Part shown: piece after piece, positions 1 through 64,000 of the stretch
Numbering within the stretch: position 1 is the stretch's first letter
Layout of the letters: each line of letters starts with the position of its first letter
Source of the DNA: Bacteroidales bacterium
Lineage (GTDB): Bacteria > Bacteroidota > Bacteroidia > Bacteroidales > WCHB1-69
Length of the DNA stretch: 64,000 nt
Assembly (NCBI GenBank): GCA_045116675.1
Contig: JBGUMF010000048.1
Coordinates: forward strand, 3,751 to 67,750
Direction: 5' to 3'
Notes under the pieces: model-generated
Told to the model about the DNA's origin: nothing
Database searches by the model: none
What the model saw: the letters and a program-made list of their open reading frames with translations, nothing else
Made by a program: the position numbers and the translations under genes

Positions 1-120
1 GGCTCCCGTCAGGTCCTGATAAGGCTCCGTTAGCTTCTGGAACTGGTATGAAACAGGGGCTTGCGCCTGCAAAGCGAATGTAAGGCAGGCAAGTAAGAGT
101 AATGTAATTGCTTTTTTCAT
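1..120 (-). CDS. 5' end of a secreted protein (partial, continues left of window)
   Basis: Reverse-strand ATG at 118-120 opens MKKAITLLLLACLTFALQAQAPVSYQFQKL..., a typical signal peptide. The frame stays open to position 1. It is missing from the ORF track because it is truncated. Confidence 0.5.
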   Translation of the reverse strand, partial: MKKAITLLLLACLTFALQAQAPVSYQFQKLTEPYQDLTGA

Positions 121-275
121 AGTGAAATATGTTTTGTTGTTAATAGTGATTTTCAGTTTGCAAAGGTATAGAAATTTCATCTATTAAAAGGATGCAAAAA
201 AGACGAAAGGTGACAGTTTGATTAACATCCATTTCCCTAAAAAAAAAGTGTGTGTATTTTGTACACAAAAAACTG

Positions 276-283
276 TATCTTTG
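276..283 (+). promoter_or_regulatory. Bacteroidota -7 promoter box
   Basis: TATCTTTG matches TAnnTTTG, 21 nt upstream of the ATG at 304. It lies inside the longer track ORF, which argues for the 304 start. Confidence 0.5.
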
Positions 284-303
284 CGGGTCAAAAAAAATCA
301 GAC

Positions 304-1413
304 ATGATAGAGATAAAAGAGGTTGTCGGAAAAAAGGCGATACGGGCGTTTCTCGATTTTCCTGCCCGGTTGTATAAAAACTGTCCATATTATGTGCCCC
401 CACTTCGGAATGGGGAACTGAAAATAATGACAAAACATCCGGCTTTGACGTTCTGCGAGGCCAAGTATTGGCTGGCTCTCCGCGACGGTGAGGTGGTGGG
501 ACGTGTGGGTGGCGTTATCAACCGCAGATGCAATGAGCTGAAAGGGCAGAAACGTGTCCGCTTCGGCTGGTTTGACGTGGTGGAGGATCTTTCAGTGGCT
601 AAGGCGCTGCTGGATACGGTGGAACAGTGGGGTAGGGCGCAAGGCATGACCGAAATCTCTGGTCCGTCTCGATTTTCGAATATGGAGAAACAGGCCATGC
701 TGGTGGAGGGCTTTGACCATGCACCTTCTATCGTTTCGGATTACAATTATCCCTATTATCCGCAGTTTATGGATGCTCTCGGTTTTGAGAAGGAGGTTGA
801 CTATATCCAATACAAAGTTCCTGTCAAAGAGGTGCCGGAAAGGATAAAAAATCTGTCGGCTGTGCTGTCGGAGAAGTATCATGTGCATTTGCGCAAATTT
901 CCACATAAGGAGGATTTGAAACGGTCGGGCAAGGAGTTCTTCCATGCGTTGAACCGCAGTTATTCGGAAATCTACAATTTCATTCCCCTGACGGAGGAGG
1001 AGATCGACTGGGCGGTGGACGAAAGCTTCCAGGTGGCCAGTGTGGACTTCTCTTCGATGTTGGAGGATGAGAATGGCAAGTTAGTGGGTTTCGCCTTTTG
1101 TCTGCCCTCCTTGACCGAGGCTTTCCAGAAGGCCAAAGGCCGTCTGCTCCCGTTCGGGTGGGCGCATATCCTCCATGCCCTGCACCACAACCGGAATGTG
1201 GACCTCTATCTCACGGGTGTTCTGCCCGAATATCACAACAGTGGCATCCATGTCATCTACCATCAGCAGTTGCACGAGGCCTTCCTGAAGGCTGGTTTCA
1301 CGTACGCTTTTACTTCCCAGCAGTTGGAAGATAACACGGCTGCCCGCATCTGGCCCAAATATGGCGGTGAGCAGATTGCGCGGCGCAGATGTTACAAGAA
1401 AAATATCGGATGA
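304..1413 (+). CDS. GNAT-like acyltransferase family protein (function unknown)
   Basis: Long ORF. The N-terminus MIEIKEVVGKKAIRAFLDFPARLYKNCPYYVPPL recalls a conserved Bacteroidota GNAT-fold family. Start moved to the Met after the -7 box. Its stop overlaps the next start (ATGA). Confidence 0.6.
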   Translation: MIEIKEVVGKKAIRAFLDFPARLYKNCPYYVPPLRNGELKIMTKHPALTFCEAKYWLALRDGEVVGRVGGVINRRCNELKGQKRVRFGWFDVVEDLSVAKALLDTVEQWGRAQGMTEISGPSRFSNMEKQAMLVEGFDHAPSIVSDYNYPYYPQFMDALGFEKEVDYIQYKVPVKEVPERIKNLSAVLSEKYHVHLRKFPHKEDLKRSGKEFFHALNRSYSEIYNFIPLTEEEIDWAVDESFQVASVDFSSMLEDENGKLVGFAFCLPSLTEAFQKAKGRLLPFGWAHILHALHHNRNVDLYLTGVLPEYHNSGIHVIYHQQLHEAFLKAGFTYAFTSQQLEDNTAARIWPKYGGEQIARRRCYKKNIG

Positions 1414-2204
1414 TGCGGGAAAACCAATCGGAATATGCTCTGATTACGGGTGGCAGTCGCGGACTGGGGCGTGCTCTTGCCGAGGAACTGGCCCGCAGGG
1501 GCGTGCCTACCATCCTCGTGGGCACGAGCGAGTCTGTGCTGCGCGTGTGCGAAGAGATTACAGACACCTTTCATGTTCCGTCTGTGGGTTTTGTCGCTGA
1601 CCTGACCCGCAAGGATGAGGTGCTGGCACTGGCCGAAACCGTCAATCGGGAATACGCTATTGGAATGCTCATCAACAATGCGGGGGTGGGCGGATCCTGC
1701 CGGTTTGAAGAGGCCTCCGTGGAATATCTGGACAGTATCCTGCAGCTGAACGTGCGCTGCACGGCGCTGCTCACGCGTCTGTTGCTGCCGAATCTGCTGC
1801 GCCGTGCGCGCGGCCACATCCTCAACATCGGCAGTATGGCGGCCTGCACCCCCACCGCCTACAAGACGGTTTATCCGGCCAGCAAGAGCTTTGTGCGCGC
1901 CTTCTCCTTGGGCCTGCGTGAAGAGCTGAAGCATACTTCGGTGACGGTGAGCGTGGCCCTGCCTGGAGCCATCGCCACTAATGCGGAGGTGAGCGATAGA
2001 ATCCGACGTCAGGGCTTCTGGGGACGCGCCACATTGAAGTCGCCGGCGGCCATCGCGCGCCGCTGTGTGGATGGGATGCTGAAAGGCCGCCGGCAGATCA
2101 TCCTCAACCCGCTGGCCTACCTCCTCTGCAAGCTCGTGCCCGAAGGTATTCGCGTGCCGCTGCTCTCCCGAATTGTACAAAGGGAGGTGTTCCGTGATCA
2201 GTAG
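1410..2204 (+). CDS. short-chain dehydrogenase/reductase (SDR)
   Basis: TGGSRGLG cofactor motif, NNAG, and catalytic YPASK (YxxxK). The ATG at 1410 overlaps the upstream TGA. Confidence 0.85.
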   Translation: MMRENQSEYALITGGSRGLGRALAEELARRGVPTILVGTSESVLRVCEEITDTFHVPSVGFVADLTRKDEVLALAETVNREYAIGMLINNAGVGGSCRFEEASVEYLDSILQLNVRCTALLTRLLLPNLLRRARGHILNIGSMAACTPTAYKTVYPASKSFVRAFSLGLREELKHTSVTVSVALPGAIATNAEVSDRIRRQGFWGRATLKSPAAIARRCVDGMLKGRRQIILNPLAYLLCKLVPEGIRVPLLSRIVQREVFRDQ

Positions 2205-2283
2205 TCAGGGGTCTGTGATCAGTAGGCCGTGAATGCGTAGTGCCCAACTCCCGAAATCCGGACCGCGTGAGAAAAGATTTTTG

Positions 2284-2311
2284 TATATTTGCGCTTCCTT
2301 ACCTATCTTTG
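2284..2311 (+). promoter_or_regulatory. two tandem -7 boxes
   Basis: TATATTTG (2284-2291) and TATCTTTG (2304-2311), upstream of the ATG at 2355. Confidence 0.4.
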
Positions 2312-2354
2312 AACACGAAAGATAAGTTATTGTATTACAATAAAATGTAATGAT

Positions 2355-5300
2355 ATGTACGCAATCAAAAATCATCCTATTTTAGATATCCCCGAGGGAG
2401 ATGTCGTCACATTTGAATATAAGGGCCAGCAGGTTAAGGCTCAGAAGGGCTACACGATAGCCGCCGCCTTGCACCAGGCCGGGTTCCCGATACACAGCCA
2501 CAGCCTCAAAGGCCGCGAACGCAGCATGGACTGCGGCATCGGCAAGTGCGGCGCCTGCGAGATGCTCGTCGATGGCGAGGTGAAGCGCATCTGCATCACC
2601 AAGGTCGATGGCGTGAAGAAAGTGGAGGAAATCGCCCATGACTATTTCCCCGACAACGATACCAAGAAAAATACTGAAGCACAGAAAGTATATAAGACAC
2701 AGGTGGTTATCATCGGCGCCGGCCCTGCCGGACTGGCCTGCCGTGAAGAACTCAACAAGCTGAAAATCCCCAATATCGTCATCGACAACAACGACCGCAT
2801 CGGCGGCCAGTTCACCATGCAGACCCACCAGTTCTTCTTCTTCGAGAAAGAACAGAAATACGGTGGTATGCGTGGCTTCGACATTGCCAAGACCTTGGCC
2901 GGTGACGATCACTCCGGCATCATGCTCAACAGCACCGTATGGGATATTCTGGAGGGCAAACGCGTGGCTGTCAAGAATATGGAGGACAACAGCATCTTCT
3001 TTGTGGACGCCAACTACTTGGTGGTGGCTACGGGTGCGTTCCCGTTCATGCCCACCTTTGAGAATGATGACTTGCCGGGCGTTTACACGGCTGCCGTGGT
3101 GCAGAAGATGATGAACCTGCAGCACACGCTGCTCGGTAAGCGCATCCTCACCATCGGAGCCGGCAACATCGGCTACCTCACCTCTTACCAGGCCATGCAG
3201 GCGGGTGCGCAGGTGGTGGCTATCGTGGAAGCTATGGACCATGAGGGCGGTTTCCCTGTGCAGGCCAACCGCGTGCGCCGTCTCGGTATCCCCATCATCA
3301 CCTCTCACACGCTGCTGAAGGCTATCCCCAATGAGGACCATACCGGCGTTATCGGCGCGGTGATTGCCGAGTGCAAGAACTTTAAGCCTGTGCCTGGCAC
3401 CGAGCAGATTATCAAAGACATCGATTTAATCAATATTTGTACGGGCTTGAAACCCGACAACCTGATTTTGGAGAAGGGCAAGGTCACGTTCGGCCTCAAC
3501 ACCTTCGGCGTGGGTGACGCCACCCGCGTGGGCGAGGGCACGTGCGCCGTGCTCCGCGGCAAACAGGCCGCTATGGAGATCGCCCAGCAGATGAACGTGC
3601 GTTTCAACTACGACGACTACCTCGCTGTGACCAAGGACTACGCTGATTCCCAGCAACATCCGGTGCGTGTGCTGGACAAACCCAATCGTCCCACCGGCGA
3701 GCGTCTGCAAAAGCCGTTCGTCATGGCCGACTGTATTTACGGCTTTGCCTGCAACCCCTGCTCCTTTGCCTGCCCGCAGGGCGCCATCACCAAGCTGGCG
3801 ACCAACACGGTGCCGCAAATCGACTACGACAAGTGCATCGGCTGTATGAAGTGCGTGAACCACTGTCCCGGTCTGGCACTGTTTGGCTACAACATACCCA
3901 AGAACTGGCTCTTCCTGCCGTTTGAGTACGATGCGGAGGAGAATGCTGAGGTCTATCTGGTCAATGACAATGGCGAGAAGGTAGGAGAGGGTGTGATTGA
4001 AAAGATTACCAAGGGTGCTAATAAGACCAATGTGGCCCGCGTGAAGGCGCTCACCATCGAAGGCGAGGCCTTGGTTGAGGTTACCGGCTTTGTGTTGAAG
4101 GAGCGCTATCCCCAGCCGATACAATGGGAGAAAGCGGATGGCACTGACCATGCGCCCGCATACGTATGCCATTGCGACGACGTGAACATTGAGACCATCT
4201 TGGCGGCGGTGAAGGGCAAGAAGATCATCTCCGTGGACGAGCTGAAGCACATCACGCGCATCGGTATGGGTCCGTGCCGTGGCAAGCGCTGCATCCCGCG
4301 CGTGAAGCAGCTGCTGGCCGGCTACGGCGTGGAGGTGGTGGGCGACGCCACCCCGCGTGGTCCGCTCTCCTCGCAGCTCAATATCGGCGAGCTCTGCCCG
4401 AGCGACAAGCCCGCAACCTTCGTCACCAACGTGAACGGCACACCCACCCGTAAGGTGGAGTGCGACGTGTTTGTGGCCGGCGGCGGCATCACGGGTAGCG
4501 GCCTCTTCCGCTATTTTGCCGAGGCTGGCAAGAAGGTGGTGCTCTGCAACGCCGAGCGCGGCTCCTCCTGGCGCTGCATCGGCGGCGGACGTCCCAGCTT
4601 CTCGGTGCCGGAAATCGCCGACATCGCCGAGCACAACCGCGTGATCTTTGAGGAGATCCAGAAGGTGACCAACATCAACTACAAGCCCACCCGCTATGTG
4701 GGATTTGCCCACGATGAGGCCAACTATAAGGCTTTGGAGAAATCCTTGGAGTGGAGCGATGGCTATATGGTTGACAAAAAGGATTTCGTGAAAGAAGTCT
4801 CTCCATATTTCAACCCGAACCTGAACACCTATCAGGCGGCCTGCATCACCAACGCGTGCTGGCAGGCCACGCCCGGCCCTACCATCAACTACATCCGCAA
4901 TATTGCCATCGAGCATGGTGGTGTGCTGCTGGAAGACACTAAATTGGTGGAGGTGCAGAAGACGGCGAAAGGCTTCATGGCTTTGGTGTTCACGCACGAC
5001 AAGGAGTATGTGGAGTACCACTGCGAGCATTTTGTCAACTCGTTGGGACCGAGTGCCAACAAGTTCGCCGAGCAGCTGGGCATGTATCTCGGCTTGTACC
5101 CGATCAAGCACCAGGCCTTCATCACGCACCGTCTGCCGATGTTGGGCAAGGACGGCGACTCTTTGGACATGCTCATCGACCGTCGGAAATACAAAGGATT
5201 CTCGGCCGTGTATGGCCAGCAGTTTGCCGAAACGGGCCAGATTATCGGGTGCGCGTCGCCCGCGACGGAGCAGTTGCAAGCCGGCAAGGAGCTGAAGTAC

Positions 5301-5585
5301 AACTCCCAGGATTTTCTGCAGGTGTGCGCCGAGATGTTCATCGATTGGATTCCGCAGTTGAAGAATGTGAGCTTCCAGGCCACGTGGGCGGGCTATTACA
5401 CCGAGCCGCGCTACATCGTGGATCCGGAGCACGGTCTGTTGGTCGGTATGCGCGGCCACGGCTTCATGCTGGGTCAGTACTTGGCCAAGATTTACGTGGA
5501 CAAGTACCTTGGCAAGGAGGCCCCGTCCTACATGTCGCGTTTGGCCATCAGCGGCGACGGCCTCAGCGAGAACGCGTTCCAGTAG
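2355..5585 (+). CDS. multidomain flavo-iron-sulfur oxidoreductase (2Fe-2S + FAD/NAD disulfide-oxidoreductase fold + 2x[4Fe-4S] + BFD-like 2Fe-2S + DAO-type FAD oxidase)
   Basis: N-terminal CGIGKCGACEMLVDG (sarcosine-oxidase-alpha/HcnA-type 2Fe-2S). VVIIGAGPAGLA Rossmann motif. CNPCSFACPQG and CIGCMKCVNHCP ferredoxin motifs. CHCDDV...GPCRGKRC BFD-like motif. A second dinucleotide motif VFVAGGGITGSG opens a DAO-like C-terminal half. Confidence 0.8.
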   Translation: MYAIKNHPILDIPEGDVVTFEYKGQQVKAQKGYTIAAALHQAGFPIHSHSLKGRERSMDCGIGKCGACEMLVDGEVKRICITKVDGVKKVEEIAHDYFPDNDTKKNTEAQKVYKTQVVIIGAGPAGLACREELNKLKIPNIVIDNNDRIGGQFTMQTHQFFFFEKEQKYGGMRGFDIAKTLAGDDHSGIMLNSTVWDILEGKRVAVKNMEDNSIFFVDANYLVVATGAFPFMPTFENDDLPGVYTAAVVQKMMNLQHTLLGKRILTIGAGNIGYLTSYQAMQAGAQVVAIVEAMDHEGGFPVQANRVRRLGIPIITSHTLLKAIPNEDHTGVIGAVIAECKNFKPVPGTEQIIKDIDLINICTGLKPDNLILEKGKVTFGLNTFGVGDATRVGEGTCAVLRGKQAAMEIAQQMNVRFNYDDYLAVTKDYADSQQHPVRVLDKPNRPTGERLQKPFVMADCIYGFACNPCSFACPQGAITKLATNTVPQIDYDKCIGCMKCVNHCPGLALFGYNIPKNWLFLPFEYDAEENAEVYLVNDNGEKVGEGVIEKITKGANKTNVARVKALTIEGEALVEVTGFVLKERYPQPIQWEKADGTDHAPAYVCHCDDVNIETILAAVKGKKIISVDELKHITRIGMGPCRGKRCIPRVKQLLAGYGVEVVGDATPRGPLSSQLNIGELCPSDKPATFVTNVNGTPTRKVECDVFVAGGGITGSGLFRYFAEAGKKVVLCNAERGSSWRCIGGGRPSFSVPEIADIAEHNRVIFEEIQKVTNINYKPTRYVGFAHDEANYKALEKSLEWSDGYMVDKKDFVKEVSPYFNPNLNTYQAACITNACWQATPGPTINYIRNIAIEHGGVLLEDTKLVEVQKTAKGFMALVFTHDKEYVEYHCEHFVNSLGPSANKFAEQLGMYLGLYPIKHQAFITHRLPMLGKDGDSLDMLIDRRKYKGFSAVYGQQFAETGQIIGCASPATEQLQAGKELKYNSQDFLQVCAEMFIDWIPQLKNVSFQATWAGYYTEPRYIVDPEHGLLVGMRGHGFMLGQYLAKIYVDKYLGKEAPSYMSRLAISGDGLSENAFQ

Positions 5586-5634
5586 GAACATATTGAATAT
5601 GTCCCGATAGGATAATTTTTTGTATATCCAAACC

Positions 5635-5662
5635 GAATAGGCGCAAGATTTTGCGCCTATTC
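5635..5662. terminator. perfect 12-bp hairpin between convergent genes
   Basis: gaataggcgcaa-gatt-ttgcgcctattc. No adjacent T-run on either strand, so its role as a terminator is uncertain. Confidence 0.45.
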
Positions 5663-5783
5663 GTGTTATGCGTGAAGAAAAAATGTGTTTTGTCCCTTGT
5701 GAAAGAAGAGATTTATGGACAGTAAGATAGAGAATCAGTGAGGCTATTATATATTGTCCGATTTTATGTTTTGAAGAATTACC

Positions 5784-8700
5784 TCACCCCGCCGTGCGGT
5801 CGATGACGCGGATGCCGCTGCGTGTGGGATCGAGGCGGCGCACCTCCACATGCACGGGTATGCGGTCGCGCAACTCCCGCACATGGCTGATCACCCCAAC
5901 GCGTTTGCCCTTCTGTGCCTGCAATCGTTCCAAGAGCGTCATCACCGTGTTCAACTCGTTCTCACTCAGGGTGCCGAAGCCCTCGTCGATGAAGAGCGTG
6001 TCGATGGAGAGCCCCTGCCGGTTCATGGAGGCGAGGGCCAGCGCTAACGCCAGCGAGACGATGAAGCTCTCGCCTCCGCTGAGCGTGTCCACCGGACTGA
6101 CCATGTCGGGCTGGTACTGGTCACGCAGGCTGATGGTCAGCGTGCCGGGGATGCACTCCAGCTTGTAACGCTTGTCCAAATCGTGCAGATAGAGGTTGGC
6201 ACTTCGCAATAGATTTTCTAACAGATAGCTTTGTGCGATGAGGCGGAATCTCATCCCGTCGGAGCCGCCGAAACTTTCGTTGAGGGTGTTCCACTTCTGC
6301 GCTGTGGCCTCTAATTGTGCTACCTTCTTCAAAAGTTCCTTTTGCCGCTCGCGTTCCGCTGCATCATGCTTCAGCTGGTTCTCTAATGTCGTGATTTTCT
6401 TGGATATATCTTCCAAGGTCTTCAATCCCATATCCAGCGCTTGGCGAAGGCTTTCTACCGTGTCCGATTCCTCAAAGGGTGGATGCTCTGACTCGTGGTG
6501 GCGGTTGTACGCTTCCGTGCGGGTTTCCACGGCGCCTTGTGCACGCGTCAGCGCCTCACGCCGTATGCGGCATGTCTGCCGCAAATCCTCGATATTGGCA
6601 TATCCCCGAAGTTCTATTAGGCGCTCTTCCTGGATGGCAGGATGCTGTCTATAAAACTGTTGCAGATTTTCTTCCAATCGGTTAATCTCCTCCTCCGCAC
6701 TCCTCTTTGCCTCGAACAGCTTGCCGGCATTGACGGCAAACGAGCTCCACAAATCGTCCAGTTTTTCTGTGATTAGAGCCCCTGCTGGCTCGTCTTCCGT
6801 TGTCCATGTCGTCCAAAGTTTAAGGACTTGGTCGCACGAATGGTTCATGTTCTTCAGCGAGGTCTCTGCCTGCTGAATGCGGATGCCCAGTTTTCTATGT
6901 TCCTCTTGCAACTGCCGATAAGCTTCCGCCTTGTTTTTAAGATTTGCGACAAATCCGGCCGCGTCCTGCTCCCACTGTTCTTGCCATCCGGGAATGGTCA
7001 TATATTCGGAAACCTCTTGTAGGTTTTTGGAAATCTGTGTATTACGGTTTTTAATTTGCTGTTTGCGGTTTTCCAGATTTTGTGTCTGCTCTCGCAGAAG
7101 ATTAGCTGCTTTTTGTGTTTCCTGCTGTGCCGTGCCCAATTCTTTTTGCAGTTTGGTCTCCATGTCTTTGAAGGAGGAAATGGTTTTCTGCTGGTTGTCC
7201 ACCTTTTTCTGGCGCTCATCCAGTTTTTCCCGCTCTTCCTGCAGCGTCACCCCCACCGTCTCTATTTCCGTCTTCAGCCGCTCGATTATATCTTCCGACA
7301 GTTCCGGTACCTCCACGGCAATCTTACGGCAGCAGTCGCGCACCTTCGCATGAGCGGCCGTCACCTCAGTGGTAGCGGTCGCCTCCTCGCGCTTGAGCTT
7401 TTCTAAGGCGGTCTGACATTCCCTTAGGATGCTTTCCGAGGCTTTTATTTCGGATTGTTTCTCTATCAAGGCTGCCTTTTTTGCATCCAGATCCGCTTGT
7501 AAAGGGTCCAGTATTTGGCGGGCCGCCTCATCCGACAGAAGATTGTGGATCACTTGGCCGCACACGGGACACACGTCGCCCGTTTTCAGCTGTGCCCGAA
7601 TGGCCTGCACCTGGTCGCCGATGGCCAGTTCCGCCGTCCGTACCGCTTCCTGTGATTGCTCGTAGGCGGTTTTGCGTTCGGCTTCCAACGGCTTGGCCGC
7701 TTCCAGTTTCTTCGTCTCGATCTGTCGGGTATTCTCCTTGTCGGCTATGTTATCTCGGATGGTTTGCGCCTTTTGGAGGGCACTTTCCAGACGGCTGGTC
7801 TCCACAAGTGCCGCGTTGAGGTTGGTCTGTTTTTGTTCCACGTTTTGGCGGTCGGTGGCTAGGGCATCCGGGTTCAATGCTACCAAGGCCTGCTCGGCCT
7901 GCTGCACAGCATTATGCTGTTGTGCTGTCGATTTTTCCAGATTCTTCTCCGCTTTTTCGCGGTCGAGAAGCTCCTGTTTCAAGGCGGGTTGCAAATCCTG
8001 CAAACGCTTACATTCGTTATCGTCGTTTTGATTTTCAGTTTGATAACGAACCACCTCGTCCAACTTGGCGGTAATGGTCTGGTATTGGGCGTACATGGGT
8101 TCATGTTCCGCTTCGCTCTCTATTTGTTTGCGTTTTTCCTCACAATCCTGTTGCTCTTTCTGGAGTGTTTCAGCAAAGAGTGTTTTCGAGCGTGCCAGTT
8201 GTGCGAACTGCTTGCGGGCATTGGGCTCCTTTTCCGTCAGAATCCGCTGCATCCGCTCTTTTTGTTGGCGCAAGGTGTCATAATCGGCCCGTGCCGTTGC
8301 CGAGAGGTCGAAGTCGGCCACCCGCTGTTCGTCGGCTTTGAACTGGGGGGCTTCCACCTGTTCGCGGCAGATTGCTAACTGATGTTCAGCCGCCTGTTTG
8401 GCGGCCAAGGTCTCCTTCTCTTTTTCCATCCATCGGAATTTCGCCTCTATGGTCTGCTGTTGTAGCTTTGTTTTATCTTTCTTTGCAGTAGTCAGTTCCA
8501 GATCTTGTAGTACAGCTTCACGTTCGTCTTTTTCCATCAGGTTGATCGCATCTGCTTTGGCCTTTTCGTCCCGGTAGGTCCGTTCCGCTTCCCCACACAT
8601 TTTGAAGATAGTCTGCCCGATGATGCTGTACTGTTCCGTACGTGTCATCTTCTCCAGGATTTTGGACTTGTCATCTTCCGAACTCTTCAGGAATTGGGTG

Positions 8701-9191
8701 AACTGTCCTTGTGCCAGCATGGTGGTGCGGCAGAACTGGTCGAAGTCCATGCCCACGGCGTTCAGCAGCGCAGCCTCCATCTCCTTGCGGTCCACGGGGA
8801 TGCCGTCCACTGTGAGGCTGCGCTTGGTCGGGTCAAGGGTCATGTTGCGTGTACGTCGGGCGTGCCATCCCGCGACGTACTCTTTGCCATCCTCCCCGAT
8901 GAAGGTGAGTTCCACGGAGGCTTCCGTGGCACCGTGCCGCATCAGGTTGCGCGAGTCCTGTGCCGAGATGATGTCGCGTCCGTACTCTTTTTTCCGGTTG
9001 TTGGCCATGCGCAGGCGGGGTGTCACGCCGTACAAGGCCAGACATATCGCGTCTAACAGGGTGCTTTTGCCGCTTCCGGTGTCGCCGCAGATGAGGAATA
9101 GTCGGGCGGTGGAGAGCGGTTTCTGGTCGAAATCCAGCTCGGCATTCTCCAACGAGGCGATATTATGAATGTGTATTTTCTTCAGTATCAT
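5784..9191 (-). CDS. sbcC: exonuclease SbcC (Rad50-like ATPase)
   Basis: Walker A GDTGSGKST, a very long coiled-coil region, zinc hook CPVCG, then LSGGE and DEGFGTL at the C-terminus. Lies downstream of sbcD. Confidence 0.9.
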   Translation of the reverse strand: MILKKIHIHNIASLENAELDFDQKPLSTARLFLICGDTGSGKSTLLDAICLALYGVTPRLRMANNRKKEYGRDIISAQDSRNLMRHGATEASVELTFIGEDGKEYVAGWHARRTRNMTLDPTKRSLTVDGIPVDRKEMEAALLNAVGMDFDQFCRTTMLAQGQFTQFLKSSEDDKSKILEKMTRTEQYSIIGQTIFKMCGEAERTYRDEKAKADAINLMEKDEREAVLQDLELTTAKKDKTKLQQQTIEAKFRWMEKEKETLAAKQAAEHQLAICREQVEAPQFKADEQRVADFDLSATARADYDTLRQQKERMQRILTEKEPNARKQFAQLARSKTLFAETLQKEQQDCEEKRKQIESEAEHEPMYAQYQTITAKLDEVVRYQTENQNDDNECKRLQDLQPALKQELLDREKAEKNLEKSTAQQHNAVQQAEQALVALNPDALATDRQNVEQKQTNLNAALVETSRLESALQKAQTIRDNIADKENTRQIETKKLEAAKPLEAERKTAYEQSQEAVRTAELAIGDQVQAIRAQLKTGDVCPVCGQVIHNLLSDEAARQILDPLQADLDAKKAALIEKQSEIKASESILRECQTALEKLKREEATATTEVTAAHAKVRDCCRKIAVEVPELSEDIIERLKTEIETVGVTLQEEREKLDERQKKVDNQQKTISSFKDMETKLQKELGTAQQETQKAANLLREQTQNLENRKQQIKNRNTQISKNLQEVSEYMTIPGWQEQWEQDAAGFVANLKNKAEAYRQLQEEHRKLGIRIQQAETSLKNMNHSCDQVLKLWTTWTTEDEPAGALITEKLDDLWSSFAVNAGKLFEAKRSAEEEINRLEENLQQFYRQHPAIQEERLIELRGYANIEDLRQTCRIRREALTRAQGAVETRTEAYNRHHESEHPPFEESDTVESLRQALDMGLKTLEDISKKITTLENQLKHDAAERERQKELLKKVAQLEATAQKWNTLNESFGGSDGMRFRLIAQSYLLENLLRSANLYLHDLDKRYKLECIPGTLTISLRDQYQPDMVSPVDTLSGGESFIVSLALALALASMNRQGLSIDTLFIDEGFGTLSENELNTVMTLLERLQAQKGKRVGVISHVRELRDRIPVHVEVRRLDPTRSGIRVIDRTAG

Positions 9192-9208
9192 TTTGAGATT
9201 GTTGTGGT

Positions 9209-9264
9209 TAGTGAATAGTGATTAGTGAATAGTGATCAGTGATTAGTGAATAGTGAATGGTGAT
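9209..9264. repeat. 8 x 7-nt tandem array (nTAGTGA) in the sbcD-sbcC spacer
   Basis: ttagtga atagtga ttagtga atagtga tcagtga ttagtga atagtga atggtga, read directly from the sequence. Confidence 0.85.
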
Positions 9265-9305
9265 AGGCTTTTTTGCAAATTCTCTAAACGCTCAACTCTA
9301 AACTC

Positions 9306-10535
9306 TTAACTATTAATTGCTTGGTTTGACCTCATGATGGCTTCTTTCAGCATCTTCAGCATCTCCTCATCGGGTGGCACGTTGAACTTTTTCCGGAAGA
9401 AGTGGGATGCCAGCTCTATCGGGTCAGGCATGTTGTCGGCGTCGAAGGTGTCGGCGATGGGTTCTTCCTCGTCGTCGGACGAGATGGTCGGCAAGACGGT
9501 CTTCACGCAGCAGTAGCGGGCCTGTTTCCCCTTGAGGGTTTGGGTGATACGCTCCACGTAGTTGGGTGGCAGCGGACCGTTCAGCAGCACATGGAGGCGT
9601 ATGTAAGCCTGTGTGTCGGCGGGCAGCTCTTCCAATTCGGAGAGTGCCTCCTCGAAGGGGGCTGGTTTGGCGGGTAGGGTGAGCAGCGGTCGTGGGTTGC
9701 GGATGGGGATCTCCTCGACCACGGGGGCGGCGTCGCGCGCGATGGTCACTAATGACACGCCATGAGTGCCCTGTTCGTCAAACGACACGGCGATGGGCGT
9801 GCCGCAGTAGCGGGCCATGGCGGCGCCGCCGGTAAAGGTCTTGGCGTTGTGGATGTGCCCCAAAGCCAGATAGGCGTAGCCGTTTCCTAACTGTTCCTGG
9901 TCCACTGTCTCGATGTTGCCGAGGCTCTCCGCGAAGCTGTGGCCGGCGAAGTTGCCGCCTGTCAGGGAGAGGTGGGCGGTGAGCACCACAGGCAGACCGT
10001 CGGGATTGCGGCGGGCGGTCTCGTCCAACAGCAGTTGGAAGAAGGCCTTCTGACGTTCCTCTTTGGTTTGGGCCTCGCCGATTTGCGGGTAGCTGTACTC
10101 ATACACGTGTGGTACGGCGATGATGAAGCCGGCGGGATGCCCCTCATGATCCGTGATTTCCACAATGTGCCGGTCCGCATTAATGGAGCCGTCGTCCAGA
10201 CGTTCCACCTGGCCTATCACCTTCACATTCAGGCGGTCCCAAATCAGAGATTCCACTTCTATGGCGGATTTGCCGTCGTGGTTGCCGGCGGTGATCACGA
10301 TGCGCATATCGGGGCAACGGTCACGCAGGGTGAGGAGGGTGTTCACGTAGAGTTGCCGTGCCTCCACGGAGGGCACCACGCGGTCGAACACGTCGCCGCA
10401 TACGATCAGTGCATCGGGGCGTTCCCGTTCCGCAATGGCGACCAGTTGGTCGAGAAACGAGCGATGTTCATGCGTGCGGTCGTACTCGTACAGCACGTGC
10501 CCGAGGTGCCAGTCGGAGGTATGTAGTATTTTCAT
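9306..10535 (-). CDS. sbcD: exonuclease SbcD (Mre11-like phosphoesterase)
   Basis: MKILHTSDWHLGH, GDVFD and GNHD calcineurin-like phosphoesterase motifs. Confidence 0.9.
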   Translation of the reverse strand: MKILHTSDWHLGHVLYEYDRTHEHRSFLDQLVAIAERERPDALIVCGDVFDRVVPSVEARQLYVNTLLTLRDRCPDMRIVITAGNHDGKSAIEVESLIWDRLNVKVIGQVERLDDGSINADRHIVEITDHEGHPAGFIIAVPHVYEYSYPQIGEAQTKEERQKAFFQLLLDETARRNPDGLPVVLTAHLSLTGGNFAGHSFAESLGNIETVDQEQLGNGYAYLALGHIHNAKTFTGGAAMARYCGTPIAVSFDEQGTHGVSLVTIARDAAPVVEEIPIRNPRPLLTLPAKPAPFEEALSELEELPADTQAYIRLHVLLNGPLPPNYVERITQTLKGKQARYCCVKTVLPTISSDDEEEPIADTFDADNMPDPIELASHFFRKKFNVPPDEEMLKMLKEAIMRSNQAINS

Positions 10536-10550
10536 AACAGAGTAGTTGGG

Positions 10551-12884
10551 TTAATCGAGAAGACAACGGACTGAATAACCGAGCCGTTTGTACCAGCCAG
10601 TGTTGGTCACACACGTATTATCGTAGCGCAGTTGGCGACAACTTGAGAAGGTGCCAGTTCCTCCTGTTGAAGACCAAAAAAACGCGTTTTCGCCCGAGGA
10701 GAAAAAACTCGCACCGCCCCAGTTGCCTGCCGGAACTGCGGAAAACCCTGATGCATTATGCCATGGGTAATTTGCATCGCCAGGGGAGTTGGCGATGTTT
10801 GAAGTGTTCCAATAGTCTCCTGCCAATCTGCTCGCATGGTCTCCGCGTGTGCCTGTACCAGATACGTCCATCTCGGTTTGCGTAGTCTCCATTATGGTCC
10901 ACTCTGCATCACTTGGCACGTGCCAGCCAGTAGGGCAGATGCCCTGTACACCACTCGGAACGCTTGCACTGCTGTTTGCCCCATGCATCACTGCAGTCCA
11001 AGTATAATGGTAACCTCGAGCTTCTAATGGAATATTGGAACTATTGTAATCATAGTAGAAGGGTACATAATCGTTGAAATTGTCGCCACTGCCGGCAGGA
11101 ACAGCTGTCCCATCCGCGTAATGTGTGGTACGAAGGTTCTCCCGCATCCAGCATTGATTACCAATCTGTACCGTGTTATAAACATTACCATCGTAGTCTG
11201 TCACGGTGGCAGCATCCGGACAGGGTCCCTCCGACATGGCAGGAGTCACCAAGATGGTTCTCCCCCTGTCAAAAGCCAATTCCCATTCGGTTATCCAACC
11301 GTTGCAAAGGGGTTCACCATCTACCACTTCAATACTCCAAGTGCCGTTTAAAGGACAACCAATCAAGTTGGCGAAAGAATTTTCCGGATGGAATACGTTG
11401 GTCATTGCCGCCACGTTGGTGGAATCCAGGCGATGGTCACTAGTTATATTGCTGCTTACATAAACATAATTGTCAGGATGGTATTGGTAGTTGTTGTTTG
11501 TATTGTCCGACCAAACATAGTTCCATGGGGTTCCCATTGGATTGCTGGCGGGATTGCATTTGTTTTCATAATAATTGTTGGAAGTACCGTCAATTCCAAA
11601 TTGACAGTTGGGATTTCCTGTTGGAATCCATCCCCATTCCGATTGTGGAATAGCACTTGTGCATTCCGTGGTTGTCGAACTGCTGAATTTCCGTAAGATT
11701 GAGGAAAATTGTCCATTGGGACAAACCAGCGCTATCCATAAATCCCCAACCCACGAATGCTCTATTTTAATCCGCACAAAGCCAATGTCATTAACGCTCT
11801 GTATAGTGTCAGAAGGAGAAAAGTCGTTGATGTTCACAGACGACACGTAGGTGCACCCGTTGCCGCAATTCGTTCCATCGGCCAGAAAAGCAGTGTCTGT
11901 TTGCGTGAAAGATTGGGATATGCGGAACTGATATTCATTGCCATAAACCGTGCCGTAACGAATTGTGGCATAAGCTCTCAAATAGTACCTTTTTTCAGGG
12001 TCCAATCCTGCCAAAATACTGGAAAAGCTGCCCGTACCGCCGTTTTCCACCGAATGGTTGTTTGCCAGGGAGGGATGCGGGAGAGTTCCCCAGCAGAATC
12101 CCCGCGCTAACACGTTTTCATTTGTCGTCACTGTCCCATAGCATTGTACTGTCAACGAGTTATTAGAAGTCAGCGTGTCGGTAGTAACGGTCATAAGGCT
12201 GGTCGGATCAATGAGGAATAGCAACTGAATATCCTCACTTGTGTACTGTTGCTGCGTCACTGTTTCGCTCGGAAACAGTATGCCGTGACTGGAGAAATAA
12301 CCCGAGTATTGCATCTCATCTCCCAATTCAAAATCATGGGAGGATGTGCTTCTCAGACACACCTTCATCGCTTTTTCCGAATGGTTGGCCGTCCGAATCC
12401 TGTCGGCACTGGCATGGCCTTTGTTGATCATTTTCAGGCTGCGAGTGCCTGATGGGGCAGTCACCGACAGAACATATACTTGCGGAGTTGTCACGGAGAT
12501 CTCAAAAAAATTGTTTCCACAAACGAGGTTCCCACTATAGGATGCACATTTTTTCCCGTTTACGTCAACTAAGACCATCGTTACCGGCTCGTCTTTGGCA
12601 GATGAGATGTTGACCCGTGTCTGCCCATCAAATGGGTTTGGCATCACCTCCATGCCTTCCGCCAATTGGGGATCCTCTATCGAGGTGCCGATCTCCAACG
12701 TATATACGGTGTCGGGGAAAAAAATGGTTTCCGACCATCCCCGAGTGATGTTTTTCACGATAACGCTGTCTATCCGCACATAATTGTTGTTCTTGTCAAT
12801 GCCTGAAAACAGTAAATCTATTGTCTCTTGTGCATGAATTGTCAGTGAAAACAACGCTATTGAGAGAAGAAGGATTCTTTTCAT
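10551..12884 (-). CDS. secreted multidomain protein: signal peptide, internal T9SS-CTD-like segment, proprotein-convertase P-domain-like segment, C-terminal FISUMP domain
   Basis: Signal peptide MKRILLLSIALFSLTIHAQ. aa 78-156 read MPNPFDGQTRVNIS...VLVDVNGKK...VYVLSV...LKMI. IKIEHSWVGDLWIALVCPNG is P-domain-like. The C-terminus GNQCWMRENL...ICPTGWHVPSDAEW...NASGFSAVPAG...GYSVRCL matches the Fibrobacter succinogenes major paralogous domain. Confidence 0.75.
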   Translation of the reverse strand: MKRILLLSIALFSLTIHAQETIDLLFSGIDKNNNYVRIDSVIVKNITRGWSETIFFPDTVYTLEIGTSIEDPQLAEGMEVMPNPFDGQTRVNISSAKDEPVTMVLVDVNGKKCASYSGNLVCGNNFFEISVTTPQVYVLSVTAPSGTRSLKMINKGHASADRIRTANHSEKAMKVCLRSTSSHDFELGDEMQYSGYFSSHGILFPSETVTQQQYTSEDIQLLFLIDPTSLMTVTTDTLTSNNSLTVQCYGTVTTNENVLARGFCWGTLPHPSLANNHSVENGGTGSFSSILAGLDPEKRYYLRAYATIRYGTVYGNEYQFRISQSFTQTDTAFLADGTNCGNGCTYVSSVNINDFSPSDTIQSVNDIGFVRIKIEHSWVGDLWIALVCPNGQFSSILRKFSSSTTTECTSAIPQSEWGWIPTGNPNCQFGIDGTSNNYYENKCNPASNPMGTPWNYVWSDNTNNNYQYHPDNYVYVSSNITSDHRLDSTNVAAMTNVFHPENSFANLIGCPLNGTWSIEVVDGEPLCNGWITEWELAFDRGRTILVTPAMSEGPCPDAATVTDYDGNVYNTVQIGNQCWMRENLRTTHYADGTAVPAGSGDNFNDYVPFYYDYNSSNIPLEARGYHYTWTAVMHGANSSASVPSGVQGICPTGWHVPSDAEWTIMETTQTEMDVSGTGTRGDHASRLAGDYWNTSNIANSPGDANYPWHNASGFSAVPAGNWGGASFFSSGENAFFWSSTGGTGTFSSCRQLRYDNTCVTNTGWYKRLGYSVRCLLD

Positions 12885-12906
12885 ATCGGTATATTATTTA
12901 AAGTGA

Positions 12907-12914
12907 CAAAAGTA
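12907..12914 (-). promoter_or_regulatory. -7 box
   Basis: Reverse strand TACTTTTG, 23 nt upstream of the start at 12884. Confidence 0.4.
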
Positions 12915-12940
12915 AAAAAAAATGGAATATCTCTCCATTT
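12914..12940 (-). terminator. hairpin plus T-run after the HTH/membrane gene pair
   Basis: aaatgga-N7-tccattt stem. On the minus strand it runs into a T-run (the A-run at 12914-12922). Confidence 0.5.
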
Positions 12941-13010
12941 CGTTTTTTACCTGTTAGTTGATTTCATTCAGTGTTTATGAATTTGCAGCAAAGATGCTTT
13001 TTCTATATAT

Positions 13011-13041
13011 AGCGAGGTGGTCAAATTTTTTGACCACCTCG
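13011..13041. repeat. 31-nt perfect palindrome
   Basis: gcgaggtggtcaaa-ttt-tttgaccacctcgc, 41 nt downstream of the HTH gene stop. Confidence 0.8.
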
Positions 13042-13081
13042 CCAAAACTCAGATTTTTGCAATCGCGAAAAAAAAACTGTA

Positions 13082-13282
13082 TTAATCCCCCTCCTCCAGC
13101 ATGAACAGCTCTTCCACTGTTTTGCCGAAATATTGCGCCATCTTCAGCGCCAAGAGGGTGCTGGGGACGTATTTGCCTAACTCGATGGAGTTCACCGCTT
13201 GACGGGTCACGCCGATTTTTTCCGCCAGTTCGCCTTGGGTGATGTTAACTTCGGCGCGTGCCACTTTAATCCTGTTTTTCAT
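13082..13282 (-). CDS. small XRE/Cro-type HTH transcriptional regulator
   Basis: MKNRIKVARAEVNITQGELAEKIGVTRQAVNSIELGKYVPS is a canonical Cro/C1 HTH. The internal Met is chosen because the longer N-terminus overlaps the upstream gene. Confidence 0.85.
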   Translation of the reverse strand: MKNRIKVARAEVNITQGELAEKIGVTRQAVNSIELGKYVPSTLLALKMAQYFGKTVEELFMLEEGD

Positions 13283-13775
13283 AGCGCATGGAACGTTTGT
13301 TAAGGTACAGACGAAGGTAAAAACAAATGATGAAGACATACAGGATGGAGAAGATGTTGATCATCATCACCCACAGGAATGGAAGGCCCCATACGAAAAT
13401 CAGACAAAGTAGCACAATCCCGCTGTTGATGTACAGCGATAGGATCAGCGACTCATACCGGAGCTGCTCGATGAACTCATCGTCTTCCTGATTGCGGGAG
13501 AAACCGATGAAAATGCCGGCCACAATCAGCAAAATGCCGATGAATGTCAGCAGAAGGTCGTCGTTTGGGCCGAATGAGGAAGAAAGAAAGCTGGAGAACA
13601 GATCTCCATTGCCGTTCAGTCGTTCCATCCCGAAAAGCTCTCGGATGTTGTTGAGGCTGAAGTCGCATTGACTTTGGAAGATGGAGTGGAATATAATCAG
13701 TACAATGGTGATACCGAATATCCACCAACCTGTTTTTTTGAACCTGCTTGGTAGTAAGAACTTTGTGTTTTTCAT
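13266..13775 (-). CDS. multi-pass membrane protein paired with the HTH regulator
   Basis: Four hydrophobic helices. Overlaps the HTH start by 17 nt. Start set at MKNTKFLL. Confidence 0.65.
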   Translation of the reverse strand: MKNTKFLLPSRFKKTGWWIFGITIVLIIFHSIFQSQCDFSLNNIRELFGMERLNGNGDLFSSFLSSSFGPNDDLLLTFIGILLIVAGIFIGFSRNQEDDEFIEQLRYESLILSLYINSGIVLLCLIFVWGLPFLWVMMINIFSILYVFIICFYLRLYLNKRSMRYEKQD

Positions 13776-13815
13776 AACGTTTTTTTTTAAGGTAAGTAAT
13801 AATTTTTTGACGCCG

Positions 13816-13823
13816 CAAAAATA
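13816..13823 (-). promoter_or_regulatory. -7 box
   Basis: Reverse strand TATTTTTG, 41 nt upstream of the start at 13775. Confidence 0.4.
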
Positions 13824-13960
13824 CACAATTCTTGACAAAAAGCAAGTATAAGTTACAAAAAGTAATGTTTTTAATACAAAACCAATCTATCTGTGTGTGA
13901 ATCAGTATTTTAAAATTTTATTATTTTGTTATTATTGTGCAGGTAGATAGGTGTGGCTGT

Positions 13961-13996
13961 AAAAAAAAACGGCGGGCGTGTCAGAAGCGCCCGCCG
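13961..13996 (-). terminator. Rho-independent terminator
   Basis: GC stem cggcgggcg/cgcccgccg (13970-13996), followed on the minus strand by T9 (13961-13969), 15 nt after the stop at 14011. Confidence 0.75.
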
Positions 13997-14010
13997 CCGT
14001 CATCTGAATG

Positions 14011-14226
14011 CTATTGCTTGCACTTGAAGATGCTGATGCCCTCTGCTTCGTTGAGTTGGGCTTCCATGGCCTTGCACTCGTCTTTGTTTGATGTTTCATC
14101 TTCGTACACGGGTGCGAGGTGTGCGACGTCCGTCTTTGCGTAACAATGGCAACCGACTTTGTTGCAGGAAGTTGAGATTGCCGCCATCATTAACACAGCT
14201 GATACGATAGCCAATACTTTTTTCAT
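14011..14226 (-). CDS. small Cys-rich lipoprotein
   Basis: MKKVLAIVSAVLMMAAISTSC lipobox-type signal, with four further Cys in a 50-aa mature part. A dedicated terminator follows. Confidence 0.6.
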   Translation of the reverse strand: MKKVLAIVSAVLMMAAISTSCNKVGCHCYAKTDVAHLAPVYEDETSNKDECKAMEAQLNEAEGISIFKCKQ

Positions 14227-14329
14227 AATTTTTCTGAAGACTTCTTGGTTAAAAATAATGGGGTGACTGTGATCCTCTTTGCGGAAGTCTGTAACACATA
14301 GATATCGGCAGCCACTTTTTAATTGGGTT

Positions 14330-15034
14330 TTAGAATGATAAGGTCAGGCCTGCTCCGCCCGGTGTGAGGCCGAAGCGGAGTTGCATCGCCATGGTGGGTG
14401 ACGCATTGAAACGGTTGACAATCTGGTTGATGCGTACCTTGCTTCTGACTGTCAGCACGGCGGCGGGTACGATGAATGCGGTGGCCGCAAGGGCTCCGCC
14501 TGCACAAAGGAACACGCCGTACATTGCACTGCGCCAGAGAATGACACCAAGATCGTCGCTGTTGAGAATCTGCTCGTTATACTTTGCTGTCTGCACAAAA
14601 GAAGCGCAGAACTGGTATAGCCCGAGACCGGCTGTCACCGCGGCGGCACCGCCGGCCACAAAGAGCGGAATGCTGATGTACTGGTTGCGCTTCGCCTTGC
14701 GGTAATCCTTGTATTCAGATATGGAGAGCAGCCATTCCAAATCGCTGTTGTAGAGCCGGAAAAGCTCGTCGGATCCTGTGAGGTACATGTTCCCCTTCGC
14801 GTAATAAAGTCGTCCGGTGCCCCTGTCTTGGAGAAAAAGCTCTATCAGCTCATCCTTGCTCATCCCGGTATAGTCGGGGAGCGTGTCGCGCACATATAGC
14901 GTGTCGTAGGTGATTTCCTCCTCATAGATGTAGATCGTGTCCTGGTGAGTATGATCCCCATCCACTTGTGCGGTGGCGGAGAGTGTGGTTCCAGCAACGA
15001 TGAAAATCAGAAGTGCTCTTTTTAATAGGTTCAT
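14330..15034 (-). CDS. signal-peptide protein with two C-terminal TM helices (unknown function)
   Basis: MNLLKRALLIFIVAGTTLSATAQ, then a soluble domain, then two Gly/Ala-rich helices. Lies 13 nt downstream of the sigma gene. Confidence 0.6.
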   Translation of the reverse strand: MNLLKRALLIFIVAGTTLSATAQVDGDHTHQDTIYIYEEEITYDTLYVRDTLPDYTGMSKDELIELFLQDRGTGRLYYAKGNMYLTGSDELFRLYNSDLEWLLSISEYKDYRKAKRNQYISIPLFVAGGAAAVTAGLGLYQFCASFVQTAKYNEQILNSDDLGVILWRSAMYGVFLCAGGALAATAFIVPAAVLTVRSKVRINQIVNRFNASPTMAMQLRFGLTPGGAGLTLSF

Positions 15035-15047
15035 TATTATATTGCTG

Positions 15048-16118
15048 CTATTTTGTGGAATCTTGAATGACAATGATATGTTTGGTCTGTCGAATCTTCT
15101 TGACCACCACGGGTTGCGGAGTTTCTGACATTACGGTTGGATTGTCCAATGGGGCTGTCTCTTTGGGTGTGGTGGGTGCGGAAGAGGATGGGGTAGAGCG
15201 TTTTACGACAGGGCTTTTGTTCCCCGCTTCAAACAAAGCCGGCTCTTCCGAATCGTTTTCGGCGCTGCTGTCTGCCTCTGCTATAATGGGCTGAGGTTTT
15301 GAAACCTGCGGCGTTACGGTTGGATTGTCTTGCGGTGAGGGGAAGAGTAGGATGCCGGCGGTGATGGCTGCGCCGGTGGATGCGATGCCAGCGGTGACAG
15401 GAGCCCTGTGTGCATACATCCACAACTTGGGCGAGACTTTTGAGGTGGTGGGGAAGGCCTCTTCCTTCAGTGGTTGCAGCGGGGGGATGGCGAAATCTTT
15501 CAGCTGCGAGCGGCAATAACCGTCGATGGCTGTATCGGGATGAATGAATAATGGCAACAGTATCATAAGCAGGTGCTTTTTCTCTTTTGATTTGTTGAAC
15601 AATATCTTTTGCAGCTCCTTGCGCGCCCGTAGCAGGTGCGATTTGGAGGTGTTCGGAGAGATGTCCAGCAGTTTTGCAATCTGCTGATGGGTGAGCCGTT
15701 CGAAAACGTACAGGTTCAGCACTGTCCGGTGATGGTTGGGCAGTTGCGCGATGGCGTCCAGAATCTCCTCTTGGGAGAAGTCGGCTTTCCGGATGGCGGC
15801 CATCATATCGTCGGATGATAGCTCATTCTCTTCCGGAGTATCCGCTCCCAATGCTCTGGCATCATCCTTCAGTGGGCGTATGCGCTCCTGCTCCCTCAGG
15901 TGGAGCAGTGCCTTGTTGGCGGCAATACGCATCAGCCACCCCTCAAAGGAGCCGAACCCCCGGAAGGTGTCCGCCTTCTCGATGGCGGTGAGAAAGGCGT
16001 CGTGCGCAAGATCCTCGGCGATTGGCCGGTCAAGGACATATCGGTAGCACACGCCGATCATCTTTTCGATATTCTTTCTGTACGCTCTGGTCCAGAACGG
16101 TCTCATTCCATTTGTCAT
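15048..16118 (-). CDS. ECF-type sigma-70 factor with a 180-aa membrane-spanning C-terminal extension
   Basis: Region 2 DLAHDAFLTAI...WLMRIAANKA. Region 4 LPNHHRTVLNLYVFERLTHQQIAKLLDISPNTSKSHLLRARKEL. Then TM APVTAGIASTGAAITAGILLF and a Pro/Ser/Thr-rich tail. Confidence 0.8.
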   Translation of the reverse strand: MTNGMRPFWTRAYRKNIEKMIGVCYRYVLDRPIAEDLAHDAFLTAIEKADTFRGFGSFEGWLMRIAANKALLHLREQERIRPLKDDARALGADTPEENELSSDDMMAAIRKADFSQEEILDAIAQLPNHHRTVLNLYVFERLTHQQIAKLLDISPNTSKSHLLRARKELQKILFNKSKEKKHLLMILLPLFIHPDTAIDGYCRSQLKDFAIPPLQPLKEEAFPTTSKVSPKLWMYAHRAPVTAGIASTGAAITAGILLFPSPQDNPTVTPQVSKPQPIIAEADSSAENDSEEPALFEAGNKSPVVKRSTPSSSAPTTPKETAPLDNPTVMSETPQPVVVKKIRQTKHIIVIQDSTK

Positions 16119-16144
16119 ACTTGCAATTCAGTGCTTTTCCGCGG

Positions 16145-16152
16145 CAAAACTA
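16145..16152 (-). promoter_or_regulatory. -7 box
   Basis: Reverse strand TAGTTTTG, 27 nt upstream of the start at 16118. Confidence 0.4.
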
Positions 16153-16310
16153 CAAAAATGCCAGTGTTGAACGGAATCCCTCTTAATTTTTTTTTCTTTT
16201 CCCTTTTATTGATTTCGTTAGACAATCATTCGTTATACATCCGTGGATGTAACACTATGATGCAAGAATCGCAAATGGTTGCAGTAGGTTGAAAAATTTT
16301 TTTCGATGAA

Positions 16311-16365
16311 TGATTTGGCCGCAAACAATGTCGTTCAGTTCACGAGCCAAGGCTGATTTGTGGAC
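16311..16365 (-). pseudogene. relic of a HEPN gene 3' end
   Basis: About 80 percent identical by eye to 19717-19770 of the intact HEPN gene. The minus-frame translation KSALARELNDIVCGQII compares with KSALARELNETVCGQII. No start and no upstream half. Confidence 0.55.
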
Positions 16366-16390
16366 ATTCTCCCATTCTTATTTTGATTAC

Positions 16391-16423
16391 AAAAAACAGC
16401 GACTTACTTTCGTAAATCGCTGT
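16391..16423 (-). terminator. hairpin plus T-run after tRNA-fragment copy A
   Basis: acagcgactta/taaatcgctgt stem, homologous to the hairpin behind the intact tRNA at 20320-20350. Confidence 0.5.
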
Positions 16424-16430
16424 CGTTTTT

Positions 16431-16459
16431 TGAGCGACAGACGGGGTTCGAACCCGCGA
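16431..16459 (-). repeat. tRNA 3'-end fragment, copy A (att-like direct repeat)
   Basis: tgagcgacagacggggttcgaacccgcga is the T-arm plus 3' acceptor strand only. Identical to copy B. Shares the 21-nt block agacggggttcgaacccgcga with the intact tRNA-Gly. Confidence 0.85.
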
Positions 16460-16464
16460 TTTTA

Positions 16465-16481
16465 GGGATAGAACGGAGAAA
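16465..16481. repeat. degenerate inverted copy of the GGGACA arm motif
   Basis: gggatagaacggagaaa compares with the reverse complement of the arm motif, gggacagaaacgggacaaa. Confidence 0.5.
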
Positions 16482-16491
16482 TTCCGTAAAG

Positions 16492-17994
16492 CTAAACGCC
16501 TTTGTAAGGCGTTCTCAAATGTTGGCCACGGAGTTCGTCCAGCTTTTCCTGGTTAAAGGTGCCGTTCTCCCACATTTGGTCAATTTCTTGTTGTGCCTTT
16601 TCGGCATACATAGTTGTGTCTTCAGTTTCGTCGTACAGATTGGAGATTGTAAATAGCGGCAGTATTTTCACATGCCGTAACGCGCCATTGTCTTTTTTGT
16701 CGCAATGCTCCAATTCGGCAAAATTCTCCAGAGAGCATCGGACAGCTTCGGTCAGATGTTTCTGTCGCATAAACTCATACAGACTTTTCATCTTACCGCT
16801 CATTCCAGCCTTACATTCGATAGGTAGCACTTTCATGTCGCGGGCTATGATGTAATCCACCTCTGAACGCGTTCCTTCGGCGGTGTTCTCCCAATAGTAT
16901 AGCTCATGTTGGGAACGAGGGTTGTTGTATTTTATGAGTTCCCAGCCTAACACCATCTCGGTCAGGCCGCCTTTGTTTACCAAATCTTCGGTAGTGCCGG
17001 CCAGAATCATATCGGTCAACTGTCGCGCACCACCCAAATCCAAGTCGAGAATGCGCAGCAACAGTCCGCTGTCAAGATATAGATATTTGCGATATTTTTC
17101 ATTGACCTCCGCCCCGAGCGGCAATCCGTTGCCCGCCGTGTGGCTCACCCGCTTGATGATACCTGCATCGCACAGGAGCTTCAATGCCTTTTTCACCTCT
17201 TCGGCACGATAGCCTCCCTCCACATGACTGTAGGTAAACTTCTCTCCAATCTGTATTACGACACTTTGCAGTGTGTTGCGAAGCAGAGTAGGATCGACCT
17301 TTTTAGCGTATTTTGGGAAATCATCGTAGTAGGTAAGTTGTATGTCATCAAGTTCGGTCTGGCATTGGCGGTAGTCGTGGGTTGAAACCCAGGCGGCCAC
17401 GCTGGCGGGCATGCCGCCTACCATCAGGAAGGTGCGGAAGTGTTGCACAAGTTCGTTGTGCATAGCCGTAAGCAGCGGATTCTCTGTGTTTGCATCCTTC
17501 TTGGCTTTCACCCAGGCCGATTTCCCTTCCGCCACCAAAAACTCGTCGAACGAGAAAGGATAGACGAATAGCGAGCGTATGCGTCCCACCCCAAACGATG
17601 GCAACTCTTTGAGAGTGAACTCCAGTAATGAGCCTGCTGCCACCACGTGAAGTTCCGGAAAATCTTCCTTGAATGACCAGAGACTCTTAATGGCATCGGC
17701 AGAAGCCTGTATCTCATCCAGGAAAAGCAAAGTTTTCCCAGGAATCACCGGAGTGCTATATAGCATGCTCAGGTTATTGGCCAAGTCATGTATATCATGG
17801 ATTTTCTGAAAAACCTCCAACATGTCGGGTCGTTTTTCAAAGTTGACTTCAATGAAGTAATCGAACGTTTCACCCAAATGTTTTACTGCTGACGATTTAC
17901 CAACTTGGCGTGCCCCTCTTAGCAAAAGTGGTTTGAGCCGTTTGCTATTCTTCCATTCCAGGAGCAAAGAGTCGATAGGTCTTTCTATATACAT
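16492..17994 (-). CDS. AAA+ ATPase fused to a DUF4143-type PD-(D/E)xK nuclease-like domain
   Basis: Walker A GARQVGKSS, Walker B LLFLDEIQ, and a C-terminal EVDYII...VLPIECKAG restriction-endonuclease-like motif (COG1373-type architecture). An extra acidic tail of about 45 aa follows. Confidence 0.85.
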   Translation of the reverse strand: MYIERPIDSLLLEWKNSKRLKPLLLRGARQVGKSSAVKHLGETFDYFIEVNFEKRPDMLEVFQKIHDIHDLANNLSMLYSTPVIPGKTLLFLDEIQASADAIKSLWSFKEDFPELHVVAAGSLLEFTLKELPSFGVGRIRSLFVYPFSFDEFLVAEGKSAWVKAKKDANTENPLLTAMHNELVQHFRTFLMVGGMPASVAAWVSTHDYRQCQTELDDIQLTYYDDFPKYAKKVDPTLLRNTLQSVVIQIGEKFTYSHVEGGYRAEEVKKALKLLCDAGIIKRVSHTAGNGLPLGAEVNEKYRKYLYLDSGLLLRILDLDLGGARQLTDMILAGTTEDLVNKGGLTEMVLGWELIKYNNPRSQHELYYWENTAEGTRSEVDYIIARDMKVLPIECKAGMSGKMKSLYEFMRQKHLTEAVRCSLENFAELEHCDKKDNGALRHVKILPLFTISNLYDETEDTTMYAEKAQQEIDQMWENGTFNQEKLDELRGQHLRTPYKGV

Positions 17995-18024
17995 TTCTAT
18001 TTTTATCGTTGATGATTACGCCGG

Positions 18025-18032
18025 CAAAAATA
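18025..18032 (-). promoter_or_regulatory. -7 box
   Basis: Reverse strand TATTTTTG, 31 nt upstream of the start at 17994. Confidence 0.45.
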
Positions 18033-18041
18033 ATAAATTTC

Positions 18042-18125
18042 GATAAAACCGAGATGAATAAACGCAAGTTTTTTGATAAAACCGAGACGAATAATGATTC
18101 GATTTTTGATAAAACCGAGACGAAT
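18042..18125. repeat. three 18-nt direct repeats at an exact 33-nt period
   Basis: gataaaaccgaga(t/c)gaat at 18042, 18075 and 18108, immediately upstream of the ATPase promoter. Confidence 0.85.
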
Positions 18126-18195
18126 CTTTATTAATAAACTTTAATACGCTGAATTTCAAATATCTACAATCAAGATATTCCTGTATAAAATCTCA

Positions 18196-18220
18196 TTTCG
18201 TCCCGTTTCTGTCCCGATTT
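18196..18220. repeat. GGGACA arm motif, copy 1
   Basis: tttcgtcccgtttctgtcccgattt, near-identical to 20287-20311. Confidence 0.8.
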
Positions 18221-18259
18221 TAAAACAAAAATCAGTAGCTTACATCGGTAAGTTACTGA
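18221..18259 (-). terminator. hairpin plus T-rich tract after tRNA-fragment copy B
   Basis: 12-bp stem tcagtagcttac/gtaagttactga (one G-T pair), then tttttgtttta on the minus strand. Confidence 0.5.
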
Positions 18260-18281
18260 CACTGATTTGATTACAAGACTT

Positions 18282-18310
18282 TGAGCGACAGACGGGGTTC
18301 GAACCCGCGA
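18282..18310 (-). repeat. tRNA 3'-end fragment, copy B (att-like direct repeat)
   Basis: tgagcgacagacggggttcgaacccgcga, identical to copy A. No 5' acceptor strand, D-arm or anticodon arm upstream. Confidence 0.85.
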
Positions 18311-18314
18311 TTCT

Positions 18315-18337
18315 CGGACACTGCCCCCTTGGACAAA
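18315..18337. repeat. inverted GGACA half-sites flanking copy B
   Basis: cggacactgcccccttggacaaa. Two GGACA half-sites in the opposite orientation to the arm motif, with a longer spacer. Confidence 0.45.
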
Positions 18338-18402
18338 TTCTTTTTATCAACTTGCTGAATGTTAATAATTTGAGAATTACACTTTTGGTCATTTTTGCAT
18401 TG

Positions 18403-18426
18403 TTTTGTCCCGATTCTGTCCCGAAA
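18403..18426. repeat. GGGACA arm motif, internal copy
   Basis: ttttgtcccgattctgtcccgaaa, followed by two small hairpins (18445-18470 and 18474-18507) but no tRNA-like core. Confidence 0.7.
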
Positions 18427-18557
18427 CAAAACAATAAAAATAACTGATTTTCAATCAATTATCAGTATTTTTGATGCACCCTTTACGATAGGGGAAAAGC
18501 GGTGCATTTTTTTGTTGTTTCTCAAAGAACGCAAAATTTTGTAGCAAAAATTTGCGG

Positions 18558-18565
18558 CAAAAATA
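18558..18565 (-). promoter_or_regulatory. orphan -7 box facing the non-coding 18.3-18.55 kb stretch
   Basis: Reverse strand TATTTTTG. No credible ORF lies downstream. Confidence 0.3.
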
Positions 18566-18648
18566 TGCATTTTTTGGACTCCAAAAGCGTGTGTTCTAAC
18601 AAAAAAATGGATGACAAATATCGTACTGTGCCAGTATGAGAAAAAATG

Positions 18649-18656
18649 TATTTTTG
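18649..18656 (+). promoter_or_regulatory. -7 box
   Basis: TATTTTTG, 57 nt upstream of the ATG at 18713. Confidence 0.45.
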
Positions 18657-18712
18657 CGAGGTCATAGCTATTAGAGAGATAATATGACAAGAGAGAATAA
18701 TTATTATTACGT

Positions 18713-19339
18713 ATGCAAATTGAAGATTCACATCGCGACTATTACGATTATGCTTGTCCGCATTTGATTGACAAAGCCATAGTCTATCATCGGAACAGTC
18801 AGATTGTTTTGGGACAGGAACTCTTTTTCAACTCAAACCCTTTCCAGATCGATATGGACAAATGGTTCAATAAGTTTGATCATCAGTGGCATTGTCAAAC
18901 GTGGGAGTTTGGACTCTATGTCGGGTATGAATACTACAAATTTTTAGTTGGCAGATATTTCGAAAAAAGTCATCTCATTCTGGAATATTTGCAAGCTACG
19001 GAGTCAGAGCGTGAGAAAAATGAACGAGAATCTTTGAAACGGCCATCCAACGCTGCAATCGTATTGGTTTCAAAATACGGGATGTATAATGACCGTTTTG
19101 CCGGACGGGAATTGCGTTTCACCCGGGAGTATTGGCAAGTTGATCATGCTCTAATAGAAAACCCAATTTTAAAAGAGACATGGCTCACAAAGGTTCTTTC
19201 GCCCGAGAGCGTATGGACCAATGTCTATAACTATTTGGTGGCCACAAAAGATGAGCCCGTTCAGGACAGTCGCACAAACACAGAGAAAATTCTGTCAGCA
19301 GGCTTTGACACAAAGACCAGTTTCAGAAATGTGAAATAA
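18713..19339 (+). CDS. hypothetical protein, no recognisable domain
   Basis: 208-aa ORF with its own promoter box and protein-like composition (rich in W/Y/H/E). Visibly AT-rich codon usage. Convergent with HEPN-MNT. Confidence 0.6.
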   Translation: MQIEDSHRDYYDYACPHLIDKAIVYHRNSQIVLGQELFFNSNPFQIDMDKWFNKFDHQWHCQTWEFGLYVGYEYYKFLVGRYFEKSHLILEYLQATESEREKNERESLKRPSNAAIVLVSKYGMYNDRFAGRELRFTREYWQVDHALIENPILKETWLTKVLSPESVWTNVYNYLVATKDEPVQDSRTNTEKILSAGFDTKTSFRNVK

Positions 19340-19394
19340 AGAACAATGAATGCAAAAATAGGTCTGCAAAACGAAAAAAGTACCTATTCAAATA

Positions 19395-19691
19395 CTACAC
19401 GGCAACTCCCGTGCGCAGGACATCATCATACAAGGGTGAAGGATAGCGTTCCTCTAAAAGGACAGGTTCAATAAGTGTATTCAGTTTCCGGGAGGCTGTC
19501 CAAAGCTTTGTGGTGGCGGTCAACCAGTCGCCGTCCAGCAACGGCACCACAACGGCAATGTCAATGTCGCTGCCGTCATGTGCGCATCCCTTGCTGTAGG
19601 AACCGTACAAGAACACTTTCGGAGAGTTGAAAAGCCCCGAAATCTCTTCCTTGTATTGCTTGGCTAACATTAGAGCTTGTTCTCTATCCAT
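19395..19691 (-). CDS. minimal nucleotidyltransferase (MNT) of a HEPN-MNT pair
   Basis: LYGSYSKGCAHDGSDIDIAVV (GS...DxD). An alternative start at 19670 overlaps the HEPN stop (TAATG). Confidence 0.85.
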   Translation of the reverse strand: MDREQALMLAKQYKEEISGLFNSPKVFLYGSYSKGCAHDGSDIDIAVVVPLLDGDWLTATTKLWTASRKLNTLIEPVLLEERYPSPLYDDVLRTGVAV

Positions 19692-20071
19692 TGTTTCAGA
19701 TTCTTTGTTCGTTCAATAATTTGGCCGCAAACGGTCTCATTCAGTTCGCGAGCCAGAGCTGACTTATAAGAGGGGTATCTTGCCTCAATGTTCATAGGCA
19801 TCATCATATCAAGGAACAACCGTTGCTCTTCTGTCATCTCTTCCAAAATACCAGAATTCTCCGCCAATCTGACCAAGTTGTGGACGTAAGGCGGGTCAAT
19901 CTCTTGTGAGGAGCACCAGTAAGCCTTGAGGGTTTTCTCCAACACTTGATGGCACATGAAACCCACGTACAACCACCGTTTGGTGGAGTACATTGCCTCA
20001 GCCGTGACAACGTCATAGTCGGCCAGTTCCATCCAGTATGATATTTTTTCCTCTCTTGTCATAATATTCAT
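19670..20071 (-). CDS. HEPN domain protein of a HEPN-MNT pair
   Basis: 133-aa helical protein (CHQVLEKTLKAYW...VHNLVRLAE...EARYP), directly upstream of and overlapping the MNT gene, which is the usual arrangement. Confidence 0.8.
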   Translation of the reverse strand: MNIMTREEKISYWMELADYDVVTAEAMYSTKRWLYVGFMCHQVLEKTLKAYWCSSQEIDPPYVHNLVRLAENSGILEEMTEEQRLFLDMMMPMNIEARYPSYKSALARELNETVCGQIIERTKNLKQWIENKL

Positions 20072-20088
20072 GAATAGAATATCAACGG

Positions 20089-20096
20089 CAAAAATA
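20089..20096 (-). promoter_or_regulatory. -7 box
   Basis: Reverse strand TATTTTTG, 18 nt upstream of the start at 20071. Confidence 0.4.
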
Positions 20097-20286
20097 CATT
20101 TTTTTGTTTACATATACGTAGAGACACAAAATTTTGCGTCACTACAGATGATTCGCGTGTCCTTGTACCCGTTAGGATGCCTTAATCGGTCCTCGAACCA
20201 ATGTGTCTGCGGTTCGAAAACAATAATTTTGTAACATATTGAAGTTCAACATCTTATGTTTCAATAGGAAACAGTATAAAACCTCA

Positions 20287-20311
20287 TTTTGTCCCGTTTC
20301 TGTCCCGATTT
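20287..20311. repeat. GGGACA arm motif, copy 2
   Basis: ttttgtcccgtttctgtcccgattt. The flank ..gtataaaa(c/t)ctcattt.. is also shared with the copy at 18181-18195. Confidence 0.8.
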
Positions 20312-20312
20312 G

Positions 20313-20350
20313 CAAAAAAAACAGCGATTTTACGGCTGTAAATCGCTGTT
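20313..20350 (-). terminator. Rho-independent terminator of tRNA-Gly
   Basis: 11-bp stem aacagcgattt/aaatcgctgtt, followed on the minus strand by a T-run (the A-run at 20314-20319). Confidence 0.7.
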
Positions 20351-20363
20351 TTTCAGTGTTTTG

Positions 20364-20436
20364 AGCGGTAGACGGGGTTCGAACCCGCGACCTGCGGCTT
20401 GGGAAGCCGCCGCTCTGCCAACTGAGCTACTACCGC
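20364..20436 (-). tRNA. tRNA-Gly (anticodon CCC)
   Basis: Hand-folded cloverleaf. Acceptor GCGGTAG/CTACCGC, D-arm GCTC-AGTTGGCA-GAGC, anticodon arm GCGGC-TTCCCAA-GCCGC, 5-nt variable loop, T-arm GCGGG-TTCGAAC-CCCGT, discriminator T. CCA is not encoded. Confidence 0.9.
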
Positions 20437-20476
20437 ACTATTTTATTAAGTTATTAAAATATTAAATCATTAAAAA

Positions 20477-20484
20477 CAAAGATA
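20477..20484 (-). promoter_or_regulatory. -7 box for the tRNA
   Basis: Reverse strand TATCTTTG, about 40 nt upstream of the tRNA 5' end. Confidence 0.4.
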
Positions 20485-20558
20485 ACACGCTTTCAAATTA
20501 CCGATTGTTGTGTGTTTATAATTTAGCAGTTTAATAATTTAATAGTTTAATAGCATTA

Positions 20559-21656
20559 TTATACATTGAATCGAATATGCAGAATGTCACCGTCCTGCAC
20601 TTCGTAATTCTTCCCCTCTACATATAGTTTGCCGGCCTCTTTGCATTTGAGCTCGGAGCCGAGCGTTTTCAAATCCTCGTATTTGATGACCTCGGCGCGG
20701 ATGAAGCCGCGTTCCAGGTCGCTGTGTATGACGCCTGCGGCCTGCGGCGCCAGCATGCCTCGTCGGATGGTCCAGGCGCGGTTCTCCTTTCCACCCACCG
20801 TGAAGAAGGAGATGAGGTCCAGCATCTTGTATGCCGCGCGTATCACCTTGTTCACGCCCGGTTCGGTAAGCCCCACGTCCTCAAGGAACGCCTTGCGGTC
20901 CTCTTCACTGTCCAACTCGGCGATTTCCGATTCTATCTTAGCGGCTATCACCAGCATCTCGCCACCATTCTCCTCCACATATTTCTTCACCGCCTCCGAA
21001 TAGGTGTTGCCGTTGACAGCATCGTCGTCATTCACATTGCACACGAAAAGCACCGGTTTTTCCGTCAGCAGCATCATATCGGCCACCACGGCGTGCTCGT
21101 CGTCCGTCACCTCCAAGGTGCGCACATTCTGGAAACCCTCCAGATGCTCCTTGTATTTTTTCAGCACCTCATAATCGTGTTTGGCAGTCTTGTCGCCGAT
21201 TTTGGCGGCTTTTTCCACTTTGGCAATCTTCCGCTCAACCTGTTCCAAGTCCTTGCACTGCAGCTCAAAATCCACAATCTCGATATCGCGGACGGGATCT
21301 ACGGAGCCTTCCTCGTGGGGGAGGGCCGGGTTGTCGAAGCAGCGCAGCACGTGGATCAGCGCGTCGCAGAGGCGCACGTCGGCCAGGAAGCTGTTGCCGA
21401 TGCCGGCACCCTGGCTGGCACCTTTTGCCAAACCGGGGATGTCCACCAGGTCCAAGTTGGCAAACACCAACTTGTCAGCCTTGATGAAGGTGTTGATGTG
21501 GGTCAAGCGGTCATCGGGCACCGCGCAAACCCCGATGTTGGATTTGTTGGTGCTGTAGGCAAACTCGGTCACGGCAGCCTTGGTGTTCGATATGCAATTG
21601 AACATCGTTGTCTTACCGGAGTTCGTCAGTCCCACTATGCCGCATTTGAGTCCCAT
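20559..21656 (-). CDS. ychF: redox-regulated ATPase YchF
   Basis: MGLKCGIVGLTNSGKTT P-loop, DIPGLAKGAS, and a C-terminal TGS-like end GDILHIRFNV. Confidence 0.95.
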   Translation of the reverse strand: MGLKCGIVGLTNSGKTTMFNCISNTKAAVTEFAYSTNKSNIGVCAVPDDRLTHINTFIKADKLVFANLDLVDIPGLAKGASQGAGIGNSFLADVRLCDALIHVLRCFDNPALPHEEGSVDPVRDIEIVDFELQCKDLEQVERKIAKVEKAAKIGDKTAKHDYEVLKKYKEHLEGFQNVRTLEVTDDEHAVVADMMLLTEKPVLFVCNVNDDDAVNGNTYSEAVKKYVEENGGEMLVIAAKIESEIAELDSEEDRKAFLEDVGLTEPGVNKVIRAAYKMLDLISFFTVGGKENRAWTIRRGMLAPQAAGVIHSDLERGFIRAEVIKYEDLKTLGSELKCKEAGKLYVEGKNYEVQDGDILHIRFNV

Positions 21657-21690
21657 GATGTTAGCTTTTGGTTATAGGTTATTGGTGAAC

Positions 21691-21746
21691 AATTATTAAT
21701 TGTTAATTATTCATTGTTAATTATTCATTATTCATTGTTAATTGTC
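21691..21746. repeat. 8 x 7-nt tandem array ((a/c)att(a/g)tt) in the nifU-like/ychF spacer
   Basis: aattatt aattgtt aattatt cattgtt aattatt cattatt cattgtt aattgtc, read directly from the sequence. Confidence 0.85.
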
Positions 21747-21993
21747 AAAACCCCAGGATAATGTCTTCCACCCGGTCAATCTCGGGCAGATAGTGCTTGA
21801 GAGTCTGCTCCACACCGTTTTTCAGAGTCATCTTGGCATGGGGACAGGAACCGCAGGCACCCTGCAGCTTTACTTTTACCACATTGTCGGAAGTGAGTTC
21901 CACAAATTCAATGTCGCCGCCATCCTGCTGGAGGTAGGGGCGGATTTGGTCGATGATGGATTTCACTTTCTGTTCGAGTGTCGGACTTTCCAT
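21745..21993 (-). CDS. NifU-like (Nfu C-terminal domain) Fe-S cluster protein
   Basis: IRPYLQQDGGDIEFV...LQGACGSCPHA with the CxxC motif. Confidence 0.85.
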   Translation of the reverse strand: MESPTLEQKVKSIIDQIRPYLQQDGGDIEFVELTSDNVVKVKLQGACGSCPHAKMTLKNGVEQTLKHYLPEIDRVEDIILGF

Positions 21994-22015
21994 GTGCTTT
22001 GTTTTTTACGGCTGC

Positions 22016-22023
22016 AAAGATAC
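22016..22023 (-). promoter_or_regulatory. -7 box
   Basis: Reverse strand TATCTTTG (followed by CAGCC), 23 nt upstream of the start at 21993. Confidence 0.5.
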
Positions 22024-22031
22024 GATTTTTT

Positions 22032-23039
22032 TTATTTTCTCAACAGCAGGAAGATAAAATAGGGGGCTCCGGCCAGGGCTGTGATGCTGCCCACGGGCAG
22101 CTCTGACGGTGCGGCGATGGTGCGGGCCAGCGTGTCGGCGACCAGCAGGAAGAACGCCCCGAAGAAGATGGAATAGACGAACAGCCGGCGGTTGTTGCTG
22201 CCGAAGATCAGGCGGCAGATATGGGGCACAATCAGGCCGATGAAGCCGATGACTCCGCAAAAGGAGACCACCACGCCCACCAGCAGCGACGAGAGCAGGA
22301 GCGTGGCATGTACCGTACGGGAGGTGTTCACCCCGAGGCTTTGCGCCGACTCCTCGCCCATCTGTATGATGTTGAGGTCTTTAGCGTAATAAAACAGTAC
22401 CGTAATGATGGCGACGGCTACGGGCAGCAGGCAGGCGATTTCACGCCAGGAGACTGCCGCCAGGCCGCCCATCGTCCAGAAGAAAATCTGGTGCATCTCC
22501 TTCTGGTTGACGACCATCAGGAGGGTGATGACGGCGGAGATGAAGAAGTTGACCGCGATACCCGTAAGCAGGAGCGTCTGGGTGGAGTTGCGTCCGCGCA
22601 GACGGGCCACCCCCATGATGAGCAGGAGGGTGAGCACAGCCGTCAGCAGTGCCGGCACGGTGATGCCGAACAGGAGGGCATCCCAGCCTAAGATGATAGC
22701 GATGGCGGCACCTAACGAAGCACCGGAGGAGATACCCAGGATATAGGGGTCGCAGATGGGATTGCGGAATATGCTTTGGAAGACACAGCCGCACACGGCC
22801 AGCGCAGCACCCGCCAGCAGGCTCATGACGATGCGCGGCAAGCGTAGCTGCCAGATGACCATGTCGTAGTAAGCCGGCACAATATGCGTGTCAGGAAGAT
22901 GAAAATGGTGCATGAAACTGTACCATACTGTATCGAACGGGATGGGAATCACCCCGATGAAGATGGCCGCCACGGCACATGCCAGCAGCAGCAGACCTAA
23001 AAGGATAGGTAGAACGATATGCCTGCGTTGTGCCTTCAT
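22032..23039 (-). CDS. FecCD/BtuC-family ABC permease (iron-siderophore, haem or B12 type)
   Basis: About 9-10 TM helices, with typical LRLPRI..., ICDPYILGISSGASLGA and GxxxALAGAPYF motifs. Confidence 0.85.
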   Translation of the reverse strand: MKAQRRHIVLPILLGLLLLACAVAAIFIGVIPIPFDTVWYSFMHHFHLPDTHIVPAYYDMVIWQLRLPRIVMSLLAGAALAVCGCVFQSIFRNPICDPYILGISSGASLGAAIAIILGWDALLFGITVPALLTAVLTLLLIMGVARLRGRNSTQTLLLTGIAVNFFISAVITLLMVVNQKEMHQIFFWTMGGLAAVSWREIACLLPVAVAIITVLFYYAKDLNIIQMGEESAQSLGVNTSRTVHATLLLSSLLVGVVVSFCGVIGFIGLIVPHICRLIFGSNNRRLFVYSIFFGAFFLLVADTLARTIAAPSELPVGSITALAGAPYFIFLLLRK

Positions 23040-23042
23040 ATC

Positions 23043-23864
23043 CTATTGCGTGATGGCCCCTTCTTTGATGGCCTTCTCGTAGAGCTTGTCCACATACGCA
23101 TCGATAAACTGTTTCTTGCGCTGGTTTGTCAGCATCATCCGGGCCGATGCCTGCTCCTCTTCAGTTTCACTTACCGACCGTTGGTTTTTATAATCCAGAA
23201 TCACAAGCAGATAATGGTAGTCGTCCACATCTTTCTCCACATATTTGTTGTTGGGCTTGTTGGGGCTGAAATCGAAAGGCACGTCGTTCTGCACATCTTG
23301 CAGATAGAGCCAGGTGTCCTCTATCAGATACTCGATGGAATCGCCCAGCATGGTGGCCAGCTCCGCTTTCTCGTTCTGACGGCGTCCCTCATCAAACAGG
23401 ATAGCCTTGACGGGTGCTATCAGACGGGAGTTGCGTGACAGCTTCACATAGTTCACCTTCACAATTTCCTTGTCCACCGTATATTGCTTGCCAAAGGATT
23501 TCACGAATTCTGTCATCTCGTTGTCGGTGATGCCGAATTCGGTGCTGTCGGCCACCAGCTTGTCGAAAAAGGCATTCACTAACAGCTGGTTCCGGTATTC
23601 ATCCATTTGTCGGCGGAAATTCTTCTCGCGCGGGGAGAGTTTATTCTCCGCCTCATGGATGATGAGTTGTTCCTTGATCCAGCTGTCCACGAAATCGCGC
23701 ACCAATGCCAGACTGTCGTCGGTAGAGAGGCCCGTCGGCATGCCGGCGCGTATTTCCGACAGATAGAGTTTATGGTAATAGACCTGCGCCACTACCGGGT
23801 CCTTCTCGCGTTTGCATGCGGAAAGACACAGGACTGCGGACAATAGGATGAGGAGTTTTCTCAC
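23043..23864 (-). CDS. lipoprotein, possibly a SurA-N-like chaperone domain
   Basis: MRKLLILLSAVLCLSAC lipobox. Helical content. Sits directly downstream of the parvulin gene. The functional call is weak. Confidence 0.5.
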   Translation of the reverse strand: MRKLLILLSAVLCLSACKREKDPVVAQVYYHKLYLSEIRAGMPTGLSTDDSLALVRDFVDSWIKEQLIIHEAENKLSPREKNFRRQMDEYRNQLLVNAFFDKLVADSTEFGITDNEMTEFVKSFGKQYTVDKEIVKVNYVKLSRNSRLIAPVKAILFDEGRRQNEKAELATMLGDSIEYLIEDTWLYLQDVQNDVPFDFSPNKPNNKYVEKDVDDYHYLLVILDYKNQRSVSETEEEQASARMMLTNQRKKQFIDAYVDKLYEKAIKEGAITQ

Positions 23865-23865
23865 G

Positions 23866-25617
23866 TTATTTTTTCAAGATGGACTTAAACACTTGTTCGT
23901 CAACCACCACTGGGTATTTGGCTTTCAGCTCTTTGAGCCATTGCTTTTCCAGCACATCCTGATAGCGGTTGATGATGATGGCGCGGATCTCTGAAAGCGG
24001 TTTGTATTGGAGGCTGTCGTTGGGTTGGGCCACCGGATATTCGGTCTTCACCGATTCGTAGTAGCGTTCGAGGCCGACGCTGTCCTGAATGGCCGCGTTC
24101 CAGACCTTTTGGGCGTTGATTTCATACAGGAGCATGCCGTCGTGGAACTCCTTCACCAGCTCGCGGTATTCGGGGTATTTGTTTGTCAGCTGGGTGTTCT
24201 CATATTGCAGCATCTTGTCGCCGACCATCTTCTGGAAGATTTGTTCCAGAAAGTCCTCCACGGGTACGTTGAGTTGTGTGCCTTGGAAGCGCGACACGAA
24301 ACGGGCGAATTCCACAGCGGTGATTTTCTGGTCGGCATAGGTGCACATGGGTTTCAGTTTCCCGATGCCTTTCAGGGAGTCGATAGCCACGCGGGTGGAC
24401 TGGAAGTAGGATTCCGGCAGATTCTTCTTGAAGAACTTCATGGCTGCCGCCTTTCCTTTCTCACTATAGTTGTATTCTTTTTTCAGTTTGTTCAGCAGGG
24501 ATGCTTTGCTCTTCTGGGAGCGTGCGTCGCGGGAGAGTTTGTTTTTCAGCATGAAGCGGGTCTCATCGTTGACCGTGGAATAGACAATGGAGTCCAGACG
24601 CAGGAAATGCCAGCCCAGAAGGGAGGCCACCGGTTCGGAGTGCTGGCCGGGTTTCAGTTTGATGGCGGCGGCCACATAGTCACCGGGACGGCGGTTCGGG
24701 GTGAAGGGGTCCATGCGGCCTTGCTTCTCCTTGCTGGCCACATCTTCGCTGTATTTTGCTACAACATCCTCATAGGAGCTGTTCATCAGAGCGGTCTGTA
24801 TCTCCGCCAATTTTGCCTTGATTTCCGGACGCGCTTCACCTCTCAGTGCCAGCGAGTCGCTGACGAAGATTTGGGAAATGAATATCTTGGCCATGGCGGG
24901 AACCTTGTCGCGCACATAGATCAGGTGGTAGCCGAATTGCGTGCGCACGGGCATCGACACCTGTCCCAGGGGTGTGTTGAAGGCGCCGCATTCAAAGGGG
25001 TAAATCATTTCCATGACGGAGAAGTAGCCCAGATCGCCCTTGTTCCCGTAGTGGAAACGTTGGGTTTGGGGGTTCACAAAGTCGCGCGCCGACTCATCCT
25101 CGGAGTATTTTACGGCAGCCTCGGCGAAGTCCAGGCCGTTGAGGATCTCATTGCGGATTTGGATGGCTTTGTGATACGCGGCCAGCGTGTCTTTGGGTTG
25201 GGCCGTGGGCAGGCAGCGCAGCAGGATATGGGAGGCGCGGATTTGGTATTTCGAGCGCTCGTATGCCTCGTTCAACAGCTGGTCGGTGACCTCCGCGTCG
25301 GTGAGGTACTGCTGGGCCGACTGGTTCTTGTAGGAGGAAAGCTCACGTTGGAATGCCACGGAGGTGTCCATCTGCAGGGATTCCGCCTCCTGGACCTTCA
25401 TCCGGTAATTCGCGTAAAGCTCCAGATATTCGCGCAGGTCCTTCTCGGAGGCCTCGCTGATAAGATTGTTCTTCTGATAGGCGCTGACAAACTCGCCTTT
25501 GGAGATTTTCTCATTCCCCACTTTCAACAGAATGTCGCTATTGCTTTGAGCAAACAGGTTTCCCATCGCCATAATGGCAACAAGAGATAATGCTAACCTT
25601 CTCATTTTCATATTCAA
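23866..25617 (-). CDS. periplasmic peptidyl-prolyl isomerase (parvulin/SurA-like)
   Basis: Signal peptide. Parvulin core IRASHILL...GDLGYF...FGYHLIYVRDK. Confidence 0.8.
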   Translation of the reverse strand: MNMKMRRLALSLVAIMAMGNLFAQSNSDILLKVGNEKISKGEFVSAYQKNNLISEASEKDLREYLELYANYRMKVQEAESLQMDTSVAFQRELSSYKNQSAQQYLTDAEVTDQLLNEAYERSKYQIRASHILLRCLPTAQPKDTLAAYHKAIQIRNEILNGLDFAEAAVKYSEDESARDFVNPQTQRFHYGNKGDLGYFSVMEMIYPFECGAFNTPLGQVSMPVRTQFGYHLIYVRDKVPAMAKIFISQIFVSDSLALRGEARPEIKAKLAEIQTALMNSSYEDVVAKYSEDVASKEKQGRMDPFTPNRRPGDYVAAAIKLKPGQHSEPVASLLGWHFLRLDSIVYSTVNDETRFMLKNKLSRDARSQKSKASLLNKLKKEYNYSEKGKAAAMKFFKKNLPESYFQSTRVAIDSLKGIGKLKPMCTYADQKITAVEFARFVSRFQGTQLNVPVEDFLEQIFQKMVGDKMLQYENTQLTNKYPEYRELVKEFHDGMLLYEINAQKVWNAAIQDSVGLERYYESVKTEYPVAQPNDSLQYKPLSEIRAIIINRYQDVLEKQWLKELKAKYPVVVDEQVFKSILKK

Positions 25618-25650
25618 ATAATTTCTGTTTAGAATACGTGTTCAAGGCTG

Positions 25651-25658
25651 CAAAAATA
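25651..25658 (-). promoter_or_regulatory. -7 box
   Basis: Reverse strand TATTTTTG, 34 nt upstream of the start at 25617. Confidence 0.45.
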
Positions 25659-25717
25659 CAAAATCATCCCTAAATGGCAATAGTTATGGGAGAAAAGATT
25701 TTCGAGGGGTTTCGGAA

Positions 25718-25945
25718 CTATTTTTTCAAATGCAGGCAGTTGGAGAATTCCTTGAAGAAGTCGTAGTTGAGCTCTTGTGAGATTTTGAAGAGCAGCTGTG
25801 TGTTGATGTGGTCTTTGGCAAAGATGTTATACAGATTCTCACGGGTACAGGAGAGTTGGCTGGCCAGCCATGTGACTGTACGGCCCTGTTCTTTGAGCTT
25901 TTCCTTGATTATCTTTCCGATGAAGGGTTTCTTTTTGATTTCCAT
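25718..25945 (-). CDS. small HTH-like DNA-binding protein
   Basis: 75 aa. GRTVTWLASQLSCTRENLYNIF resembles a helix-turn-helix. Confidence 0.5.
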   Translation of the reverse strand: MEIKKKPFIGKIIKEKLKEQGRTVTWLASQLSCTRENLYNIFAKDHINTQLLFKISQELNYDFFKEFSNCLHLKK

Positions 25946-26175
25946 AATACTGATGTTTTGTTTTCATAACATGAAAAAGGCGTAAACAATTTCGTTGAAA
26001 CGTACCGGAAGCGAAAGGCTCTGGAAACCCGCGAAACCAGTAGTACGAAACAATCCACGCCTGAAACGTGAACCTTCGCAGCGTACTCTCGTTTCTAAAA
26101 TTTTCCAGATTTTATCGCTTCGAGAATAGAGCGGCAGTTCTATTTGGTTACATTTTTCACCATTCTAAAACGGTG

Positions 26176-26183
26176 CAAAGATA
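26176..26183 (-). promoter_or_regulatory. -7 box about 230 nt upstream of the small HTH gene
   Basis: Reverse strand TATCTTTG. Implies a long leader or a separate small transcript. Confidence 0.35.
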
Positions 26184-26229
26184 CAAAAAAATAATAACTT
26201 GTTTTCTTTGTTCGCGAAAACATTTTTTG

Positions 26230-26237
26230 TACATTTG
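26230..26237 (+). promoter_or_regulatory. -7 box
   Basis: TACATTTG, 21 nt upstream of the ATG at 26258. Confidence 0.5.
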
Positions 26238-26257
26238 CGCCCGCAAAAAACAGCATA

Positions 26258-27295
26258 ATGGATAACCGCAAGATTCTTGTCATCTACACGGGCGGCACCA
26301 TCGGAATGATGATGGATCCCGAGACTCGGGCACTAAGACCGGTTGAATTCGACAACATACGCCAGCAGCTTCCCATGTTGGACCTGATAGGTGCCGACAT
26401 CACTTTCCGGGACATGCTTCCGCTGATTGACTCTTCCGACACCAATCCGGATTTCTGGATCCGGTTGGCTGCCATGATTGGCCGCCATTATGATGAATAT
26501 GACGGCTTTGTGGTGCTGCACGGCACCGACACGATGGCCTACACGGCCTCTGCCTTGAGCTTCCTGCTGGAGAACCTTGCCAAGCCCGTCATCCTTACGG
26601 GCTCGCAGCTGCCGTTGGGCGTGATACGCACCGACGGACGCCGCAACATCCTCAACGCTATTGCCATCGCCGCCGAGTATCGGAACAACCGTCCGGTCAT
26701 TCAGGAGGTGTGCATCTATTTTCAGAACAATCTGTTCCGCGGCAACCGCACCTACAAGGACGATGCCTCGCGGTTCAACGCGTTCATGTCGCCCAACTAC
26801 CATCATCTGGCCGATGTGAACACCGATATAGAGTTCCATTTCGAGAATATCCATTATGAGGAGGATCCGCAGCCGCTCATCGTTCACGATACCATGGACG
26901 ACCATGTGGCGTTGGTGAAGCTCTATCCCGGCATCCGTCCCGAATATCTGCGTACGGTGTTCCGCACACCCGGCCTTCGGGCGGTGGTGCTGGAGACCTA
27001 CGGCGTCGGCAACGCCCCCACCAACCCCGAGTTCGCCCGCATCCTGCAGGAAGCGGTGGACAACGGCGTCATCATCCTCAACGTCACCCAGTGCAAGGGT
27101 GGCGGACGGGTGGAGATGGACCGGTACCTTACCGGCAAGCGGCTCGCAGACATCGGCATTATCAGCGGCCTTGACATGACTACCGAGGCTGCCGTCACCA
27201 AACTCATGTACGTCCTCGGGCAGATTCCCGACCAGGCGGAGGCCAAATTCCGGATGCAGGGGTCGTTGCGGGGCGAGATGACCATGGACAGTTGA
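26258..27295 (+). CDS. ansA: L-asparaginase, type I
   Basis: KILVIYTGGTIGM and HGTDTMAYTASAL active-site motifs. Confidence 0.9.
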   Translation: MDNRKILVIYTGGTIGMMMDPETRALRPVEFDNIRQQLPMLDLIGADITFRDMLPLIDSSDTNPDFWIRLAAMIGRHYDEYDGFVVLHGTDTMAYTASALSFLLENLAKPVILTGSQLPLGVIRTDGRRNILNAIAIAAEYRNNRPVIQEVCIYFQNNLFRGNRTYKDDASRFNAFMSPNYHHLADVNTDIEFHFENIHYEEDPQPLIVHDTMDDHVALVKLYPGIRPEYLRTVFRTPGLRAVVLETYGVGNAPTNPEFARILQEAVDNGVIILNVTQCKGGGRVEMDRYLTGKRLADIGIISGLDMTTEAAVTKLMYVLGQIPDQAEAKFRMQGSLRGEMTMDS

Positions 27296-27326
27296 TTTCC
27301 GTTTCACAAATATAACGACAGCGAAT

Positions 27327-29030
27327 ATGACTTTTTTCACTCTACTGAAGCTTTTAGGTTGCCTGGCCCTTTTGATGTATGGTATGAAAACCATGAGTGA
27401 GGCACTGCAGAAGCTGACGGGCGGCGGCTTGCGCCGTGTGCTCGCCACTATGACCACCAACCGTGTCACCGGCATTTTCTCCGGTGCGTTGGTCACCACG
27501 GCCATCCAGTCCTCCACGGCCACCACGGTGTTGACGGTAAGCTTTGTCAATGCCAGCCTGCTAACCCTCGCACAGGCCATCTCCGTCATTATGGGTGCCA
27601 ACATCGGTACTACAGTCACGGCGTGGATTATCGCCCTGTTCGGATTCAACTTTCAGGTCAGTGCCCTGGTGTTCCCGCTGTTTGCGTTGGGTATTATGCT
27701 GTCCTATTTCAAAAGCCCCGGGTCGAAGTCTTTCGGCGAGTTCATTTTCGGATTCTCATTCCTGTTTCTTGGCATCGCCACCCTCAGGGAGAACGCCATC
27801 GCCATGGATTTGTCGCATAACGCGACGGTCATGGGCTTCTTTGAATCGTGCCGGAGCCTGGGCTTCCTCTCATATCTTATATTCCTGATTCTGGGTGGCG
27901 TCCTGACGATGTGCGTGCAGTCGTCCGTGGCTATCATGGCCATCACCATGATCTTGTGCTCCACCGGCGTGGCCGACATCTATCAGGGTATCGCACTGGT
28001 ACTGGGTGAGAATATAGGTACCACCATTACCTCGAACATTGTGGCCTTGAATGCCAATACCAACGCCCGCCGGGCCGCATTGTCGCATCTGATCTTCAAC
28101 TTGTTCGGGGTGTGCTGGATTCTTATTGTGTTCCGCCCGTTCATTAGTCTGGTGTGCAATACGGTGGGCTTCAACCCCACTGCCGACCTTTCTCAGGATC
28201 CGGACGCCATGTCCCGCATCAATTACGCCCTGTGTGCTTTCCATACCGCATTCAACACTTGCAACGTACTGATTCTGGTCTGGTTCATCCCCACATTTGA
28301 GAAAATCGTTTGCCATTTGATTAAAGGCAAGGAAGAGGATGAGGACATGCGTCTGCGTTTCATCAGCGGTGGTCTCATGTCCACGGCGGAGCTTTCCCTG
28401 CTGGAAGCCCGTAAGGAAATCAACCACTTTGCGGTTCGTGCTCACCGCATGTTCGGTTTCATTCCCACCCTGCTCGAAATCAAAAACAATGATGAGTTTG
28501 TGAAACTCTATACCCGCATTGAGAAATATGAGGGTATCAGCGACAATATGGAGGTGGAAATTGCCAATTATCTGAACAAAGTGTCCGAAGGTCGTTTGAG
28601 TCCTGAAAGTAAAACGCAGATACGTTGTATGTTGCGTGAGATTTCCGAGATTGAAAGCATCTGCGACAGCTGTTATAATATGGGTAGGGCCATTAACCGC
28701 AAGAATAGCCTGCGCGAGGATTTTACGGCGGATCAGGTGGCGCATCTTAAGCATATCTGGAAACTTTGCGACGACGCCCTTACGCAAATGGAACTGGTGC
28801 TGAACGATGCCGACAACAGGGTGGACCCGCGTGTTTCACTCAATATCGAGAATGAAATCAACCATTACCGCACCCAGTTGAAGGAAATCAACCTGACGGA
28901 TGTTAATGAGAAGAAATACGACTATCAGACGGGCGTGACCTATATGGACATTGTGGGTGATAGCGAGAAACTGGGCGACTATGCCATCAATGTGGTGGAG
29001 GCCCACACCCAGACGAAACTGACTGTATAA
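27327..29030 (+). CDS. Na/Pi cotransporter family protein with a PhoU-like C-terminal domain
   Basis: Duplicated GANIGTT/GENIGTT membrane motifs and a helical C-terminal half. Confidence 0.85.
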   Translation: MTFFTLLKLLGCLALLMYGMKTMSEALQKLTGGGLRRVLATMTTNRVTGIFSGALVTTAIQSSTATTVLTVSFVNASLLTLAQAISVIMGANIGTTVTAWIIALFGFNFQVSALVFPLFALGIMLSYFKSPGSKSFGEFIFGFSFLFLGIATLRENAIAMDLSHNATVMGFFESCRSLGFLSYLIFLILGGVLTMCVQSSVAIMAITMILCSTGVADIYQGIALVLGENIGTTITSNIVALNANTNARRAALSHLIFNLFGVCWILIVFRPFISLVCNTVGFNPTADLSQDPDAMSRINYALCAFHTAFNTCNVLILVWFIPTFEKIVCHLIKGKEEDEDMRLRFISGGLMSTAELSLLEARKEINHFAVRAHRMFGFIPTLLEIKNNDEFVKLYTRIEKYEGISDNMEVEIANYLNKVSEGRLSPESKTQIRCMLREISEIESICDSCYNMGRAINRKNSLREDFTADQVAHLKHIWKLCDDALTQMELVLNDADNRVDPRVSLNIENEINHYRTQLKEINLTDVNEKKYDYQTGVTYMDIVGDSEKLGDYAINVVEAHTQTKLTV

Positions 29031-29051
29031 AAGAGTTTTTCTTTTTCTTAA

Positions 29052-29087
29052 AGATGCACTGCGTTGCGTCTGTATTTTTCTTTTTTT
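29052..29087 (+). terminator. weak hairpin plus T-rich tract
   Basis: agatgcac/ttgcgtct imperfect stem, followed by gtatttttcttttttt. Confidence 0.35.
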
Positions 29088-29109
29088 AACCTTACCAACC
29101 TTTAACCTT

Positions 29110-29820
29110 ATGTCACCCATTGTTGTGGAGATTTGTTGCGGCTCGATTCAATCGGCTGCCAACGCACGCGCTGCCGGCGCGACCCGTATAGAACTTTGTC
29201 AGAATCTGAACCAGGGCGGTACCACTCCCTCGTATGCGACTATACGCCAGTGTGTGGAGGATCTGCATCTGGACGTCTTTGTGCTGGTGCGCCCGCGACC
29301 GGGCGATTTCGTCTATAATCGGCTGGAAATCGACAATATGGTCCGCGATGTGCAGATGTGTAAGGAGTGTGGTGCGGCAGGTGTTGTGGTCGGCTTTCTG
29401 CATCCTGACGGGCGCGTGGACAAGGCGATGACCCGCAGATTTGTGGAGATAGCGGCTCCGCTGCCGGTGACCTTTCACAGGGCCTTCGACCGCTGTCCGG
29501 ATTGGCCGCAGGCCTTGGAGGATGTGATTGACTGCGGTTGCCGGCGTATCCTGACCTCCGGCTGCCAGCCTGCGGCGACGGAAGGACGTGAAACGTTGAG
29601 ATCGATAGTGGACCTCGCCGGCGAGCGTATCACCATTCTGATGGGTGGCGGTGTACGTTCCGAAAATGTGCGTGATCTGCTGGAATATACGGGTGTGCAT
29701 GAAGTTCATGGCTCCTGTAAGAGGCTCATGCCGAACGGGTGCGAGGAGACCGATACTGCGGAGGTGACCCGCCTGTTGGAGGTTTGCCGACGGGGATGGG
29801 ATTGTAATAATATGGTATAA
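29110..29820 (+). CDS. cutC: copper homeostasis protein CutC
   Basis: VEICCGSIQSAANARAAGATRIELC and FHRAFD motifs. Confidence 0.85.
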   Translation: MSPIVVEICCGSIQSAANARAAGATRIELCQNLNQGGTTPSYATIRQCVEDLHLDVFVLVRPRPGDFVYNRLEIDNMVRDVQMCKECGAAGVVVGFLHPDGRVDKAMTRRFVEIAAPLPVTFHRAFDRCPDWPQALEDVIDCGCRRILTSGCQPAATEGRETLRSIVDLAGERITILMGGGVRSENVRDLLEYTGVHEVHGSCKRLMPNGCEETDTAEVTRLLEVCRRGWDCNNMV

Positions 29821-29830
29821 TTGGAAAAAA

Positions 29831-30724
29831 ATGGATACACAAACAAGAACGAAAACCATCACTCGTGTCACGGTTGTCGGGGGTGTGTGCAATTTGATGC
29901 TGCTGTTGTTGAAATTTGTGGCGGGCATCGTGGGCCGAAGCGGAGCCATGATTGCCGATGCCATCCATTCCCTGTCGGATTTCGTGACCGATGCAGTCGT
30001 GTTGCTGTTTGTTCGGATTTCGTCCAAGCCCAGCGACGAATCCCACGATTATGGACACGGGAAATTTGAGACGCTCTCCACAGGCATCATAGCCATGGTC
30101 CTGTTCGTTGTGGCGGCGGGGATTTTGGTAAAAAGCGCTACGGCCATTGCGGCCATTACCCATGGTGAGGTGATTCCCCGTCCGGGAGTGATTGCCCTTG
30201 TAGCCGCCGCCGTCTCCATTGTTGTGAAAGAGGGACTCTTCTGGTACACATCCCTACATGGGAAAAGGCTTAACAGCAAGGTGCTGCTGGCCAATGCCTG
30301 GCACCATCGTTCGGATGCACTCTCCTCCGTGGCCACGCTGACGGGTGTCGGATTCGCGTACTTTCTGGGTGACAAATGGACCATTATGGATCCTATTGCG
30401 GCCATTGTTGTGGGAGCCATGATTCTGAAGGTCTCCTTCAACCTCTTCATTCCGGCCATCAATGAGCTGTTGGAGTGTTCGCTGTCGAAAGAGACGGAGG
30501 ACAGGATCCTGCAAATCATCACCGAAGACCCTGCTGTTCAGGATCCGCACAATCTGAAAACCCGAAAGATTGGGAACCGGACAGCCATTGAGGTCCACAT
30601 CCGGTTGGATGCGGCTATGACGGTGGCCGAATCGCACGATATTACGGTGGGGATTGAGAATCGGCTGAAACGGGAATATGGTCCGGAGACGATGATTATT
30701 GTGCATGTGGAGCCGCAGAAGTAG
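29831..30724 (+). CDS. cation diffusion facilitator (CDF) transporter
   Basis: ADAIHSLSDFVTD, HDYGHGKFE, and six TM helices plus a cytoplasmic domain. Confidence 0.85.
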   Translation: MDTQTRTKTITRVTVVGGVCNLMLLLLKFVAGIVGRSGAMIADAIHSLSDFVTDAVVLLFVRISSKPSDESHDYGHGKFETLSTGIIAMVLFVVAAGILVKSATAIAAITHGEVIPRPGVIALVAAAVSIVVKEGLFWYTSLHGKRLNSKVLLANAWHHRSDALSSVATLTGVGFAYFLGDKWTIMDPIAAIVVGAMILKVSFNLFIPAINELLECSLSKETEDRILQIITEDPAVQDPHNLKTRKIGNRTAIEVHIRLDAAMTVAESHDITVGIENRLKREYGPETMIIVHVEPQK

Positions 30725-31664
30725 CGGCTTCGCCGAGGGCGGCGGCTCCGAGGATGGCGGCCTCGTTGAGGTTTAGTTCGGAGTAGCGCAGTTGTACCCT
30801 GTTTTTATATAGGAAAAGCAGATTATCCTCAAAATAGTGTTTCAGGGGCTTCATCAGGGCTTCGCCGGCGCGTGTGGGCCCACCCATCAGGAAGATGGCT
30901 TCCGGGGCTGAAAAGGCCACAGCGTTGGTTAAGGCGATGCCCAGCCAGTAGGCGGTGGTGTCGTAGGCGGCCATGGCGATGGGATCGCCGGTGAGGGCGG
31001 CCTCGCCGACCATCTGGCAGGTGAGGTTTTGTGTGGCCTCGGTGGTCAGGGGCTGGTGCACGTGGGAGGCGGCGTCCAAATAGTTCTGGCAGATGCCGCG
31101 GGCGGAGGCGTACATCTCCAGACAGCCTTTGCGTCCGCACCCGCACAGACGGCCCTCGGGTTGCACGATGGCGTGTCCGAGTTCGCCGGCGGTGCCGGTG
31201 CTGCCATGCAGAATCTGCCGGTTGATGACAATGCCGCTGCCGATGCCCGTACCCATCGTGAGCATGATAAAATGGCGCATGTGCTTGGCCCCGCCGTAGA
31301 TCATCTCGCCGATAGCGGCGGCGTTGGCATCGTTGTCCAGAGCCACTGGCACATGGAAGCGTGCGCCCAGCACCTCCCGGAAGGGAATGCGCTCCTTTAT
31401 GTTGAGGTTTGGGGTGTTGGCTTCGATGCTGCCGGTCTGCGGGTTGCCGTTGGGAGCTCCGATGCCGATGCTGCGGATGTCGGCCATGTCCTGATCCTCC
31501 GTCAGTCGTTGGATGGTGTCCCCGATAGCGCGCATATAGTCGGCGGCGGTGTGGTATTCGGCGGTGGGAAGCTGGCGGCGGCGCACCACCTGACCAGAGT
31601 CGCTGACCAGCCCGATGTCGGTGTTGGTGCCGCCGATGTCAATGCCGATGGAATAGTGGTTCAT
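30696..31664 (-). CDS. ROK family sugar kinase (glucokinase-like)
   Basis: IGIDIGGTNTD and the ROK zinc motif GHAIV...CGCGRKGCLE. Confidence 0.8.
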   Translation of the reverse strand: MNHYSIGIDIGGTNTDIGLVSDSGQVVRRRQLPTAEYHTAADYMRAIGDTIQRLTEDQDMADIRSIGIGAPNGNPQTGSIEANTPNLNIKERIPFREVLGARFHVPVALDNDANAAAIGEMIYGGAKHMRHFIMLTMGTGIGSGIVINRQILHGSTGTAGELGHAIVQPEGRLCGCGRKGCLEMYASARGICQNYLDAASHVHQPLTTEATQNLTCQMVGEAALTGDPIAMAAYDTTAYWLGIALTNAVAFSAPEAIFLMGGPTRAGEALMKPLKHYFEDNLLFLYKNRVQLRYSELNLNEAAILGAAALGEAATSAAPHAQ

Positions 31665-31670
31665 AAGGGG

Positions 31671-32693
31671 TTATCGTTTGATGTTCTGCTTGTTGAGGGC
31701 GGCGCGGTATCGTGCGGCATTGTGACTGTGCTCGGCGGCGCTGGCGGTGAAGTTATGGTAGCCGGAGAAGTCCTCCTTGGCACACATGTAGAGGTAGTTG
31801 TGATGCCGGTAGTGGAGTACGGAGTCCATGGTGGAGGCCTCTGGGATACGAATAGGTCCGGGGGGCAGGCCTTTGTATTTGTACGTGTTGTAGGGGGATT
31901 CCACCTGAAGGTCGCTGTTGAGGATGCGCTGGCGGGCGAAGTCGTGGATGGCGTATTTCACCGTGGGGTCCGACTGCAGCAGCATCCCTTTATGAAGCCG
32001 GTTAATGTAGAGGCCGGCGATGATGGCTTTCTCGGAAGGGCGGAAATTCTCCTCTTCCACGATGGAGGCCAGCGTGGCCACTTCCACGGGCGTCAGTCCG
32101 ATGGAGTCGGCCAGGGCCCTGCGTCGTTCGTTCCAGAAGTGCGTTGTGTAGCTGTATAGTTTGTCGATGAACTCTTCGGGGGTCACATCGTAGAATATCT
32201 CGTAGGTGTTGGGGATGAAGAGGGTGGGGGCGGTGGCCGGGGTTACGTTGTATTTTTGAAGGAAATCGGGGTCAAGCAGCAGGCTTGCGAGTTCTTTGGG
32301 CTCGAAGAAGAAGCGGTTGCCCACGTGGTCCACAAACTGTCGCATCGTGCGGATGTTGTTGAAGGAGAACTTCACGGGGTAGTGCTGGCCTGCGCGGAGC
32401 ATCTTGATCAGGTGGTAGTTGTTCATGCCCGCCTCCACGGGGTATTTCCCGCAGCGCATGGTCTTGAAGCGCATGATCTTGACAGCCAGCCCGAAGGTGT
32501 TCTCGTTTTTGAGGATTTCCTGGTTGTCGAATGCATCCATCACATCGGCCAGCGTGGCGTGGCGCGGCACGGTCACGATGACGTTCTCCGTGTTCTGGGT
32601 GTTGGGCGCGAAGAGGATGTAATAGGCACTGCCTGCGGCAAGCAGGCCGAGGAGGCAAAGTATGGATCCGGTAATCAGTAGGATTTTTTTCAT
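31671..32693 (-). CDS. mltG: endolytic murein transglycosylase MltG (YceG-like)
   Basis: N-terminal TM, then ...LASIVEEE...LQSDPTVKY...YNTYKYKGLPPGPI. Start moved to MKKILL because the -7 box lies inside the longer ORF. Confidence 0.85.
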   Translation of the reverse strand: MKKILLITGSILCLLGLLAAGSAYYILFAPNTQNTENVIVTVPRHATLADVMDAFDNQEILKNENTFGLAVKIMRFKTMRCGKYPVEAGMNNYHLIKMLRAGQHYPVKFSFNNIRTMRQFVDHVGNRFFFEPKELASLLLDPDFLQKYNVTPATAPTLFIPNTYEIFYDVTPEEFIDKLYSYTTHFWNERRRALADSIGLTPVEVATLASIVEEENFRPSEKAIIAGLYINRLHKGMLLQSDPTVKYAIHDFARQRILNSDLQVESPYNTYKYKGLPPGPIRIPEASTMDSVLHYRHHNYLYMCAKEDFSGYHNFTASAAEHSHNAARYRAALNKQNIKR

Positions 32694-32720
32694 TCTTGGA
32701 GTGTCCGTTTTTTCAGGCTG

Positions 32721-32728
32721 CAAAAATA
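32721..32728 (-). promoter_or_regulatory. -7 box
   Basis: Reverse strand TATTTTTG (followed by CAGCC), 28 nt upstream of the start at 32693. Confidence 0.5.
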
Positions 32729-33038
32729 TCCTTTTTTATGGTATTTGGGCAATAAATGAGTGCCATGAGTTTTTTCATTTATTTTCAGTCTCGGCAATAC
32801 CGACGACGTACGTAAATGCAATAATACCCTGTTTTATTGTTCATTGTTTGATTGAGGTTTTTTTTTTTCAAAAAAACATTCAACATGTTGTTGTGATGGA
32901 AAGATATTGGGATGATTTTTTTCTGAAAAAATAGTGATATGAAAATTTTTTTGTATTAAAAAAATACAGCTCTCGCCCAATATTTTCTCCGCAACTTACG
33001 TTATTATATTAGAAACCTTTATCAAAACCTTAACCGTT

Positions 33039-33920
33039 ATGAAAAAAATCACCTTTATCATTCTTTTTATTGCCACAGTGGCGGCAGCTTGGGCGCAGAA
33101 GCCCGACAAGAAAACCGTGAAATTGGAGAAACAGCTTGTGGGGACTTTCGTGGAAATTCCCTCGGTGCATTACACCGAGTACATCCGCGACACGAACATG
33201 GAAGTGTACGCGTCTCAGGAAATCACGCTGGCGGGATTCCGCATGTTGGAAACGGAGGTGTCCAACAAGGTGTATGACGCCTTTCTGGAGGATTTGAAAG
33301 CACAGGGCCGGATGAAGGATTACGAGTCGGCCCGTGTCCATAACGAGGGCTGGGCTCCCTGGTTGGACAGACCTGTTGACGAGTTCCTGCAAAATCAGGG
33401 AGACTGGGCACCGGTTTATGCCAATTGCCCGGTGGTGAACATCAGCTACGAAAGCGCACAACTGTTTTGCCAGTGGCTGAATGAGAAGATAGCAAGTCCG
33501 GAGTGGGAATATATGCTGCCTACTCGAGAACAATGGCGGGGTGCGGCAAGTTGTGGTGACCCTAATGCATCCTATTCTAATGGTTCTCCATTTCTTGAAA
33601 CCATTGCTAACAAACCCAGATATAACTATTGGCATGTCCCCGAAATGTATATCTCCCGCACGGACGATGGGTATAAAGTGATGGGTCTTTGGTCTGTAAA
33701 ATATCATATTCCCCCTACAGTGCCGGTGAAGACATACTACCGTAACGCCTACGGTCTTTACAATATGTGCGGCAACGCGGCGGAGATGGTTGATGAGCGC
33801 GGCGTCGCGATCGGCGGCAGCTGGTACGACCCTGGCTACGACATCCGTATCGACAGCGAGAAGCCCTACGACGCCCCGTCCCCGCTGATCGGCTTCAGGG
33901 TGATTGCGGTGAAAAAGTAA
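33039..33920 (+). CDS. SUMF1/FGE-fold (formylglycine-generating-enzyme family) protein
   Basis: Signal peptide, then ...MLETEVSNKVYDAFL..., GLYNMCGNAAEMV, GGSW and IGFRV. Confidence 0.75.
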   Translation: MKKITFIILFIATVAAAWAQKPDKKTVKLEKQLVGTFVEIPSVHYTEYIRDTNMEVYASQEITLAGFRMLETEVSNKVYDAFLEDLKAQGRMKDYESARVHNEGWAPWLDRPVDEFLQNQGDWAPVYANCPVVNISYESAQLFCQWLNEKIASPEWEYMLPTREQWRGAASCGDPNASYSNGSPFLETIANKPRYNYWHVPEMYISRTDDGYKVMGLWSVKYHIPPTVPVKTYYRNAYGLYNMCGNAAEMVDERGVAIGGSWYDPGYDIRIDSEKPYDAPSPLIGFRVIAVKK

Positions 33921-33940
33921 CCACGAATCGAAAAAGTCGT

Positions 33941-33948
33941 ATCTTTGC
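33941..33948 (+). promoter_or_regulatory. -7 box
   Basis: TATCTTTG just upstream of the ATG at 33964 or 33979. Confidence 0.45.
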
Positions 33949-33963
33949 GATGAAAATAGTACT

Positions 33964-35181
33964 ATGACAGTGAAAGTTATGAAAAACCGGCTCGTTGCTG
34001 TTGCCAGTCTGTTGATTGTCGCACTGTTGGGTTTTGCATCGTGTGGCGGTACCAAAACCAATAATATGGGCAAGGTCACCATGGACGAGATTCGCAAGAC
34101 CGATTTGTCGCGGCTTATTATGTCCGATACCATCTTTTTAGAGCCGGATGATTATGTTTCCGAGACCGAAGAGAATGTTTTCAATGAGAAGAACTTAGAG
34201 TCGCGCTGGTTTGAGCCGATCGGTTTCCGCGGCAGCGACTGCCAGCGTTTCTACATACACTACGACTCCGTTTATCACAAAGGTAACGGTGTGTATAGGG
34301 TGTATGGTCGCACTCGTTACCGCGACACTATCCGATTATTCACCGGAATGCTTATGCTGGATTCTCTGTGGTTGAATGAGGAGGAATATCTGCCAAAATA
34401 TGCTGAATTCGGCAGGTTATACGGCTACTACATGTATGAAGAAGACGAATTTTCCGGTGGCGGGGTGCTGTCTGGCAAGATGCGGATTGACTTTGCCAAA
34501 GTAAACGGACGATTCTACTACGATGCCGTTATGCTCGGTTGCGCTGATGGTTACGAGAACAGCCAGTACGAAGGAACTTGGACGTCGAAGGATTTATCCC
34601 GCAAAGAAAAGTGCAACTGGGGCGACTTCCGGATTCCCGACTCCCAATACTTGGATGCCGGCGCGGGAGAGTTTAGTCCTGACGAAAAGTGTTTGGACCG
34701 AGGGTGGCGCATCTATACATACATTTTTGAGGAGAATGACTCCTTGCAGGCACTCTTGCGGGCTGATGAACAGTGGTTTACGCATGAAAACGACTATGTT
34801 ATCCCTTATTCCGGCAGGTTGCAGCGTTACCTCAAAACATACGGTCGCCACAAACGCCCAGCCGCCAAGGTGGTGTTGGCCACTATTCCGTCAACCGAAG
34901 AGGAATTTTATGTCTGGTATAAGGTGGTGGAAGAGCCCCTGTCACAAGACAATCACCTTTGGAATCGGATAAGCGAGTACGCCTTCGCCGACAGTACCGG
35001 CATCATGTTCGCCTACATGCGCATGGGCGAATTTTCAGACGGGTACATTTCGGAGGGTCTTTTCGATGATTATATCAGATTAAAGGAAAAACACCCTGTT
35101 CTTTTCGCCCAATATCGTAAACGGTTATCGCGAATGTGGAACGAGGTGTATGACGAATGGGAGACGTTGTACGGAGAGTAA
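33964..35181 (+). CDS. lipoprotein of unknown function
   Basis: MKNRLVAVASLLIVALLGFASCGG lipobox (the start may be 33979). No recognisable domain. Confidence 0.6.
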   Translation: MTVKVMKNRLVAVASLLIVALLGFASCGGTKTNNMGKVTMDEIRKTDLSRLIMSDTIFLEPDDYVSETEENVFNEKNLESRWFEPIGFRGSDCQRFYIHYDSVYHKGNGVYRVYGRTRYRDTIRLFTGMLMLDSLWLNEEEYLPKYAEFGRLYGYYMYEEDEFSGGGVLSGKMRIDFAKVNGRFYYDAVMLGCADGYENSQYEGTWTSKDLSRKEKCNWGDFRIPDSQYLDAGAGEFSPDEKCLDRGWRIYTYIFEENDSLQALLRADEQWFTHENDYVIPYSGRLQRYLKTYGRHKRPAAKVVLATIPSTEEEFYVWYKVVEEPLSQDNHLWNRISEYAFADSTGIMFAYMRMGEFSDGYISEGLFDDYIRLKEKHPVLFAQYRKRLSRMWNEVYDEWETLYGE

Positions 35182-35222
35182 ACATATCTTATGTTTTATT
35201 ATTCAGTTCACAGGAAAATGAC

Positions 35223-35230
35223 TATCTTTG
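35223..35230 (+). promoter_or_regulatory. -7 box
   Basis: TATCTTTG, 21 nt upstream of the ATG at 35251. Confidence 0.5.
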
Positions 35231-35250
35231 CCCTCTAATATTCGAACGCC

Positions 35251-35700
35251 ATGTTGTTATCCAAAGAAATTGCCGTCTATATCAATCTGGCCGCCTGCCG
35301 GCTGAAGCAATACACCGCCGCCATGCTGAAGCAGAATAACATGGGGCTGACTCCGGAGCAGTTCCTGTTGGTGGACATCCTCTGGAATCAGGGCCCGATG
35401 TCGCAGCAGAGCCTGGCTAACAACATGCAGAAAGACAAGAACTCTGTTACCAAGCTGGTAGATGCGTTGGAGAAAAAGTCCTTTATTGCCCGGCGGAAAA
35501 ATCCCAACGACAAGCGTTCCAATATCATTGTGCTCACACCTAAGGGCGAGCGCATGAAGCAGGAAGCCAAGCAGTTTGGTATCTCTATGTTGGACAAAGT
35601 CCTCGCCGGCATCAGCGAGGAGGAACTGCGCAACTTTCTGGTTACCTTGGACAAGCTGTCGGAGAACATGTCGCAACCACTTGCGGAGGAGTACATGTAG
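35251..35700 (+). CDS. MarR family transcriptional regulator
   Basis: Winged-helix core LTPEQFLLVDILWNQGPMSQQSLANNMQKDKNSVTKLVDALEKKSFIARRKNPNDKRS. Confidence 0.85.
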   Translation: MLLSKEIAVYINLAACRLKQYTAAMLKQNNMGLTPEQFLLVDILWNQGPMSQQSLANNMQKDKNSVTKLVDALEKKSFIARRKNPNDKRSNIIVLTPKGERMKQEAKQFGISMLDKVLAGISEEELRNFLVTLDKLSENMSQPLAEEYM

Positions 35701-35854
35701 TCCTGTGTGAGGCCCCGAAATGCCTTCAAAGATTGCGCAACCCGAGAACTGTCAAGCTTGCAGGGGTGGTTGGTGCCTCGATTATGATAAACAATGGAAA
35801 ATCATTCGCGCTTTGCGCTCGCTTGGATAGGAACAGCAATCTGTTTGCGTCTGA

Positions 35855-37138
35855 TTAGAACAACGCGCTCACCTTCTCGATGATGGTCTCGGATGGCAGG
35901 TCGGGCGAGAGGATGAGGTCGGGCTCTTTGAAGACGAATCCCTTGCTCATGGCGGTGAGGGAGCCTCCGCCGGTGCAGTTGAGCATGATGTATTCCTCCT
36001 TTTTCACCACCCCTTCCTTGACGGCTTGCGCCAGCGCGCTCACGGCCACACAGGCGGCGGGCAGAAGGTCGTAGCCCTCCAGATTACGGTACTGCATCAT
36101 CCAATACATGATGTCGTTGTTGTCGGCCAGGAACACGTCGCCGTGGCTTTCCGTCAGCGTGTCGAACAGGCCGCCGGCGAGACTGTAGGGCGGTTTGCGG
36201 TTGGAGAGCACCTTGGCGAGGATGACCTCGGCCTGACGGCGGCCCTCTTCAGCGGAAAGGTCGGGCAGGGCCCGTGACTGGGCCTTCCAGGCGTCGTACA
36301 TGAGGGTGAAGGGCTTGTTCTGGGCCACATATACGCGCATGTTGTTGTTGCCGAAGCGTCCGTCGGCCTCCAGACGGCAGGCGTTCTCCCAGGCGGCGAT
36401 GGCTCCGGTGCCGGAACCTACGGCCTGGAAGTAGGCGTCAGGGATGCGTTGCATCTGCTCCACACAGCTCAGCAGGGTGGTGCCCATGCCGTCGCGGCGC
36501 GCCACGTTCTTGGCCCCGCCTTCCAGAAAATAACGGTGGTCTTCCGCCAGCTTCTCGCCAACGGCGATGGCATCGTAATAGTCATACCCATGGGGCACGG
36601 CCACTAACTTGACGCACTTGTCCAGCTTCTTGCTGAACCAGAGGTCGTGGAGGTTGTCATAGGGCACGCACAGCACGATGGGGATGTGGTTGTCGGAACA
36701 CACCTGTGCGAAGGCGCGGGCCGTGTTGCCGGCGGACTGTACCACGAGGATGCGGTTTTCGTTGCGGCTGATGCGGGCCAGCACCGAGTAGGCCTCCGTC
36801 TCCTTGAAGGAGCAGGTGCGCATCTTGGCCCCGATCTTCGGGCACCAGCCGGAGAAGGTGATGTACAGGTTGTCCAAACCCAGGAATTTGGCCAGACCCT
36901 TGGACTTGTAGGTGACGGGGGCGCAGGATTTCTTCAGAGTGCGGTTGATGGGCATCCAGTCCGCATAGCGGTAGATACCTTTCAGGTCTTCGCGCGGGGT
37001 GAACAGGATGTTCTTGTAGATGGCGCGGATCAGCGACGGCTTCTTGCCGTCGGGGTCACTCAATGTCCAACCTTTGTCTTCAAATGTATGGCCGTTCTCA
37101 ACATTGACGAGAAGGTATTGCGTGGGTTTGAATCTCAT
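35855..37138 (-). CDS. threonine-synthase-fold PLP enzyme, most likely cysteate synthase (CapA-type)
   Basis: PLP-lysine context CSFKETEAY. N-terminus ...FEDKGWTLSDPDGKKPSLIRAIYKN...YRYADWMPI recalls annotated cysteate synthases. Shares an operon with an alpha-oxoamine synthase and an SDR. Confidence 0.65.
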   Translation of the reverse strand: MRFKPTQYLLVNVENGHTFEDKGWTLSDPDGKKPSLIRAIYKNILFTPREDLKGIYRYADWMPINRTLKKSCAPVTYKSKGLAKFLGLDNLYITFSGWCPKIGAKMRTCSFKETEAYSVLARISRNENRILVVQSAGNTARAFAQVCSDNHIPIVLCVPYDNLHDLWFSKKLDKCVKLVAVPHGYDYYDAIAVGEKLAEDHRYFLEGGAKNVARRDGMGTTLLSCVEQMQRIPDAYFQAVGSGTGAIAAWENACRLEADGRFGNNNMRVYVAQNKPFTLMYDAWKAQSRALPDLSAEEGRRQAEVILAKVLSNRKPPYSLAGGLFDTLTESHGDVFLADNNDIMYWMMQYRNLEGYDLLPAACVAVSALAQAVKEGVVKKEEYIMLNCTGGGSLTAMSKGFVFKEPDLILSPDLPSETIIEKVSALF

Positions 37139-37174
37139 AATCGTTATGGTTTTTAAGGGTGAATTATTGTTTGG

Positions 37175-39004
37175 TTATTTATTTCCTTTCTGGGTGGATG
37201 TGGATTGTGCGTTGATGATTTCCGCCAGGTCGCGCACGGGCCGGTCGGAATATCGGGCGAAGGTGGCGAGGCAGAGCGGGCAGGCGGTGGCGATGGCGTC
37301 GGCGCGGCTGGTGTAGAGGTTCTCCAAGGCGGCGCGTGTCATCTCCTCGCGCTGGGCGAAGCTGAGCGTCAGCGAGCCTAACGATCCGCCGCAGCAAATG
37401 CTCTCCTCACGGTTCTTTTCGGCCTCCGCAATGCTTGCCGACTTGCCGATGAGCTTCCGCGGCTCGTCGTAGATGCCGCATCCGCGTCCCAGCTCGCAGG
37501 GGTCGTGGAACACGTAGCACAGGTCGCTCTTCTCCAGTCGAATCTTGTCTTGTTGCACCAACTCGTTGAAATAGTGGCTGTAATGGACCACTCGGATGCC
37601 TGGCAGGTGGTATTCTTCCATGAACATCTTATAGCAGATGGGACAGCTCACCAGCAGGGTGTCGGCACCGCTGCCCAATATGATTTCTTCGTTTTTGTGC
37701 ATCAGCTCTTTGGCCGCTTCGGCACGTCCGGCGGTCAGCAGCGGTCGTCCGCAGCAGAGACCGCCGTCGCGGTCCATCCACACATAGTCCACGCCCGCTT
37801 TCTTGAGGATGGATTCCATGCTCTGTCCGATGGCGGGGGTGAGCTGGCTCATGCAGCCGCTGAAATAGAGCACCTTCCCATGGCTGGCGGTTTCGGTCAT
37901 GGGCTGTGTATTGATGTTTGAGTAGTCGGGGGAGAGGTTGTAGTGGCGGCGCGAACGTTCCATGATGCGCAGTTGCGGGCCTTCGACGCACACCTGGCAT
38001 ACGCTGTGGCACTTGCCGCAGAGGAGGCACTTGTCGGAAATCTCCTCAATGCGTTTCTCGTTGCCACGGCGCATCTGGCGGGTGAGATAGACAGTACAAT
38101 CCTTCAGATGGCTCCGGTTGACGCTCATCGGGCAGGCATCGATGCAGACGCCGCAGTTGGGACAACTGTAGACTTGCAGCTTGGCGAACCCTTTGCGGGA
38201 GTCGCGGATCTTGAGACCGGCATTGCGCAGGGGTATGAGCATCATCTCCGCCGGGATGTGCATGTAGCGCGTGAAGGGCAGCACGCACATAAAGACGCAG
38301 AGGGCGATGGAGTAGGCCCACCACGTGGGGAGCATGTTGAGGTCGTTGCCGAGGAACTGGCGGAAGATCCAGTTGGCCGGGATGGTCAGGAAGGAGCCGC
38401 CGCTGATGTGGGCGGTGAAACTCTCGGCCAGCAGTCGCAACGGGAAGATGGCCCACAACGCATAGAGGCCGATTTGGTTCAACAGGGAGGGACGTGCCGT
38501 GCGCCTCATGCCGAAGAAACGGGAGTGCACGCGCTTGATCATGGCCAGCACGATGCCGCTGAGCACAATCAGCAAAAAGAGGTCCATGAGGAACATCAGC
38601 AGGGAGCCTTGCAGGGTCACATCCGGCCCTTCAGCCACGAAGTAGTTGAAGAAGATGGGGTAGTAGAACATGTGGATACGTTCGGGTACGAAGAGGAAGA
38701 CCTCAAGATGGCCGAGTACAATGAGCATGAACCAGCCGAAGGCGATGCTGGAGTGCATGTAGCCCAACAGCTTGTTACGTTTCCAGAGTTTGACGTGGAT
38801 GAGGCAGTCCTTGAGGATGTCCCAGCAGTTCTTGACGATGATCTTGGGGTTGATAAGCGACAGCAGGAACTTGCGCAGGTCTTTTCTGGGCAGTTGCCAT
38901 AATATACGTACCATCCCGAAGAGGCAGTATGACAGTACGAAGACCATTCCGAAGAGGAAGGGCAGCACGAACGGGTGAAAGCCGGAAGGTATTCTATCAA
39001 TCAT
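37175..39004 (-). CDS. membrane-anchored HdrD/DsrK-like Fe-S protein (NarI/DsrM-like 5-TM N-domain fused to 2x[4Fe-4S] and two CCG domains)
   Basis: Five N-terminal helices with conserved His. CPNCGVCIDACP and CLLCGKCHSVCQ. CCG-type GLCCGRP...SCPICY and DPCELG...SICCGGS...ACPLC. Confidence 0.75.
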   Translation of the reverse strand: MIDRIPSGFHPFVLPFLFGMVFVLSYCLFGMVRILWQLPRKDLRKFLLSLINPKIIVKNCWDILKDCLIHVKLWKRNKLLGYMHSSIAFGWFMLIVLGHLEVFLFVPERIHMFYYPIFFNYFVAEGPDVTLQGSLLMFLMDLFLLIVLSGIVLAMIKRVHSRFFGMRRTARPSLLNQIGLYALWAIFPLRLLAESFTAHISGGSFLTIPANWIFRQFLGNDLNMLPTWWAYSIALCVFMCVLPFTRYMHIPAEMMLIPLRNAGLKIRDSRKGFAKLQVYSCPNCGVCIDACPMSVNRSHLKDCTVYLTRQMRRGNEKRIEEISDKCLLCGKCHSVCQVCVEGPQLRIMERSRRHYNLSPDYSNINTQPMTETASHGKVLYFSGCMSQLTPAIGQSMESILKKAGVDYVWMDRDGGLCCGRPLLTAGRAEAAKELMHKNEEIILGSGADTLLVSCPICYKMFMEEYHLPGIRVVHYSHYFNELVQQDKIRLEKSDLCYVFHDPCELGRGCGIYDEPRKLIGKSASIAEAEKNREESICCGGSLGSLTLSFAQREEMTRAALENLYTSRADAIATACPLCLATFARYSDRPVRDLAEIINAQSTSTQKGNK

Positions 39005-39314
39005 AAATTCTGTAAAGGGTCAAAATGAGGTGACGGGTGTTGATAGCGCGGGGGCACACCATGGTGCATTTGCCGCAGAGCATACAGTTGGATAACATGG
39101 GGCGCACATCCTGGTCGCGCTGGAGGGCGAGGATGACCTTGCGGAGGCTCATGCCGCTGAAGGATGCGGCGGTGCAGCTCGCACTGCAAGAACCGCAGCT
39201 CATGCAGATGCGGGCGTCCGGCTCCATGTTGCAGAGCTTCTTGTACAGGGTGTTGTCCACCGTGTCGAGGTTGATGGTGGAGCTTTTGCTGAGGGAGAAT
39301 CCGAAATCCATCAT
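38997..39314 (-). CDS. small di-cluster ferredoxin-like protein (HdrC-like core)
   Basis: Start taken at MMDFGF, whose ATG overlaps the upstream TGA (ATGA). CMSCGSCSASC and CMLCGKCTMVCP. The longer track ORF N-terminus is Arg/Gly junk that overlaps the hdrA-like gene. Confidence 0.65.
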   Translation of the reverse strand: MMDFGFSLSKSSTINLDTVDNTLYKKLCNMEPDARICMSCGSCSASCTAASFSGMSLRKVILALQRDQDVRPMLSNCMLCGKCTMVCPRAINTRHLILTLYRIYD

Positions 39315-40324
39315 GCCTGTGTCAGATAATGGTGAATACTGAGCACGGCGGCGCGGGCCTCGGCCACGGTCTCCGGCACGGTCTTGGTGCCCGTGCACGC
39401 GCCGGCGTAGAAGATGCCCGGTCGGTTCGACTCCATGATGGAATATACGTTGTCGCGGCTCTTGAGGAAGCCGTCGTCGTCAATGTCAAGGCCGATCATC
39501 TCAGCCAGCTCGCTGGTGCGCGGGTTGCACACCATGCCCGACATGAGCACAAGCAGGTCGAGGGTGACCTTCAACGGCTTGCCGGTGAGCGTGTCCTCCG
39601 CCTTCACCTGCACGCGGTTGTCAATGGTCTCGCCCACTTCCGACACGCGGCCACGGATGAAGTGCACGCCGAAGTCGCGCTGCGCGTTGATGTAGAAGTC
39701 TTCATATTTTTTGCCGAACAGACGCAGATCCATGTAGAAGCAATAGACCTCCGTGTCGGGGAATATCTCCTTGATTTCGATGGCCTGCTTGATGGCTGTC
39801 GTGCAGCACACCTTGGAGCATTGGCTGTTGCCGGCCTTCAGGTCGCGCGAGCCCACGCAATGCACGAAGCCAACCGCTTTGGGGTGCTCGGGGATGCGGG
39901 CATCGGCACGCTTGTTGAACCAGGCTTCCAGGTCGGCGTTGGTGATGACCCGGTCATACACGCCGTAGCCGTATTCCTCCTTCTTGGCTGCATCAAAAAG
40001 ATGGAAGCCACTGGCGACAAGGACGGCTTTGGCCACAATGTTGACACCGTTGTTTAAAATCACATTATAACTGTCTCCCAATGCGTTGATGGAGTTTACC
40101 TTGGTCTCCAGAAACACGTTGGCATCCTTGATCTGGTTGGACAAACCGTCGAGCAGCTCGTGCGAGGAGGTCATGTCGGGGAACAGCTTGTGCCATTGTG
40201 ACACGTGGCCGCCGAGGTGGTCCTGCTGTTCGATGATGATGGGGTTGTAGCCGAGTACGAGAAGCTGCTTGGCTGCCTCCATGCCGGCTATGCCGCCACC
40301 GATGATTACGATATTTTCTTTCAT
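39311..40324 (-). CDS. HdrA-like FAD/[4Fe-4S] oxidoreductase (minimal core, sHdrA/QmoA-sized)
   Basis: IVIIGGGIAGMEAA dinucleotide motif and the HdrA-family cluster signature CVGSRDLKAGNSQCSKVCC. Confidence 0.8.
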   Translation of the reverse strand: MKENIVIIGGGIAGMEAAKQLLVLGYNPIIIEQQDHLGGHVSQWHKLFPDMTSSHELLDGLSNQIKDANVFLETKVNSINALGDSYNVILNNGVNIVAKAVLVASGFHLFDAAKKEEYGYGVYDRVITNADLEAWFNKRADARIPEHPKAVGFVHCVGSRDLKAGNSQCSKVCCTTAIKQAIEIKEIFPDTEVYCFYMDLRLFGKKYEDFYINAQRDFGVHFIRGRVSEVGETIDNRVQVKAEDTLTGKPLKVTLDLLVLMSGMVCNPRTSELAEMIGLDIDDDGFLKSRDNVYSIMESNRPGIFYAGACTGTKTVPETVAEARAAVLSIHHYLTQA

Positions 40325-40328
40325 AATG

Positions 40329-41399
40329 CTAACAACATTTTATGGATTTGGGAAGCTCAGGACGCATAATATCTTCTTTGTTCAAGCCCAAATACTTGGC
40401 TTTCGGGTCGTATTCCACGCCGATTTTGTCTAAGAAAGGTTCCACAGCCACCTGGTGCAGTTGCAGACCGAGGTCCCAGGGATCATAGCCGAGGATGATG
40501 CCGGCCAGTTCCTCGTATGTCAACACGGGGATTCCGTAGCCATCTTTGCCGTAGGTCTTGCCTGTCTGCTCGGCGATGACGTACTGCCAACGGTCGAGGA
40601 AGTAGGGGCATCCGGGGCAGTTGGTGATGATGGCGTCGGGGTGGAAGGGCTCCATGGATTCAAATTTCTTCCAGGTGTTGGACACGCTGTAACTCCGGTT
40701 GGCCTTCACGTGGTATTGCCGGAACCCATAGCCGCAGCAGTGGCGCCGCTCAGGGTAGTCCACCACCTGCCCGCCCCAGCTCTCGATCATGCCGGCCAGC
40801 ACGTAGGGGTACTCCGCACCGCCCACGCCCTTGCTGGGGAACATCTTCGCATAATGGCAGCCGATGTGCTCCACAATCTTCAGTGGCTCGCCGGTCTCCT
40901 TGTTGACGAGATGGTATTTGGCCTTGGCGGCAATGGCGTTGCGCCAATGGTAGATGAGGTCGCTGGTGTGCGCCAGATACTTGGGCTTTTTGAACTCCCG
41001 CTTGCAGGCTTTCCACAGGTTCTCGCGGATCTTGGCCTCCAGCTCGGGAAACTCGTGCCATGTTTCCAAGATCTCGCAATAGTTGCCGAAGGAGGTGATG
41101 CAGCTGGGCACGTAGTTCTCGTAGCCGGCCTCCGTCATCAGGGCGAACTGCCGCGCCACGATGGTCATGACCGTCTCCTGGGGGATGGTGTCGCAGTGGT
41201 AGGCGATACCACCACAGGTGGTGTGATGAGGGGTCTCATAGAGGTCCTTTCCCAACACTTTTTGCGTGATTTCCGTGAACATCTTCTCACTGGCGGGGAA
41301 GAAATTCTGCCGGATGCAGCTGCGCACGTAATACCAGTGGTCATCGGGGATTTCCTTCTGGTAGTCGCTCCATATCTTTTGTTTGCCTTCTGTAATCAT
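40329..41399 (-). CDS. HdrB-like protein with two CCG domains
   Basis: First domain is degenerate (TTCGG). Second domain reads RRHCCGYG...TNCPGC. Follows the HdrC-like gene after 6 nt. Confidence 0.75.
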   Translation of the reverse strand: MITEGKQKIWSDYQKEIPDDHWYYVRSCIRQNFFPASEKMFTEITQKVLGKDLYETPHHTTCGGIAYHCDTIPQETVMTIVARQFALMTEAGYENYVPSCITSFGNYCEILETWHEFPELEAKIRENLWKACKREFKKPKYLAHTSDLIYHWRNAIAAKAKYHLVNKETGEPLKIVEHIGCHYAKMFPSKGVGGAEYPYVLAGMIESWGGQVVDYPERRHCCGYGFRQYHVKANRSYSVSNTWKKFESMEPFHPDAIITNCPGCPYFLDRWQYVIAEQTGKTYGKDGYGIPVLTYEELAGIILGYDPWDLGLQLHQVAVEPFLDKIGVEYDPKAKYLGLNKEDIMRPELPKSIKCC

Positions 41400-41405
41400 A
41401 ACGGA

Positions 41406-42122
41406 TTAATGGTTAAAATGTTTGTCCGAGCAGTACTCGAATGCCTGTCTTTCGTATTCTTCAATATCCATACCCATCTCTTCGGCCTTGGCTTTGGAGT
41501 ACTCCTCCACGATGCGGATGCGTTCGGTGCCGCCAGTCACATCGAAGATGGCCTTGAGCTCGTCAAGCGACTCCTGCGGTATCTTCCGCAGGATGCCGGG
41601 CCCGTCGCCCATGTAGTTGGCACCCTGGCGTGCGAGGCTCTGCTCGAGATGCTCGGTATGCCATTTCCAGACGGGGCCGGACTCTTTATGATCCTCCCAT
41701 TTGAAGGATTTGGGATGGACGCAGTAGCCGTAGTTGAGGATGTTGCCCGTCATGATGTGGGTGAGGGGCAACAACTGGCGACCCTTCTCCGATTCGGTGA
41801 AGTAGCCGAGGCGGGCACTGAGGTCGCGCAGGGCGATGATGACGAGGCCGGGCCCGTTCTTGCGCGGGCAGCGCGTCACGCAGCTCATGCACTCGCCGCA
41901 GTACCAGATGATGTCCGACTTCAGCAACTCTTCGATCTGCTTGTCGTCGCGTGTCTGCACGATGCTGACGATTTTTCGGGGATCATATTTGTAAAACTCT
42001 GCCGCCGGACATATCGCCGTGCAGGTCCCGCAGTTGATGCAGGTGTGGAACCCTTCTTTGAAACGGTAGTCCTTGCAAAGCTCCTCGTATAGGTTCTTGG
42101 GTTTGTTGTCTTCGTTGTTCAT
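41406..42122 (-). CDS. HdrC-like 2x[4Fe-4S] protein
   Basis: CINCGTCTAICP and CGECMSCVTRCP with a long helical C-terminal extension. Its ATG abuts the SDR stop (TAAATG). Confidence 0.75.
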   Translation of the reverse strand: MNNEDNKPKNLYEELCKDYRFKEGFHTCINCGTCTAICPAAEFYKYDPRKIVSIVQTRDDKQIEELLKSDIIWYCGECMSCVTRCPRKNGPGLVIIALRDLSARLGYFTESEKGRQLLPLTHIMTGNILNYGYCVHPKSFKWEDHKESGPVWKWHTEHLEQSLARQGANYMGDGPGILRKIPQESLDELKAIFDVTGGTERIRIVEEYSKAKAEEMGMDIEEYERQAFEYCSDKHFNH

Positions 42123-42920
42123 TTACATGGGTTTTATTCGTTTGGCAATACGGGCGCACAGGCCTGGGAAAAACCGTTTTACATATACCATGATGAGTTC
42201 CTTGCGTCCCACGAGCACCTCGCGTTTGCCTTTGTCAATGGCCTTCTGGATTATTTTCGCGGCCTGGTCGGGGGAAAGCCCTCCGCCCTGACCGGGGTCC
42301 ATTTTGCCGTGTGGCTGGCCGCCCTTGTCCAAAGCCCGTAACGAGATGTTGGTCCGCACGCGTCCCGGGCATACGATGGTCACACGGATGTTGCGGTCCG
42401 AATATTCGGCCTGCAGGGTCTCGAAGAAACCGTAGAGGGCATGTTTGGAGGAACAGTAGCCGCAGCGCAGCGGGAATCCGAATCGTCCGGCGATGGAGGT
42501 GGTCACGGCGATGTGGCCGCCGCCCGCCGCCAGCATCTTCGGCAGCACGGTCTTGGCGATGGCCACCGGGGCGAAGTAGTTGATTTCCATAAGCTGGCGT
42601 ATCATCCCCATGGAGGTGTCCTCCACCGTGGTGCGCTGGCTGATGCCGGCGTTGCAATACAGGATGTCGATGCGGTTGAACGCACGCCAGGCTTCTTCGG
42701 CCAGTGCCTCGATGCCGTCCGGTTGCTGCAAGTCGTAGGGTAGGGCATGGACTTTCGCGCCAAGGTCACGGCATTTGGCCACCACCGGCACCAACTCTTC
42801 TGCTGTCAAGGCGGTCAGGACCAGGGAGGCGTGCTCTGCGGCATAGCGGTAGGCGCACGCTTCCCCGATGCCGGAGGAAGCCCCTGTAATCCAGATTACT
42901 TGTCCGTTTCGTTCTGTCAT
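42123..42920 (-). CDS. SDR ketoreductase (candidate dehydrocapnine / 3-keto-sphingoid reductase, CapC-type)
   Basis: ITGASSGIGEA, CNAG and YCSSK. Lies directly downstream of the alpha-oxoamine synthase. Confidence 0.8.
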   Translation of the reverse strand: MTERNGQVIWITGASSGIGEACAYRYAAEHASLVLTALTAEELVPVVAKCRDLGAKVHALPYDLQQPDGIEALAEEAWRAFNRIDILYCNAGISQRTTVEDTSMGMIRQLMEINYFAPVAIAKTVLPKMLAAGGGHIAVTTSIAGRFGFPLRCGYCSSKHALYGFFETLQAEYSDRNIRVTIVCPGRVRTNISLRALDKGGQPHGKMDPGQGGGLSPDQAAKIIQKAIDKGKREVLVGRKELIMVYVKRFFPGLCARIAKRIKPM

Positions 42921-42947
42921 GATATCGGTTTGTGTTGTATGATGCCG

Positions 42948-44207
42948 TTAAAGAGCCATGTTGGGGATCTCGTGGTCGTAGTCGCCCTTGGCCAGACGCT
43001 CCTTGATGTCGCGGAAGGCATCCAGGGTGCGGTCCACGTCCTCGATGCTGTGCGCGGCGGTGGGGATGATGCGGAAGATCAGCATTCCGGGAGGAATGAC
43101 CGGGTAGGTGACGATAGAGCAGAAGATGTTGTAGTTCTCGCGCAGATCGACGGCGATGTTGGTGGCCTGGTTCACGCCGCATTTCAGGTGCACGGGCGTG
43201 ACGCATGCCTCCGCGGGACCGATTTCGTAGCCGAGGTCGCGGAAGCCCTTCTGGAGCCGGCGGGTGACCTCCCACAGGTGGGCACGACGGGCATCGCCTT
43301 CGGCACTGCGGATGATCTCCAGACGTTTCAGACAGCCTTCCACGATGGGCATGGGCAGCGATTTGGCGTACATCTGCGAGCGCATGTTGTATTTCAGATA
43401 ATCGATGATGGCCTTCTCCGTGGCGACGAAACCGCCGATGGTGGCCATGGACTTGGCGTAGGCACCGATGTAGATGTCAATGTCGTCCATCACGCCGAAA
43501 TGTTCGGAGGTGCCGCGTCCGTTAGGTCCCATCACGCCGAAACCGTGCGCATCGTCGATGAGGATGCGGAATTTGTATTTTTTCTTCAGGGCGGCAATCT
43601 GGTCCAGGATGCCCAGTGCGCCGGTCATGCCGAAGACACCTTCTGTGATGAGCAGCACGCCGCCGCCGTTCTGGTCGGCCACCTCGGTGGCATGAGCCAT
43701 CACGCGGTCGCAGTCCTCGATGTTGTTGTGGCGGAATTTGTACTTGTGGCCCAGATGCAGACGGATGCCGTCCAGCAGGCAGGCGTGTGCCTCTGCGTCA
43801 TACACGATGACATCGTGGCGGTTCACCAGCGAGTCGATGGTGGAGAGGATGCCCTGGTAGCCGAAGTTGAACTCGAAGGCGGCCTCTTTGCCCTCGAACT
43901 CGGCCAGCTCGCGCTCCAGTTTCTCGTGCAGGGCCGTTTGCCCCGTCATCATACGGCTGCCCATCGGGTAGGCCATACCCCAGCGGGCTGCAGCCTCCGC
44001 GTCGGTCTTTCTGATCTCCGGGTGGTTGGCAAGACCCAGGTAGTTGTTGAGGCTCCAGCAGAGCACTTCTTTGCCGTTGAAACGCATGTGCGGACCCAAT
44101 TCGCCTTCCAGTTTCGGGAAAGTGAAATAACCTTCCGCTTTATCACGGTATTGCCCGATAGGGCCGCCCGTGGATTGTTTGATTCTTTCGAAAATGTCTT
44201 TTTGCAT
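42948..44207 (-). CDS. alpha-oxoamine synthase family PLP enzyme (candidate cysteate-C-fatty-acyltransferase, CapB/SulA-type; serine palmitoyltransferase is the alternative)
   Basis: ...NNYLGLANHP..., DDAHGFGVMG, and PLP-lysine context YAKSMA. 419 aa, typical of the AONS/SPT fold. Confidence 0.8.
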   Translation of the reverse strand: MQKDIFERIKQSTGGPIGQYRDKAEGYFTFPKLEGELGPHMRFNGKEVLCWSLNNYLGLANHPEIRKTDAEAAARWGMAYPMGSRMMTGQTALHEKLERELAEFEGKEAAFEFNFGYQGILSTIDSLVNRHDVIVYDAEAHACLLDGIRLHLGHKYKFRHNNIEDCDRVMAHATEVADQNGGGVLLITEGVFGMTGALGILDQIAALKKKYKFRILIDDAHGFGVMGPNGRGTSEHFGVMDDIDIYIGAYAKSMATIGGFVATEKAIIDYLKYNMRSQMYAKSLPMPIVEGCLKRLEIIRSAEGDARRAHLWEVTRRLQKGFRDLGYEIGPAEACVTPVHLKCGVNQATNIAVDLRENYNIFCSIVTYPVIPPGMLIFRIIPTAAHSIEDVDRTLDAFRDIKERLAKGDYDHEIPNMAL

Positions 44208-44230
44208 AATGTTATAAATGTGATTGTTAA

Positions 44231-45316
44231 TTAATTGTCTGATTTGCTGACCTTTTCACGGGATACTAAGCCCATGGCTTTGAACAGGAATTTGGGCAGG
44301 GGCTTCTCCCGTTTCCGGTTGATGAGGTCGATGAACCATCCGAGCTTCTTGATGACGGGAATCTTGTGGGTCTCCACAAATTCTATCAGGGTGCCGTCCG
44401 GGTCTTCAATGTAGGTGAAATGGCCGGAGGCATCGCCCATGTCAAAGACCTCGTTGTCGGGACAGCTGTCCACGGTGAAGGGATGGCCTTTCGAGGCGCA
44501 GAACTCGCCCAGCTTTTTCATGTTGGTGATGTCGAAGCAGAGCTGGATGAACCCCGGGTCGCCCCAGTAACGTCCTTCATAAATTTTCCTTGGCGTGCGG
44601 TCCAATGCCTGCACCAGCTCGATGCTGCCTTTCGGCATAATCTCGGACAACGGTCCTTTGGGCTTGGAGGGGTCTTTGAGCAGCACGCGACGGTACTGTT
44701 CGCCGGAGCCGGGCATGATCTGCCAGTCGTCGAACTGGCCGGTTTCATCGTAAATCACCTGCTCGTAGCCCAGCACTTCACGGTAAAAACGCACGGAAGC
44801 ATCCATGTCGGTGACCCCGATGACCGCGCCCGCCACGCCACCGGTGAGACAATGCTGTTCAATGTATATGTCGGATTGCTCCACCACCTGGAGGCAATTG
44901 CCGTACAGGTCACGAATGTACAGGCAGGGCGTTCCGTCGGGTAGGGCGGATATGGCGCTGCAGTCCGGCCATTTCGAGGAGGCGAATGCATGAAATGCTT
45001 TCACGTCGCGGCATTTGATCTTGGCGGCGAAAATGCCAAGGTCGCCCACGGCGATGTCAAAGGCCACCGGCACGGGCGTGCGCTCGCTGTACTGCCAGAT
45101 CTCCAAACCGCCGCCGCCCTGCAGGCTCACGGCGATGCAGGCATGCCGCTTCTGCGGCTGGTTGCCCGTGTAGGGGAGCATCCGCTCCGCCACCGTGTCG
45201 TCTTCCAAAATCTTGATGTCAATGCCGAACATGTCGATGTACCAGTCCCACGACTTCCGCATATCTACGGTTCCTACACCAACTTGTTGAATGCCGGAAA
45301 TAAAAAAATCACTCAT
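44231..45316 (-). CDS. two-domain VOC (glyoxalase/dioxygenase-fold) protein
   Basis: Two repeated beta-alpha-beta-beta-beta-type halves (GIQQVGVGTVDM... and VAGAVIGVTDMDASVRFY...). First gene after the operon promoter. Confidence 0.65.
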   Translation of the reverse strand: MSDFFISGIQQVGVGTVDMRKSWDWYIDMFGIDIKILEDDTVAERMLPYTGNQPQKRHACIAVSLQGGGGLEIWQYSERTPVPVAFDIAVGDLGIFAAKIKCRDVKAFHAFASSKWPDCSAISALPDGTPCLYIRDLYGNCLQVVEQSDIYIEQHCLTGGVAGAVIGVTDMDASVRFYREVLGYEQVIYDETGQFDDWQIMPGSGEQYRRVLLKDPSKPKGPLSEIMPKGSIELVQALDRTPRKIYEGRYWGDPGFIQLCFDITNMKKLGEFCASKGHPFTVDSCPDNEVFDMGDASGHFTYIEDPDGTLIEFVETHKIPVIKKLGWFIDLINRKREKPLPKFLFKAMGLVSREKVSKSDN

Positions 45317-45348
45317 AAATGGTAAAAGCTTTTACTAATTTTAGGCTG

Positions 45349-45356
45349 CAAAGATA
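45349..45356 (-). promoter_or_regulatory. -7 box of the nine-gene operon
   Basis: Reverse strand TATCTTTG (followed by CAGCC), 33 nt upstream of the start at 45316. No other box was seen inside the operon. Confidence 0.5.
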
Positions 45357-45436
45357 ACAAAAGATATTGCTATCTCGGAATTTTTGGGTGGAATAATGTG
45401 ATGAAATGTCTGTTGCTAATGATAAGATTTTGAAAA

Positions 45437-46231
45437 TCAGAGTATTCTCTTGATAATCCGAAGGGTATGGGTATAGCGGCCCATCGATTGGTTGAATATG
45501 CCGTTTTCGTCTAAGGTATTGATTTGGACGAATCCGGAGGCGTGGAGGATTTGCTGGTGCCCGCACACGATGCCCGTGTGAACGATCTGGCCTTCGTCGT
45601 TGGCGAAAAAGGCCACGTCGCCGATTTGGGCTTCCTCCACAAAATCAACCACCTCGCCGTGGTTGATTTGCTGGGAGGCGTCGCGGGGCAGGTTGATGTC
45701 CAGGCTGCGGAAGACCATCTGCACGAAGCCGGAGCAGTCGATGCCGGCAGGTGTGCGTCCGCCCCACAGGTAGGGGGCGTTAAGGTAATGGAAGGCGAAA
45801 GCGAGCAGGTCGTCCTGTTGCGGGGTCAGGCCTTCGTGATGGAGGGGTTCGGCAGGCTCGGGCAGCTCCACGGTGAAGCTTTGTCTTCCCAAGGTGAACC
45901 GCCCGTTGTCCGGCATGGGGAAGGAACTCCCGATGCATACCGGGAAGGCGATATGGGTGGCCGCATTGCGTACATACAGGAAGGTGTCGCGCACAAAATA
46001 ACGGGGCGTGTTCCGGAGCAGTTCCAGCTCCTCATCTGTCAGCGGCGTGTGCTGCTTGCGGGGCAGCCAGCCTTCGTAGGCGCAGTCGTGCGTGCTGATT
46101 TTGAGCCATTCGTCGGCACACTCTACAACCGAATAGGTCTCGCCGAACAGCAGTTGGGAAACCATTTCGGAACGGTGGGAGGCCTCAGCTCTCAGGGCCG
46201 CCGACATCCAGGTGCATACACCATGTTCCAT
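45437..46231 (-). CDS. NlpC/P60 (C40) peptidase with N-terminal SH3-like domains
   Basis: YLWGGRTPAGIDCSGFVQMVF...HTGIV catalytic Cys/His context. Confidence 0.85.
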   Translation of the reverse strand: MEHGVCTWMSAALRAEASHRSEMVSQLLFGETYSVVECADEWLKISTHDCAYEGWLPRKQHTPLTDEELELLRNTPRYFVRDTFLYVRNAATHIAFPVCIGSSFPMPDNGRFTLGRQSFTVELPEPAEPLHHEGLTPQQDDLLAFAFHYLNAPYLWGGRTPAGIDCSGFVQMVFRSLDINLPRDASQQINHGEVVDFVEEAQIGDVAFFANDEGQIVHTGIVCGHQQILHASGFVQINTLDENGIFNQSMGRYTHTLRIIKRIL

Positions 46232-46270
46232 AATTCCGGAATCTTGGATGAATATTTCAGAAGATGGGGT

Positions 46271-46717
46271 TTAGAACGGCAGGTCGTCGCCTATACCGTT
46301 GTCGGTGAACGTGTCGCCAGCCGGTTCCAGGTCGGGCAGCTGCGTGTTGGCGGGATTCACCGTATGCTGCGGGGCGGGGTTGAAGTTAGGTTGGGCAGGG
46401 TAGGTGAAGTCTCCGCCTTGGGGAGGCATGGGAACACCAACTTGCGGACGCTCCAGTTTCCAGGCCTTCACATCCGTGTACCATCTGCCGTTGAACTCCC
46501 GGGATTCCAGGTCGAAAGAGACTTTTATCAAGTCGCCGATGTTGTACTGGTTGAGCTGGTCAATCTTGTCGCCCCAGAGGTTGGCGCATATTTTTCTCGG
46601 ATACTGGTCTTCGGTTTCAATGACGAATTCCTGTTTCTGCCAGGTGTTCCCCTTGGAACTGGTCCCACCCACAGGTTGCATTTTCTGGATTAATCTTCCT
46701 GTTATTTCTAATGACAT
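46271..46717 (-). CDS. DUF3127 domain protein
   Basis: MSLEITGRLIQKMQPVGGTSSKGNTWQKQEFVIET...LWGDKIDQL is the OB-like DUF3127 pattern. Low-complexity Pro-rich tail. Confidence 0.7.
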   Translation of the reverse strand: MSLEITGRLIQKMQPVGGTSSKGNTWQKQEFVIETEDQYPRKICANLWGDKIDQLNQYNIGDLIKVSFDLESREFNGRWYTDVKAWKLERPQVGVPMPPQGGDFTYPAQPNFNPAPQHTVNPANTQLPDLEPAGDTFTDNGIGDDLPF

Positions 46718-46738
46718 TGTATTAAAAGTAAAAATGTG

Positions 46739-47728
46739 TTATTGTGAATCTTTTTTCTTGTCTTTTTTGCCAAAAACGGTGACGTTGATGTATTTTGACG
46801 GGTGGGCCTTGAGGTCTTTCACGAGTTCGTTGAGGCTTTCCAAGGTCTTGTTGATGTTAGAGTAGAGGGTGTCGTTGTTGATCAGCTGGCCGGCGGTGCC
46901 CTCGCCTGATTCTATCTTGGCGGTGATGGCGTTGACGTTGGCCATCGTCTTTCCGGCGTCGTTCATCAGGGCGTTGATGTTGGCTTTCGCCAGCGAGTCG
47001 GAGATGTGGTCAAGGTTCTGGATGATAGCGTTGATTTGCGGGGAGGCGTCGCTCAGCGTGTTGCTTAACGTGCTCAGCTTGTTGACGATGTCGTTGACGG
47101 AGCTTTCGTTGGCGGCGAGGATCCGGTTGAGGTGGCGGGTGGAGGCCTCAAGGTTCACGAGAGTGGCTTTCAGCATGAGGGCGCCGTTTTCTTCATCGGT
47201 CGGCAGGAAGGCCGTCTTGACAGTTTGGCCGATGGTGTCCACGGAGGCCATGACGCTGTGGAGCTGCACGAGGATGTCGTCCAGGCCGTCCAGCATGCCG
47301 CCCGCCACAGAGCAGGCCAGCGTGTCGCCGCTGCGGGCCATCTTGGACGAGGTGCCCAGCAGGAGGTTGACGCCGGTGCCGCCCAGCACGTCTGTCTGGA
47401 CCACCTCGAGGCGGGAGTCCGACGGGATATCCACGTCTTCCGTGACCAGTATCTTGGCGCAGATGCGCACGGGCCTGGAACTCTGCATGGTGATCTGGCT
47501 CACCTTCCCGATGGGGAACCCGTTCAGGGACACGGTGGTGCTTTCGTGCAGACTGCCGATGTTGTCGAATATGGCGTAGTAATAGGTCTTTTTGCCGAAG
47601 ACGTTGATGCCTTTCAGAAGGCTGGCGCCAAAGTAGAACACGATCATGGCCGTAATGCAGAAGATGGCCACTTTCATGTTGCGGATGTTTTTTTCCGAAT
47701 ATTCCTGTTTATCTTTCTTATCGCTCAT
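46739..47728 (-). CDS. MlaD/MCE family protein
   Basis: N-terminal TM, MCE beta-barrel region (...VSLNGFPIGKVSQI...) and a helical C-terminus. Confidence 0.75.
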   Translation of the reverse strand: MSDKKDKQEYSEKNIRNMKVAIFCITAMIVFYFGASLLKGINVFGKKTYYYAIFDNIGSLHESTTVSLNGFPIGKVSQITMQSSRPVRICAKILVTEDVDIPSDSRLEVVQTDVLGGTGVNLLLGTSSKMARSGDTLACSVAGGMLDGLDDILVQLHSVMASVDTIGQTVKTAFLPTDEENGALMLKATLVNLEASTRHLNRILAANESSVNDIVNKLSTLSNTLSDASPQINAIIQNLDHISDSLAKANINALMNDAGKTMANVNAITAKIESGEGTAGQLINNDTLYSNINKTLESLNELVKDLKAHPSKYINVTVFGKKDKKKDSQ

Positions 47729-47747
47729 GCGGCATATTTTGGAGCCG

Positions 47748-47755
47748 CAAAAATA
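47748..47755 (-). promoter_or_regulatory. -7 box
   Basis: Reverse strand TATTTTTG, 20 nt upstream of the start at 47728. Confidence 0.4.
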
Positions 47756-48961
47756 TCATTTTTTCTGCAATTTCAAAGCCTCCTTCTCGCTTATTTTTTT
47801 GCCGTTTTGGAAAGCGATGACAAAAGCGTCCGGGAATTTGCGTTTCACTTCGGTGAGAATTTCGCGGATGGCTTCGTGGGAGGTTTCGTTGCCGGCGGTG
47901 TATTTCCAGAGGTTGTTTTCAAAATAGCGGTCCACCTTGGGCAGGTTGCGGAAACGGCTGTCGGTGAGGGGGAGTTTCTCCGGCGAGGCCAGGAACTGCA
48001 CTTTGAAGCGGATGACGTTGCTGTCGGGGACTACCTCCTCGGCGATGGCTTGCAGCTTCTCCTGCTCCGGTTTCTCCGGCTTGGGCGTGACGGTCCCGGT
48101 GGGCACGTTCTCCTGCGGGATGTTCTCTTTCACGATTATAGGCTTCGGTGCGGCGGGCGTGACGGCCTCGTGCGCGTGCGGCTGGCTGTTGGTGACGGCG
48201 GCCAGGTAGTCCACGAAGGCGTTGTATATGCTGGCAGCCTCCTTCTTGCGGTTCTCCGTTGAGGAGAGGAAAGCCTCGTCGTTCTTGTTGCTCAGGAAGC
48301 CCATCTCGATGAGGATGCTGGGCATGGCCACCTTGTAGAGCACCCAGAAACCGGCCTGCTTCACGCCGCGGTTGACGAGGTGCGTACTGGCGATGAGGTT
48401 CTTCTGCACCTTGTCGGCCAGCATCACCGAGTTCTTCAGGTAGGCGGATGAGTAGAGCGAGAAGAGCACGTTGGCCTCCGGCGAGTTGGGGTCGAAGCCG
48501 TCGTAGTTGTTCTTGTAGTTCTTCTCTTTCAGCATGGCGGCGTTCTCGGCCCGCGCCACCGCCTGGTTGGCCTCGCTCTTGTGCAGGCCCATCACCCACG
48601 TTTCGATACCGTTGCCGATGTGGTCCTCCGAAGCGTTGCAGTGGAATGAGATGAACAAATCGGCGTGCTCGGCGTTCGCGATCTGCGCCCGACGGTACAA
48701 CTCGACGAACACGTCGGTCTTGCGGGTGTAGATCACCTTCACCTCCGGACAATGGTCGCTGATGAGCTTGCCCACCATGAGGGCGATGTCCAGACTTACA
48801 TCTTTTTCCTTCAGATGACTGCCCAGACAGCCGGAGTCGTGACCGCCGTGTCCCGCGTCAATAACCACTTTGAAGGTCTTCTCCTGCGCCTGTATGCATA
48901 GGGGCGAAACAAGAAAAAGTGCGAGGAAATATACGAATATCTGTTTTTTAAAGTTCATCAT
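47756..48961 (-). CDS. N-acetylmuramoyl-L-alanine amidase (Amidase_3) with a C-terminal SPOR-like domain
   Basis: IDAGHGGHDSG, FISFHCNA, a Pro-rich linker, then FKVQFLAS...AFVIAFQNGKKIS. Confidence 0.85.
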   Translation of the reverse strand: MMNFKKQIFVYFLALFLVSPLCIQAQEKTFKVVIDAGHGGHDSGCLGSHLKEKDVSLDIALMVGKLISDHCPEVKVIYTRKTDVFVELYRRAQIANAEHADLFISFHCNASEDHIGNGIETWVMGLHKSEANQAVARAENAAMLKEKNYKNNYDGFDPNSPEANVLFSLYSSAYLKNSVMLADKVQKNLIASTHLVNRGVKQAGFWVLYKVAMPSILIEMGFLSNKNDEAFLSSTENRKKEAASIYNAFVDYLAAVTNSQPHAHEAVTPAAPKPIIVKENIPQENVPTGTVTPKPEKPEQEKLQAIAEEVVPDSNVIRFKVQFLASPEKLPLTDSRFRNLPKVDRYFENNLWKYTAGNETSHEAIREILTEVKRKFPDAFVIAFQNGKKISEKEALKLQKK

Positions 48962-48999
48962 TTTGGAGATTTTGATTATTTTTGCCGATTTTAAAATCG

Positions 49000-49007
49000 C
49001 AAAGGTA
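49000..49007 (-). promoter_or_regulatory. -7 box
   Basis: Reverse strand TACCTTTG, 39 nt upstream of the start at 48961. Confidence 0.4.
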
Positions 49008-49084
49008 TTTTTTTTGTATTTGTTATAAAGGGTTTGTCTGAAAAATTATACACAATAGTTTTTTCATATTTCGGGAGATTGATT

Positions 49085-51637
49085 ATGCTCTTCATTTTCA
49101 GTCTCTTGACGGTGTGTGCGACAGCCCAGGATGTGCATGGGCGAAGGCCTGTTAGACATACGCAGGACACTTCGGTTTATTCCCGACAGCCGGTGAAAAT
49201 GGATTCGCTTGTGCGCGATTCTGTCGTCCGGCATCCCAAGCGCATTTCCCAAAATGCGGTGAAATCCGTCGTCTTCTACAGCGCAAAGGACTCCACCGTC
49301 AACGACCTGAACCGCCGATACACCTATCTTTTCGGGGATGCGGTGGTGAAATACGAGGATCTGGAACTCCGTGCCGATTATATTGAGATAGACTTCAAAA
49401 ACAGCGAGTTGTATGCCTCCGGTGTGGCCGATTCCAACGGCAACGTGCACGGCAGTCCGCTCTTTATCCAGGGTGAGTCCCGTTACCGTGCCCACGAGAT
49501 CAAGTATAATTTTACCACCCAGAAGGGCAAGATTACCCATGTGATCACCACGCAGGACGAGGGTTTCATTCATGGGGAGCAGATCAAGAAGATGGGCGAC
49601 AATGTGGCTTTCCTCAAGAACGGAAAATACACGACCTGTGAGCTGGACCATCCCCATTACGAGATTGATTTCACCAAGGCCAAGCTGATCCAGCACGACA
49701 AGATTGTCATCGGGCCCGCCTACCTGAGCTTCACGGGGGTGCCCACCCCGCTGGCGGTGCCGTTCGGCTTCTTCCCGCTGGACAAGGGCCGCCGTTCCGG
49801 CTTCGTGATGCCCTCTTTCGGCCAGTCCACCAACCTCGGATTCTATCTTCAGGACCTTGGTTACTACTTCGCCATCAACGACAACCTTGACCTGCTCCTC
49901 GGCGCCGATGTCTATACGCGAGGCAGCTGGGGCATCAAGGCGAAATCCAACTACGTGTTCCGCTACATCTGCACGGGCAATGTGCATCTGGAGTTCGCCC
50001 AGACCCGCGTCGGCGACAAGTTGGATTCCACTTACCGCTGTTCCAACAATTTCAAAATCTATTGGGACCACAAACAGGATATCAAGTCCCATCCCACCAC
50101 GCGTTTCAATGCCCACATCGATATTGTCAGCTCCAATTACGCCAAATACAACCTCACCTCGACACAGGATTATCTCTCCAACCAGTACAGCTCCTCCATC
50201 AACGTGTCCACCTCCGCGCGCGACATCTTCTTCCTGGATGCCACGCTTTCCTACTCCCAGAACACGAGAACCCAGGAGGTGAACTTCAAACTGCCGGATA
50301 TGAACATGTCGGTAGTGCAGTTTTATCCGTTCCGGAAGAAAAACAAGGCGGGCATGCTGAAATGGTACGACAACATCTCGTTGAAGTGGTCTTCCCAGTT
50401 TACCGGGCAGATTGACACCTACGACACGCTGTTCCTGAAACCCGAGACGTGGGAGTCAATCAATGTGGGCATGCGCCATGTGATTCCCCTTACCATCCCC
50501 ATCAAGATTGCGAAGCTCGTCAACTGGAACACCACGGCCACACTGACGGAGAAATGGTATCTGCAGTCCTACACCCGCGACATGACCATCGACACGCTGG
50601 ATGATATACCCACCGTGACGTATAACCAGTATTTCCATCGGGGTTTCAAGATGTTGCACGACTTGAACCTATCCTCGTCGCTCTCCACGAAAATCTATGT
50701 GATGTACAGCTTCAAGAAGGGTGGGCTGCAGGCCATCCGCCACATCGTGACCCCGAACCTGAGTTTCATCTACCGTCCGAATCTGTCTGGCGGCACCATG
50801 GCCCACTACTTCAACCCGATCACGGGCGAGCAGGTCGAGTATTCGATGTTCGACAACGCCATCTTCGGAGGGGTCACGACGCAGACGCAGGCGCTGGCGC
50901 AGCTCTCCTTCGGCAACAACGTGGAAATCAAGGTGCGTTCGCGCAAGGATACGATCACCGGTTTCAAAAAGGTGCCGCTGATCGATAACCTGAACATAAG
51001 TATGTACTACAACTTCGCCGCCGACTCGCTGCGCTGGTCCAAGCTGACCCTCAACGGCCGGAGTACGCTCTTCAAGCAACTTTACCTGACCTACAATTTT
51101 GCCTTCGACCCATACGTCATCGGGGAGAACGGCAACCGGGTCAACCGCTTTGAGGTCAAGGAGAACCACCGTCTGTTCCGTCTCTCATCCACTGATTTCA
51201 GCCTGGCCCTCAATTGGCGGCTGGACCAGAACACTTTCAAATCCAAAAAGAAGAAGGAGGAGGTCAAGCGACTGCCATGGTCGCTGACGCTGAATTACAC
51301 CTTCACCTACGGCATCAATGACAATATATATTATTATATGCGGATGGACACCGTCCTCTACAAGCACAACATGGTCCACACCATCAATGTGGTGGGTGAT
51401 TTCCACATCACCAAGAAGTGGCGGGTGGGCTTCACCACGGGGTACGATTTTGTGCAGAAGAAGCTTTCCTACACCTCCATCGACATCCATCGCGACATGC
51501 ATTGTTGGGAGATGAGTTTCAACTGGGTGCCCTTTGGATACCGCAAGGGATGGGCATTCCAGATCAACGTCAAGGCTGCCGTGCTCAAGGATGTGCTTAA
51601 ACTTCCGTTGCATCAGGATTACCGTGATAATCTGTAA
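49085..51637 (+). CDS. lptD: LptD-like outer-membrane LPS assembly protein
   Basis: Signal peptide MLFIFSLLTVCATAQ. OstA-like N-domain (GDAVVKYEDLELRADYIEIDF...). Large aromatic-rich beta-barrel. Start moved to an ATG because the track start is TTG. Confidence 0.7.
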   Translation: MLFIFSLLTVCATAQDVHGRRPVRHTQDTSVYSRQPVKMDSLVRDSVVRHPKRISQNAVKSVVFYSAKDSTVNDLNRRYTYLFGDAVVKYEDLELRADYIEIDFKNSELYASGVADSNGNVHGSPLFIQGESRYRAHEIKYNFTTQKGKITHVITTQDEGFIHGEQIKKMGDNVAFLKNGKYTTCELDHPHYEIDFTKAKLIQHDKIVIGPAYLSFTGVPTPLAVPFGFFPLDKGRRSGFVMPSFGQSTNLGFYLQDLGYYFAINDNLDLLLGADVYTRGSWGIKAKSNYVFRYICTGNVHLEFAQTRVGDKLDSTYRCSNNFKIYWDHKQDIKSHPTTRFNAHIDIVSSNYAKYNLTSTQDYLSNQYSSSINVSTSARDIFFLDATLSYSQNTRTQEVNFKLPDMNMSVVQFYPFRKKNKAGMLKWYDNISLKWSSQFTGQIDTYDTLFLKPETWESINVGMRHVIPLTIPIKIAKLVNWNTTATLTEKWYLQSYTRDMTIDTLDDIPTVTYNQYFHRGFKMLHDLNLSSSLSTKIYVMYSFKKGGLQAIRHIVTPNLSFIYRPNLSGGTMAHYFNPITGEQVEYSMFDNAIFGGVTTQTQALAQLSFGNNVEIKVRSRKDTITGFKKVPLIDNLNISMYYNFAADSLRWSKLTLNGRSTLFKQLYLTYNFAFDPYVIGENGNRVNRFEVKENHRLFRLSSTDFSLALNWRLDQNTFKSKKKKEEVKRLPWSLTLNYTFTYGINDNIYYYMRMDTVLYKHNMVHTINVVGDFHITKKWRVGFTTGYDFVQKKLSYTSIDIHRDMHCWEMSFNWVPFGYRKGWAFQINVKAAVLKDVLKLPLHQDYRDNL

Positions 51638-51705
51638 GTTAGCACAATCTTTCTTTTTGTTGAAAAAAACTGTTTGGGCTTGATTGTTTCATGCTACAAT
51701 TTTTG

Positions 51706-51713
51706 TATATTTG
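51706..51713 (+). promoter_or_regulatory. -7 box
   Basis: TATATTTG, 63 nt upstream of the ATG at 51776. Confidence 0.45.
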
Positions 51714-51775
51714 CAACCTTGAAATTTTTATGTCGAAATTTATATAAATTATTAAAAATCAAATAAATAAAAGAG

Positions 51776-54700
51776 ATGAAAAACAAAGGACTTGTATTAT
51801 TCTTTACGATTCTCCTTGCGCTTGTTTGTTTGTACTGTCTGTCTTTCTCCTTCGTCACGTGGCGTGTGGAGAAGAAGGCTGACGCGTATGCACACAACGA
51901 GGCCGCCATTGCAGAGGTGAAGAAGGCAGCGAACGGTGATTTGATGTTGGAGAAGCATCTGATTGACTCTTTGATTGATGCACGGAAGCTTCAGTATCTG
52001 ACCAACATGAACGATTCCACCGTGTTCTTGGGAAACACTTACAAGAAGTGTAAGTACAAAGAGTTGAACTTGGGTTTGGACTTGAAGGGCGGTATGAACG
52101 TTACCCTCGAAATCTCCATGCCGGATGTGGTGCAAAGCTTGGCCGTCAACAAGGACGACGAGCTGTTCAAGACGGCTTTCGAGCAGGCTGAGAAACAGTT
52201 CGCCAACACGACGAACGGCGACTTTATCGATATCTTCGTGGACAATTTCAACAAGCAGAAGAGTGCGCTGAAGTTGAACAATGCGAACCTGCGCACCTAC
52301 TTCGGCGAGCGTTCCGGCATCAAGAATGCCTCTGACGCCCAGATCATTTCCTGGTTGAAGAAGGAATCCGGCGAGATTGCGGACCGTACGTTCAAGATCC
52401 TCCGCACCCGTATCGACCGTTTCGGCGTGGCCCAGCCCAACCTGCAGTTGCTCCAGGGCGGACGTATCCTCGTGGAGCTTCCCGGCGTGAAGGAGCCTGA
52501 GCGTGTCACCGACCTGTTGAAGAGCACCGCCAAGCTGGAGTTCTGGGAGGTCTATAACGACATCGTGGGCGGACGCTCCATCCAGCAGCGCTTCTTCGAG
52601 GCGGATGCCAAACTGGCAGAACAGCTGAAGAACCAGAAAGAGAACCCCACAGAGACTGTTGCCCAGGATTCCGTTGCCGACGCACTGGGTCTGGCAGATG
52701 CCGAGGTGGAAGAGGATGAGGACGAAATCGAAGACATTGATGTCACCACGGGTGCCATCATGAGCAAGGCGGTTGCCGTTCCCGGCAGCTTCGTCATCGG
52801 CTACTTCAAAGAGGCCGACATGCCCGCCATCAACAGCATGCTCCCGCAGCTGCAGCGCATCCTTGGCGACAACAGCGTCGTCTTTTACTGGGGTGCCCCC
52901 GAGAAGGAATACAACAACGCATTCCCGCTCTATCCGTTGAAGAAGAAAAACGACCGTATCGGACCGCTCTTGAGCTCCGAGACCATCGGCGGCGCACGCG
53001 TGGTGCGCACGGCCCGTCAGGATGTCGATCAGAATAACCGCGTGGTTGTCAACATGTCCATGGAAGACCAGGCCGCCGACGTGTGGCGTAAGATCACCAA
53101 GGAGGCTGCCGACAACAGCGCCTCCAAGCTGACGGCCATCGCCATCGTGCTTGACGAATTCGTCTATTCCGCTCCTACGGTGCGTTCCGAGATTCCCAAC
53201 GGTAACTCCGAGATCTCCGGCCATTTCACCGTGGATGAGGCCAAGGACCTCGCCACCGTGCTGAACTCCGGTAACCTGGAAGCCCGCGTCAATGTGGTGC
53301 AATCCGAAATCGTGGGTCCCACCCTTGGTAAGGAATCCATCCGTTCCGGTTTGCTCTCCTTCCTCGCCGCTTTCATCCTGGTGGTCATCTACATGTTCCT
53401 GTACTACAGCCGCGCCGGTCTCGTTGCCGACCTGGCTCTGTTCTCCAACGTGTTCTTCATCGTGGGCGTGCTCGCCTCCATGGGTGCTGTGCTCACCCTG
53501 CCGGGTATCGCCGGTATCGTGTTGACCTTGGGTATGGCCGTTGACGCCAACGTGATTATCTACGAGCGTGTGCGTGAGGAAGTGCGTGCCGGCAAGGGTA
53601 TCCGTGTCGCGGTGGACGAAGGTTTCAAACACTCCTACTCCGCTATCATCGACGGTAACGTGACCACCCTTATCACCGCTATCGTCCTTTACATCTTCGG
53701 TTCCGGTCCCATCCAGGGTTTCGCCACCACGTTGATCATCGGTATCCTCTCCTCACTGTTCACCGCCATCTTGCTGTCCCGTCTTGTCATTGAGGCTCGT
53801 CTGAAGAAAGGCAAAACCCTTGAGGTGGGTAACCGCGTGACATTGAACGCTTTCACCAACACCAATATTGATTTCCTCAGCAAGAGAAAGATATTCTACA
53901 CTATCTCTCTGGTTCTGATTGCCATTTCCACGATTTCCTTCTTCACCCTGAAGTTGCAACCCGGTATCGATTTCACCGGTGGCCGTTGCTATGTGGTGCG
54001 TTTCGACAAGGATGTCACCACCAAGGATGTGCGTGCGGCTGTGATTAAGGAGTTCGGCGGCAATCCGGAAGTCAAGACCTTCGGTGCCAACGACCAGATC
54101 CGTATCATCACCAACTTCAGAATCGAAAGCAACAACCAGGCGGATGACCAGCTCTGCGAGAAGAAACTCTACAACTGCTTGAAGGGCTTCTACGCTAAGC
54201 AGGATCTCACCGAATATGACTTCACGCACCTGACCAACGATGTGCGTGGTATCCAGTCTTCCCAGAAGATCCAGCCCACCATCGCCAAGGAATTGTTGAT
54301 GAAGGCTGTTTGGGCTGTCTTGGTTTCTTTGGTGTTGATATTCATCTACATCGCCTTGCGTTTCCGCAACTGGCAGTTCGGTGTGGCGGGTGTGTGCGCT
54401 CTGTTCCACGATACCTTCCTGACGGTGGGTATGTTCTCCCTCCTCTACAAGGTGATGCCGTTCTCCATGGAAATTGACCAGAACTTCATCGCCGCCATCC
54501 TGACGGTGATCGGTTACTCCATCAACAACAACGTGGTGATTTTCGACCGTGTTCGTGAGAACCTGGCCCTCTATCCGAAGCGTACCAACTACGAGAACTT
54601 CAACAACGCCATCAACCAGACGCTCGGCCGTAACATCAACACCGCCGGCACCACGTTGGTGACGCTGCTCGTGATCTTCCTGTTTGGTGGCGAGGTGATC

Positions 54701-54838
54701 CGCGGTTTCGTGTTCGCCATGTTCGTGGGTATCCTCATCGGTACTTACTCCGGTATCCTCGTTTCCAACCCGTTCGCCTTCGACCTCTTCAGATTGTCTG
54801 GCGACAAGGTGAAACGCGCCAAAACCACTGTTGCATAA
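51776..54838 (+). CDS. secDF: protein translocase subunit SecDF (fused)
   Basis: 1020 aa with two 6-TM blocks (the SecD then SecF pattern) and the large periplasmic domain typical of the Bacteroidota fusion. Confidence 0.95.
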   Translation: MKNKGLVLFFTILLALVCLYCLSFSFVTWRVEKKADAYAHNEAAIAEVKKAANGDLMLEKHLIDSLIDARKLQYLTNMNDSTVFLGNTYKKCKYKELNLGLDLKGGMNVTLEISMPDVVQSLAVNKDDELFKTAFEQAEKQFANTTNGDFIDIFVDNFNKQKSALKLNNANLRTYFGERSGIKNASDAQIISWLKKESGEIADRTFKILRTRIDRFGVAQPNLQLLQGGRILVELPGVKEPERVTDLLKSTAKLEFWEVYNDIVGGRSIQQRFFEADAKLAEQLKNQKENPTETVAQDSVADALGLADAEVEEDEDEIEDIDVTTGAIMSKAVAVPGSFVIGYFKEADMPAINSMLPQLQRILGDNSVVFYWGAPEKEYNNAFPLYPLKKKNDRIGPLLSSETIGGARVVRTARQDVDQNNRVVVNMSMEDQAADVWRKITKEAADNSASKLTAIAIVLDEFVYSAPTVRSEIPNGNSEISGHFTVDEAKDLATVLNSGNLEARVNVVQSEIVGPTLGKESIRSGLLSFLAAFILVVIYMFLYYSRAGLVADLALFSNVFFIVGVLASMGAVLTLPGIAGIVLTLGMAVDANVIIYERVREEVRAGKGIRVAVDEGFKHSYSAIIDGNVTTLITAIVLYIFGSGPIQGFATTLIIGILSSLFTAILLSRLVIEARLKKGKTLEVGNRVTLNAFTNTNIDFLSKRKIFYTISLVLIAISTISFFTLKLQPGIDFTGGRCYVVRFDKDVTTKDVRAAVIKEFGGNPEVKTFGANDQIRIITNFRIESNNQADDQLCEKKLYNCLKGFYAKQDLTEYDFTHLTNDVRGIQSSQKIQPTIAKELLMKAVWAVLVSLVLIFIYIALRFRNWQFGVAGVCALFHDTFLTVGMFSLLYKVMPFSMEIDQNFIAAILTVIGYSINNNVVIFDRVRENLALYPKRTNYENFNNAINQTLGRNINTAGTTLVTLLVIFLFGGEVIRGFVFAMFVGILIGTYSGILVSNPFAFDLFRLSGDKVKRAKTTVA

Positions 54839-54875
54839 TAACAGGTCGTTATACGACGATTTTTATAAAAAATAA

Positions 54876-54908
54876 TTCGGGATGGTGTTAAAACTATCCC
54901 GAATTTTT
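54876..54908 (+). terminator. Rho-independent terminator of secDF
   Basis: ttcgggat-N12-atcccgaa followed by ttttt. Confidence 0.6.
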
Positions 54909-54953
54909 ATTATTTTAGCGGCCCAATTATTATAAGGTAAAAAATCATTAAAA

Positions 54954-57479
54954 ATGAAACTATACAAACTGTCTCTGTTTCTTTTATCTATTTTAATAAC
55001 AGTTACTTGCACCGTATCAGCACAGGGTCCTGTGTTGCGTGATGCCGACAACCTGTTTCGGGACTGCCAGTATGAAAAATCCTTGGAACAATATAAAAAA
55101 GGTATAAAGAAGCTGCAGGGCAACCGCGTGGAGATCCAGCGCGCCACTTTCCAGATAGCCGAATGTTACCGTATCATGGGCGATTTGAAGAAGGCTGAAC
55201 AGCAGTATCTCCGTTTGGAAAAGAAGAACTACCAGAAGGACAACCCCATTATCCTCTTTCATCTTGGCAGCATCTACAATCTTCGTGGGGAATATGACCA
55301 GGCATTGAAGTATTACAACAGCTTCAAGAAGCGTGCTCCCGAGGATTCGCGTGCAGATGCCCGCATTGAGGGCTGTAACAACGCTAAGATGTGGACGGAG
55401 AACCCCACCCGCTACGAGGTGGAGAACCTCAAGAAATTCAACACCCGTGAGGATGAATGGGCACCGCGCTGGGGTAATGATGAGAAGCGCAACTCCATCA
55501 TCTTCACCTCCAACCGTGAAGGTTCCAAGGGCAAAGGCACCGACCAATGGACGGGTGTCAACTTTTCCGACATTTATGTGACCAACAAGCCGAAAAGCAA
55601 GAATACCGACTGGCCGGGTGAGTGGTCTCCGGTGACGACCTTGGACGAGGGTGAGACGCTGAACACGGGCGTGAACGAGGGCGAGGCCTCCTCCAACCGC
55701 AAGGGAACGGTCTATTATTTCACCAAGTGTCCGCAAGATAAGAAGAAAGTGCAAGGTTGCTATATCTACAAGTCGATGAAGAAGGGCAAAGCCTGGGGCG
55801 AAGCCGAACTGGTATATATGGGAGACTCCGCTTATAATTATGTGCATCCTTTCATCTCCGGCGATGAGCTGACGATCTATTTCGCCTCCAACCGTCCGGG
55901 TGGACAGGGTGGCTATGACATCTGGATGGCCACTCGCGCCAAGAAATCGGCCAAGTTCTCCAACATCACCAATCTCGGTCCCAATGTGAACACGGCCGGA
56001 CAGGAGGTGTTTCCGAGCCTGCGCAACGACCAGGAACTCTATTTCTCATCGGACGGCTGGCCCGGTATGGGTGGCCTTGACCTGTTCGTCTCACACAACA
56101 AGGGTGGCACATGGCAGAAGGCTGAGAACCTGATGGTGCCTATCAATTCCTGTGGCGATGACCTTGGCATTATCTTCGATGAAAATGAGGCTATTGACCC
56201 CAAGTCCAAATCACCCTATCTGGCCAAGGGTTATTTCTCCTCCAACCGTGCAGGCGGACGTGGCGGCGACGACATCTACTACTTCCTTCTTCGCCCGCTG
56301 GTCTATACGATCTCAGGTTATGTGCGTGACAAGAACAACGGTCAGTACATGGATGGTGTGGAAGTGGAGATCGAAGGCTCGGATGGTACCAGCTACAAGA
56401 CCACCACGGATGTGAAGGGTTATTATCATTTCGACAAAACGAAGATCCTTGGATCCACTACGTATAATTTGAAGGTGAAGAAGACCGGCTATTGGGAGAA
56501 CGGTAATACCGCCCAGCAGACGACTGTCGGTTTGACGGAAAACACCGACCTCAAACAGGATTTCTCGCTGGAGCCTATCCCGAAGGAGCCGATCCTGCTG
56601 CCGGAGATTTTGTATGATCTGGCCAAGTGGGACCTCAAACCTCAGTATAAGGACTCTTTGATGTACCTATATAATATTATGGTAAAGAATCCGACGATTG
56701 TCATCGAGTTGCGTTCTCACACCGACTCGCGTGACACGGAGGAGAAGAACGACATTCTGTCCCAGAACCGTGCCCAATCCTGCGTCGACTTCCTCGTGAA
56801 TGAGATGGGCATCGCCGCCGACCGTATTGTGGCCAAGGGTTATGGTGAGCGTGTTCCCAGAAAGCTGGAGAAGGACATGTACTCCACCTATAACGGGAAG
56901 AAGTATTTCTTCGCCAAGGGAACGGTGCTGACGGAGGCTTACTGCGAATCCTTCCCCACGAAGAACGAGAAGGAGGCTGCCCACCAGCTCAACCGTCGTA
57001 CGGAGTTCATCATCCTGCGTGACGACTATGTGCCGAGCAGCGATAACATTGACAGCGTGCGTCGTGGTGGTGGTATCGCCTTGGTGCAGGAACGTACGGT
57101 GCCCGTAACCATTGTCGGTGACGATGTGAAGGGTACCTGTTTCGCCAACAGCAAGTCGATGGATTTCGTGATAGGGAACAAGAGCGACGAAATCTTCATG
57201 AACTATGCGGATGCCACCCGTTTCCTGAAAGAGTCCATCATCAACTTGGATGATTTCGAGGAGAAAGCCGCCGCCATCAAGCAGGAGGACGGTAGTATTA
57301 TTGACGGTGTGGTGCTCTATCTGCAGGAGATCCGTGTGGGTGATGACTATGCCGAGAATGTGAAGGTGACGGTGAAGAAGAACCTGCCTGCCGCCTTTGT
57401 GATTGGTGATGGCTTCATCCAGGGCGAATGGGGCAACTTCACCATCGACAAATCGCGCAGCCTCTTGATTTACCGATAG
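54954..57479 (+). CDS. OmpA-family protein with TPR, TolB-like beta-propeller and CarboxypepD_reg-like domains
   Basis: Signal peptide, TPR-like N-terminus, repeated FTSNR/FASNR/FSSNR propeller blades, and an OmpA_C core IELRSHTDSRD...NRRTEF. A further unassigned 140 aa follows at the C-terminus. Confidence 0.8.
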   Translation: MKLYKLSLFLLSILITVTCTVSAQGPVLRDADNLFRDCQYEKSLEQYKKGIKKLQGNRVEIQRATFQIAECYRIMGDLKKAEQQYLRLEKKNYQKDNPIILFHLGSIYNLRGEYDQALKYYNSFKKRAPEDSRADARIEGCNNAKMWTENPTRYEVENLKKFNTREDEWAPRWGNDEKRNSIIFTSNREGSKGKGTDQWTGVNFSDIYVTNKPKSKNTDWPGEWSPVTTLDEGETLNTGVNEGEASSNRKGTVYYFTKCPQDKKKVQGCYIYKSMKKGKAWGEAELVYMGDSAYNYVHPFISGDELTIYFASNRPGGQGGYDIWMATRAKKSAKFSNITNLGPNVNTAGQEVFPSLRNDQELYFSSDGWPGMGGLDLFVSHNKGGTWQKAENLMVPINSCGDDLGIIFDENEAIDPKSKSPYLAKGYFSSNRAGGRGGDDIYYFLLRPLVYTISGYVRDKNNGQYMDGVEVEIEGSDGTSYKTTTDVKGYYHFDKTKILGSTTYNLKVKKTGYWENGNTAQQTTVGLTENTDLKQDFSLEPIPKEPILLPEILYDLAKWDLKPQYKDSLMYLYNIMVKNPTIVIELRSHTDSRDTEEKNDILSQNRAQSCVDFLVNEMGIAADRIVAKGYGERVPRKLEKDMYSTYNGKKYFFAKGTVLTEAYCESFPTKNEKEAAHQLNRRTEFIILRDDYVPSSDNIDSVRRGGGIALVQERTVPVTIVGDDVKGTCFANSKSMDFVIGNKSDEIFMNYADATRFLKESIINLDDFEEKAAAIKQEDGSIIDGVVLYLQEIRVGDDYAENVKVTVKKNLPAAFVIGDGFIQGEWGNFTIDKSRSLLIYR

Positions 57480-57496
57480 GAATCGGATAGACGATA

Positions 57497-57528
57497 ACAA
57501 AAAAGGATGGCAATTGCCATCCTTTTTT
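57497..57528. terminator. bidirectional terminator
   Basis: aaaaaaaa-ggatggcaattgccatcc-tttttt, between the convergent OmpA-family and lptB genes. Confidence 0.7.
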
Positions 57529-57546
57529 GTTTGGGCTTGTGAGGGC

Positions 57547-58278
57547 TTATTTCCGCAACTCGAAATTGGAACCTAAATAGACCTTCTTGACCATCGGGTC
57601 GCTGGCCAGCTCCTCCGCAGTGCCCGACTTGAGCACCCGTCCCTCGTACAACAGGTAGGCACGGTCGGTGATGGAGAGCGTCTCATGGACGTTGTGGTCG
57701 GTGATGACGATGCCGATGTTCTTGTCCTTCAGCTTGGCCACGATGTTCTGGATGTCCTCCACAGCGATGGGGTCCACGCCGGCGAAGGGCTCGTCCAAGA
57801 GGATGAATTTGGGGTCGGAGGCCAGGCAGCGGGCGATCTCCACACGACGGCGCTCGCCACCGGAGAGGTTGTTGCCCTTGTTCTTCCGCACCTTCTGGAT
57901 ATTGAACTCGGAGATGAGGCTCTCCAGCTTGTCCTTCTGCTCCTCTTTGCTCTTGCCGCTGAACTCCAGTATGGCCTTGATGTTGTCCTCTACGGTCAGC
58001 TGGCGAAACACGGAAGCCTCCTGCGGCAGGTAGGCGAGGCCCAGCTGCGCGCGGCGGTACATGGGCAGGTCGGTGATCTCCTGGTCGTTCAGGAAGATTC
58101 GGCCCGAATAGGGCTTGATGAGCCCCACAATCATGTAGAAGGAGGTGGTCTTGCCGGCACCGTTCGGGCCGAGCAGCCCCACAATCTCCCCTTGGGTGAA
58201 CTCGATGGAGACTTCGTTCACTACCGTCCTGTTCTTGTATTTCTTGACTAATTTTTCCGTTCGGATATGGTATTCCAT
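57547..58278 (-). CDS. lptB: LPS export ABC transporter ATP-binding protein LptB
   Basis: [22 protein letters not shown] and [12 protein letters not shown], with the LptB-type length and C-terminus. Confidence 0.9.
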
Positions 58279-58279
58279 G

Positions 58280-58684
58280 TTAGCTCCTTTCTATAACCTC
58301 TTTTAGTTTGCCCATGACAGTGCCCATCATCTGCTCCATCGGACCTTTGAGCATGGCCTGGATCCAGAAGGGCATGTCGGCCTCCGCCTCCACCTGCAAG
58401 GTGCTCTCCGTACCCATGCTTTCAATCCGGAAATGCACATTGGCCGATACGCTCTTGTCGGTGTCCAAATGATAGATGACATATTGGTAAGGAACCGCAT
58501 CGGTCAGGCGCATGTTGCAGGTAATCATGTTCTTGATGGTGAAGGAACACCCCTGTTCGTCGGCGTGCCAGTCGGTGATGTCGGGGATGGGGGGAGCCTG
58601 CGTGGTCTGGATCAGATGGCAGAGGAAATCGTAGGTCTTCGTCGCACTGGCGGCAATGGTCTCCGTGTTGCTTGTCAGCTTCAT
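58280..58684 (-). CDS. SRPBCC-like small protein (unknown function)
   Basis: 134 aa. The beta-rich then C-terminal-helix pattern is my reading only. Start set at MKLTSN, downstream of the -7 box. Confidence 0.45.
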
Positions 58685-58708
58685 AGATTTTATCTTAAAA
58701 AAGTTGTG

Positions 58709-58716
58709 CAAAGATA
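58709..58716 (-). promoter_or_regulatory. -7 box
   Basis: Reverse strand TATCTTTG, 25 nt upstream of the start at 58684. Confidence 0.45.
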
Positions 58717-58728
58717 TGCTTTTTTTTG

Positions 58729-58736
58729 TACTTTTG
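58729..58736 (+). promoter_or_regulatory. -7 box (divergent partner)
   Basis: TACTTTTG, 38 nt upstream of the ATG at 58774. Confidence 0.45.
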
Positions 58737-58773
58737 CGGTGGAAAAAATAGTATTAACCAAAATCGCATTATT

Positions 58774-59208
58774 ATGAAAAAGTTTTTACAAGAGTTCAAG
58801 GACTTCGCCATGAAGGGAAATGTCATGGATATGGCGATTGGTGTCATCATCGGCGGCGCTTTCGGTAAAATCGTCACCTCTCTGGTGAACGACCTCCTCA
58901 TGCCCCTGGTCGGCGCTTTGATCGGCAATGTGGACTTCACAACCCTGTCCGCCACGCTGCGTGCCCCGAAATTGGGCGAGGGCGGCGAGATCGTCAAAGA
59001 GGCCGTCACGCTGAATTATGGTAATTTCATCCAGACGACGGTGGACTTCCTCATCGTGGCACTCTGTATCTTCGGTGTCATCAAGCTCATCAACAAGGCT
59101 ACATCTTTGGCCAAGAAGAAAGAGGAAGAGGCTCCCGCACCCGCTCCCGAACCGACCAAGGAGGAAGTGTTGCTAACCGAAATCCGCGACATCTTGAAAC
59201 AAAAATAA
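58774..59208 (+). CDS. mscL: large-conductance mechanosensitive channel MscL
   Basis: [44 protein letters not shown] is the canonical MscL N-terminus. Confidence 0.9.
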
Positions 59209-59229
59209 AAACCTTTTCTGACAATAGGA

Positions 59230-59258
59230 GAGGGGACCGCAGGGTTCCCTCTTTTTTT
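59230..59258 (+). terminator. Rho-independent terminator of mscL
   Basis: 9-bp stem gaggggacc/ggttccctc with loop gcag, followed by T7. Confidence 0.75.
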
Positions 59259-59289
59259 GTGCGATAGATGTTGATCTACGAGGGCGATT

Positions 59290-59500
59290 TAATGGTGGGG
59301 TAGTAAAGAGATTGAACAATAAATCATCGCCTCGGAGAGGCACAACGCACTCAGTGCAATTAACTCCACACAAGCCGTCAGGCGCAGTGTGGGGTGGTGG
59401 TGTGCGTGTACGACCACTCGCGGCGCGTGACTGGTCTGTGCCGAAGAAGTGTACCTTCTCGCCGCGAAAGTCACACACTATCAATATGTGAAAATGATGA
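59290..59500. ncRNA. candidate structured RNA of unknown class (or a decayed gene remnant)
   Basis: GC-rich block in an otherwise AT-rich spacer. Several nested helices can be drawn: cgagggcgat/atcgcctcg, ctccacac/gtgtgggg, cgcggcg/cgccgcg and cgaagaag/cttctcg. No credible ORF. The strand is unresolved. Confidence 0.3.
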
Positions 59501-59527
59501 GATTGCAAGACTAAACGAGAAAAACAG

Positions 59528-59535
59528 TATCTTTG
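59528..59535 (+). promoter_or_regulatory. -7 box
   Basis: TATCTTTG, 93 nt upstream of the ATG at 59628. Confidence 0.4.
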
Positions 59536-59627
59536 CCGCACAAATATAAAAAACATAAATAAATAATGTGCAGAGTATGAGAGATTAGAGGTGACAGAGC
59601 AATGATTTAAGAATAAAAACAGAAATT

Positions 59628-60803
59628 ATGATATTTTCAAAAGTACACATCATTGACGACACATTGGACACGCTTGCCAATCTGGTCGTGGAGAACGGCC
59701 TGATACAGCGGATTGACATCCTGGACGGCACACCGGACCCGTCGCTGCCGGTATATCTGCCCGCCTTTACGGACTTGCACGCGCATTTCCGCGATCCGGG
59801 TCTCACCTATAAGGAGGATGTGGAGTCGGGCAGCCGGGCGGCCGTGCGCGGCGGCTACACGGCCGTGAACCTCATGCCCAACACCCTGCCGGTGGTCAGC
59901 AGCGTGGCGCAGGCCCGTGACGTGGAAGACCGCATCGCGAAACTGGATCTGATACAGGCCAATCAGGTGGTGAGCATGACACTGAACGAACAGGGCCAGG
60001 ACTGCTCCCATCTGCGCAATATTCCCGCGGGCACCATCCCATTCGTCTCCGACGATGGCAAGGGCGTGAACCGCGACGATGTGATGGAGGAGATATTCAA
60101 CATCTGCAAGGAGAAAGACTTCCTCATCATGGCGCATGAGGAGGATGCCCGTTACAGTCCGCAGGATTTGCGCATGGCCGAGAACGCCATGACATTCCGC
60201 GACTTGGCCCTTTGCGAGAAGACGGACGGCAGCATCCACTTCTGCCATGTCAGCACGATAGAGGCCATCACGGCCATTGCCGAGGCCAAGGCGAAAGGCT
60301 TGCGCGTGTCGTGCGAGGTGTGCCCGCATCATATCTATTTCAATGCGGAGCAGGCCAACTACTATCGTGTGGCGCCGCCGTTCCGCAACGACGAAGACAT
60401 CACCGCCCTCATCCGGGGGATGCAGGACGGCACGGTGGATGCCATCAGCACCGACCACGCGCCGCACACGCCCGAAGACAAGGCCAACGGGGCCAACGGC
60501 ATCTCTGGCATTGAGACGGCTTTTGCGCTCTGTTATACGAAGTTGGTGCGCGGCGGCTTCCTCACTATCAACCAGTTGGTGAAGCTGATGTCCACCACGC
60601 CATCGGCCATGATGCGCGTCCCCAAGGGAAGTTTCAAGGTGGGTATGCGGGCTGATTTCGTGAAGGTGGATTTGAACACTCCGTATGTGATCCGTTCGGA
60701 GGAGTTCGCCTCGCGCGGAAAGAACACGCCTTTCGAAGGTCAGCAAGTGTATGGACGCGTGCTCGAGACCGTCAAGGCGGGCAAAACGGTTTATAAGGCA
60801 TAA
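59628..60803 (+). CDS. pyrC: dihydroorotase (amidohydrolase superfamily)
   Basis: DLHAHFRDPG metal-binding motif, HVST, and a late DHAPH motif. Confidence 0.85.
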   Translation: MIFSKVHIIDDTLDTLANLVVENGLIQRIDILDGTPDPSLPVYLPAFTDLHAHFRDPGLTYKEDVESGSRAAVRGGYTAVNLMPNTLPVVSSVAQARDVEDRIAKLDLIQANQVVSMTLNEQGQDCSHLRNIPAGTIPFVSDDGKGVNRDDVMEEIFNICKEKDFLIMAHEEDARYSPQDLRMAENAMTFRDLALCEKTDGSIHFCHVSTIEAITAIAEAKAKGLRVSCEVCPHHIYFNAEQANYYRVAPPFRNDEDITALIRGMQDGTVDAISTDHAPHTPEDKANGANGISGIETAFALCYTKLVRGGFLTINQLVKLMSTTPSAMMRVPKGSFKVGMRADFVKVDLNTPYVIRSEEFASRGKNTPFEGQQVYGRVLETVKAGKTVYKA

Positions 60804-60805
60804 CG

Positions 60806-62194
60806 ATGGAAACCAAGCGGGAGACATTTCAGGATTATCCGGTATATTCGTTGTCGGAGATTGCGTTCAGCCTGCACAAGGTGGTGGAGCGCACCTATCC
60901 GCAACCCTATTATATCAAGGCGGAGATCTTGAAGCTCAATTATTATCCTCACAGTGGGCATTGTTATCCCGAACTGGTTGAAAAAGAGGGGAATACTATC
61001 AAGGCGGAGATGCGGGCTGTGATCTGGGCCTCCCACTATCAGCGCATCAACGAGCGTTTTATTCAGATTACGGGCAATCCCTTGAAGGAGAATATCCGCA
61101 TCCTTTGTCTGGCCAATATCGAGTTCAGTCCGAAGCACGGCTTGGCGCTTCATATTCAGGATATTGAGCCGAGCTACACGTTGGGCGAGATGGTGAAAAA
61201 CCGCAACGCCGTCATCGAGCGTTTGAAGAAGGAGGGAGTGTTCACGGCCAACAAGCGTTTGGAGATGCCGTTGCTGCCCAAGCGCATCGCTGTGATTTCG
61301 GTGGAGACCAGCAAGGGTTTCAGCGATTTCATGACCACGCTGAACGGAAACCGTTACGGCTATCGTTTTGAGACGGAGCTCTTCCCGTCCATCTTGCAGG
61401 GCGACAAGGCTATCGTGGGCATCACGGGTCGCCTGGCGGAGATTGAGATGCGGCGGCAGGATTTCGACTGTGTGGTGATTGTGCGCGGCGGCGGAGGCGA
61501 TGTGGGCCTCAGCTGTTACGACGAGTACGAGATGGCGCGTTGCGTGGCCACGTTTCCATTGCCGGTGCTTACGGGCATCGGGCACTCCACCAACCTCAGT
61601 GTCACCGACATGGTGGCGCACACCTACAACATCACGCCCACGGACGTGGCCTTTGCACTCATTGGCTATTTTCAGTCGTTTGACGAACAGGTGCAGGAGT
61701 GTCAGAAACGTTTGGTGGAGGTGGCAAAAGTCCTGCTCGCCGATGAGCAGGTGAAGTTGGTGGAGCTGGATGCACGGCGCAAAATCGCCGTCCCGAAGGT
61801 GATCAGTCAAAGCCGCAATCGGCTTATCCAGTTGTCGCAGGACATTGCCTTGAAATCGAAGGGTTTGTTGATGTTTCAGCGAACCCTTCTCCAAAATGCG
61901 AGTGCTGGCATGGAGCGTCTGTGTCAGGCGCGTATGTCGGGCGAGCGCAAGGAGTTGGAGCGTTTGTCCGAAAGTCTGAAGACGTTGGGGCCGCTTTGTC
62001 TGTCACGGCAAAACGAACGGGTTGGCAATCTGGAAGATAAGATTCAATTGCTGCATCCCGACAACATTCTCCGGCGTGGTTTCAGCATCACGCGGCACAA
62101 CGGCAAGGCGGTCACTGAAGCCTCACAGCTGACATCTGGCGACGAGATTGTCACGCAGGTGTACGCAGGCGAGGTGAAGAGTAGGGTGGAGTGA
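60806..62194 (+). CDS. xseA: exodeoxyribonuclease VII large subunit
   Basis: N-terminal OB fold (YSLSEIAFSLHKVVE...YIKAEI...HCYPELVE), catalytic core IAVISVETSKGFSDF...RGGGG, and a coiled-coil tail. Confidence 0.9.
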   Translation: METKRETFQDYPVYSLSEIAFSLHKVVERTYPQPYYIKAEILKLNYYPHSGHCYPELVEKEGNTIKAEMRAVIWASHYQRINERFIQITGNPLKENIRILCLANIEFSPKHGLALHIQDIEPSYTLGEMVKNRNAVIERLKKEGVFTANKRLEMPLLPKRIAVISVETSKGFSDFMTTLNGNRYGYRFETELFPSILQGDKAIVGITGRLAEIEMRRQDFDCVVIVRGGGGDVGLSCYDEYEMARCVATFPLPVLTGIGHSTNLSVTDMVAHTYNITPTDVAFALIGYFQSFDEQVQECQKRLVEVAKVLLADEQVKLVELDARRKIAVPKVISQSRNRLIQLSQDIALKSKGLLMFQRTLLQNASAGMERLCQARMSGERKELERLSESLKTLGPLCLSRQNERVGNLEDKIQLLHPDNILRRGFSITRHNGKAVTEASQLTSGDEIVTQVYAGEVKSRVE

Positions 62195-62195
62195 T

Positions 62196-64000
62196 TTACC
62201 ATACTGTGATGCTGCCTTTTGTTTTGCGTGATTTGCCGTCGATGTTGAGGTATAAGATAACGTAATTGTAAACGGTTTCGTGATAAACTCTCCCATTGTA
62301 TTCACCGTTCCATTTGAAGTATTTATCAAAGGACATGAAGACGAGCTCGCCCCAGCGGTTGTAGATAAAGATCTTGAAGTCCTCGTCCTGCACTTGTTCG
62401 AGGGAGCCCTCGGGTATGCAGAAGTAATCGTTCAGGTTGTCTCCGTTAGGCGTGAAGGCGTTGGGCAGGAGTAGCGGGTGCTCACAGGGCTTGATGGTAA
62501 TCTCGGCCTCGAGCACACATTCGCCTTGGGTGGCGGTGACGGAGTAAATTCCGGCCTCATTCACGACGATGGTTGATTGGGTCTCGCCGTTGTTCCATAG
62601 GTAATTGGTCAGTTCGCACTGTACTTCCAGTACGGCAGTCTCATTTTCGCAGAAGTTGCGGGTGTGCGAGACGACCTGTATTGTGGTGTTCACGTAAATC
62701 AGATGTAGGGTGTCCACCTGCTCGCAGCCGTTCTCGTCGGGATGGGCGAAGGTGTAGTCGCCGGGTGCTGTGTAGGTGTTGTTGTTCCAGGTGTAATCGT
62801 CGCAGACATATACGGTCTCGGCGGTGTGTGCTGGATGGTTGATGGTGAGGTGGAGGGTGACGGTCGAATCGGCACCTTCGGTAGTTAGGAAGTGCTGGGT
62901 GTAATCGCCTGAGACGGTATAGACACTATCATTCCATGTGTAATCAACACATCCTGAATCCACTAACTCTATGAATGATGAATAATAGACGGTAAGATGT
63001 AGGGTGTCCACTTGTGTGCAACCATTGGCATCTGGATGTTCGTGTGTGTAGGTTCCAGTACTGTCATAAACGGTGCCGTTCCAAGTGTAGTTGTCGTAGG
63101 CAGTAACGGTGGTGTCTGTGTGTACTGGGTAGTTCACCGTCAGGTGCAGCGTCACGGTGGAATCGCAGCCGTGGACGGTCTGGAAGTGCTGTATGTAAAC
63201 TCCAGATCGGGTATAGACGGAGTCGTTCCAAGCGAATGTTTCGCAAGCTGTATCTGTTATGGAGAGATTCTGAGGATAATTGATGCTGAGATGGAGCACG
63301 GTAATGGAGTCACAGCCGGCGAGAGTCTGTGTGGTGTCGGCGTAAGTTCCCGCAGTGGTGTAGTCACTGTTGCCGAAGTGGTATGTGGTGCCGTGGCAGA
63401 TGCTGCGGTGTATGGTGTCGCGGATGTAGTCGTCGACGGATAGTGTCAGTGTGGTGATGGAGTCGCAGCCGGCGATAGTTTGTGTAGTGTCGGCGTAGAT
63501 GCCGCTTTCGGTCAGGACTCTGCTGCCGAAGGAGAAGCTGCCGCCGTGGCAGACGGTATCGCTGACGCTCACACGGATGTAGTCCTCTACGGTGAGATGG
63601 AGCACGGTAATGGAGTCACAGCCGGCGGGTGTCTGTGTGGTGTCGGCGTAGACCCCCGTAGCGTCGTAGTCCCTGTTGCCGAAGTGGTATGTGGTGCCGT
63701 GGCAGATGCTGCGGTGTATGGTGTCGCGCAGAGAGGGGTTGATGAGGATGAGTTGAACGTGCGAGGTGCTGTGACAATGGGTGGAAACCGTCCAGATCCT
63801 AGTGATCGTATCTTGTGATACGATGTGCGATGTTGCTATGTCTGAATAGCTAATGGAGAAATCATTAGTACAGTTGGCCCAGATCCCAAAAGGAGTACCC
63901 GTGATGGTGGTGTCGGTATTAAATGTGCCGTCAGAGTTTCTACAGATGGCTGTATTTGTTGGTGTTATAAAGGTTGGTATAATACTGTCATTTATAAAAT
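62196..64000 (-). CDS. T9SS type-B (gliding-motility C-terminal, CHU_C-like) sorted surface protein with tandem Cys-containing repeats; 5'-partial
   Basis: C-terminus LLLPNAFTPNGDNLNDYF...IYNRWGELVF. Upstream are at least 8 modules of about 51 aa each (C..Y.W....Y...G.Y......GCDS..TL.LTV). I translated the frame by hand from 63606 to 64000 and found no stop, so the gene runs off the window. The track start at 63605 is an internal GTG. Confidence 0.8.
   Translation of the reverse strand, partial: FINDSIIPTFITPTNTAICRNSDGTFNTDTTITGTPFGIWANCTNDFSISYSDIATSHIVSQDTITRIWTVSTHCHSTSHVQLILINPSLRDTIHRSICHGTTYHFGNRDYDATGVYADTTQTPAGCDSITVLHLTVEDYIRVSVSDTVCHGGSFSFGSRVLTESGIYADTTQTIAGCDSITTLTLSVDDYIRDTIHRSICHGTTYHFGNSDYTTAGTYADTTQTLAGCDSITVLHLSINYPQNLSITDTACETFAWNDSVYTRSGVYIQHFQTVHGCDSTVTLHLTVNYPVHTDTTVTAYDNYTWNGTVYDSTGTYTHEHPDANGCTQVDTLHLTVYYSSFIELVDSGCVDYTWNDSVYTVSGDYTQHFLTTEGADSTVTLHLTINHPAHTAETVYVCDDYTWNNNTYTAPGDYTFAHPDENGCEQVDTLHLIYVNTTIQVVSHTRNFCENETAVLEVQCELTNYLWNNGETQSTIVVNEAGIYSVTATQGECVLEAEITIKPCEHPLLLPNAFTPNGDNLNDYFCIPEGSLEQVQDEDFKIFIYNRWGELVFMSFDKYFKWNGEYNGRVYHETVYNYVILYLNIDGKSRKTKGSITVW
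63288..63728. repeat. intragenic near-identical DNA repeats, 306 nt apart
   Basis: 63288-63422 and 63594-63728 share long identical runs (gagatggagcacggtaatggagtcacagccggcg... and ...ctgttgccgaagtggtatgtggtgccgtggcagatgctgcggtgtatggtgtcgcg). Confidence 0.8.

Follow-up and report, generated by a model that had tools for sequence, protein, structure and literature searches.

The 64-kb stretch of DNA analysed here (the window), from an uncultured Bacteroidales bacterium of the rumen, raises the question of how the 3' end of a single tRNA gene came to delimit two small cassettes in the apparent absence of a recombinase. The 29-nt T-arm and acceptor end of the tRNA-Gly(CCC) gene was present in three direct copies, as had been noticed on first reading of the sequence, and such copies are not expected by chance (expectation 0; 100 shuffles gave 0 matches). 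The 21-mer AGACGGGGTTCGAACCCGCGA occurred exactly three times (16439, 18290, and 20370), always on one strand. The two extra copies were, as claimed, identical to each other, and two acceptor positions set them apart from the gene (CTGTCGC in the copies vs CTACCGC in the gene, tRNA orientation). CTGTCGC is the native allele in the related metagenome loci L002, L005, and L131 (loci are given by L numbers), and the two acceptor differences reflect lineage alleles. The window tRNA, 100% identical to those of L004 and L147, matches the 'common' allele in its 5' half as well as in its 3' half, and the extra repeats have the L002-type allele. The three copies are att cores, in which the site of crossover may be either the T-loop or the 3' acceptor strand.

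A custom integrase HMM gave no match at E ≤ 1 among the window ORFs of at least 70 aa; the same HMM did pick up distant recombinases in other loci. A Pfam scan of 40 window ORFs, with five ORFs of at least 840 aa left out, returned housekeeping or cargo families only. Thus, the 64-kb window yielded neither an integrase nor an excisionase nor any phage gene, and the predicted lack of a recombinase ORF was borne out by these searches. We regard it as probable that the region from 16298 to 20436 (Table 1) arose by accretion at an attB used by a lambda-type tyrosine integrase with specificity for tRNA-Gly(CCC), and that it consists of phage att scaffolds mobilised in trans or in cis.

Table 1. Features of the tRNA-Gly(CCC) array, from the tRNA gene outward (positions within the window)
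Feature	Position	Strand	Remarks
Intact tRNA-Gly(CCC) gene	20363/20364-20436	−	ARAGORN; Rfam tRNA 70.1 bits; sole tRNA-Gly(CCC) found
tRNA 3' 29 nt	20362-20390	−	core of attL
Cassette 2	18311-20362		attL to attP-like junction
P' arm module, cassette 2	20186-20362	−	homologous in 35 loci
Terminator hairpin in cassette 2 P' arm	20317-20353	−	
Arm motif in cassette 2 P' arm	20291-20306	−	GGGACAGAAACGGGAC
Conserved tail of cassette 2 P' arm	~20190-20225	−	palindrome-terminated
HEPN-domain toxin gene (cargo)	19670-20071	−	Pfam HEPN, 1.4e-18
MNT-type nucleotidyltransferase gene, antitoxin partner (cargo)	19395-19691	−	Pfam NTP_transf_2; weak PADLOC match PDC-S09
orf208 (cargo)	18713-19339	+	99.8% nt identity to L147
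P arm module, cassette 2	18311-18610	−	homologous in 28 loci
Two hairpins in cassette 2 P arm	18425-18520	−	
Arm motif in cassette 2 P arm	18407-18422	−	GGGACAGAATCGGGAC; then 92-nt spacer to core
tRNA 3' repeat B	18282-18310	−	core of attP-like junction, cassette 2 / cassette 1
Cassette 1	16460-18281		P' arm kept, P arm gone
P' arm, cassette 1	18183-18281	−	85% over 86 nt to pre-integrase P' arm of L108
Type II hairpin in cassette 1 P' arm	~18234-18275	−	
Arm motif in cassette 1 P' arm	18200-18215	−	GGGACAGAAACGGGAC
Three 33-nt tandem repeats upstream of ATPase gene	18036-18136		candidate operator, cassette 1
AAA_14 + DUF4143 ATPase gene (cargo)	16492-17994	−	Pfam; PADLOC candidate defence gene PDC-S01, 1.5e-130
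tRNA 3' repeat C (also labelled copy A)	16431-16459	−	distal att remnant
Remnant of older third cassette	16298-16430	−	beyond repeat C
Type I hairpin in third layer	16395-16424	−	
Decayed motif in third layer		−	
62-nt HEPN 3' fragment in third layer	16298-16359	−	

The hairpin with T-run reported on the minus strand behind every copy was present at all three. That behind the middle copy was weaker (fold z-score −2.1 vs −6.8 behind the distal copy and −5.6 behind the gene), and the homology claimed for the hairpins of the distal copy and the gene amounted to 80% identity over 75 nt, the repeat itself included. A 16-nt direct-repeat motif, GGGACAGAA(A/T)CGGGAC, occurred at the three arm-motif positions of Table 1 (chance expectation 0.15), and GGGACAGAANCGGGAC was confined, within the window, to the three junction positions. 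In 59 metagenome loci, the arm motif was located ca. 45-75 nt past a tRNA 3' end in the same orientation, or in P arms, where it lay ca. 117 nt (motif start to T-loop) ahead of the tRNA 3' fragment; the tRNA genes that it followed were those of tRNA-Gly, tRNA-Ser (two kinds), tRNA-Met, and tRNA-His. The enclosed DNA had been described as AT-rich, which applied to cassette 2 and the junctions (GC 0.34-0.48) and was only partly true, since the ATPase gene had a GC content of ca. 0.50 as compared to 0.51-0.60 in the flanks.

When an integrase gene was sought beside the core and GGGACA signature, a specific tyrosine integrase family was identified. Integrase genes followed the motif directly in L082, L087, L092, L098, L108, L142, and L153-L167, and the gene started ca. 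45-60 nt past it in L082, L087, L098, L108, L142, and L153-L164. These integrases matched Pfam Phage_integrase and phrog_1 and were accompanied by tail, lysis, or primase genes of a phage or prophage, except in L087, L092, and L098, whose contigs are too short to display gene context. Judging from its position, the GGGACA motif is presumably bound by the integrase. The phage attP in L157 has a P arm with GGGACA-N5-GGGACA 117 nt before the T-loop and a P' arm with a terminator hairpin and the motif ca. 90 nt after. The P arm of the middle junction showed 85% identity to this attP over 141 nt; comparing junction with phage, the motif-to-T-loop distance was 117 nt in both and the T-loop-to-P'-motif distance was 90 vs 92 nt. 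The middle copy therefore has the geometry of a genuine phage attP. Sequence comparison supports the view that the repeats are att sites used by a family of siphovirus-type tyrosine integrases in rumen Bacteroidales; the carriers of these integrases would be siphovirus-like temperate phages of these bacteria. The source elements are temperate phages rather than ICEs.

Direct orientation, together with the homologous hairpins behind the distal copy and the gene, might also be expected if tRNA-Gly genes had once stood in a tandem array that later decayed, and GCCGCAG ahead of some repeats resembles the 3' strand of an anticodon stem. However, Rfam detected no partial tRNA at the repeats (E ≤ 1), and no tRNA 5' halves were present in ca. 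40 related loci. The upstream P-arm module of ca. 300 nt also precedes tRNA-Ser and tRNA-His fragments and occurs in phage attP, and a single gene is present at the empty sites of L005 and L006. Such an origin of the extra copies is thus extremely improbable.

Cassette 2, the tRNA-proximal unit, has a complete attL (tRNA, hairpin, and GGGACA motif) at one end and, at the other, an attP-like junction formed by a P arm with the motif, the core, and the P' arm of the next unit. The architecture of its P' arm equals that of the integrase-linked attL of L108 and L163, and the loci with a homologous P arm include P arms ahead of tRNA-Ser and other tRNA fragments. Among its cargo genes, orf208 had no Pfam family above threshold, its sole PHROG match being to 38 C-terminal aa, and the exact 91-aa MNT product was found in 66 collection blocks, with ychF in five carrying contigs differing by 6-18%. 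Both arms were retained in cassette 2 only, and this unit could be excisable given a cognate integrase.

In cassette 1, only 32 nt separate the ATPase stop codon from the distal repeat, and its P arm has thus been lost; L140 has a matching ATPase/repeat junction that is 31 nt shorter. Cassette 1 is probably not excisable on its own. The triple repeat was also found at ATPase homologues in L088, L089, L114, and L139, either before the gene or ca. 30-35 nt from the contig end. In L095, L112, L127, and L128 it lay behind the P' arm, and the ORF that came next was not an ATPase. The third layer matched cassette 2 in blastn with 80% identity over 75 nt and 81% over 62 nt (E 6e-13); the matches were colinear, with ca. 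520 nt deleted between them. Decay grows with distance from the tRNA.

Empty, single, and double occupancy states were sought in related genomes, and all of them were present, in addition to a prophage-filled state. The more distant relatives L005 and L006 had an empty attB, with neither hairpin nor motif at the site. A single cassette was present in L147, L151, and L002, and double or multiple cassettes in the window, L095, L140, and L141. In the sister lineages L108, L163, and L164, a full prophage occupied the same ychF/tRNA-Gly site with its integrase right behind the motif; genes for a tail fibre and a tape measure were present in those of L163 and L164, whose integrase shared 97% identity with that of L108. 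Different integrase-less cassettes were present at the site in other relatives, so that identical content is not fixed in the clade. These occupancy states, together with the phage attP and the integrase family, support the original prediction of a tyrosine-recombinase footprint left by cis-mobilisable or decayed cassettes that need an outside recombinase.

Array order also varied among genomes. This variation, and the arrangement of ca. 2-kb cassettes with one to three genes each between conserved site modules, would fit a dedicated integron-like platform as well, at which a resident, non-phage chromosomal recombinase captures and reorders cassettes at tRNA-derived sites. However, the motif-linked integrases were all in a phage or prophage context or on the three short contigs, ca. 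40 cassette loci had no platform-linked integrase gene within the 10 kb next to ychF, and the sites are lambda-type P-core-P' structures of ca. 480 nt, not attC hairpins. A resident platform of this kind is very unlikely.

The nucleotide identities between the window and L147 were 99.7% for the HEPN gene, 98.3% for the MNT gene, and 99.8% for orf208, whereas ychF showed 82%. In L147, cassette 2 is a discrete 2080-nt unit bounded exactly by the tRNA and the repeat. The homology begins at the tRNA and stops exactly at 18282, and L147 continues with an unrelated native terminator. Since cassette 2 is near-identical in a different species, small units appear to travel between species without their own recombinase. 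The ATPase-bearing segment was 97% identical to L140 over 1713 nt and 92.8% identical to L004 over 1658 nt, as compared to 82.3% for ychF of the latter. These comparisons provide evidence for horizontal transfer of the cassettes.

The proximal part of the cassette 2 P arm, on the other hand, was only 53% identical between the window and L147 (GGGACA vs GAGACA motif), and therefore mosaicism by homologous recombination must also be involved. Besides, the identity to L002 fell from ca. 93% to ca. 85% across ychF, with a step at ca. 21750. Since this step and the mix of tRNA alleles are unexplained by site-specific integration alone, an import of the ychF-tRNA segment by homologous recombination is suggested. 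The array is reshaped also by homologous recombination and deletion.

In an alternative reading, each cassette is an inert scar of a separate full prophage whose genome was deleted, no longer serves as a recombination substrate, and owes its distribution among species only to vertical descent and to homologous recombination of the entire ychF-tRNA neighbourhood. Deletions are evident (absence of the P arm at 16460-16491 and the HEPN remnant), L145 and L150 have neither P arm nor repeat, the L002 identity step indicates homologous exchange, and the window yielded no integrase gene. However, the same integrase-less structure (tRNA, P' module, HEPN-MNT-orf208, and distal P arm) is present in two species with genes 98-99.8% identical, although their ychF genes share only 82% identity and have no related DNA to the right of the repeat. 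The unit was therefore already integrase-less on moving, and no right-hand homology was available to homologous recombination. Furthermore, the post-motif sequence AAATGAGnTTTTATAC was common to most integrase-less P' arms, whatever their hairpin type, and absent from phage P' arms, which points to a propagating integrase-less lineage, not to repeated independent decay. Inert scars are thus a rather unlikely explanation.

The array is a phage-derived, CIME-like accretion, for which the following course is proposed. The integrase-less units would be phage att scaffolds in which cargo replaces the phage genome. They would integrate by attP x attB recombination, with a cognate phage integrase acting in trans; alternatively, they may be carried in cis within a tandem prophage-cassette composite that excises through the outermost sites. 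Newcomers would insert at the intact tRNA, and older units would therefore be pushed outward and decay. The cargo would be shuffled further by deletions and by homologous recombination from one conserved arm module to another. Neither excised circles nor restored junctions were seen, and mobility of the cassettes at the present day is presumed on this scheme.

Similar arrangements are known from ccr-less pseudo-SCC elements and SCC composite islands at rlmH (orfX) of staphylococci, which are recombinase-less, tandem, and bordered by direct repeats of the target 3' end, and which presumably depend on a recombinase from another element. Unlike the array described here, these systems use the serine recombinase Ccr, short ISS repeats without lambda-type arms, much larger cassettes, and a protein-coding target. 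Mobile integron arrays share with this array small, mostly promoter-containing units with a terminal recombination site, an outside tyrosine recombinase, and toxin-antitoxin-rich cargo, whereas here there are no IntI, attI, and attC, and the sites are double-stranded and lambda-type, with arm repeats, a tRNA core, and a phage integrase.

The Dehalococcoides ssrA-specific islands, described in PMC3146451, carry the 3' end of the tmRNA gene in multiple direct copies. Here too a small RNA gene has islands stacked behind its 3' end, and the repeats mark module borders, but these islands reportedly have their own integrase and extend over tens of kb, in contrast to the 2-kb integrase-less units of the present array. 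Cryptic or 'grounded' prophage remnants are the topic of PMC6379469. In general, such remnants are also phage-derived DNA that stays at a tRNA attB once the phage genome is gone, whereas the present array has no phage genes remaining, keeps both arms, and contains an integrase-less unit that has itself apparently spread between species. Another similar system is that of CIMEs, which PMC5704250 defines for ICESt1/ICESt3-related islands of Streptococcus thermophilus (citing Pavlovic 2004 and Bellanger 2011) as lacking integration and transfer genes and keeping attL and attR. Tandem arrays at the target gene 3' end, formed by successive site-specific integration, belong to the same concept, and a related integrase-bearing element is expected to mobilise them. 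The absence of an integrase gene, the retained att sites, and the tandem accretion at a target gene 3' end are shared, whereas the arms here originate from temperate phages instead of ICEs or IMEs, each unit spans only ca. 2 kb, and many cargos are present on one arm module set of ca. 480 nt, which occurs with the cores of at least five tRNA species. Mobilisation of the present units is presumed. What these phage-derived scaffolds carry, in stacked units of ca. 2 kb, is toxin-antitoxin and candidate anti-phage genes.

The 3' end of the tRNA-Gly(CCC) gene was present in three direct copies, as the original prediction had claimed. The 21-mer AGACGGGGTTCGAACCCGCGA occurred exactly three times in the window, starting at 16439, 18290, and 20370 on the same strand, and had no match in shuffled sequence. 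The core repeated the tRNA's own 3' part (29 nt, three copies), as in an att site at which the gene is regenerated on integration, save that the two extra copies, identical to each other, departed from the gene sequence at two positions of the acceptor (CTGTCGC versus CTACCGC in tRNA orientation), again as claimed. Folding confirmed a hairpin and T-run behind every copy on the minus strand (z-scores −6.8, −2.1, and −5.6), the first and third hairpins being homologous. The enclosed DNA had also been described as AT-rich; this held for cassette 2, the tRNA-proximal unit, and the junctions (GC 0.34-0.48, against 0.51-0.60 in the flanks), but not for the ATPase gene of cassette 1, the next unit (ca. 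0.50). The features are listed in the table.

Features of the tRNA-Gly locus and its two cassettes
Feature	Position	Strand	Remarks
tRNA-Gly(CCC) gene	20363-20436	minus	Found by ARAGORN; folds intact, Rfam 70 bits; sole tRNA gene of the window
29-nt repeat at the gene	20362-20390	minus	T-stem 5' strand to discriminator
29-nt repeat B (middle copy)	18282-18310	minus	T-stem 5' strand to discriminator
29-nt distal repeat	16431-16459	minus	T-stem 5' strand to discriminator
Cassette 2	18311-20362		HEPN protein, MNT nucleotidyltransferase, orf208
Cassette 1	16460-18281		One 500-aa AAA_14 + DUF4143 ATPase (Pfam)
Three 33-nt tandem repeats	18036-18136		Core TTCGTCTCGGTTTTATCAAAA on minus; directly upstream of the ATPase promoter box and start codon
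Older third-cassette remnant	beyond the distal repeat		Type I hairpin, decayed motif, 62-nt HEPN 3' fragment

The extra copies might be remnants of a decayed tandem tRNA gene array, for which the original prediction had named tRNA 5' halves as the sign. No 5' halves were present at these copies, the DNA upstream of them was a phage P arm (an attachment-site arm module), and an Rfam scan of 15900-20700 at E ≤ 1 returned only the one tRNA and two sub-threshold chance matches; the array was rejected. Local duplication was also rejected, since the flanks of the three copies differ and each has homologues elsewhere in another order. No known sRNA or riboswitch accounted for the conserved arms in the same Rfam scan.

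The ATPase matched the PADLOC candidate defence family PDC-S01 (1.5e-130), reported to be the commonest single defence-candidate locus of rumen genomes (PMC13356809); DUF4143 is counted among the PD-(D/E)XK families (PMC3424549). The left flank carried an ECF sigma/anti-sigma gene and chromosomal genes, and the right flank ychF, a FecCD permease gene, and other housekeeping genes. No integrase, transposase, relaxase, or phage gene was found in Pfam scans of 40 window ORFs (five ORFs of at least 840 aa lay outside the scan), and an HMM built from the integrases of related loci, which picks up distant recombinases in other loci, hit no window ORF at E ≤ 1. The predicted lack of a recombinase ORF in the window was thus borne out. 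A cognate integrase next to the att site, not found here, was present at the same attB in three related loci (L108, L163, and L164). The product of orf208 had no known family in Pfam or PHROG and was unrelated to the 244-aa protein at that position in other cassettes (BLASTP E 0.55); there is, therefore, no hidden conserved 'mobility' gene. Exact-protein look-ups gave no match for YchF or the ATPase, and only one 1.7-kb contig for orf208 and the 120-aa HEPN protein. The closest genomes were uncultured rumen Bacteroidales MAGs, the best being that of locus L002 (YchF 96% identical in amino acids).

In at least four further loci (L088, L089, L114, and L139), the triple 33-nt repeat likewise preceded an ATPase homologue. 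It looks like a candidate operator, and the regulator acting there is possibly the ATPase itself. The last ca. 38 codons of the ATPase gene (16491-16606) shared 92% identity with the 3' terminus of an antitoxin ORF (76 aa) located ahead of a PIN gene in L002 (11610-11725); the end of the ATPase gene is, therefore, chimeric, the trace of a deletion or fusion event.

The window contained just three copies of a 16-nt direct-repeat motif, GGGACAGAA(A/T)CGGGAC in tRNA orientation. Two lay ca. 55-70 nt downstream, one behind the tRNA end and the other behind repeat B, and the third lay ca. 95 nt upstream of repeat B. The motif's half-sites co-varied among loci (GGGACA twice, GAGACA twice, or GGAACA twice; variant sites GGGACAGAAACGGGAC, GAGACAGAAATGAGAC, and GGAACAGAAACGGAAC), as expected of a putative protein-binding arm site. 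A stricter 22-nt form of the motif matched one viral contig, L082, in which it occurs twice, 172 nt apart, immediately before a tyrosine integrase gene; this phage also encodes an endolysin, a primase, and a methylase. The stricter form also matched 59 metagenome loci, where it lay ca. 45-75 nt 3' of tRNA-Gly(CCC), tRNA-Ser(CGA), tRNA-Ser(GCT), tRNA-Met, or tRNA-His in the same orientation. At the remaining sites the motif was part of a conserved module ahead of a tRNA 3' fragment, its start 117 nt and its end 103 nt from the T-loop. Junction B, the junction at repeat B, had arm repeats on both sides of the core at fixed distances (117 nt before the T-loop and 90 nt after the T-loop start). 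The search for an integrase adjoining the core/GGGACA signature, which had been proposed as a check, was productive: integrase genes began ca. 45-60 nt past the motif in L082, L087, L092, L098, L108, and L142, and their products form one family (33-56% identical; Pfam Phage_integrase, phrog_1). The recombinase said to be encoded elsewhere was thereby identified as an integrase family.

At the tRNA-Gly site itself, L108 had the order tRNA-Gly, hairpin (of the type that follows repeat B), motif, and integrase; the integrase had 316 relatives at E ≤ 1e-30 in the database search. A protein 97% identical to it, P0001, was encoded directly after ychF and tRNA-Gly in L163 and L164, where tail-fibre and tape-measure genes come next. 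Both of these contigs terminate within or just past the prophage, which may reflect population heterogeneity (lysogens and non-lysogens) in those samples. Another relative, P0007 (78% identical to the L108 integrase), is the protein of a tRNA-His phage, of which contig L157 represents an unintegrated or permuted form with the full attP visible. In order, this attP consists of a hairpin CTGATAACTGATTGAAAATCAGTTAT, the motif variant GAGACAGAAATGAGAC, ca. 100 nt, 28 nt of the tRNA-His 3' end, a further hairpin, and GGGACAGAATCGGGAC, with the integrase gene next. Junction B resembled it closely, with a P arm 85% identical over 141 nt, the same motif-to-T-loop spacing (117 nt), and a T-loop-to-P' motif spacing of 90 versus 92 nt. 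From the att architecture of L108 and L157, the hairpin behind each repeat is, therefore, the element's replacement tRNA terminator, carried in the P' arm. The arms were homologous to phage attP/attL sites, and the elements bearing those sites encode tail, lysis, and primase functions; no relaxase or T4SS genes occurred in any locus. A P-arm hairpin pattern search in IMG/VR gave 0 matches; the integrase-less P arm was matched through L157 instead. The helper integrase is likely of the L108/P0001 type.

Alignment with related genomes, another proposed check, revealed different occupancy states at ychF/tRNA-Gly. L005 and L006 were empty, with tRNA-Gly followed by unrelated DNA lacking the hairpin-motif module. 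L002 had one cassette: the tRNA and a second core enclosed an antitoxin-PIN pair and an ArsP/HMA permease gene. This cassette was homologous to window cassette 2 in its P' and P modules (92% and 90.5%, respectively) but wholly different in cargo. In L004 the ATPase cassette adjoined the tRNA, and L095, L140, and L141 had two cores each. The cargo in ca. 40 loci comprised PDC-S01 ATPases (10 loci), two kinds of HEPN-MNT, PIN, HigB-like/HTH pairs, and unknown proteins. The P-arm module occurred in 28 loci, as against 35 for the P' module; an integrase occurred at the tRNA-Gly site only in the three loci named earlier, L108 and the two P0001 contigs. In seven loci (L085, L099, L102, L119, L126, L133, and L137), P' arms of this hairpin-motif kind lay behind tRNA-Ser or tRNA-His genes, with no integrase homologue; 2.9 kb farther downstream, L085 showed a P arm together with a Ser fragment. 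Other tRNA sites are therefore occupied by integrase-less cassettes of this family too.

The exact 91-aa MNT protein was indexed in 66 collection blocks. In five contigs carrying it (L145, L146, L147, L151, and L152), ychF differed by 6-12% mutually and by ca. 18% from that of the window. For L147 and L151, homology to the window began at the tRNA and stopped at the last base of repeat B (20450-18282; 94.8% over 2174 nt), with a core-to-core period of 2080 nt in both; past the repeat, L147 had its own unrelated terminator and gene. The HEPN, MNT, and orf208 genes of L147 were 99.7%, 98.3%, and 99.8% identical to those of the window, against 82% for ychF. On these sequence comparisons, the integrase-less unit has been shown to have spread between species. 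Because the integrase is missing in both species and right-hand homology is absent, we infer that an already integrase-less unit came in by site-specific recombination, with the integrase supplied in trans, or in cis within a phage composite. The post-motif sequence AAATGAGnTTTTATAC was common to most integrase-less P' arms of any hairpin type and missing from phage P' arms, which fits a propagating integrase-less lineage. Excision and integration presumably take place at the present day. These results support the original prediction's interpretation of the units as tyrosine-recombinase cassettes served by a recombinase elsewhere, and add a defined att architecture and interspecies spread.

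Decay within the array grows with distance from the tRNA. Cassette 2 keeps both arms, whereas cassette 1 has lost its P arm, only 32 nt separating the ATPase stop codon from the distal repeat; the same junction was found in L140. The HEPN fragment outside the distal repeat (16298-16359), 81% identical to 19704-19765, is the mark of a third, decayed unit; the hairpin, the motif, and the fragment there follow the order of cassette 2, minus ca. 520 nt lost by deletion. The repeats carry CTGTCGC, an allele native to the tRNA genes of L002, L005, and L131 (5' strand GCGATAG). In the window tRNA, both halves are of the common type (GCGGTAG/CTACCGC). Identity to L002 fell from ca. 93% to ca. 85% across ychF (20559-21750), with a break near 21750, and the ychF-tRNA spacer did not align to L002. 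This suggests a recombinational import covering ychF and the tRNA. In its P-arm proximal part, window cassette 2 belonged to the L002 and not to the L147 type. We infer at least one homologous exchange, with either ychF or the conserved arm modules serving as homology. A history of sequential integration alone was rejected, given that the window tRNA is unlike the repeats, including in its 5' half, and given the recombination step in ychF. At the acceptor polymorphisms (C/T at 66, AC/GT at 68-69), tRNA copies follow the host and repeats follow the type b P arm, type a being mixed; the crossover could fall in either the T-loop or the 3' acceptor strand.

Several further observations concern the cores and arms. 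The same HEPN-MNT module (94.8% identical) was found at 9150-10280 of L144, where genes for DarT, Macro, HNH, and Resolvase proteins lie upstream of it; the core was reduced to its final 14 nt (CCGTCTACCGCTCA), and the motif in the P' arm took the GAGACA form. Possibly this was an event at a secondary site; it hints at a crossover 3' of the T-loop. A palindrome at ca. 20190-20225 (minus strand GTTTTCGAACCGCAGACACATTGGTTCGAGGACCGAT) resembles a degenerate tRNA-Gly variable loop and T-arm and marks the exact end of the shared P' module, after which HEPN (window and L106) or antitoxin-PIN (L002, L090, L117, and L123) follows; the palindrome is perhaps a former core, or else a secondary site of recombination. 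In the P arm (18425-18570, minus), a Bacteroidetes-type -7 box TATTTTTG faces two stable hairpins, the second with a T-run behind it (z −3.5). The region had no Rfam match and could specify a small transcript or a terminator pair.

The cassettes share features with CIMEs. Like these, they lack integration and transfer genes, only HEPN, MNT, orf208, and the ATPase being present and the integrase HMM silent; attL and attR are both kept in cassette 2 (attL at the tRNA, attP-like junction at 18183-18610), but not in cassette 1, where the P arm is lost. However, CIMEs derive from ICEs or IMEs, whereas the window units have phage-derived arms, are ca. 2 kb in size, and share arm modules among several tRNA cores. 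The units are not integrons, which have intI with an adjacent attI and Pc and cassettes ending in attC hairpins: no integrase gene was found in the window, and the repeats derive from a tRNA and have arms of the lambda type. Nor are they phage satellites (PICI or P4-like, with their own integrase, replication, and capsid-hijacking genes), as the cargo proteins gave no such Pfam/PHROG families. A full-text literature search returned no description of this att-arm cassette family.

We tentatively raise the possibility, though we hold it rather doubtful, that integrase-less units are not debris alone but self-perpetuating 'attP-only' hitchhikers that use phage integrases, and probably virions, over several tRNA sites. 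Such a unit would consist of one to three defence or toxin-antitoxin genes enclosed by conserved P and P' modules of phage origin, ca. 480 nt in all. It would be excised, carried, and re-integrated by the integrases of a rumen Bacteroidales temperate phage family, probably also by their virions, and swaps of the tRNA core would allow colonisation of several attB sites (Gly, Ser, His, and Met). The net effect would be a phage-driven, integron-like exchange of defence genes.

The findings are relevant to mobile-element and phage-defence biology. They show very small defence and toxin-antitoxin modules crossing rumen species boundaries without encoded mobility, on borrowed phage att arms, with genes 98-99.8% identical between hosts 18% apart in ychF. 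The searchable signature (tRNA 3' end, hairpin, AATCGGGACAGAAACGGGAC, and a ca. 300-nt P arm) finds cassettes and helper phages in metagenomes of uncultured Bacteroidales, and the likely helper integrase and the real attP of L157 make excision and integration directly assayable. If mobilization is true, the CIME/accretion concept would reach from Firmicutes ICEs to Bacteroidota phages, and phage lysogeny would be tied directly to anti-phage gene turnover. If the hitchhiker reading is true, it might account in part for the top rank reported for PDC-S01 among rumen defence-candidate loci (PMC13356809).

Follow-up and report, generated by a model that had tools for sequence, protein, structure and literature searches.

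CIMEs, known beside ICESt1 and ICESt3 of Streptococcus thermophilus, are att-flanked units free of recombination genes that pile up next to the site targeted by an autonomous relative. Tyrosine-recombinase elements at tRNAs are described in Prochlorococcus as tycheposons, in which newcomers push older elements outward and whose islands hold partial tRNAs, degenerated elements and defence or cargo genes (bioRxiv 10.1101/2020.12.28.424599). In many tRNA-associated prophages the tRNA 3' end, the P' sites and int follow in the same direction, and in KplE1 the integrase IntS and the RDF TorI both bind attL across the int promoter (PMC2951348). For the Riemerella phage RAP44, int/attP has been demonstrated to integrate at the 3' end of a tRNA with a core of 19 bp, in a paper where arm sites are not described (PMC9745183). 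Here we report the analysis of a tRNA-Gly(CCC) locus in the window, that is, the whole 64-kb stretch of Bacteroidales DNA, in which this gene is followed by two integrase-less cassettes and then by an older relic. On the whole, the structure is of a known kind, and for the GGGACA motif that marks it no description was found in a limited literature search. From comparison of sequences, we consider it probable that the motif is an arm-type site, to be bound by tyrosine integrases of the heterobivalent (lambda-like) kind through their N-terminal domain, in Bacteroidota phages and islands.

The tRNA-Gly locus and its cassettes

The exact 18-mer GTCCCG(T/A)TTCTGTCCCGA occurs three times on the + strand of the window, at 18200-18217, 18407-18424 and 20291-20308, where 0.05 matches are expected by chance, and no further match with up to three mismatches is present on either strand. 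The three same-orientation copies pointed out in an earlier note on this DNA are thus genuine, specific and not due to chance. The motif is a twin direct repeat with 11-bp spacing (CGGGACAGAAA/CGGGACAAAA); its sequence is unrelated to that of the tRNA, and its sites lie outside the core, in both att arms. The tRNA-like cores of the earlier note are real as well. They consist of the tRNA-Gly(CCC) gene (20363..20436, minus strand; ARAGORN; Rfam tRNA, 70.1 bits; core family D1), whose 3' part is the attL core (about 20363-20391, minus strand), and two direct copies of this 3' part (16429-16466 and 18280-18317), the three core copies being spaced 1851 and 2080 nt. Each cassette is therefore bounded by direct repeats of the att core. 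Read in the orientation of the tRNA, cassette 1 begins with a core, a hairpin and a motif, continues with cargo and further hairpins, and ends with a second motif, the 95-nt spacer and a core.

Cassette 1 measures 2080 bp from core to core and keeps both arm sites. All its features lie on the minus strand unless noted. Behind the tRNA come the terminator hairpin of P' arm 1 (20317..20353; inverted repeat I8, 14/14; -18.2 kcal/mol, z -4.5) and the P'-arm twin GGGACA site (20291..20308), whose minus strand reads TCGGGACAGAAACGGGAC and which is 54 nt from the tRNA end. A left-end extension of about 105 nt (20186..20290), with 77-95% identity in at least seven genomes, is found only in integrase-less cassettes and is absent from the sampled integrase-bearing prophage loci. 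The cargo comprises a HEPN gene (19670..20071; Pfam HEPN, E 1.4e-18), an MNT-type nucleotidyltransferase gene (19395..19691; Pfam NTP_transf_2; PADLOC PDC-S09) and, on the plus strand, the phage-related ORF208 (18713..19339), whose C-terminus matches phrog_4243 (E 5.9e-9) and whose homologues adjoin tape-measure stubs in two other genomes (G021 and G003). Beyond the cargo are two conserved P-arm hairpins (18439..18507; fold -22 kcal/mol, z -3.5), with the hairpin CTGATAAnTGATTGAAAATCAG invariant in seven P arms, then the P-arm twin GGGACA site (18407..18424, reading TCGGGACAGAATCGGGAC), a 95-nt AT-rich stretch that forms the P-arm spacer and contains a conserved TAAC..TCA box (18312..18406; alignment A2), and core fragment 2 (18283..18311), a tRNA-Gly 3' end with allele CTGTCGC. 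This fragment closes cassette 1 as its attR and at the same time opens cassette 2 as an attL-like end. The internal motif copy had been described as having hairpins beside it and no core, and as a possible empty or eroded unit. The hairpins are there; the core, however, lies 95 nt off on the side opposite to them, and the copy instead belongs, as P-arm site, to the attR of the cassette next to the tRNA.

Cassette 2 (1851 bp) keeps only its P' site, and all its features are on the minus strand. The terminator hairpin of P' arm 2 (18231..18260; -13 kcal/mol), which also stands behind a live tRNA in G063, is followed by the P'-arm twin GGGACA site (18200..18217), 65 nt from core fragment 2. The two core-near motif copies, at 54 and 65 nt, share a 48-nt block (D5) with 90% identity, in accordance with the shared flanks noticed previously at about 60 nt from a core. 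Three 33-nt direct repeats (18036..18136; families D2 and D4) upstream of the ATPase promoter, present also in G031 and G063, belong to the cassette and not to the att site. Its cargo, an AAA_14 + DUF4143 ATPase gene (16492..17994; Pfam; PADLOC PDC-S01, E 1.5e-130), is a candidate defence gene. At the outer end lies core fragment 3 (16432..16460), where the P arm is reduced to about 30 nt and holds no P motif. It is followed by terminator hairpin 3, which resembles hairpin 1 (16395..16424; inverted repeats I1 and I7; -19.5 kcal/mol, z -5.8). In the expected place after this hairpin, TCAAAATAAGAATGGGAGA (16368..16386) might possibly be an eroded P' motif, with 11 of 19 positions matching and 8 mismatched, a score equalled at about 190 sites on the same strand of the window. 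The older element further out is recognized by a relic of a HEPN gene 3' end (16298..16359; D3, 81% identity to 19704-19765), an arrangement with a homologous counterpart in G035.

The earlier note had also placed inverted, degenerate motifs beside the cores, so that each cassette would be bounded by inverted motif copies. Such a plan would follow a transposon-like or terminal-inverted-repeat logic. A core-adjacent string, GTGTCCGAG, is indeed common to the window, G070 and G028, as such boundaries would have it. However, the inverted candidates score at background level. The one at 16465-16481 (+) is at chance level: 16464-16483 has 8 mismatches in 20, 60 places on the strand are equal or better, and in G022 and G032 this position of the homologous P-arm stub is occupied by GGCCGAGCCCTAA. 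The other, at 18315-18337, has at least 12 mismatches in 20 when ungapped and falls inside the 95-nt spacer. Neither is conserved in the homologous P arms of relatives, where the core-proximal 25 nt are the least conserved stretch of the P arm (alignment A2), and all well-conserved copies, at about 80 loci, are direct relative to the tRNA. Inverted boundaries are thus very improbable; in the window, too, both motifs of cassette 1 have the same orientation, and the arrangement is direct.

Occurrence of the motif at tRNA 3' ends

In the 2.49-Mb genome that contains the window, there are three exact copies of the motif and one with two mismatches, and all four adjoin the 3' end of a tRNA gene or tRNA fragment. 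The fourth, on contig C72, stands in the order tRNA-Ser(CGA), hairpin, CCGGGACAGTATCGGGAC, integrase gene. A REP-like element or generic transcription-factor site is expected in many copies and unrelated contexts, the picture that the earlier note had set against its own proposal; in this 2.49-Mb genome, however, the four copies are confined to tRNA 3' ends. The wider scans point the same way as the link with tRNAs and recombinases suspected at the outset. Among same-genus genomes, 23 of 36 have the motif, and a reversed control pattern gives 0 matches. A survey of 185,579 species yields 90 stretches. Of the 66 copies in Bacteroidota, 54 are accompanied on the same strand by a tRNA, a tmRNA or a T-arm fragment in the expected geometry, while outside Bacteroidota this tRNA geometry is seen for 2 of 17 copies, matches that come to about the chance number. 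In the reverse direction, the query has 17 integrases with 58% identity or more; in 16 of these the motif, or one of its variants, precedes the ATG by 42-65 nt, and a tRNA lies 125-148 nt upstream.

These counts also bear on the notion that the motif is owned by the host, as a processing, termination, regulatory or REP-like signal of tRNA loci unrelated to mobile DNA. Such a signal would stand, as the motif nearly always does, after the terminator hairpin of a tRNA and behind many different tRNAs. Yet of the 45 complete tRNA genes in the genome only one is accompanied by an exact copy, and one more, tRNA-Ser(CGA) on C72, by the 2-mismatch variant. The motif is, moreover, lacking at the tRNA-Gly of G066, an empty site, and on the host side of attR in G022, is present upstream of tRNA fragments in P arms and in a free viral contig, and travels with integrase genes. 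We therefore regard host ownership as extremely improbable.

Attachment sites in relatives

The loci of relatives show an attP-type layout, in which about 95 nt separate the P motif from the core (a tRNA 3' end) and the core is followed by a terminator hairpin and the P' motif. Over the window and the relatives, the P motif precedes the core by 95-101 nt and the P' motif follows it after 54-65 nt. In intact prophages a tyrosine integrase gene follows 42-65 nt beyond the P' motif. In G022, where the element is spread over two contigs, attL consists of tRNA, hairpin, motif and int, and attR of P motif, 101 nt, core and unrelated flank, while the tRNA-Gly of G066, without motif, represents the empty site; this arrangement shows that the motif is borne by the element. 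A free attP is seen in the viral contig L171, where int comes after a P motif, a core fragment resembling tRNA-Ser, a hairpin and a P' motif; its motif copies (7886 and 8058) lie on either side of the core fragment, and no tRNA gene is detected in this contig. The P arm is conserved over elements with Gly, Ser-GCU, Ser-UGA and Ser-CGA cores (alignment A2), and the public P. gingivalis phage016a, of like architecture, carries GCGGGACAGATACGGGACAG about 60 nt upstream of int. Among relatives the two half-sites vary in concert, as CGGGAC/CGGGAC, TGAGAC/CGAGAC and CGGAAC/CGGAAC.

The autonomous users of the same att site are int-bearing prophages at tRNA-Gly(CCC) in G018, G022, G024 and G027. An ORF and Pfam survey of the window found no recombinase gene inside the cassettes, and tblastn with the integrase gave matches on contigs C72 and C76 only, the contig of the window having none. 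Neither an int-bearing prophage at tRNA-Gly(CCC) nor a close tRNA-Gly-type integrase was found in the same genome, so that the sites of the window are currently orphans. Between species, the cassettes are more alike than the neighbouring ychF gene, and therefore move horizontally. This likeness is also indirect support for the possibility that the integrase of the partner prophages mobilizes them, be it in cis or in trans.

The integrase and the role of the motif

The gene after the motif encodes a tyrosine integrase (Pfam Phage_integrase + SAM_5; phrog_1) and is followed by tail-fibre genes. Its AlphaFold2 model has an N-terminal three-stranded sheet and helix (pLDDT 85-91), and the best PDB match of the whole chain in Foldseek is full-length lambda Int (1z1b_A; 382 aligned columns, E 1.6e-10); the N-terminal 100 residues match no Pfam arm-binding family. 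The integrase is thus predicted to have a lambda-Int-like N-terminal arm-binding domain. An association between RKRIKL or RKKIRL in the integrase and the site variant fails in two of 16 cases, and relatedness confounds it. In G032, G070 and G028, a single cassette combines the GGGACA and the GAGACA variant in its P' and P arms. With such mixing, the exceptions to the residue link and the different repeat of RAP44, the sequences compared here leave a strict integrase-site co-specificity unsupported.

The protein that binds the motif may also be other than Int: the twin repeat could be the site of an Xis-like RDF or a phage transcription regulator that controls int expression or the direction of recombination. 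The P' copy, 42-65 nt upstream of the int start, is in the place expected for the int promoter, and KplE1 provides a precedent, with IntS and the RDF TorI both on attL over that promoter (PMC2951348). A gene of 104-108 aa with no assigned function adjoins the P arm in intact prophages and could be the source of such a protein. Tandem direct repeats at one helical turn are typical of Xis sites, and the twin repeat fits this picture. However, the motif flanks the core in both arms, at similar distances, while the Xis sites of lambda keep to one arm. The P copy, in addition, lies behind two terminator-like hairpins and away from gene starts, the 108-aa protein has no PHROG match, and the extra N-terminal domain predicted for the integrase needs a target. 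An RDF or regulator site is on these grounds unlikely.

The recombinase-binding arm sites linked to tRNA-like cores that the earlier note proposed are, by comparison, well supported, because of the tRNA 3'-end specificity, the position between core and integrase gene, the presence on both sides in a free phage attP, the joint change of the half-sites and the predicted arm-binding domain. This evidence is wholly positional and comparative. It establishes how the sites are arranged, that they are specific to tRNA ends and linked with integrase genes, that an attP exists in free form, and that cassettes spread horizontally. In the proposed mechanism, integrases of temperate phages and related islands of Bacteroidota would act on an attP ordered as two hairpins, P twin site, AT-rich spacer of about 95 nt, core, terminator hairpin and P' twin site, with int 42-65 nt past the P' site in intact elements. 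The core is the last 29 nt or so of the tRNA gene. Integration at the T-arm/acceptor region would rebuild the tRNA with the 3' end and terminator of the element (attL) and displace the old tRNA tail outward (attR), and repeated integration would give stacked elements. Int itself would bind the motif, the four half-sites (two in P, two in P') may serve an Int tetramer, and the P' site may also repress int, as in KplE1.

Comparison with known systems

The putative arm sites resemble those of lambda and KplE1 IntS in that repeats distinct from the core occur in both attP arms and the integrase has a separate N-terminal domain, here predicted; with KplE1 they also share the order of tRNA 3' end, P' sites and int in one direction. 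They differ in the arm sequence (YGRGACAGAAWYGRGAC), the simple 2+2 half-site plan, the terminator hairpin between core and P' site and the Bacteroidota hosts. The integrase of RAP44 is a distant homologue (about 25% identity), and its attP has the same plan of flanking direct repeat, spacer of about 95 nt, core, hairpin, repeat and int; however, its arm repeat is AAAGTGCACAAAT, with one copy per arm.

At the level of the locus, units flanked by att repeats, without recombination genes and stacked at a target site recall CIMEs and decayed tRNA islands, although the partner here is a phage and not an ICE, and the units are very small (1.9-2.8 kb). With tycheposons the locus shares tRNA targeting, outward displacement and islands with partial tRNAs and degenerated elements; unlike them, it involves another integrase family and host phylum, its autonomous partners are tailed prophages, and it has an arm motif, none being defined there. 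A row of small cargo units at one site, with or without a promoter and with no recombinase within the units, also resembles an integron array. An integron proper, with attC cassettes, IntI and attI, is ruled out by the tRNA-fragment boundaries with duplex arm sites and a window free of integrase genes. Instead of attC-type folded single-strand sites and IntI, the boundaries here are tRNA 3' fragments with lambda-type arms, and each unit has its own promoter and terminator.

Motif copies in the window, the genus and beyond

The 18-mer GTCCCG(T/A)TTCTGTCCCGA occurs on the plus strand of the window in exactly three copies, at 18200, 18407 and 20291, with a chance expectation of 0.05, and the direct copies pointed out in the earlier note are real; no further match with up to three mismatches is found on either strand of the window. 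Read on the tRNA strand, the motif is TCGGGACAGAA(A/T)CGGGACAAAA, made of two 11-bp units, CGGGACAGAAA and CGGGACAAAA(T), which are spaced one helical turn. A scan of the whole 2.49-Mb assembly adds to these three one copy with two mismatches on contig C72, where the order in 42603-43896 is tRNA-Ser(CGA), hairpin, CCGGGACAGTATCGGGAC and, about 55 nt on, a tyrosine integrase gene. This integrase has 372 aa, is about 30% identical to the tRNA-Gly-type integrases, and belongs to a second element of the same design. No recognisable motif lies beside the integrase homologue on contig C76.

Within the genus, the motif is present in 23 of 36 genomes, with 1-5 copies per genome, as against no copy of the reversed control pattern in the 36. 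At every locus read with an adjacent complete tRNA gene, the tRNA strand shows first the tRNA, then a hairpin with U-tract and then the motif; among these tRNAs are Gly-CCC, Gly-GCC, Ser-GCU, Ser-UGA, Ser-CGA and His-GUG. Exact matches, sought in one genome for each of 185,579 species (596 Gb), amount to 90 stretches, with about 35 chance matches expected by our own arithmetic. The 17 copies outside Bacteroidota are consistent with the chance expectation, only two of them lying close to a tRNA feature. Bacteroidota have 66 copies, of which 41 are located within 200 nt after a complete tRNA or tmRNA gene, seven after a T-arm fragment and six before one, so that 54 are beside such a feature. The taxa bearing the motif include rumen Bacteroidales MAGs, Muribaculaceae, Mediterranea and a Flavobacteriales MAG. 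In a limited search of the literature, we found neither the motif nor its breadth described.

Some further occurrences are recorded here. In a Planctomycetota MAG (L072) the same 18-mer lies 94 nt past tRNA-Gln, just ahead of an integrase-like ORF, and dense GGGACAG/CTGTCCC arrays are present on high-GC viral and Planctomycetota contigs (L045, L047, L107; viral L168-L170); these may be either related or convergent. In a Muribaculaceae MAG (L048) and the HGW-Bacteroidetes-7 MAG (L071) the motif comes after a tmRNA (ssrA)-like 3' end, judged by eye. Since an integrase gene lies downstream of the tmRNA-like end and the motif in L048, the integrase family linked to the motif may also target ssrA.

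Probable P and P' arms of prophages in related genomes

In five loci of relatives (L015, L017, L018, L025 and L031), an ORF of about 400 aa starts 42-65 nt past the motif. It encodes a tyrosine integrase (Pfam Phage_integrase, E 5.7e-21, and SAM_5; phrog_1, E 1e-33), and the elements are prophages, because tail-fibre genes come after the integrase gene. In the reverse direction, 17 of the integrase homologues found within the genus reach at least 58% identity; upstream of the ATG, 16 of these show the motif or a variant at 42-65 nt and a tRNA at 125-148 nt. Queried with the integrase, IMG/VR returns a single locus, at 55% identity, and the GenBank phages return relatives at 25-34% identity only.

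The copies fall into two contexts. The P' type follows a tRNA or a core fragment (a copy of the tRNA 3' end) with its hairpin, whereas in the P type two hairpins and a T-rich tract come before the motif and a core fragment lies 95-101 nt after it. The window copy at 18407-18424 is of P type, and its surroundings align with those in the sister species G061, with the outer junction attR in G022, where the host flank is unrelated, and with elements having Ser-GCU, Ser-UGA and Ser-CGA cores. The earlier note suggested that this internal copy may mark a further, empty or eroded unit. That reading is rejected, since G061, G022, G018, G021 and other loci show hairpins, motif, a spacer of 95-101 nt and core in the same arrangement. 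Seven homologous P arms, aligned in A2, share without change the hairpin CTGATAAnTGATTGAAAATCAG and the motif, and also a TAAC..TCA box. This box, TAAC(A/T)(A/T)TCA, is placed in the P-arm spacer about 45 nt past the motif (window 18350-18375; A2 columns about 160-175), where a bending protein or an RDF might bind.

The inverted, degenerate copies which the same note had placed on the opposite side of the cores are not supported: they are at background level by ungapped mismatch counts and are not conserved in the aligned P arms. The one at 16464 has 8 of 20 mismatches in its best ungapped match, with 60 equal or better positions on that strand of the window, and the one at 18315-18337 has at least 12 of 20; the 25 nt adjoining the core are the least conserved stretch of the seven P arms. 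Near the outermost core, 16368-16386 might be an eroded fourth motif, a weak possibility.

Both ends of an element are seen in G022, though on separate contigs: attL, the tRNA-side junction, has tRNA-Gly, hairpin, motif and int, and attR has the P motif, 101 nt, a core and then unrelated sequence. In G066, tRNA-Gly is followed by a different terminator with the motif absent, that is, an empty site. It follows from these sequences that the module of hairpin plus motif is brought by the element. An unintegrated attP in one piece is present on the IMG/VR contig L171, in the order P motif, about 105 nt, tRNA-Ser-like 3' fragment, hairpin, P' motif, about 60 nt and int, and no tRNA gene is detected there. 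The G022 junctions and L171 are used here as element ends in place of the prophage G026:C34, which shows no second core in the 30 kb downstream before its contig ends.

Judged from sequence comparison, the direct motif copies are most likely arm-type sites, P and P', for an integrase family which belongs to phages of Bacteroidota and targets tRNA 3' ends. The specificity for tRNA ends and the adjoining integrase genes make recombinase arm sites linked to tRNA-like cores, as the earlier note proposed, the best reading; the linkage to tRNA features holds across Bacteroidota, and that to integrase genes within the genus.

The twin motif YGRGACAGAAWYGRGAC, when found in the arrangement of P site, spacer of about 95 nt, tRNA tail, hairpin and P' site, provides a simple sequence signature for locating where temperate phages and islands of Bacteroidota end; it is seen in rumen Bacteroidales, Muribaculaceae, a Flavobacteriales MAG and published Porphyromonas gingivalis prophages, groups in which prophage borders are otherwise hard to call from fragmented metagenome assemblies. 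It also indicates the minimal DNA for integration vectors, arms plus core of about 300 bp, for the poorly tractable gut and rumen Bacteroidales.

The integrase as candidate binder

The two half-sites of the motif vary together (CGGGAC/CGGGAC, TGAGAC/CGAGAC, TGAGAC/TGAGAC and CGGAAC/CGGAAC), which would be expected of a site whose halves are each read by one protein module. The L111 integrase, modelled with AlphaFold2 (mean pLDDT 83.9, 49-sequence alignment), has at its N-terminus a three-stranded sheet (residues 19-27, 30-38 and 45-51) and a helix (62-81) with pLDDT 85-91, preceding the SAM-like and catalytic domains. Among PDB entries, full-length lambda integrase matches best (1z1b_A, E 1.6e-10, 382 aligned columns), and truncated lambda Int (residues 75-356) aligns over only 292-305 columns. 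A Pfam search of this N-terminus with E up to 10 gives no match to an arm-binding domain. The integrase residues correlate with the site variant, RKRIKL with GGGACA and RKKIRL with GAGACA, with exceptions, and there are single cassettes whose two arms combine the GGGACA and the GAGACA variant; we do not claim a strict code.

The tRNA-Gly locus of the window and its history

The tRNA-Gly(CCC) gene lies at 20363-20436 on the minus strand (ARAGORN; Rfam 70.1 bits), flanked by ychF (20559-21656). Direct copies of its last 29-38 nt or so, comprising the T-arm and the 3' strand of the acceptor, are located at 18280-18317 and 16429-16466, and a 21-nt stretch is identical across all three core copies, with a chance expectation of 0. 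Cassette 1 (2080 bp from core to core) carries HEPN (19670-20071), MNT (19395-19691) and ORF208 (18713-19339), and cassette 2 (1851 bp) carries an AAA_14/DUF4143 ATPase by Pfam (16492-17994), which matches the PADLOC candidate defence family PDC-S01 with E 1.5e-130. Neither unit has a recombinase gene between its cores. Outside the last core come a terminator hairpin, a 62-nt relic of a HEPN gene (direct-repeat family D3) and an ECF sigma factor gene. Directly upstream of the ATPase promoter are three 33-nt direct repeats with core GATAAAACCGAGACGA (18036-18136); in other species (L005/L030, L013), the equivalent place beside diverged ATPase homologues is occupied by triple repeats of another sequence, which suggests an operator or iteron co-evolving with the ATPase.

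In G063, ychF is 92% identical and is followed by a tRNA-Gly of allele GCGATAG/CTGTCGC and then by exactly the hairpin, motif and ATPase (95% identity) of cassette 2, an arrangement which shows the locus as it was before the arrival of cassette 1. Both displaced core fragments of the window (18283-18311 and 16432-16460) have the allele CTGTCGC, as in G063, whereas GCGGTAG/CTACCGC is the allele of the live tRNA-Gly. The difference is consistent with a new 3' end brought by an incoming element, for which a single compensating change at position 4 would be needed. Three acceptor alleles of tRNA-Gly(CCC) are seen in the genus, GCGGTAG/CTACCGC, GCGGTAG/TTACCGC and GCGATAG/CTGTCGC (L128, L132 and L133 included). 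The allele on the displaced fragments is the live one in the sister species G061, G063 and G066, and for this reason 3' ends supplied by elements may drive acceptor-stem change. G061 has the same flanks (ychF and ECF sigma) around a single integrase-less cassette of 2626 bp with both arm sites, whose cargo is a PIN-like gene and a 414-aa membrane protein.

Spread, decay and possible trans mobilisation of the cassettes

Cassette 1 is 97% identical to G021 over 1670 nt, with ychF at 82%, the HEPN-MNT-ORF208 block of 71-1740 in L056 (G021:C35) corresponding to window 18641-20309; cassette 2 matches G031 at 95.8% identity over its 5' part, with ychF at 84%. Similarity between species is thus higher for the cassettes than for the flanking ychF, so that they, or larger elements which once carried them, move between species; candidate defence and toxin-antitoxin genes are in this way exchanged as small att-flanked units. 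The last 115 nt or so of the ATPase gene with its terminator (16491-16606) recur at 80-92% identity in ATPase-less cassettes (L128, L135, L130 and L029), and the cassettes are therefore mosaics of recombining modules.

The small cassettes are possibly, although less likely than not, more than scars, namely a family of integrase-less but arm-complete units that are excised and re-inserted in trans by the GGGACA-type integrase of a helper phage. Supporting this are five arm-complete integrase-less cassettes in a narrow size range (2080, 2626, 2355, 2792 and 2155 bp) from five species with five different cargos, a 105-nt left-end extension found only in integrase-less units, the excess similarity of cassette 1 over ychF in G021, and the exact pre-insertion state in G063. 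On the other hand, int and tape-measure stubs in relatives make it plain that ordinary decay by deletion is common at these sites: L026 and L027 have an int stub fused to a tape-measure stub, and in G021 the HEPN-MNT-ORF208 block abuts a tape-measure stub with the P arm absent there. This weakens the trans reading, as does the fact that cassette 1 is a mosaic with its junction at 18605-18641. The own genome has no close tRNA-Gly-type integrase, the best matches being about 30% identical (C72, C76), and the arm sites of the window are therefore currently orphans. If mobilisation in trans is true, it would make a phage-dependent cassette system, building exchangeable arrays of defence and toxin-antitoxin genes behind tRNA-Gly in rumen Bacteroidales, an integron-like gene shuffling from phage attP arms.

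Comparison with known systems

In P. gingivalis phage016a (L202, BK068097.1, 49424-49563), a hairpin is followed by GCGGGACAGATACGGGACAG about 60 nt upstream of int; the paper on these phages notes insertion at tRNA-Ser and tRNA-Pro and does not mention arm sites. Experiments with int plus attP of the Riemerella phage RAP44 demonstrated integration at a tRNA, with a core of 19 bp; that paper does not mention arm sites either (PMC9745183). In its genome (L203, NC_019490.1, 45180-45400) a direct repeat AAAGTGCACAAAT is located about 95 nt upstream and, past a hairpin, about 65 nt downstream of the published core, the same attP layout as in the motif elements, although the arm repeat is different. 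The order tRNA, P' sites, int is also that of KplE1, where the int promoter overlaps with attL and the int gene is repressed by Int itself (PMC2951348). In the window, integrase-less units flanked by att sites are piled up in tandem, a structure of a known kind resembling lambda-type attP, CIME-like accretion and tycheposon-like islands.

Follow-up and report, generated by a model that had tools for sequence, protein, structure and literature searches.

Five hdr-like genes lie directly before a cysteate synthase (CysS) gene in a sulfonolipid biosynthesis operon within the 64,000-nt stretch of DNA analyzed here (the window), which comes from a Bacteroidales bacterium of gut or rumen, and across 165 related loci these five genes form one invariant cassette whose one recurrent enzyme neighbor is CysS, not SulA. 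This placement suggests, without proving, that the hdr-like complex is the sulfite maker for the enzyme encoded next to it. The reading we favor, tentatively and with somewhat less than even confidence, is an LbpA-independent, menaquinone-linked variant of sHdr, which is known as the cytoplasmic enzyme that turns sulfane sulfur into sulfite (PMC6067878, PMC11094781).

An earlier note on this DNA had described nine minus-strand genes running from one -7 box, and all nine ORFs were verified between 45316 and 35855 (Table 1), with coordinates, spacers, and junctions as it had given them. The order is VOC, SulA/CapB, SDR, HdrC-, HdrB-, and HdrA-like, di-cluster ferredoxin, membrane HdrD/EtfD-like, and cysteate synthase, with successive gaps of 23, 27, 0, 6, 4, -4, -8, and 36 nt; a TAAATG junction joins SDR to HdrC and an ATGA junction joins HdrA to the ferredoxin. 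Profile searches also agreed with the domain calls made earlier for the nine proteins. The window has 42 copies of the pattern TAnnTTTG where 23.6 +/- 5.2 would be expected, and the sole other minus-strand copy in the operon region, at 37081-37088, falls within the cysteate synthase ORF. Because a pattern scan found no further copy in any spacer between the nine genes, a single transcript is plausible. At least nine further genomes or metagenome contigs have the nine genes in this same order, so the arrangement is no chance juxtaposition. The neighboring MarR-family gene has its own -7 box at 35223-35230 and belongs to a family that is repeatedly found beside both the hdr-like block and CysS, and its product may regulate the operon; its Cys16 is not conserved, leaving no obvious thiol sensor.

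Table 1. Features of the operon and its flank, with positions in the window
Feature	Position	Strand	Evidence or remark
-7 promoter box TATCTTTG, Bacteroidota-type	45349..45356	-	33 nt 5' of first ATG
Two-domain VOC (glyoxalase/dioxygenase superfamily), 361 aa	44231..45316	-	PF00903, 48 bits
SulA/CapB, cysteate-C-fatty acyl(-ACP) transferase, 419 aa	42948..44207	-	PDB 7U7H, 568 bits
Classical SDR, 265 aa	42123..42920	-	PF00106, 170 bits; NF004825, 227 bits
HdrC/sHdrC1-like, two [4Fe-4S], 238 aa	41406..42122	-	NF041779, 78 bits
HdrB/sHdrB1-like, putative catalytic subunit, 356 aa	40329..41399	-	Profile and motif comparison
Short HdrA/sHdrA-like flavoprotein (FAD and one [4Fe-4S]), 337 aa	39311..40324	-	PDB 6TJR, 205 bits
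HdrC2-like ferredoxin, two [4Fe-4S], 105 aa	38997..39314	-	ATG overlaps HdrA stop (ATGA)
Membrane HdrD/EtfD(EMO)-like, 609 aa	37175..39004	-	Best PDB match 9OJN (EtfD)
Cysteate synthase, 427 aa	35855..37138	-	TIGR03844, 418.7 bits (cutoff 324.9); PDB 9K3C
MarR-family regulator	35251..35700	+	PF01047, 68 bits; convergent with operon

Judged from sequence, the predicted identities of cysteate synthase and SulA are secure. The 427-aa PLP enzyme scores 474 bits against 9K3C but 34 against threonine synthase, its TIGR03844 score is above the cutoff, and the best ThrC profile model reaches 60 bits; a threonine synthase was therefore rejected, in keeping with the earlier assignment. A Phe-Lys pair, F111-K112, is invariant in 51 homologues, K112 being taken as the PLP lysine, and the predicted reaction converts O-phosphoserine and sulfite to L-cysteate and phosphate. 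The 419-aa protein likewise groups with CapB/SulA, as had been proposed: its best match, 7U7H, is the SulA of A. finegoldii, and a second structure, 28EH, scores 546 bits, far above the other AOS enzymes Spt (221 bits), Kbl (about 200), and BioF (about 160-175), so that BioF and Spt identities were rejected. It carries a YAKSLPMP motif, and its Lys282 is the counterpart of SulA Lys281. A structure search returned no specific solved homologue of the SDR, which across loci stays after SulA and ahead of the hdr block or CysS and is, by context only, a candidate 3-ketocapnine reductase. The VOC gene is always the first of the SulA operon and is kept 5' of SulA in at least 14 loci. CysS and SulA are clear orthologues of enzymes of the capnine/sulfobacin pathway (CapA/Cys, CapB/SulA/CFAT, CapC/KCR) of Capnocytophaga, Chryseobacterium, Flavobacterium, and Alistipes, with the SDR between them. 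The KCR genes of A. finegoldii are reported to be unclustered with cfat and Cys (PMC11211663), whereas CysS, SulA, and the SDR as candidate KCR share one operon here. The sulfonolipid literature searched makes no mention of an hdr-like block or of a sulfite source, and no report linking an hdr-like complex with cysteate synthase was found in the literature searched.

The hdr-like genes make up a real module, as the earlier note had supposed, with all cofactor ligands conserved and, from the alignments, evidently under purifying selection. The HdrC-like protein (32% identity and 88 bits to sHdrC1) has eight cluster Cys, all invariant in 92 orthologues; the ferredoxin, whose true start is the ATG at 39314 and not a GTG further upstream, has eight that are invariant in 80. 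Residues 4-329 of the HdrA-like protein align over the full length of sHdrA (6TJR, residues 3-335), and 83 orthologues all keep its Cys156, 169, 173, and 174. The most conserved subunit is HdrB-like (68-97% identity), in which the C-terminal CCG motif is complete and the N-terminal one is degenerate in the manner of sHdrB1, with two Cys lost; sHdrB1 has been proposed as the subunit responsible for catalysis in those sHdr complexes that form sulfite. Compared with one sHdrB1 sequence only, it shares (T/S)C for the CC pair, C-x-T-S-F-G-N for CxxC, a CCG(F/Y)GFR motif, and both terminal extensions, features that are missing from methanogen HdrB, from sHdrB2, and from the HdrD domain; all 30 homologues compared retain T61 and S103. 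Overall pairwise scores are 30% and 118 bits to methanogen HdrB vs 24% and 94 bits to sHdrB1.

Hydropathy and Cys/His maps give the membrane subunit about five TM helices, two [4Fe-4S] cluster motifs, and two complete CCG motifs; across 79 orthologues, H70, H84, H249, and 18 Cys do not vary. H249 aligns with the heme b ligand His241 of 9OJN, the mycobacterial EtfD/EMO (ETF:menaquinone oxidoreductase), in whose published structure an electron wire connects the cytoplasm with menaquinone (PMC13083937). TM helices, conserved His residues, two cubane motifs, and two CCG domains are all present in one chain, as in EtfD, and this menaquinone-reducing type of architecture makes the subunit the predicted menaquinone link, in line with the connection to the quinone pool suggested earlier. 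The two proteins nevertheless differ: the match to 9OJN is only 62 bits, one CCG domain of EtfD holds a linear [3Fe-4S] cluster whereas both domains here have their five Cys, and EtfD's long disordered C-terminal region is missing. The partner also differs, being an HdrABC-like core plus ferredoxin here, and EtfAB is not encoded in the operon or in most loci; etfAB occurs near the block in three loci only, on the opposite strand in at least two (L148 and L154).

The known sHdr layouts are shdrC1B1AHC2B2 (type I) and shdrC1B1AHB3-etfAB-emo (type II), the latter using an EMO/EtfD-type protein as a proposed electron route to menaquinone (PMC11094781). The block resembles these systems in its C-B-A order at all loci, in a short HdrA (about 340 aa) that aligns end to end with 6TJR, in the HdrB-like motifs described above, and in a second HdrC-like ferredoxin after HdrA; its membrane EMO/EtfD-like CCG protein could, as in type II, feed menaquinone, and the sHdr product, sulfite, is the substrate of the enzyme encoded downstream of the block. 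It differs in lacking sHdrB2, sHdrB3, and EtfAB, with the 609-aa membrane protein in place of B2/B3, in having identities of only 24-32%, in a complete C-terminal CCG motif where sHdrB1 has Asp for one Cys, and in being coupled to a biosynthetic enzyme. There is no sHdrH between HdrA and the ferredoxin, whose genes overlap by 4 nt, and tblastn found none in the 2.55 Mb of the window plus 164 loci; the same search with LbpA, TusA, DsrE3C, and SoxT as queries gave no match. Lipoate ligases were likewise absent, and no rhodanese was noted, within 10 kb in all 165 loci. LbpA is essential for sHdr in Hyphomicrobium denitrificans and has been called "inevitably" linked to it. Named sHdr hosts include that species, Aquifex, and Sulfobacillus; here the hosts are Bacteroidota of gut, rumen, and sediment, anaerobes that are not known to oxidize sulfur. 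The sulfite generation offered as one option in the earlier note, which did not name the sHdr precedent, thus gains from that precedent and from the sHdrB1-type motif, and is weakened by the lack of LbpA, TusA, and DsrE nearby.

Methanogen HdrABC (PDB 5ODC) and HdrED share the HdrA, HdrB, and HdrC folds and cluster motifs with the block, the membrane subunit resembles a fused HdrE-HdrD, and the best pairwise score of the HdrB-like protein is to methanogen HdrB. Yet the HdrA-like protein has 337 residues vs about 650, has none of the ferredoxin domains that the methanogen protein carries at its N terminus, as an insertion, and at its C terminus, and aligns only to residues about 145-195 and 317-561 of its methanogen counterpart; the N-terminal noncubane site of HdrB is here without two Cys, no hydrogenase or formate dehydrogenase partner is present, and the hosts are without CoM/CoB metabolism. 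With a short HdrA and an incomplete N-terminal CCG motif in HdrB, the block is not of the methanogen HdrABC type. QmoABC-AprAB was also rejected, with one HdrA-like gene, a CCG-type HdrB, and a qmoC model score of 43 bits against a cutoff of 300; no apr genes were found among the block's neighbors.

The block is complete and in the same gene order in about 100 loci. In 41 of the loci, the gene directly after HdrD and in the same orientation is CysS. The median gap is 14 nt, no more than 55 nt separate the two genes in 38 of the 41, nine loci have 4-nt overlaps, and the linkage is seen over a CysS identity range of 51-100%. The CysS genes linked to the block belong to three deep clades, at least five gains or losses being counted, and the cassette is present or absent exactly 5' of CysS in two syntenic frames (SDR/CysS and CaCA/CysS-MscS). 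Upstream of the block, the 41 loci have SDR (14), MarR (14), or other genes (13), and no recurring enzyme neighbor other than CysS was found in the loci surveyed. A SulP sulfate-permease-family gene adjoins CysS in at least five block-containing loci. At one locus, a CDO-like cupin lies within the block.

These patterns reshape the earlier picture of a sulfur-supply module embedded in, and dedicated to, a sulfonolipid operon: an operonic tie exists, to CysS and not to SulA, and dedication gives way to an autonomous cassette. Among 52 cassettes found without reference to CysS, 34 have no CysS within 10 kb and stand alone, and in environmental Bacteroidota the block forms an operon by itself, so that supplying cysteate need not be what it mainly does. 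Conservation of the nine-gene order is similarly incomplete, as close relatives have VOC-SulA-SDR-CysS (L008 and L010) or VOC-SulA-CysS (L016 and L023) without the block. The L008 and L010 operons go part of the way toward the absence from related genomes that the earlier note had named as grounds for rejecting its idea. Because such operons and about 50 CysS loci do without it, the hdr block is dispensable for the sulfonolipid pathway.

This distribution could also reflect a general Bacteroidota module for thiol/disulfide, persulfide, or electron-transfer chemistry, perhaps reactive-sulfur or sulfide detoxification or a thiol:menaquinone oxidoreductase, with CysS close by through a shared MarR sulfur-stress regulon and not as substrate and product. 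Two thirds of blocks stand alone among unrelated neighbors, MarR is the commonest block neighbor, otherwise identical sulfonolipid operons lack the block, the cupin sits inside it at one locus, and a Black Sea study of anaerobic isolates including Bacteroidota guessed at sulfide detoxification for Hdr genes (PMC11129491). Regulation alone, though, does not explain 4-nt overlaps, nor why CysS is the sole recurring enzyme neighbor, at translational-coupling distances, in at least three contexts and three deep CysS clades, and the unconserved Cys16 of MarR offers no obvious thiol sensor; we regard this explanation as rather unlikely, if a serious one. It would also be compatible with sulfite as the product. 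That the cassette is simply a passenger, inserted by chance between SDR and CysS with no functional tie to cysteate or sulfonolipid synthesis, was already disfavored and is very improbable. It does behave as a movable unit and is polymorphic for presence in one operon frame (L008 and L010 vs the window), but HdrD followed by CysS on one strand at 41 loci, in SDR-, MarR-, CaCA-, and CarB-type contexts and three deep CysS clades, is hard to reconcile with how rarely two given genes would come to lie side by side by chance in a genome of roughly 3 Mb. The purifying selection on all cofactor ligands also speaks against a passenger, and independent assemblies make an assembly or binning artifact unlikely.

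A further alternative is that the complex runs reductively, as a true heterodisulfide reductase that splits a thiosulfonate (S-sulfocysteine, an S-sulfonated carrier, or thiosulfate) at its S-S bond into a thiol or sulfide and sulfite, the latter feeding cysteate synthase. Reduction of S-S bonds is known for the CCG sites of HdrB and HdrD, and here no Cys is missing from either CCG motif of the membrane subunit or from the C-terminal one of the HdrB-like protein. Thiosulfate is available in the gut, and the SulP anion permease that several loci have beside CysS could bring in thiosulfate or a similar oxyanion. Thiosulfate cleavage, on the other hand, has a potential of about -400 mV, and menaquinol would therefore be unable to drive it; profile searches found the block without a donor module (hydrogenase, formate dehydrogenase, or NADH-binding domain), and the sHdrB1-type degenerate motif points to the oxidative class. 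We consider this mode improbable.

For the favored sHdr-like reading, we infer the substrate, reaction direction, electron path, and quinone partner as follows. The five gene products would assemble into one membrane-anchored Fe-S/flavin complex, composed of an sHdrC1-B1-A-like core, the HdrC2-like ferredoxin, and the EtfD/EMO-like subunit with heme b and CCG motifs. Thiol-bound sulfane sulfur would be oxidized at the HdrB1-like site (R-S-S- + 3 H2O -> R-S- + HSO3- + 5 H+ + 4 e-), with electrons passing through HdrC, the HdrA cofactors (FAD and cluster), the ferredoxin, and the membrane-subunit clusters to menaquinone, and then to fumarate reductase. Cysteate synthase from the next gene downstream would trap the sulfite with O-phosphoserine, and cysteate would go on to capnine-type sulfonolipids through SulA, the SDR, and later steps. 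Standard potentials, reportedly from Thauer 1977, are about -39 mV for HSO3-/S0 and about -74 mV for MK; sulfane oxidation with menaquinone would therefore be slightly uphill and need the pull of cysteate synthase or fumarate reduction.

Extended to anaerobic gut and rumen Bacteroidales, the idea becomes that of a third sHdr type without LbpA or dedicated sulfur transferases, in which an EtfD-like subunit passes electrons to menaquinone and sulfite for sulfonolipids is made anoxically with fumarate as the sink; this broader proposal is possible but doubtful. If true, Hdr-like sulfur oxidation would for the first time have a biosynthetic (assimilatory) role, the sulfite source of these anaerobes would be explained, and the output of the complex would be channeled via cysteate into immunoactive sulfonolipids.

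By comparison with profiles and solved proteins, the 427-aa PLP enzyme closing the nine-gene operon is a cysteate synthase (CysS), as an earlier note had read it: it scored 418.7 bits against TIGR03844 (curated cutoff 324.9) versus 60 bits for the best threonine synthase model, and aligned at full length with the solved cysteate synthase 9K3C (474 bits, versus 34 bits for threonine synthase), so that the ThrC-like alternative fails. The 419-aa alpha-oxoamine synthase likewise groups with SulA/CapB, the cysteate-C-fatty acyltransferase, scoring 568 bits against A. finegoldii SulA (7U7H) and 546 bits against 28EH ("cysteate-C-fatty acyltransferase"), compared with 221 bits against Spt and 160-175 bits against BioF, which disposes of a BioF-like assignment; the Lys that separates SulA from Spt is found as Lys282 within YAKSLPMP. 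This exact SulA sequence was also found on one 9.6-kb Logan contig. Domain, profile and solved-structure comparisons place the SDR among generic classical SDRs, and by gene context alone it is a candidate dedicated 3-ketocapnine reductase; in A. finegoldii the genes for this step are reported to lie apart from cfat and Cys (PMC11211663). No function could be assigned to the VOC protein from domain or profile searches.

The nine co-directional minus-strand ORFs lie exactly where the earlier note had placed them, separated from upstream to downstream by 23, 27, 0, 6, 4, -4, -8 and 36 nt, SDR and HdrC meeting at a TAAATG junction. HdrA overlaps, through an ATGA, the small ferredoxin, whose true start is the ATG at 39314 and not a GTG further upstream. 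The Bacteroidota -7 box TATCTTTG precedes the first ATG by 33 nt. The motif TAnnTTTG is over-represented in the window (42 copies versus 23.6 +/- 5.2 in shuffles) and absent from the spacers between the nine genes, making a single transcript plausible, if unproven. A sigma-70 promoter and terminator scan did not rise above shuffled controls and is uninformative here, these models not being applicable to Bacteroidota. The convergent MarR-family gene represents the commonest neighbor of the five hdr-like genes (hereafter the block), which it immediately precedes in at least 14 loci, or it is placed, as in the window, convergent after CysS; a thiol-sensor role was rejected because its only Cys, C16, occurs in just 11 of 26 orthologues. 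Just beyond MarR lie genes for an FGE-sulfatase-domain protein, which carries a signal-like sequence at its N-terminus, and for a 405-aa protein without a Pfam match; no link between this pair and the operon was seen in other loci.

Coordinates of features in the window and in related loci (L numbers)
Feature	Sequence	Position	Strand	Remark
-7 box of the operon	window	45356-45349	-	
Two-domain VOC protein, glyoxalase/dioxygenase fold	window	44231-45316	-	invariably the first gene of the SulA operon in relatives
SDR	window	42123-42920	-	in at least 14 loci, conserved between SulA and either the block or CysS
HdrB-like C-terminus	window	40329-40340	-	
MarR-family regulator	window	35251-35700	+	convergent with operon; -7 box 35223-35230
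405-aa protein	window	33964-35181	+	follows FGE-sulfatase-domain gene
FGE-sulfatase-domain protein	window	33039-33920	+	
SulP-family permease	L125	15569-17317	-	beside CysS
Beta_elim_lyase	L129	14136-15158	+	begins 1 nt past HdrD
EtfA, EtfB, acyl-CoA dehydrogenase	L154	16239-19206	-	beside block or CysS
Two additional genes (265, 293 aa)	L155	2208-3889	+	between HdrA and ferredoxin
182-aa cupin	L167	11090-11638	+	between HdrB and HdrA
BPL_LplA_LipB-family gene	L169	12358-13107	-	opposite strand to block

Searching species-representative genomes with a CysS alignment yielded 80 loci at 53-82% identity, which were compared with the window proteins by tblastn. Nearly all bear titles of uncultured Bacteroidales MAGs, for example Cryptobacteroides, Alistipes and Egerieisoma; a few have other bin labels. 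The complete nine-gene order was recovered in nine loci, with two others lacking only a SulA match; about eight paired the block and CysS without SulA, and about 50 held CysS alone. Two loci (L008 and L010) carry VOC-SulA-SDR-CysS without the block, and three (L016, L023 and L037) similar block-less SulA-CysS operons. A second search, with an HdrB alignment against metagenome contigs, gave 80 loci (68-97% identity) in which the five block genes are always together and in constant order; where at least 1.5 kb of downstream sequence was available, CysS directly followed HdrD in 18 of 52 loci and did not in 34. Cluster members are nearly all Bacteroidales MAGs, and in environmental Bacteroidota the block is a self-contained operon.

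Wherever block and CysS occur together, HdrD is followed by CysS on the same strand (41 of 41 loci), with a median gap of 14 nt, a gap of at most 55 nt in 38 of the 41 and a 4-nt overlap in nine, while the context upstream varies among SDR (14 loci), MarR (14) and others such as the CaCA exchanger and CarB (13). The commonest block-less context is RlmD-CaCA-CysS-MscS (36 loci), and this context also occurs with the block placed exactly between CaCA and CysS (L091-L094 and L112). Block-linked CysS proteins fall into three deep clades of a neighbor-joining tree of 89 CysS sequences, with at least five changes of adjacency. Stand-alone blocks showed no other recurrent enzyme neighbor among the loci examined: a Pfam scan of ten tight co-directional neighbors, considered as alternative operonic partners, returned unrelated families including a glycosidase, a nitroreductase, a metallo-beta-lactamase, PurA and a MiaB-like protein. 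The block is thus an autonomous, widespread cassette whose sole recurring metabolic partner is CysS; it is tied to CysS rather than to SulA, and a sulfonolipid operon can do without it. The earlier note had proposed a dedicated sulfur-supply arm for sulfonolipid synthesis and had treated absence from the same operon in relatives as the mark of a chance insertion. Such absence is found, as in L008 and L010, but a HdrD-CysS adjacency that is repeated and tightly coupled is at odds with chance insertion; of the supply arm, it is the word "dedicated" that falls, leaving an optional, autonomous cassette with recurrent CysS coupling and, more tentatively, a supply of sulfite to CysS.

Several loci depart from these arrangements. 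A SulP-family permease (Sulfate_transp plus STAS) adjoins CysS in at least five block-containing loci (L125, L141, L145, L151 and L080), a hint that a sulfur oxyanion may be transported. In L129, a stand-alone block, a threonine aldolase-like PLP enzyme of the Beta_elim_lyase family occupies the slot held by CysS elsewhere. The cupin of L167, a 3.9-Mb environmental Bacteroidota contig, matches the cysteine dioxygenase family PF05995 (32.7 bits, cutoff 23) and is unique among 169 loci, so that it was not retained as a regular block component, and the two-gene insertion on the L155 metagenome contig looks secondary.

All cluster cysteines of the five block proteins are invariant among the 79-92 orthologues compared for each, as are H70, H84 and H249 in the membrane domain of the 609-aa HdrD-like protein; the module is under strong purifying selection. 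The 238-aa HdrC-like protein has two CX2CX2CX3C motifs; a second HdrC-like protein, of 105 aa, is a di-cluster ferredoxin. The HdrA-like protein (337 aa) is a short form that matches the sHdrA crystal structure 6TJR over its whole length (205 bits), but only the core of the 650-aa methanogen HdrA. Conservation is highest in HdrB (68-97% identity, versus 38-76% for HdrD); in this 356-aa protein the C-terminal CCG motif is complete (C181, C221, C222, C261, C264) and the N-terminal one degenerate, with C28, C62 and C100 alone kept and T61 and S103 invariant in the Bacteroidales family. Past the HdrB fold runs a tail of about 30 aa ending in LKC(C/F/H), with a penultimate Cys in 103 of 220 full-length homologues (P0001-P0120 and P0489-P0607) and a Cys within the last six residues in 130; it resembles a DsrC/TusE-like carrier arm, but since the penultimate Cys is not universal we did not use it as evidence. 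The 609-aa protein combines about five TM helices with two cubane and two complete CCG motifs, and its best solved relative is M. smegmatis EtfD (9OJN). The EtfD structure has five TM helices, a b heme ligated by His78 and His241, a menaquinone site next to it, two cubane clusters and two CCG-domain clusters, which jointly wire the cytoplasm to the quinone pool (PMC13083937); heme ligand His241 aligns with window H249.

Similarity to sHdr (sulfur-oxidizing Hdr-like) systems was assessed against a Hyphomicrobium-type reference locus, L165 (dsrE3C-shdrC1B1AHC2B2-orf-lbpA, plus tusA and soxT). Pairwise identities are modest: for the HdrA-like protein 32% to sHdrA (194 bits), for the HdrC-like protein 32% to sHdrC1 (88 bits) and, for the HdrB-like protein, 24% to sHdrB1 (94 bits) and 30% to methanogen HdrB (118 bits). 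The HdrB-like protein nevertheless shares, with the one sHdrB1 sequence compared, two losses at the N-terminal site (CC to (T/S)C and CxxC to C-x-T-S-F-G-N), the CCG(F/Y)GFR motif and both terminal extensions, none of which is present in methanogen HdrB, sHdrB2 or the HdrD domain. Type I (shdrC1B1AHC2B2) and type II (shdrC1B1AHB3-etfAB-emo) sHdr systems, the two types set out by the Dahl group, are always accompanied by LbpA and by TusA, DsrE or rhodanese sulfur transferases, and in type II EMO is proposed to hand electrons to menaquinone (PMC11094781). No homologue of sHdrH, LbpA, TusA, DsrE3C or SoxT was detected in the window and 164 loci (2.55 Mb), and EtfAB, the usual partner of EtfD/EMO proteins, lies near the block in only three loci. 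From this composition the block appears to be an sHdr relative outside both types; QmoABC-AprAB, DsrMK and sulfite reductase readings were ruled out by subunit composition. In those three loci (L134, L148 and L154), EtfA and EtfB occur with an acyl-CoA dehydrogenase beside the block or CysS. A BPL_LplA_LipB-family gene (biotin or lipoate ligase) lies just downstream of the stand-alone block of L169, a single case; dedicated lipoate ligases belong to sHdr systems.

The reaction assigned to sHdr, R-S-S- + 3 H2O -> R-S- + HSO3- + 5 H+, releases four electrons (PMC6067878), and we tentatively favor a similar role here, short of confidence in it: sulfane sulfur on a thiol carrier would be oxidized to sulfite at the HdrB1-like site, electrons would travel from HdrC via HdrA and the ferredoxin into the EtfD-like subunit and on to menaquinone, and CysS would consume the sulfite. 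LbpA is essential for sHdr in H. denitrificans, and its proposed part in autotrophs is the diversion of two electrons to NAD+ (PMC6067878). A fumarate-respiring fermenter would not need this route, which could explain why LbpA is missing. The potentials, reportedly from Thauer in 1977, are about -39 mV for HSO3-/S0, about -74 mV for menaquinone and +33 mV for fumarate, with -116 mV if starting from sulfide; on these values sulfane oxidation would be slightly uphill with menaquinone and downhill to fumarate, or if begun from sulfide. A tightly coupled sulfite sink would help the uphill step, which fits the translational coupling of block and CysS.

The many stand-alone blocks speak for a general module for thiols or reactive sulfur that shares with CysS nothing more than its regulation, a reading we consider rather unlikely though well worth keeping in mind beside oxidation to sulfite. 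Reductive release of sulfite from a thiosulfonate or thiosulfate would be chemistry nearer to what a classical Hdr does, but a low-potential donor module is missing from the block, and we judge this distinctly less probable. That the block is a chance passenger, given its recurrent place before CysS, seems highly improbable, and functions beyond these take up the remaining probability.

The component families are already known; what is new is an sHdr-like core joined to a ferredoxin and an EtfD-like anchor without LbpA, as well as the host group of this block and its operonic link to a biosynthetic sulfite consumer. Our literature searches found no paper linking Hdr-like genes to cysteate synthase, sulfonolipids or Alistipes; a Black Sea study mentions Hdr genes in anaerobic isolates that include makers of capnine lipids (Ancylomarina, Labilibaculum), and draws no connection (PMC11129491). 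Nor did the sulfonolipid-pathway literature we read state the sulfite or cysteate source of strict anaerobes. Alistipes-type gut sulfonolipids act on host TLR4 signaling, and they are associated with diet and inflammatory bowel disease (PMC11525784). Should the block make no sulfite, it would still represent a widespread, highly conserved five-gene Bacteroidota complex whose members are annotated only as heterodisulfide reductase subunits, its HdrB proteins as "heterodisulfide reductase subunit B" and nothing more specific. If it does make sulfite, the missing supply step would be identified, along with a genetic marker parting self-sufficient from dependent sulfonolipid producers, sulfide or sulfane oxidation would be placed inside anaerobic commensals, and a simpler, LbpA-free sHdr relative would become available for studying sulfur oxidation by CCG-type iron-sulfur sites.
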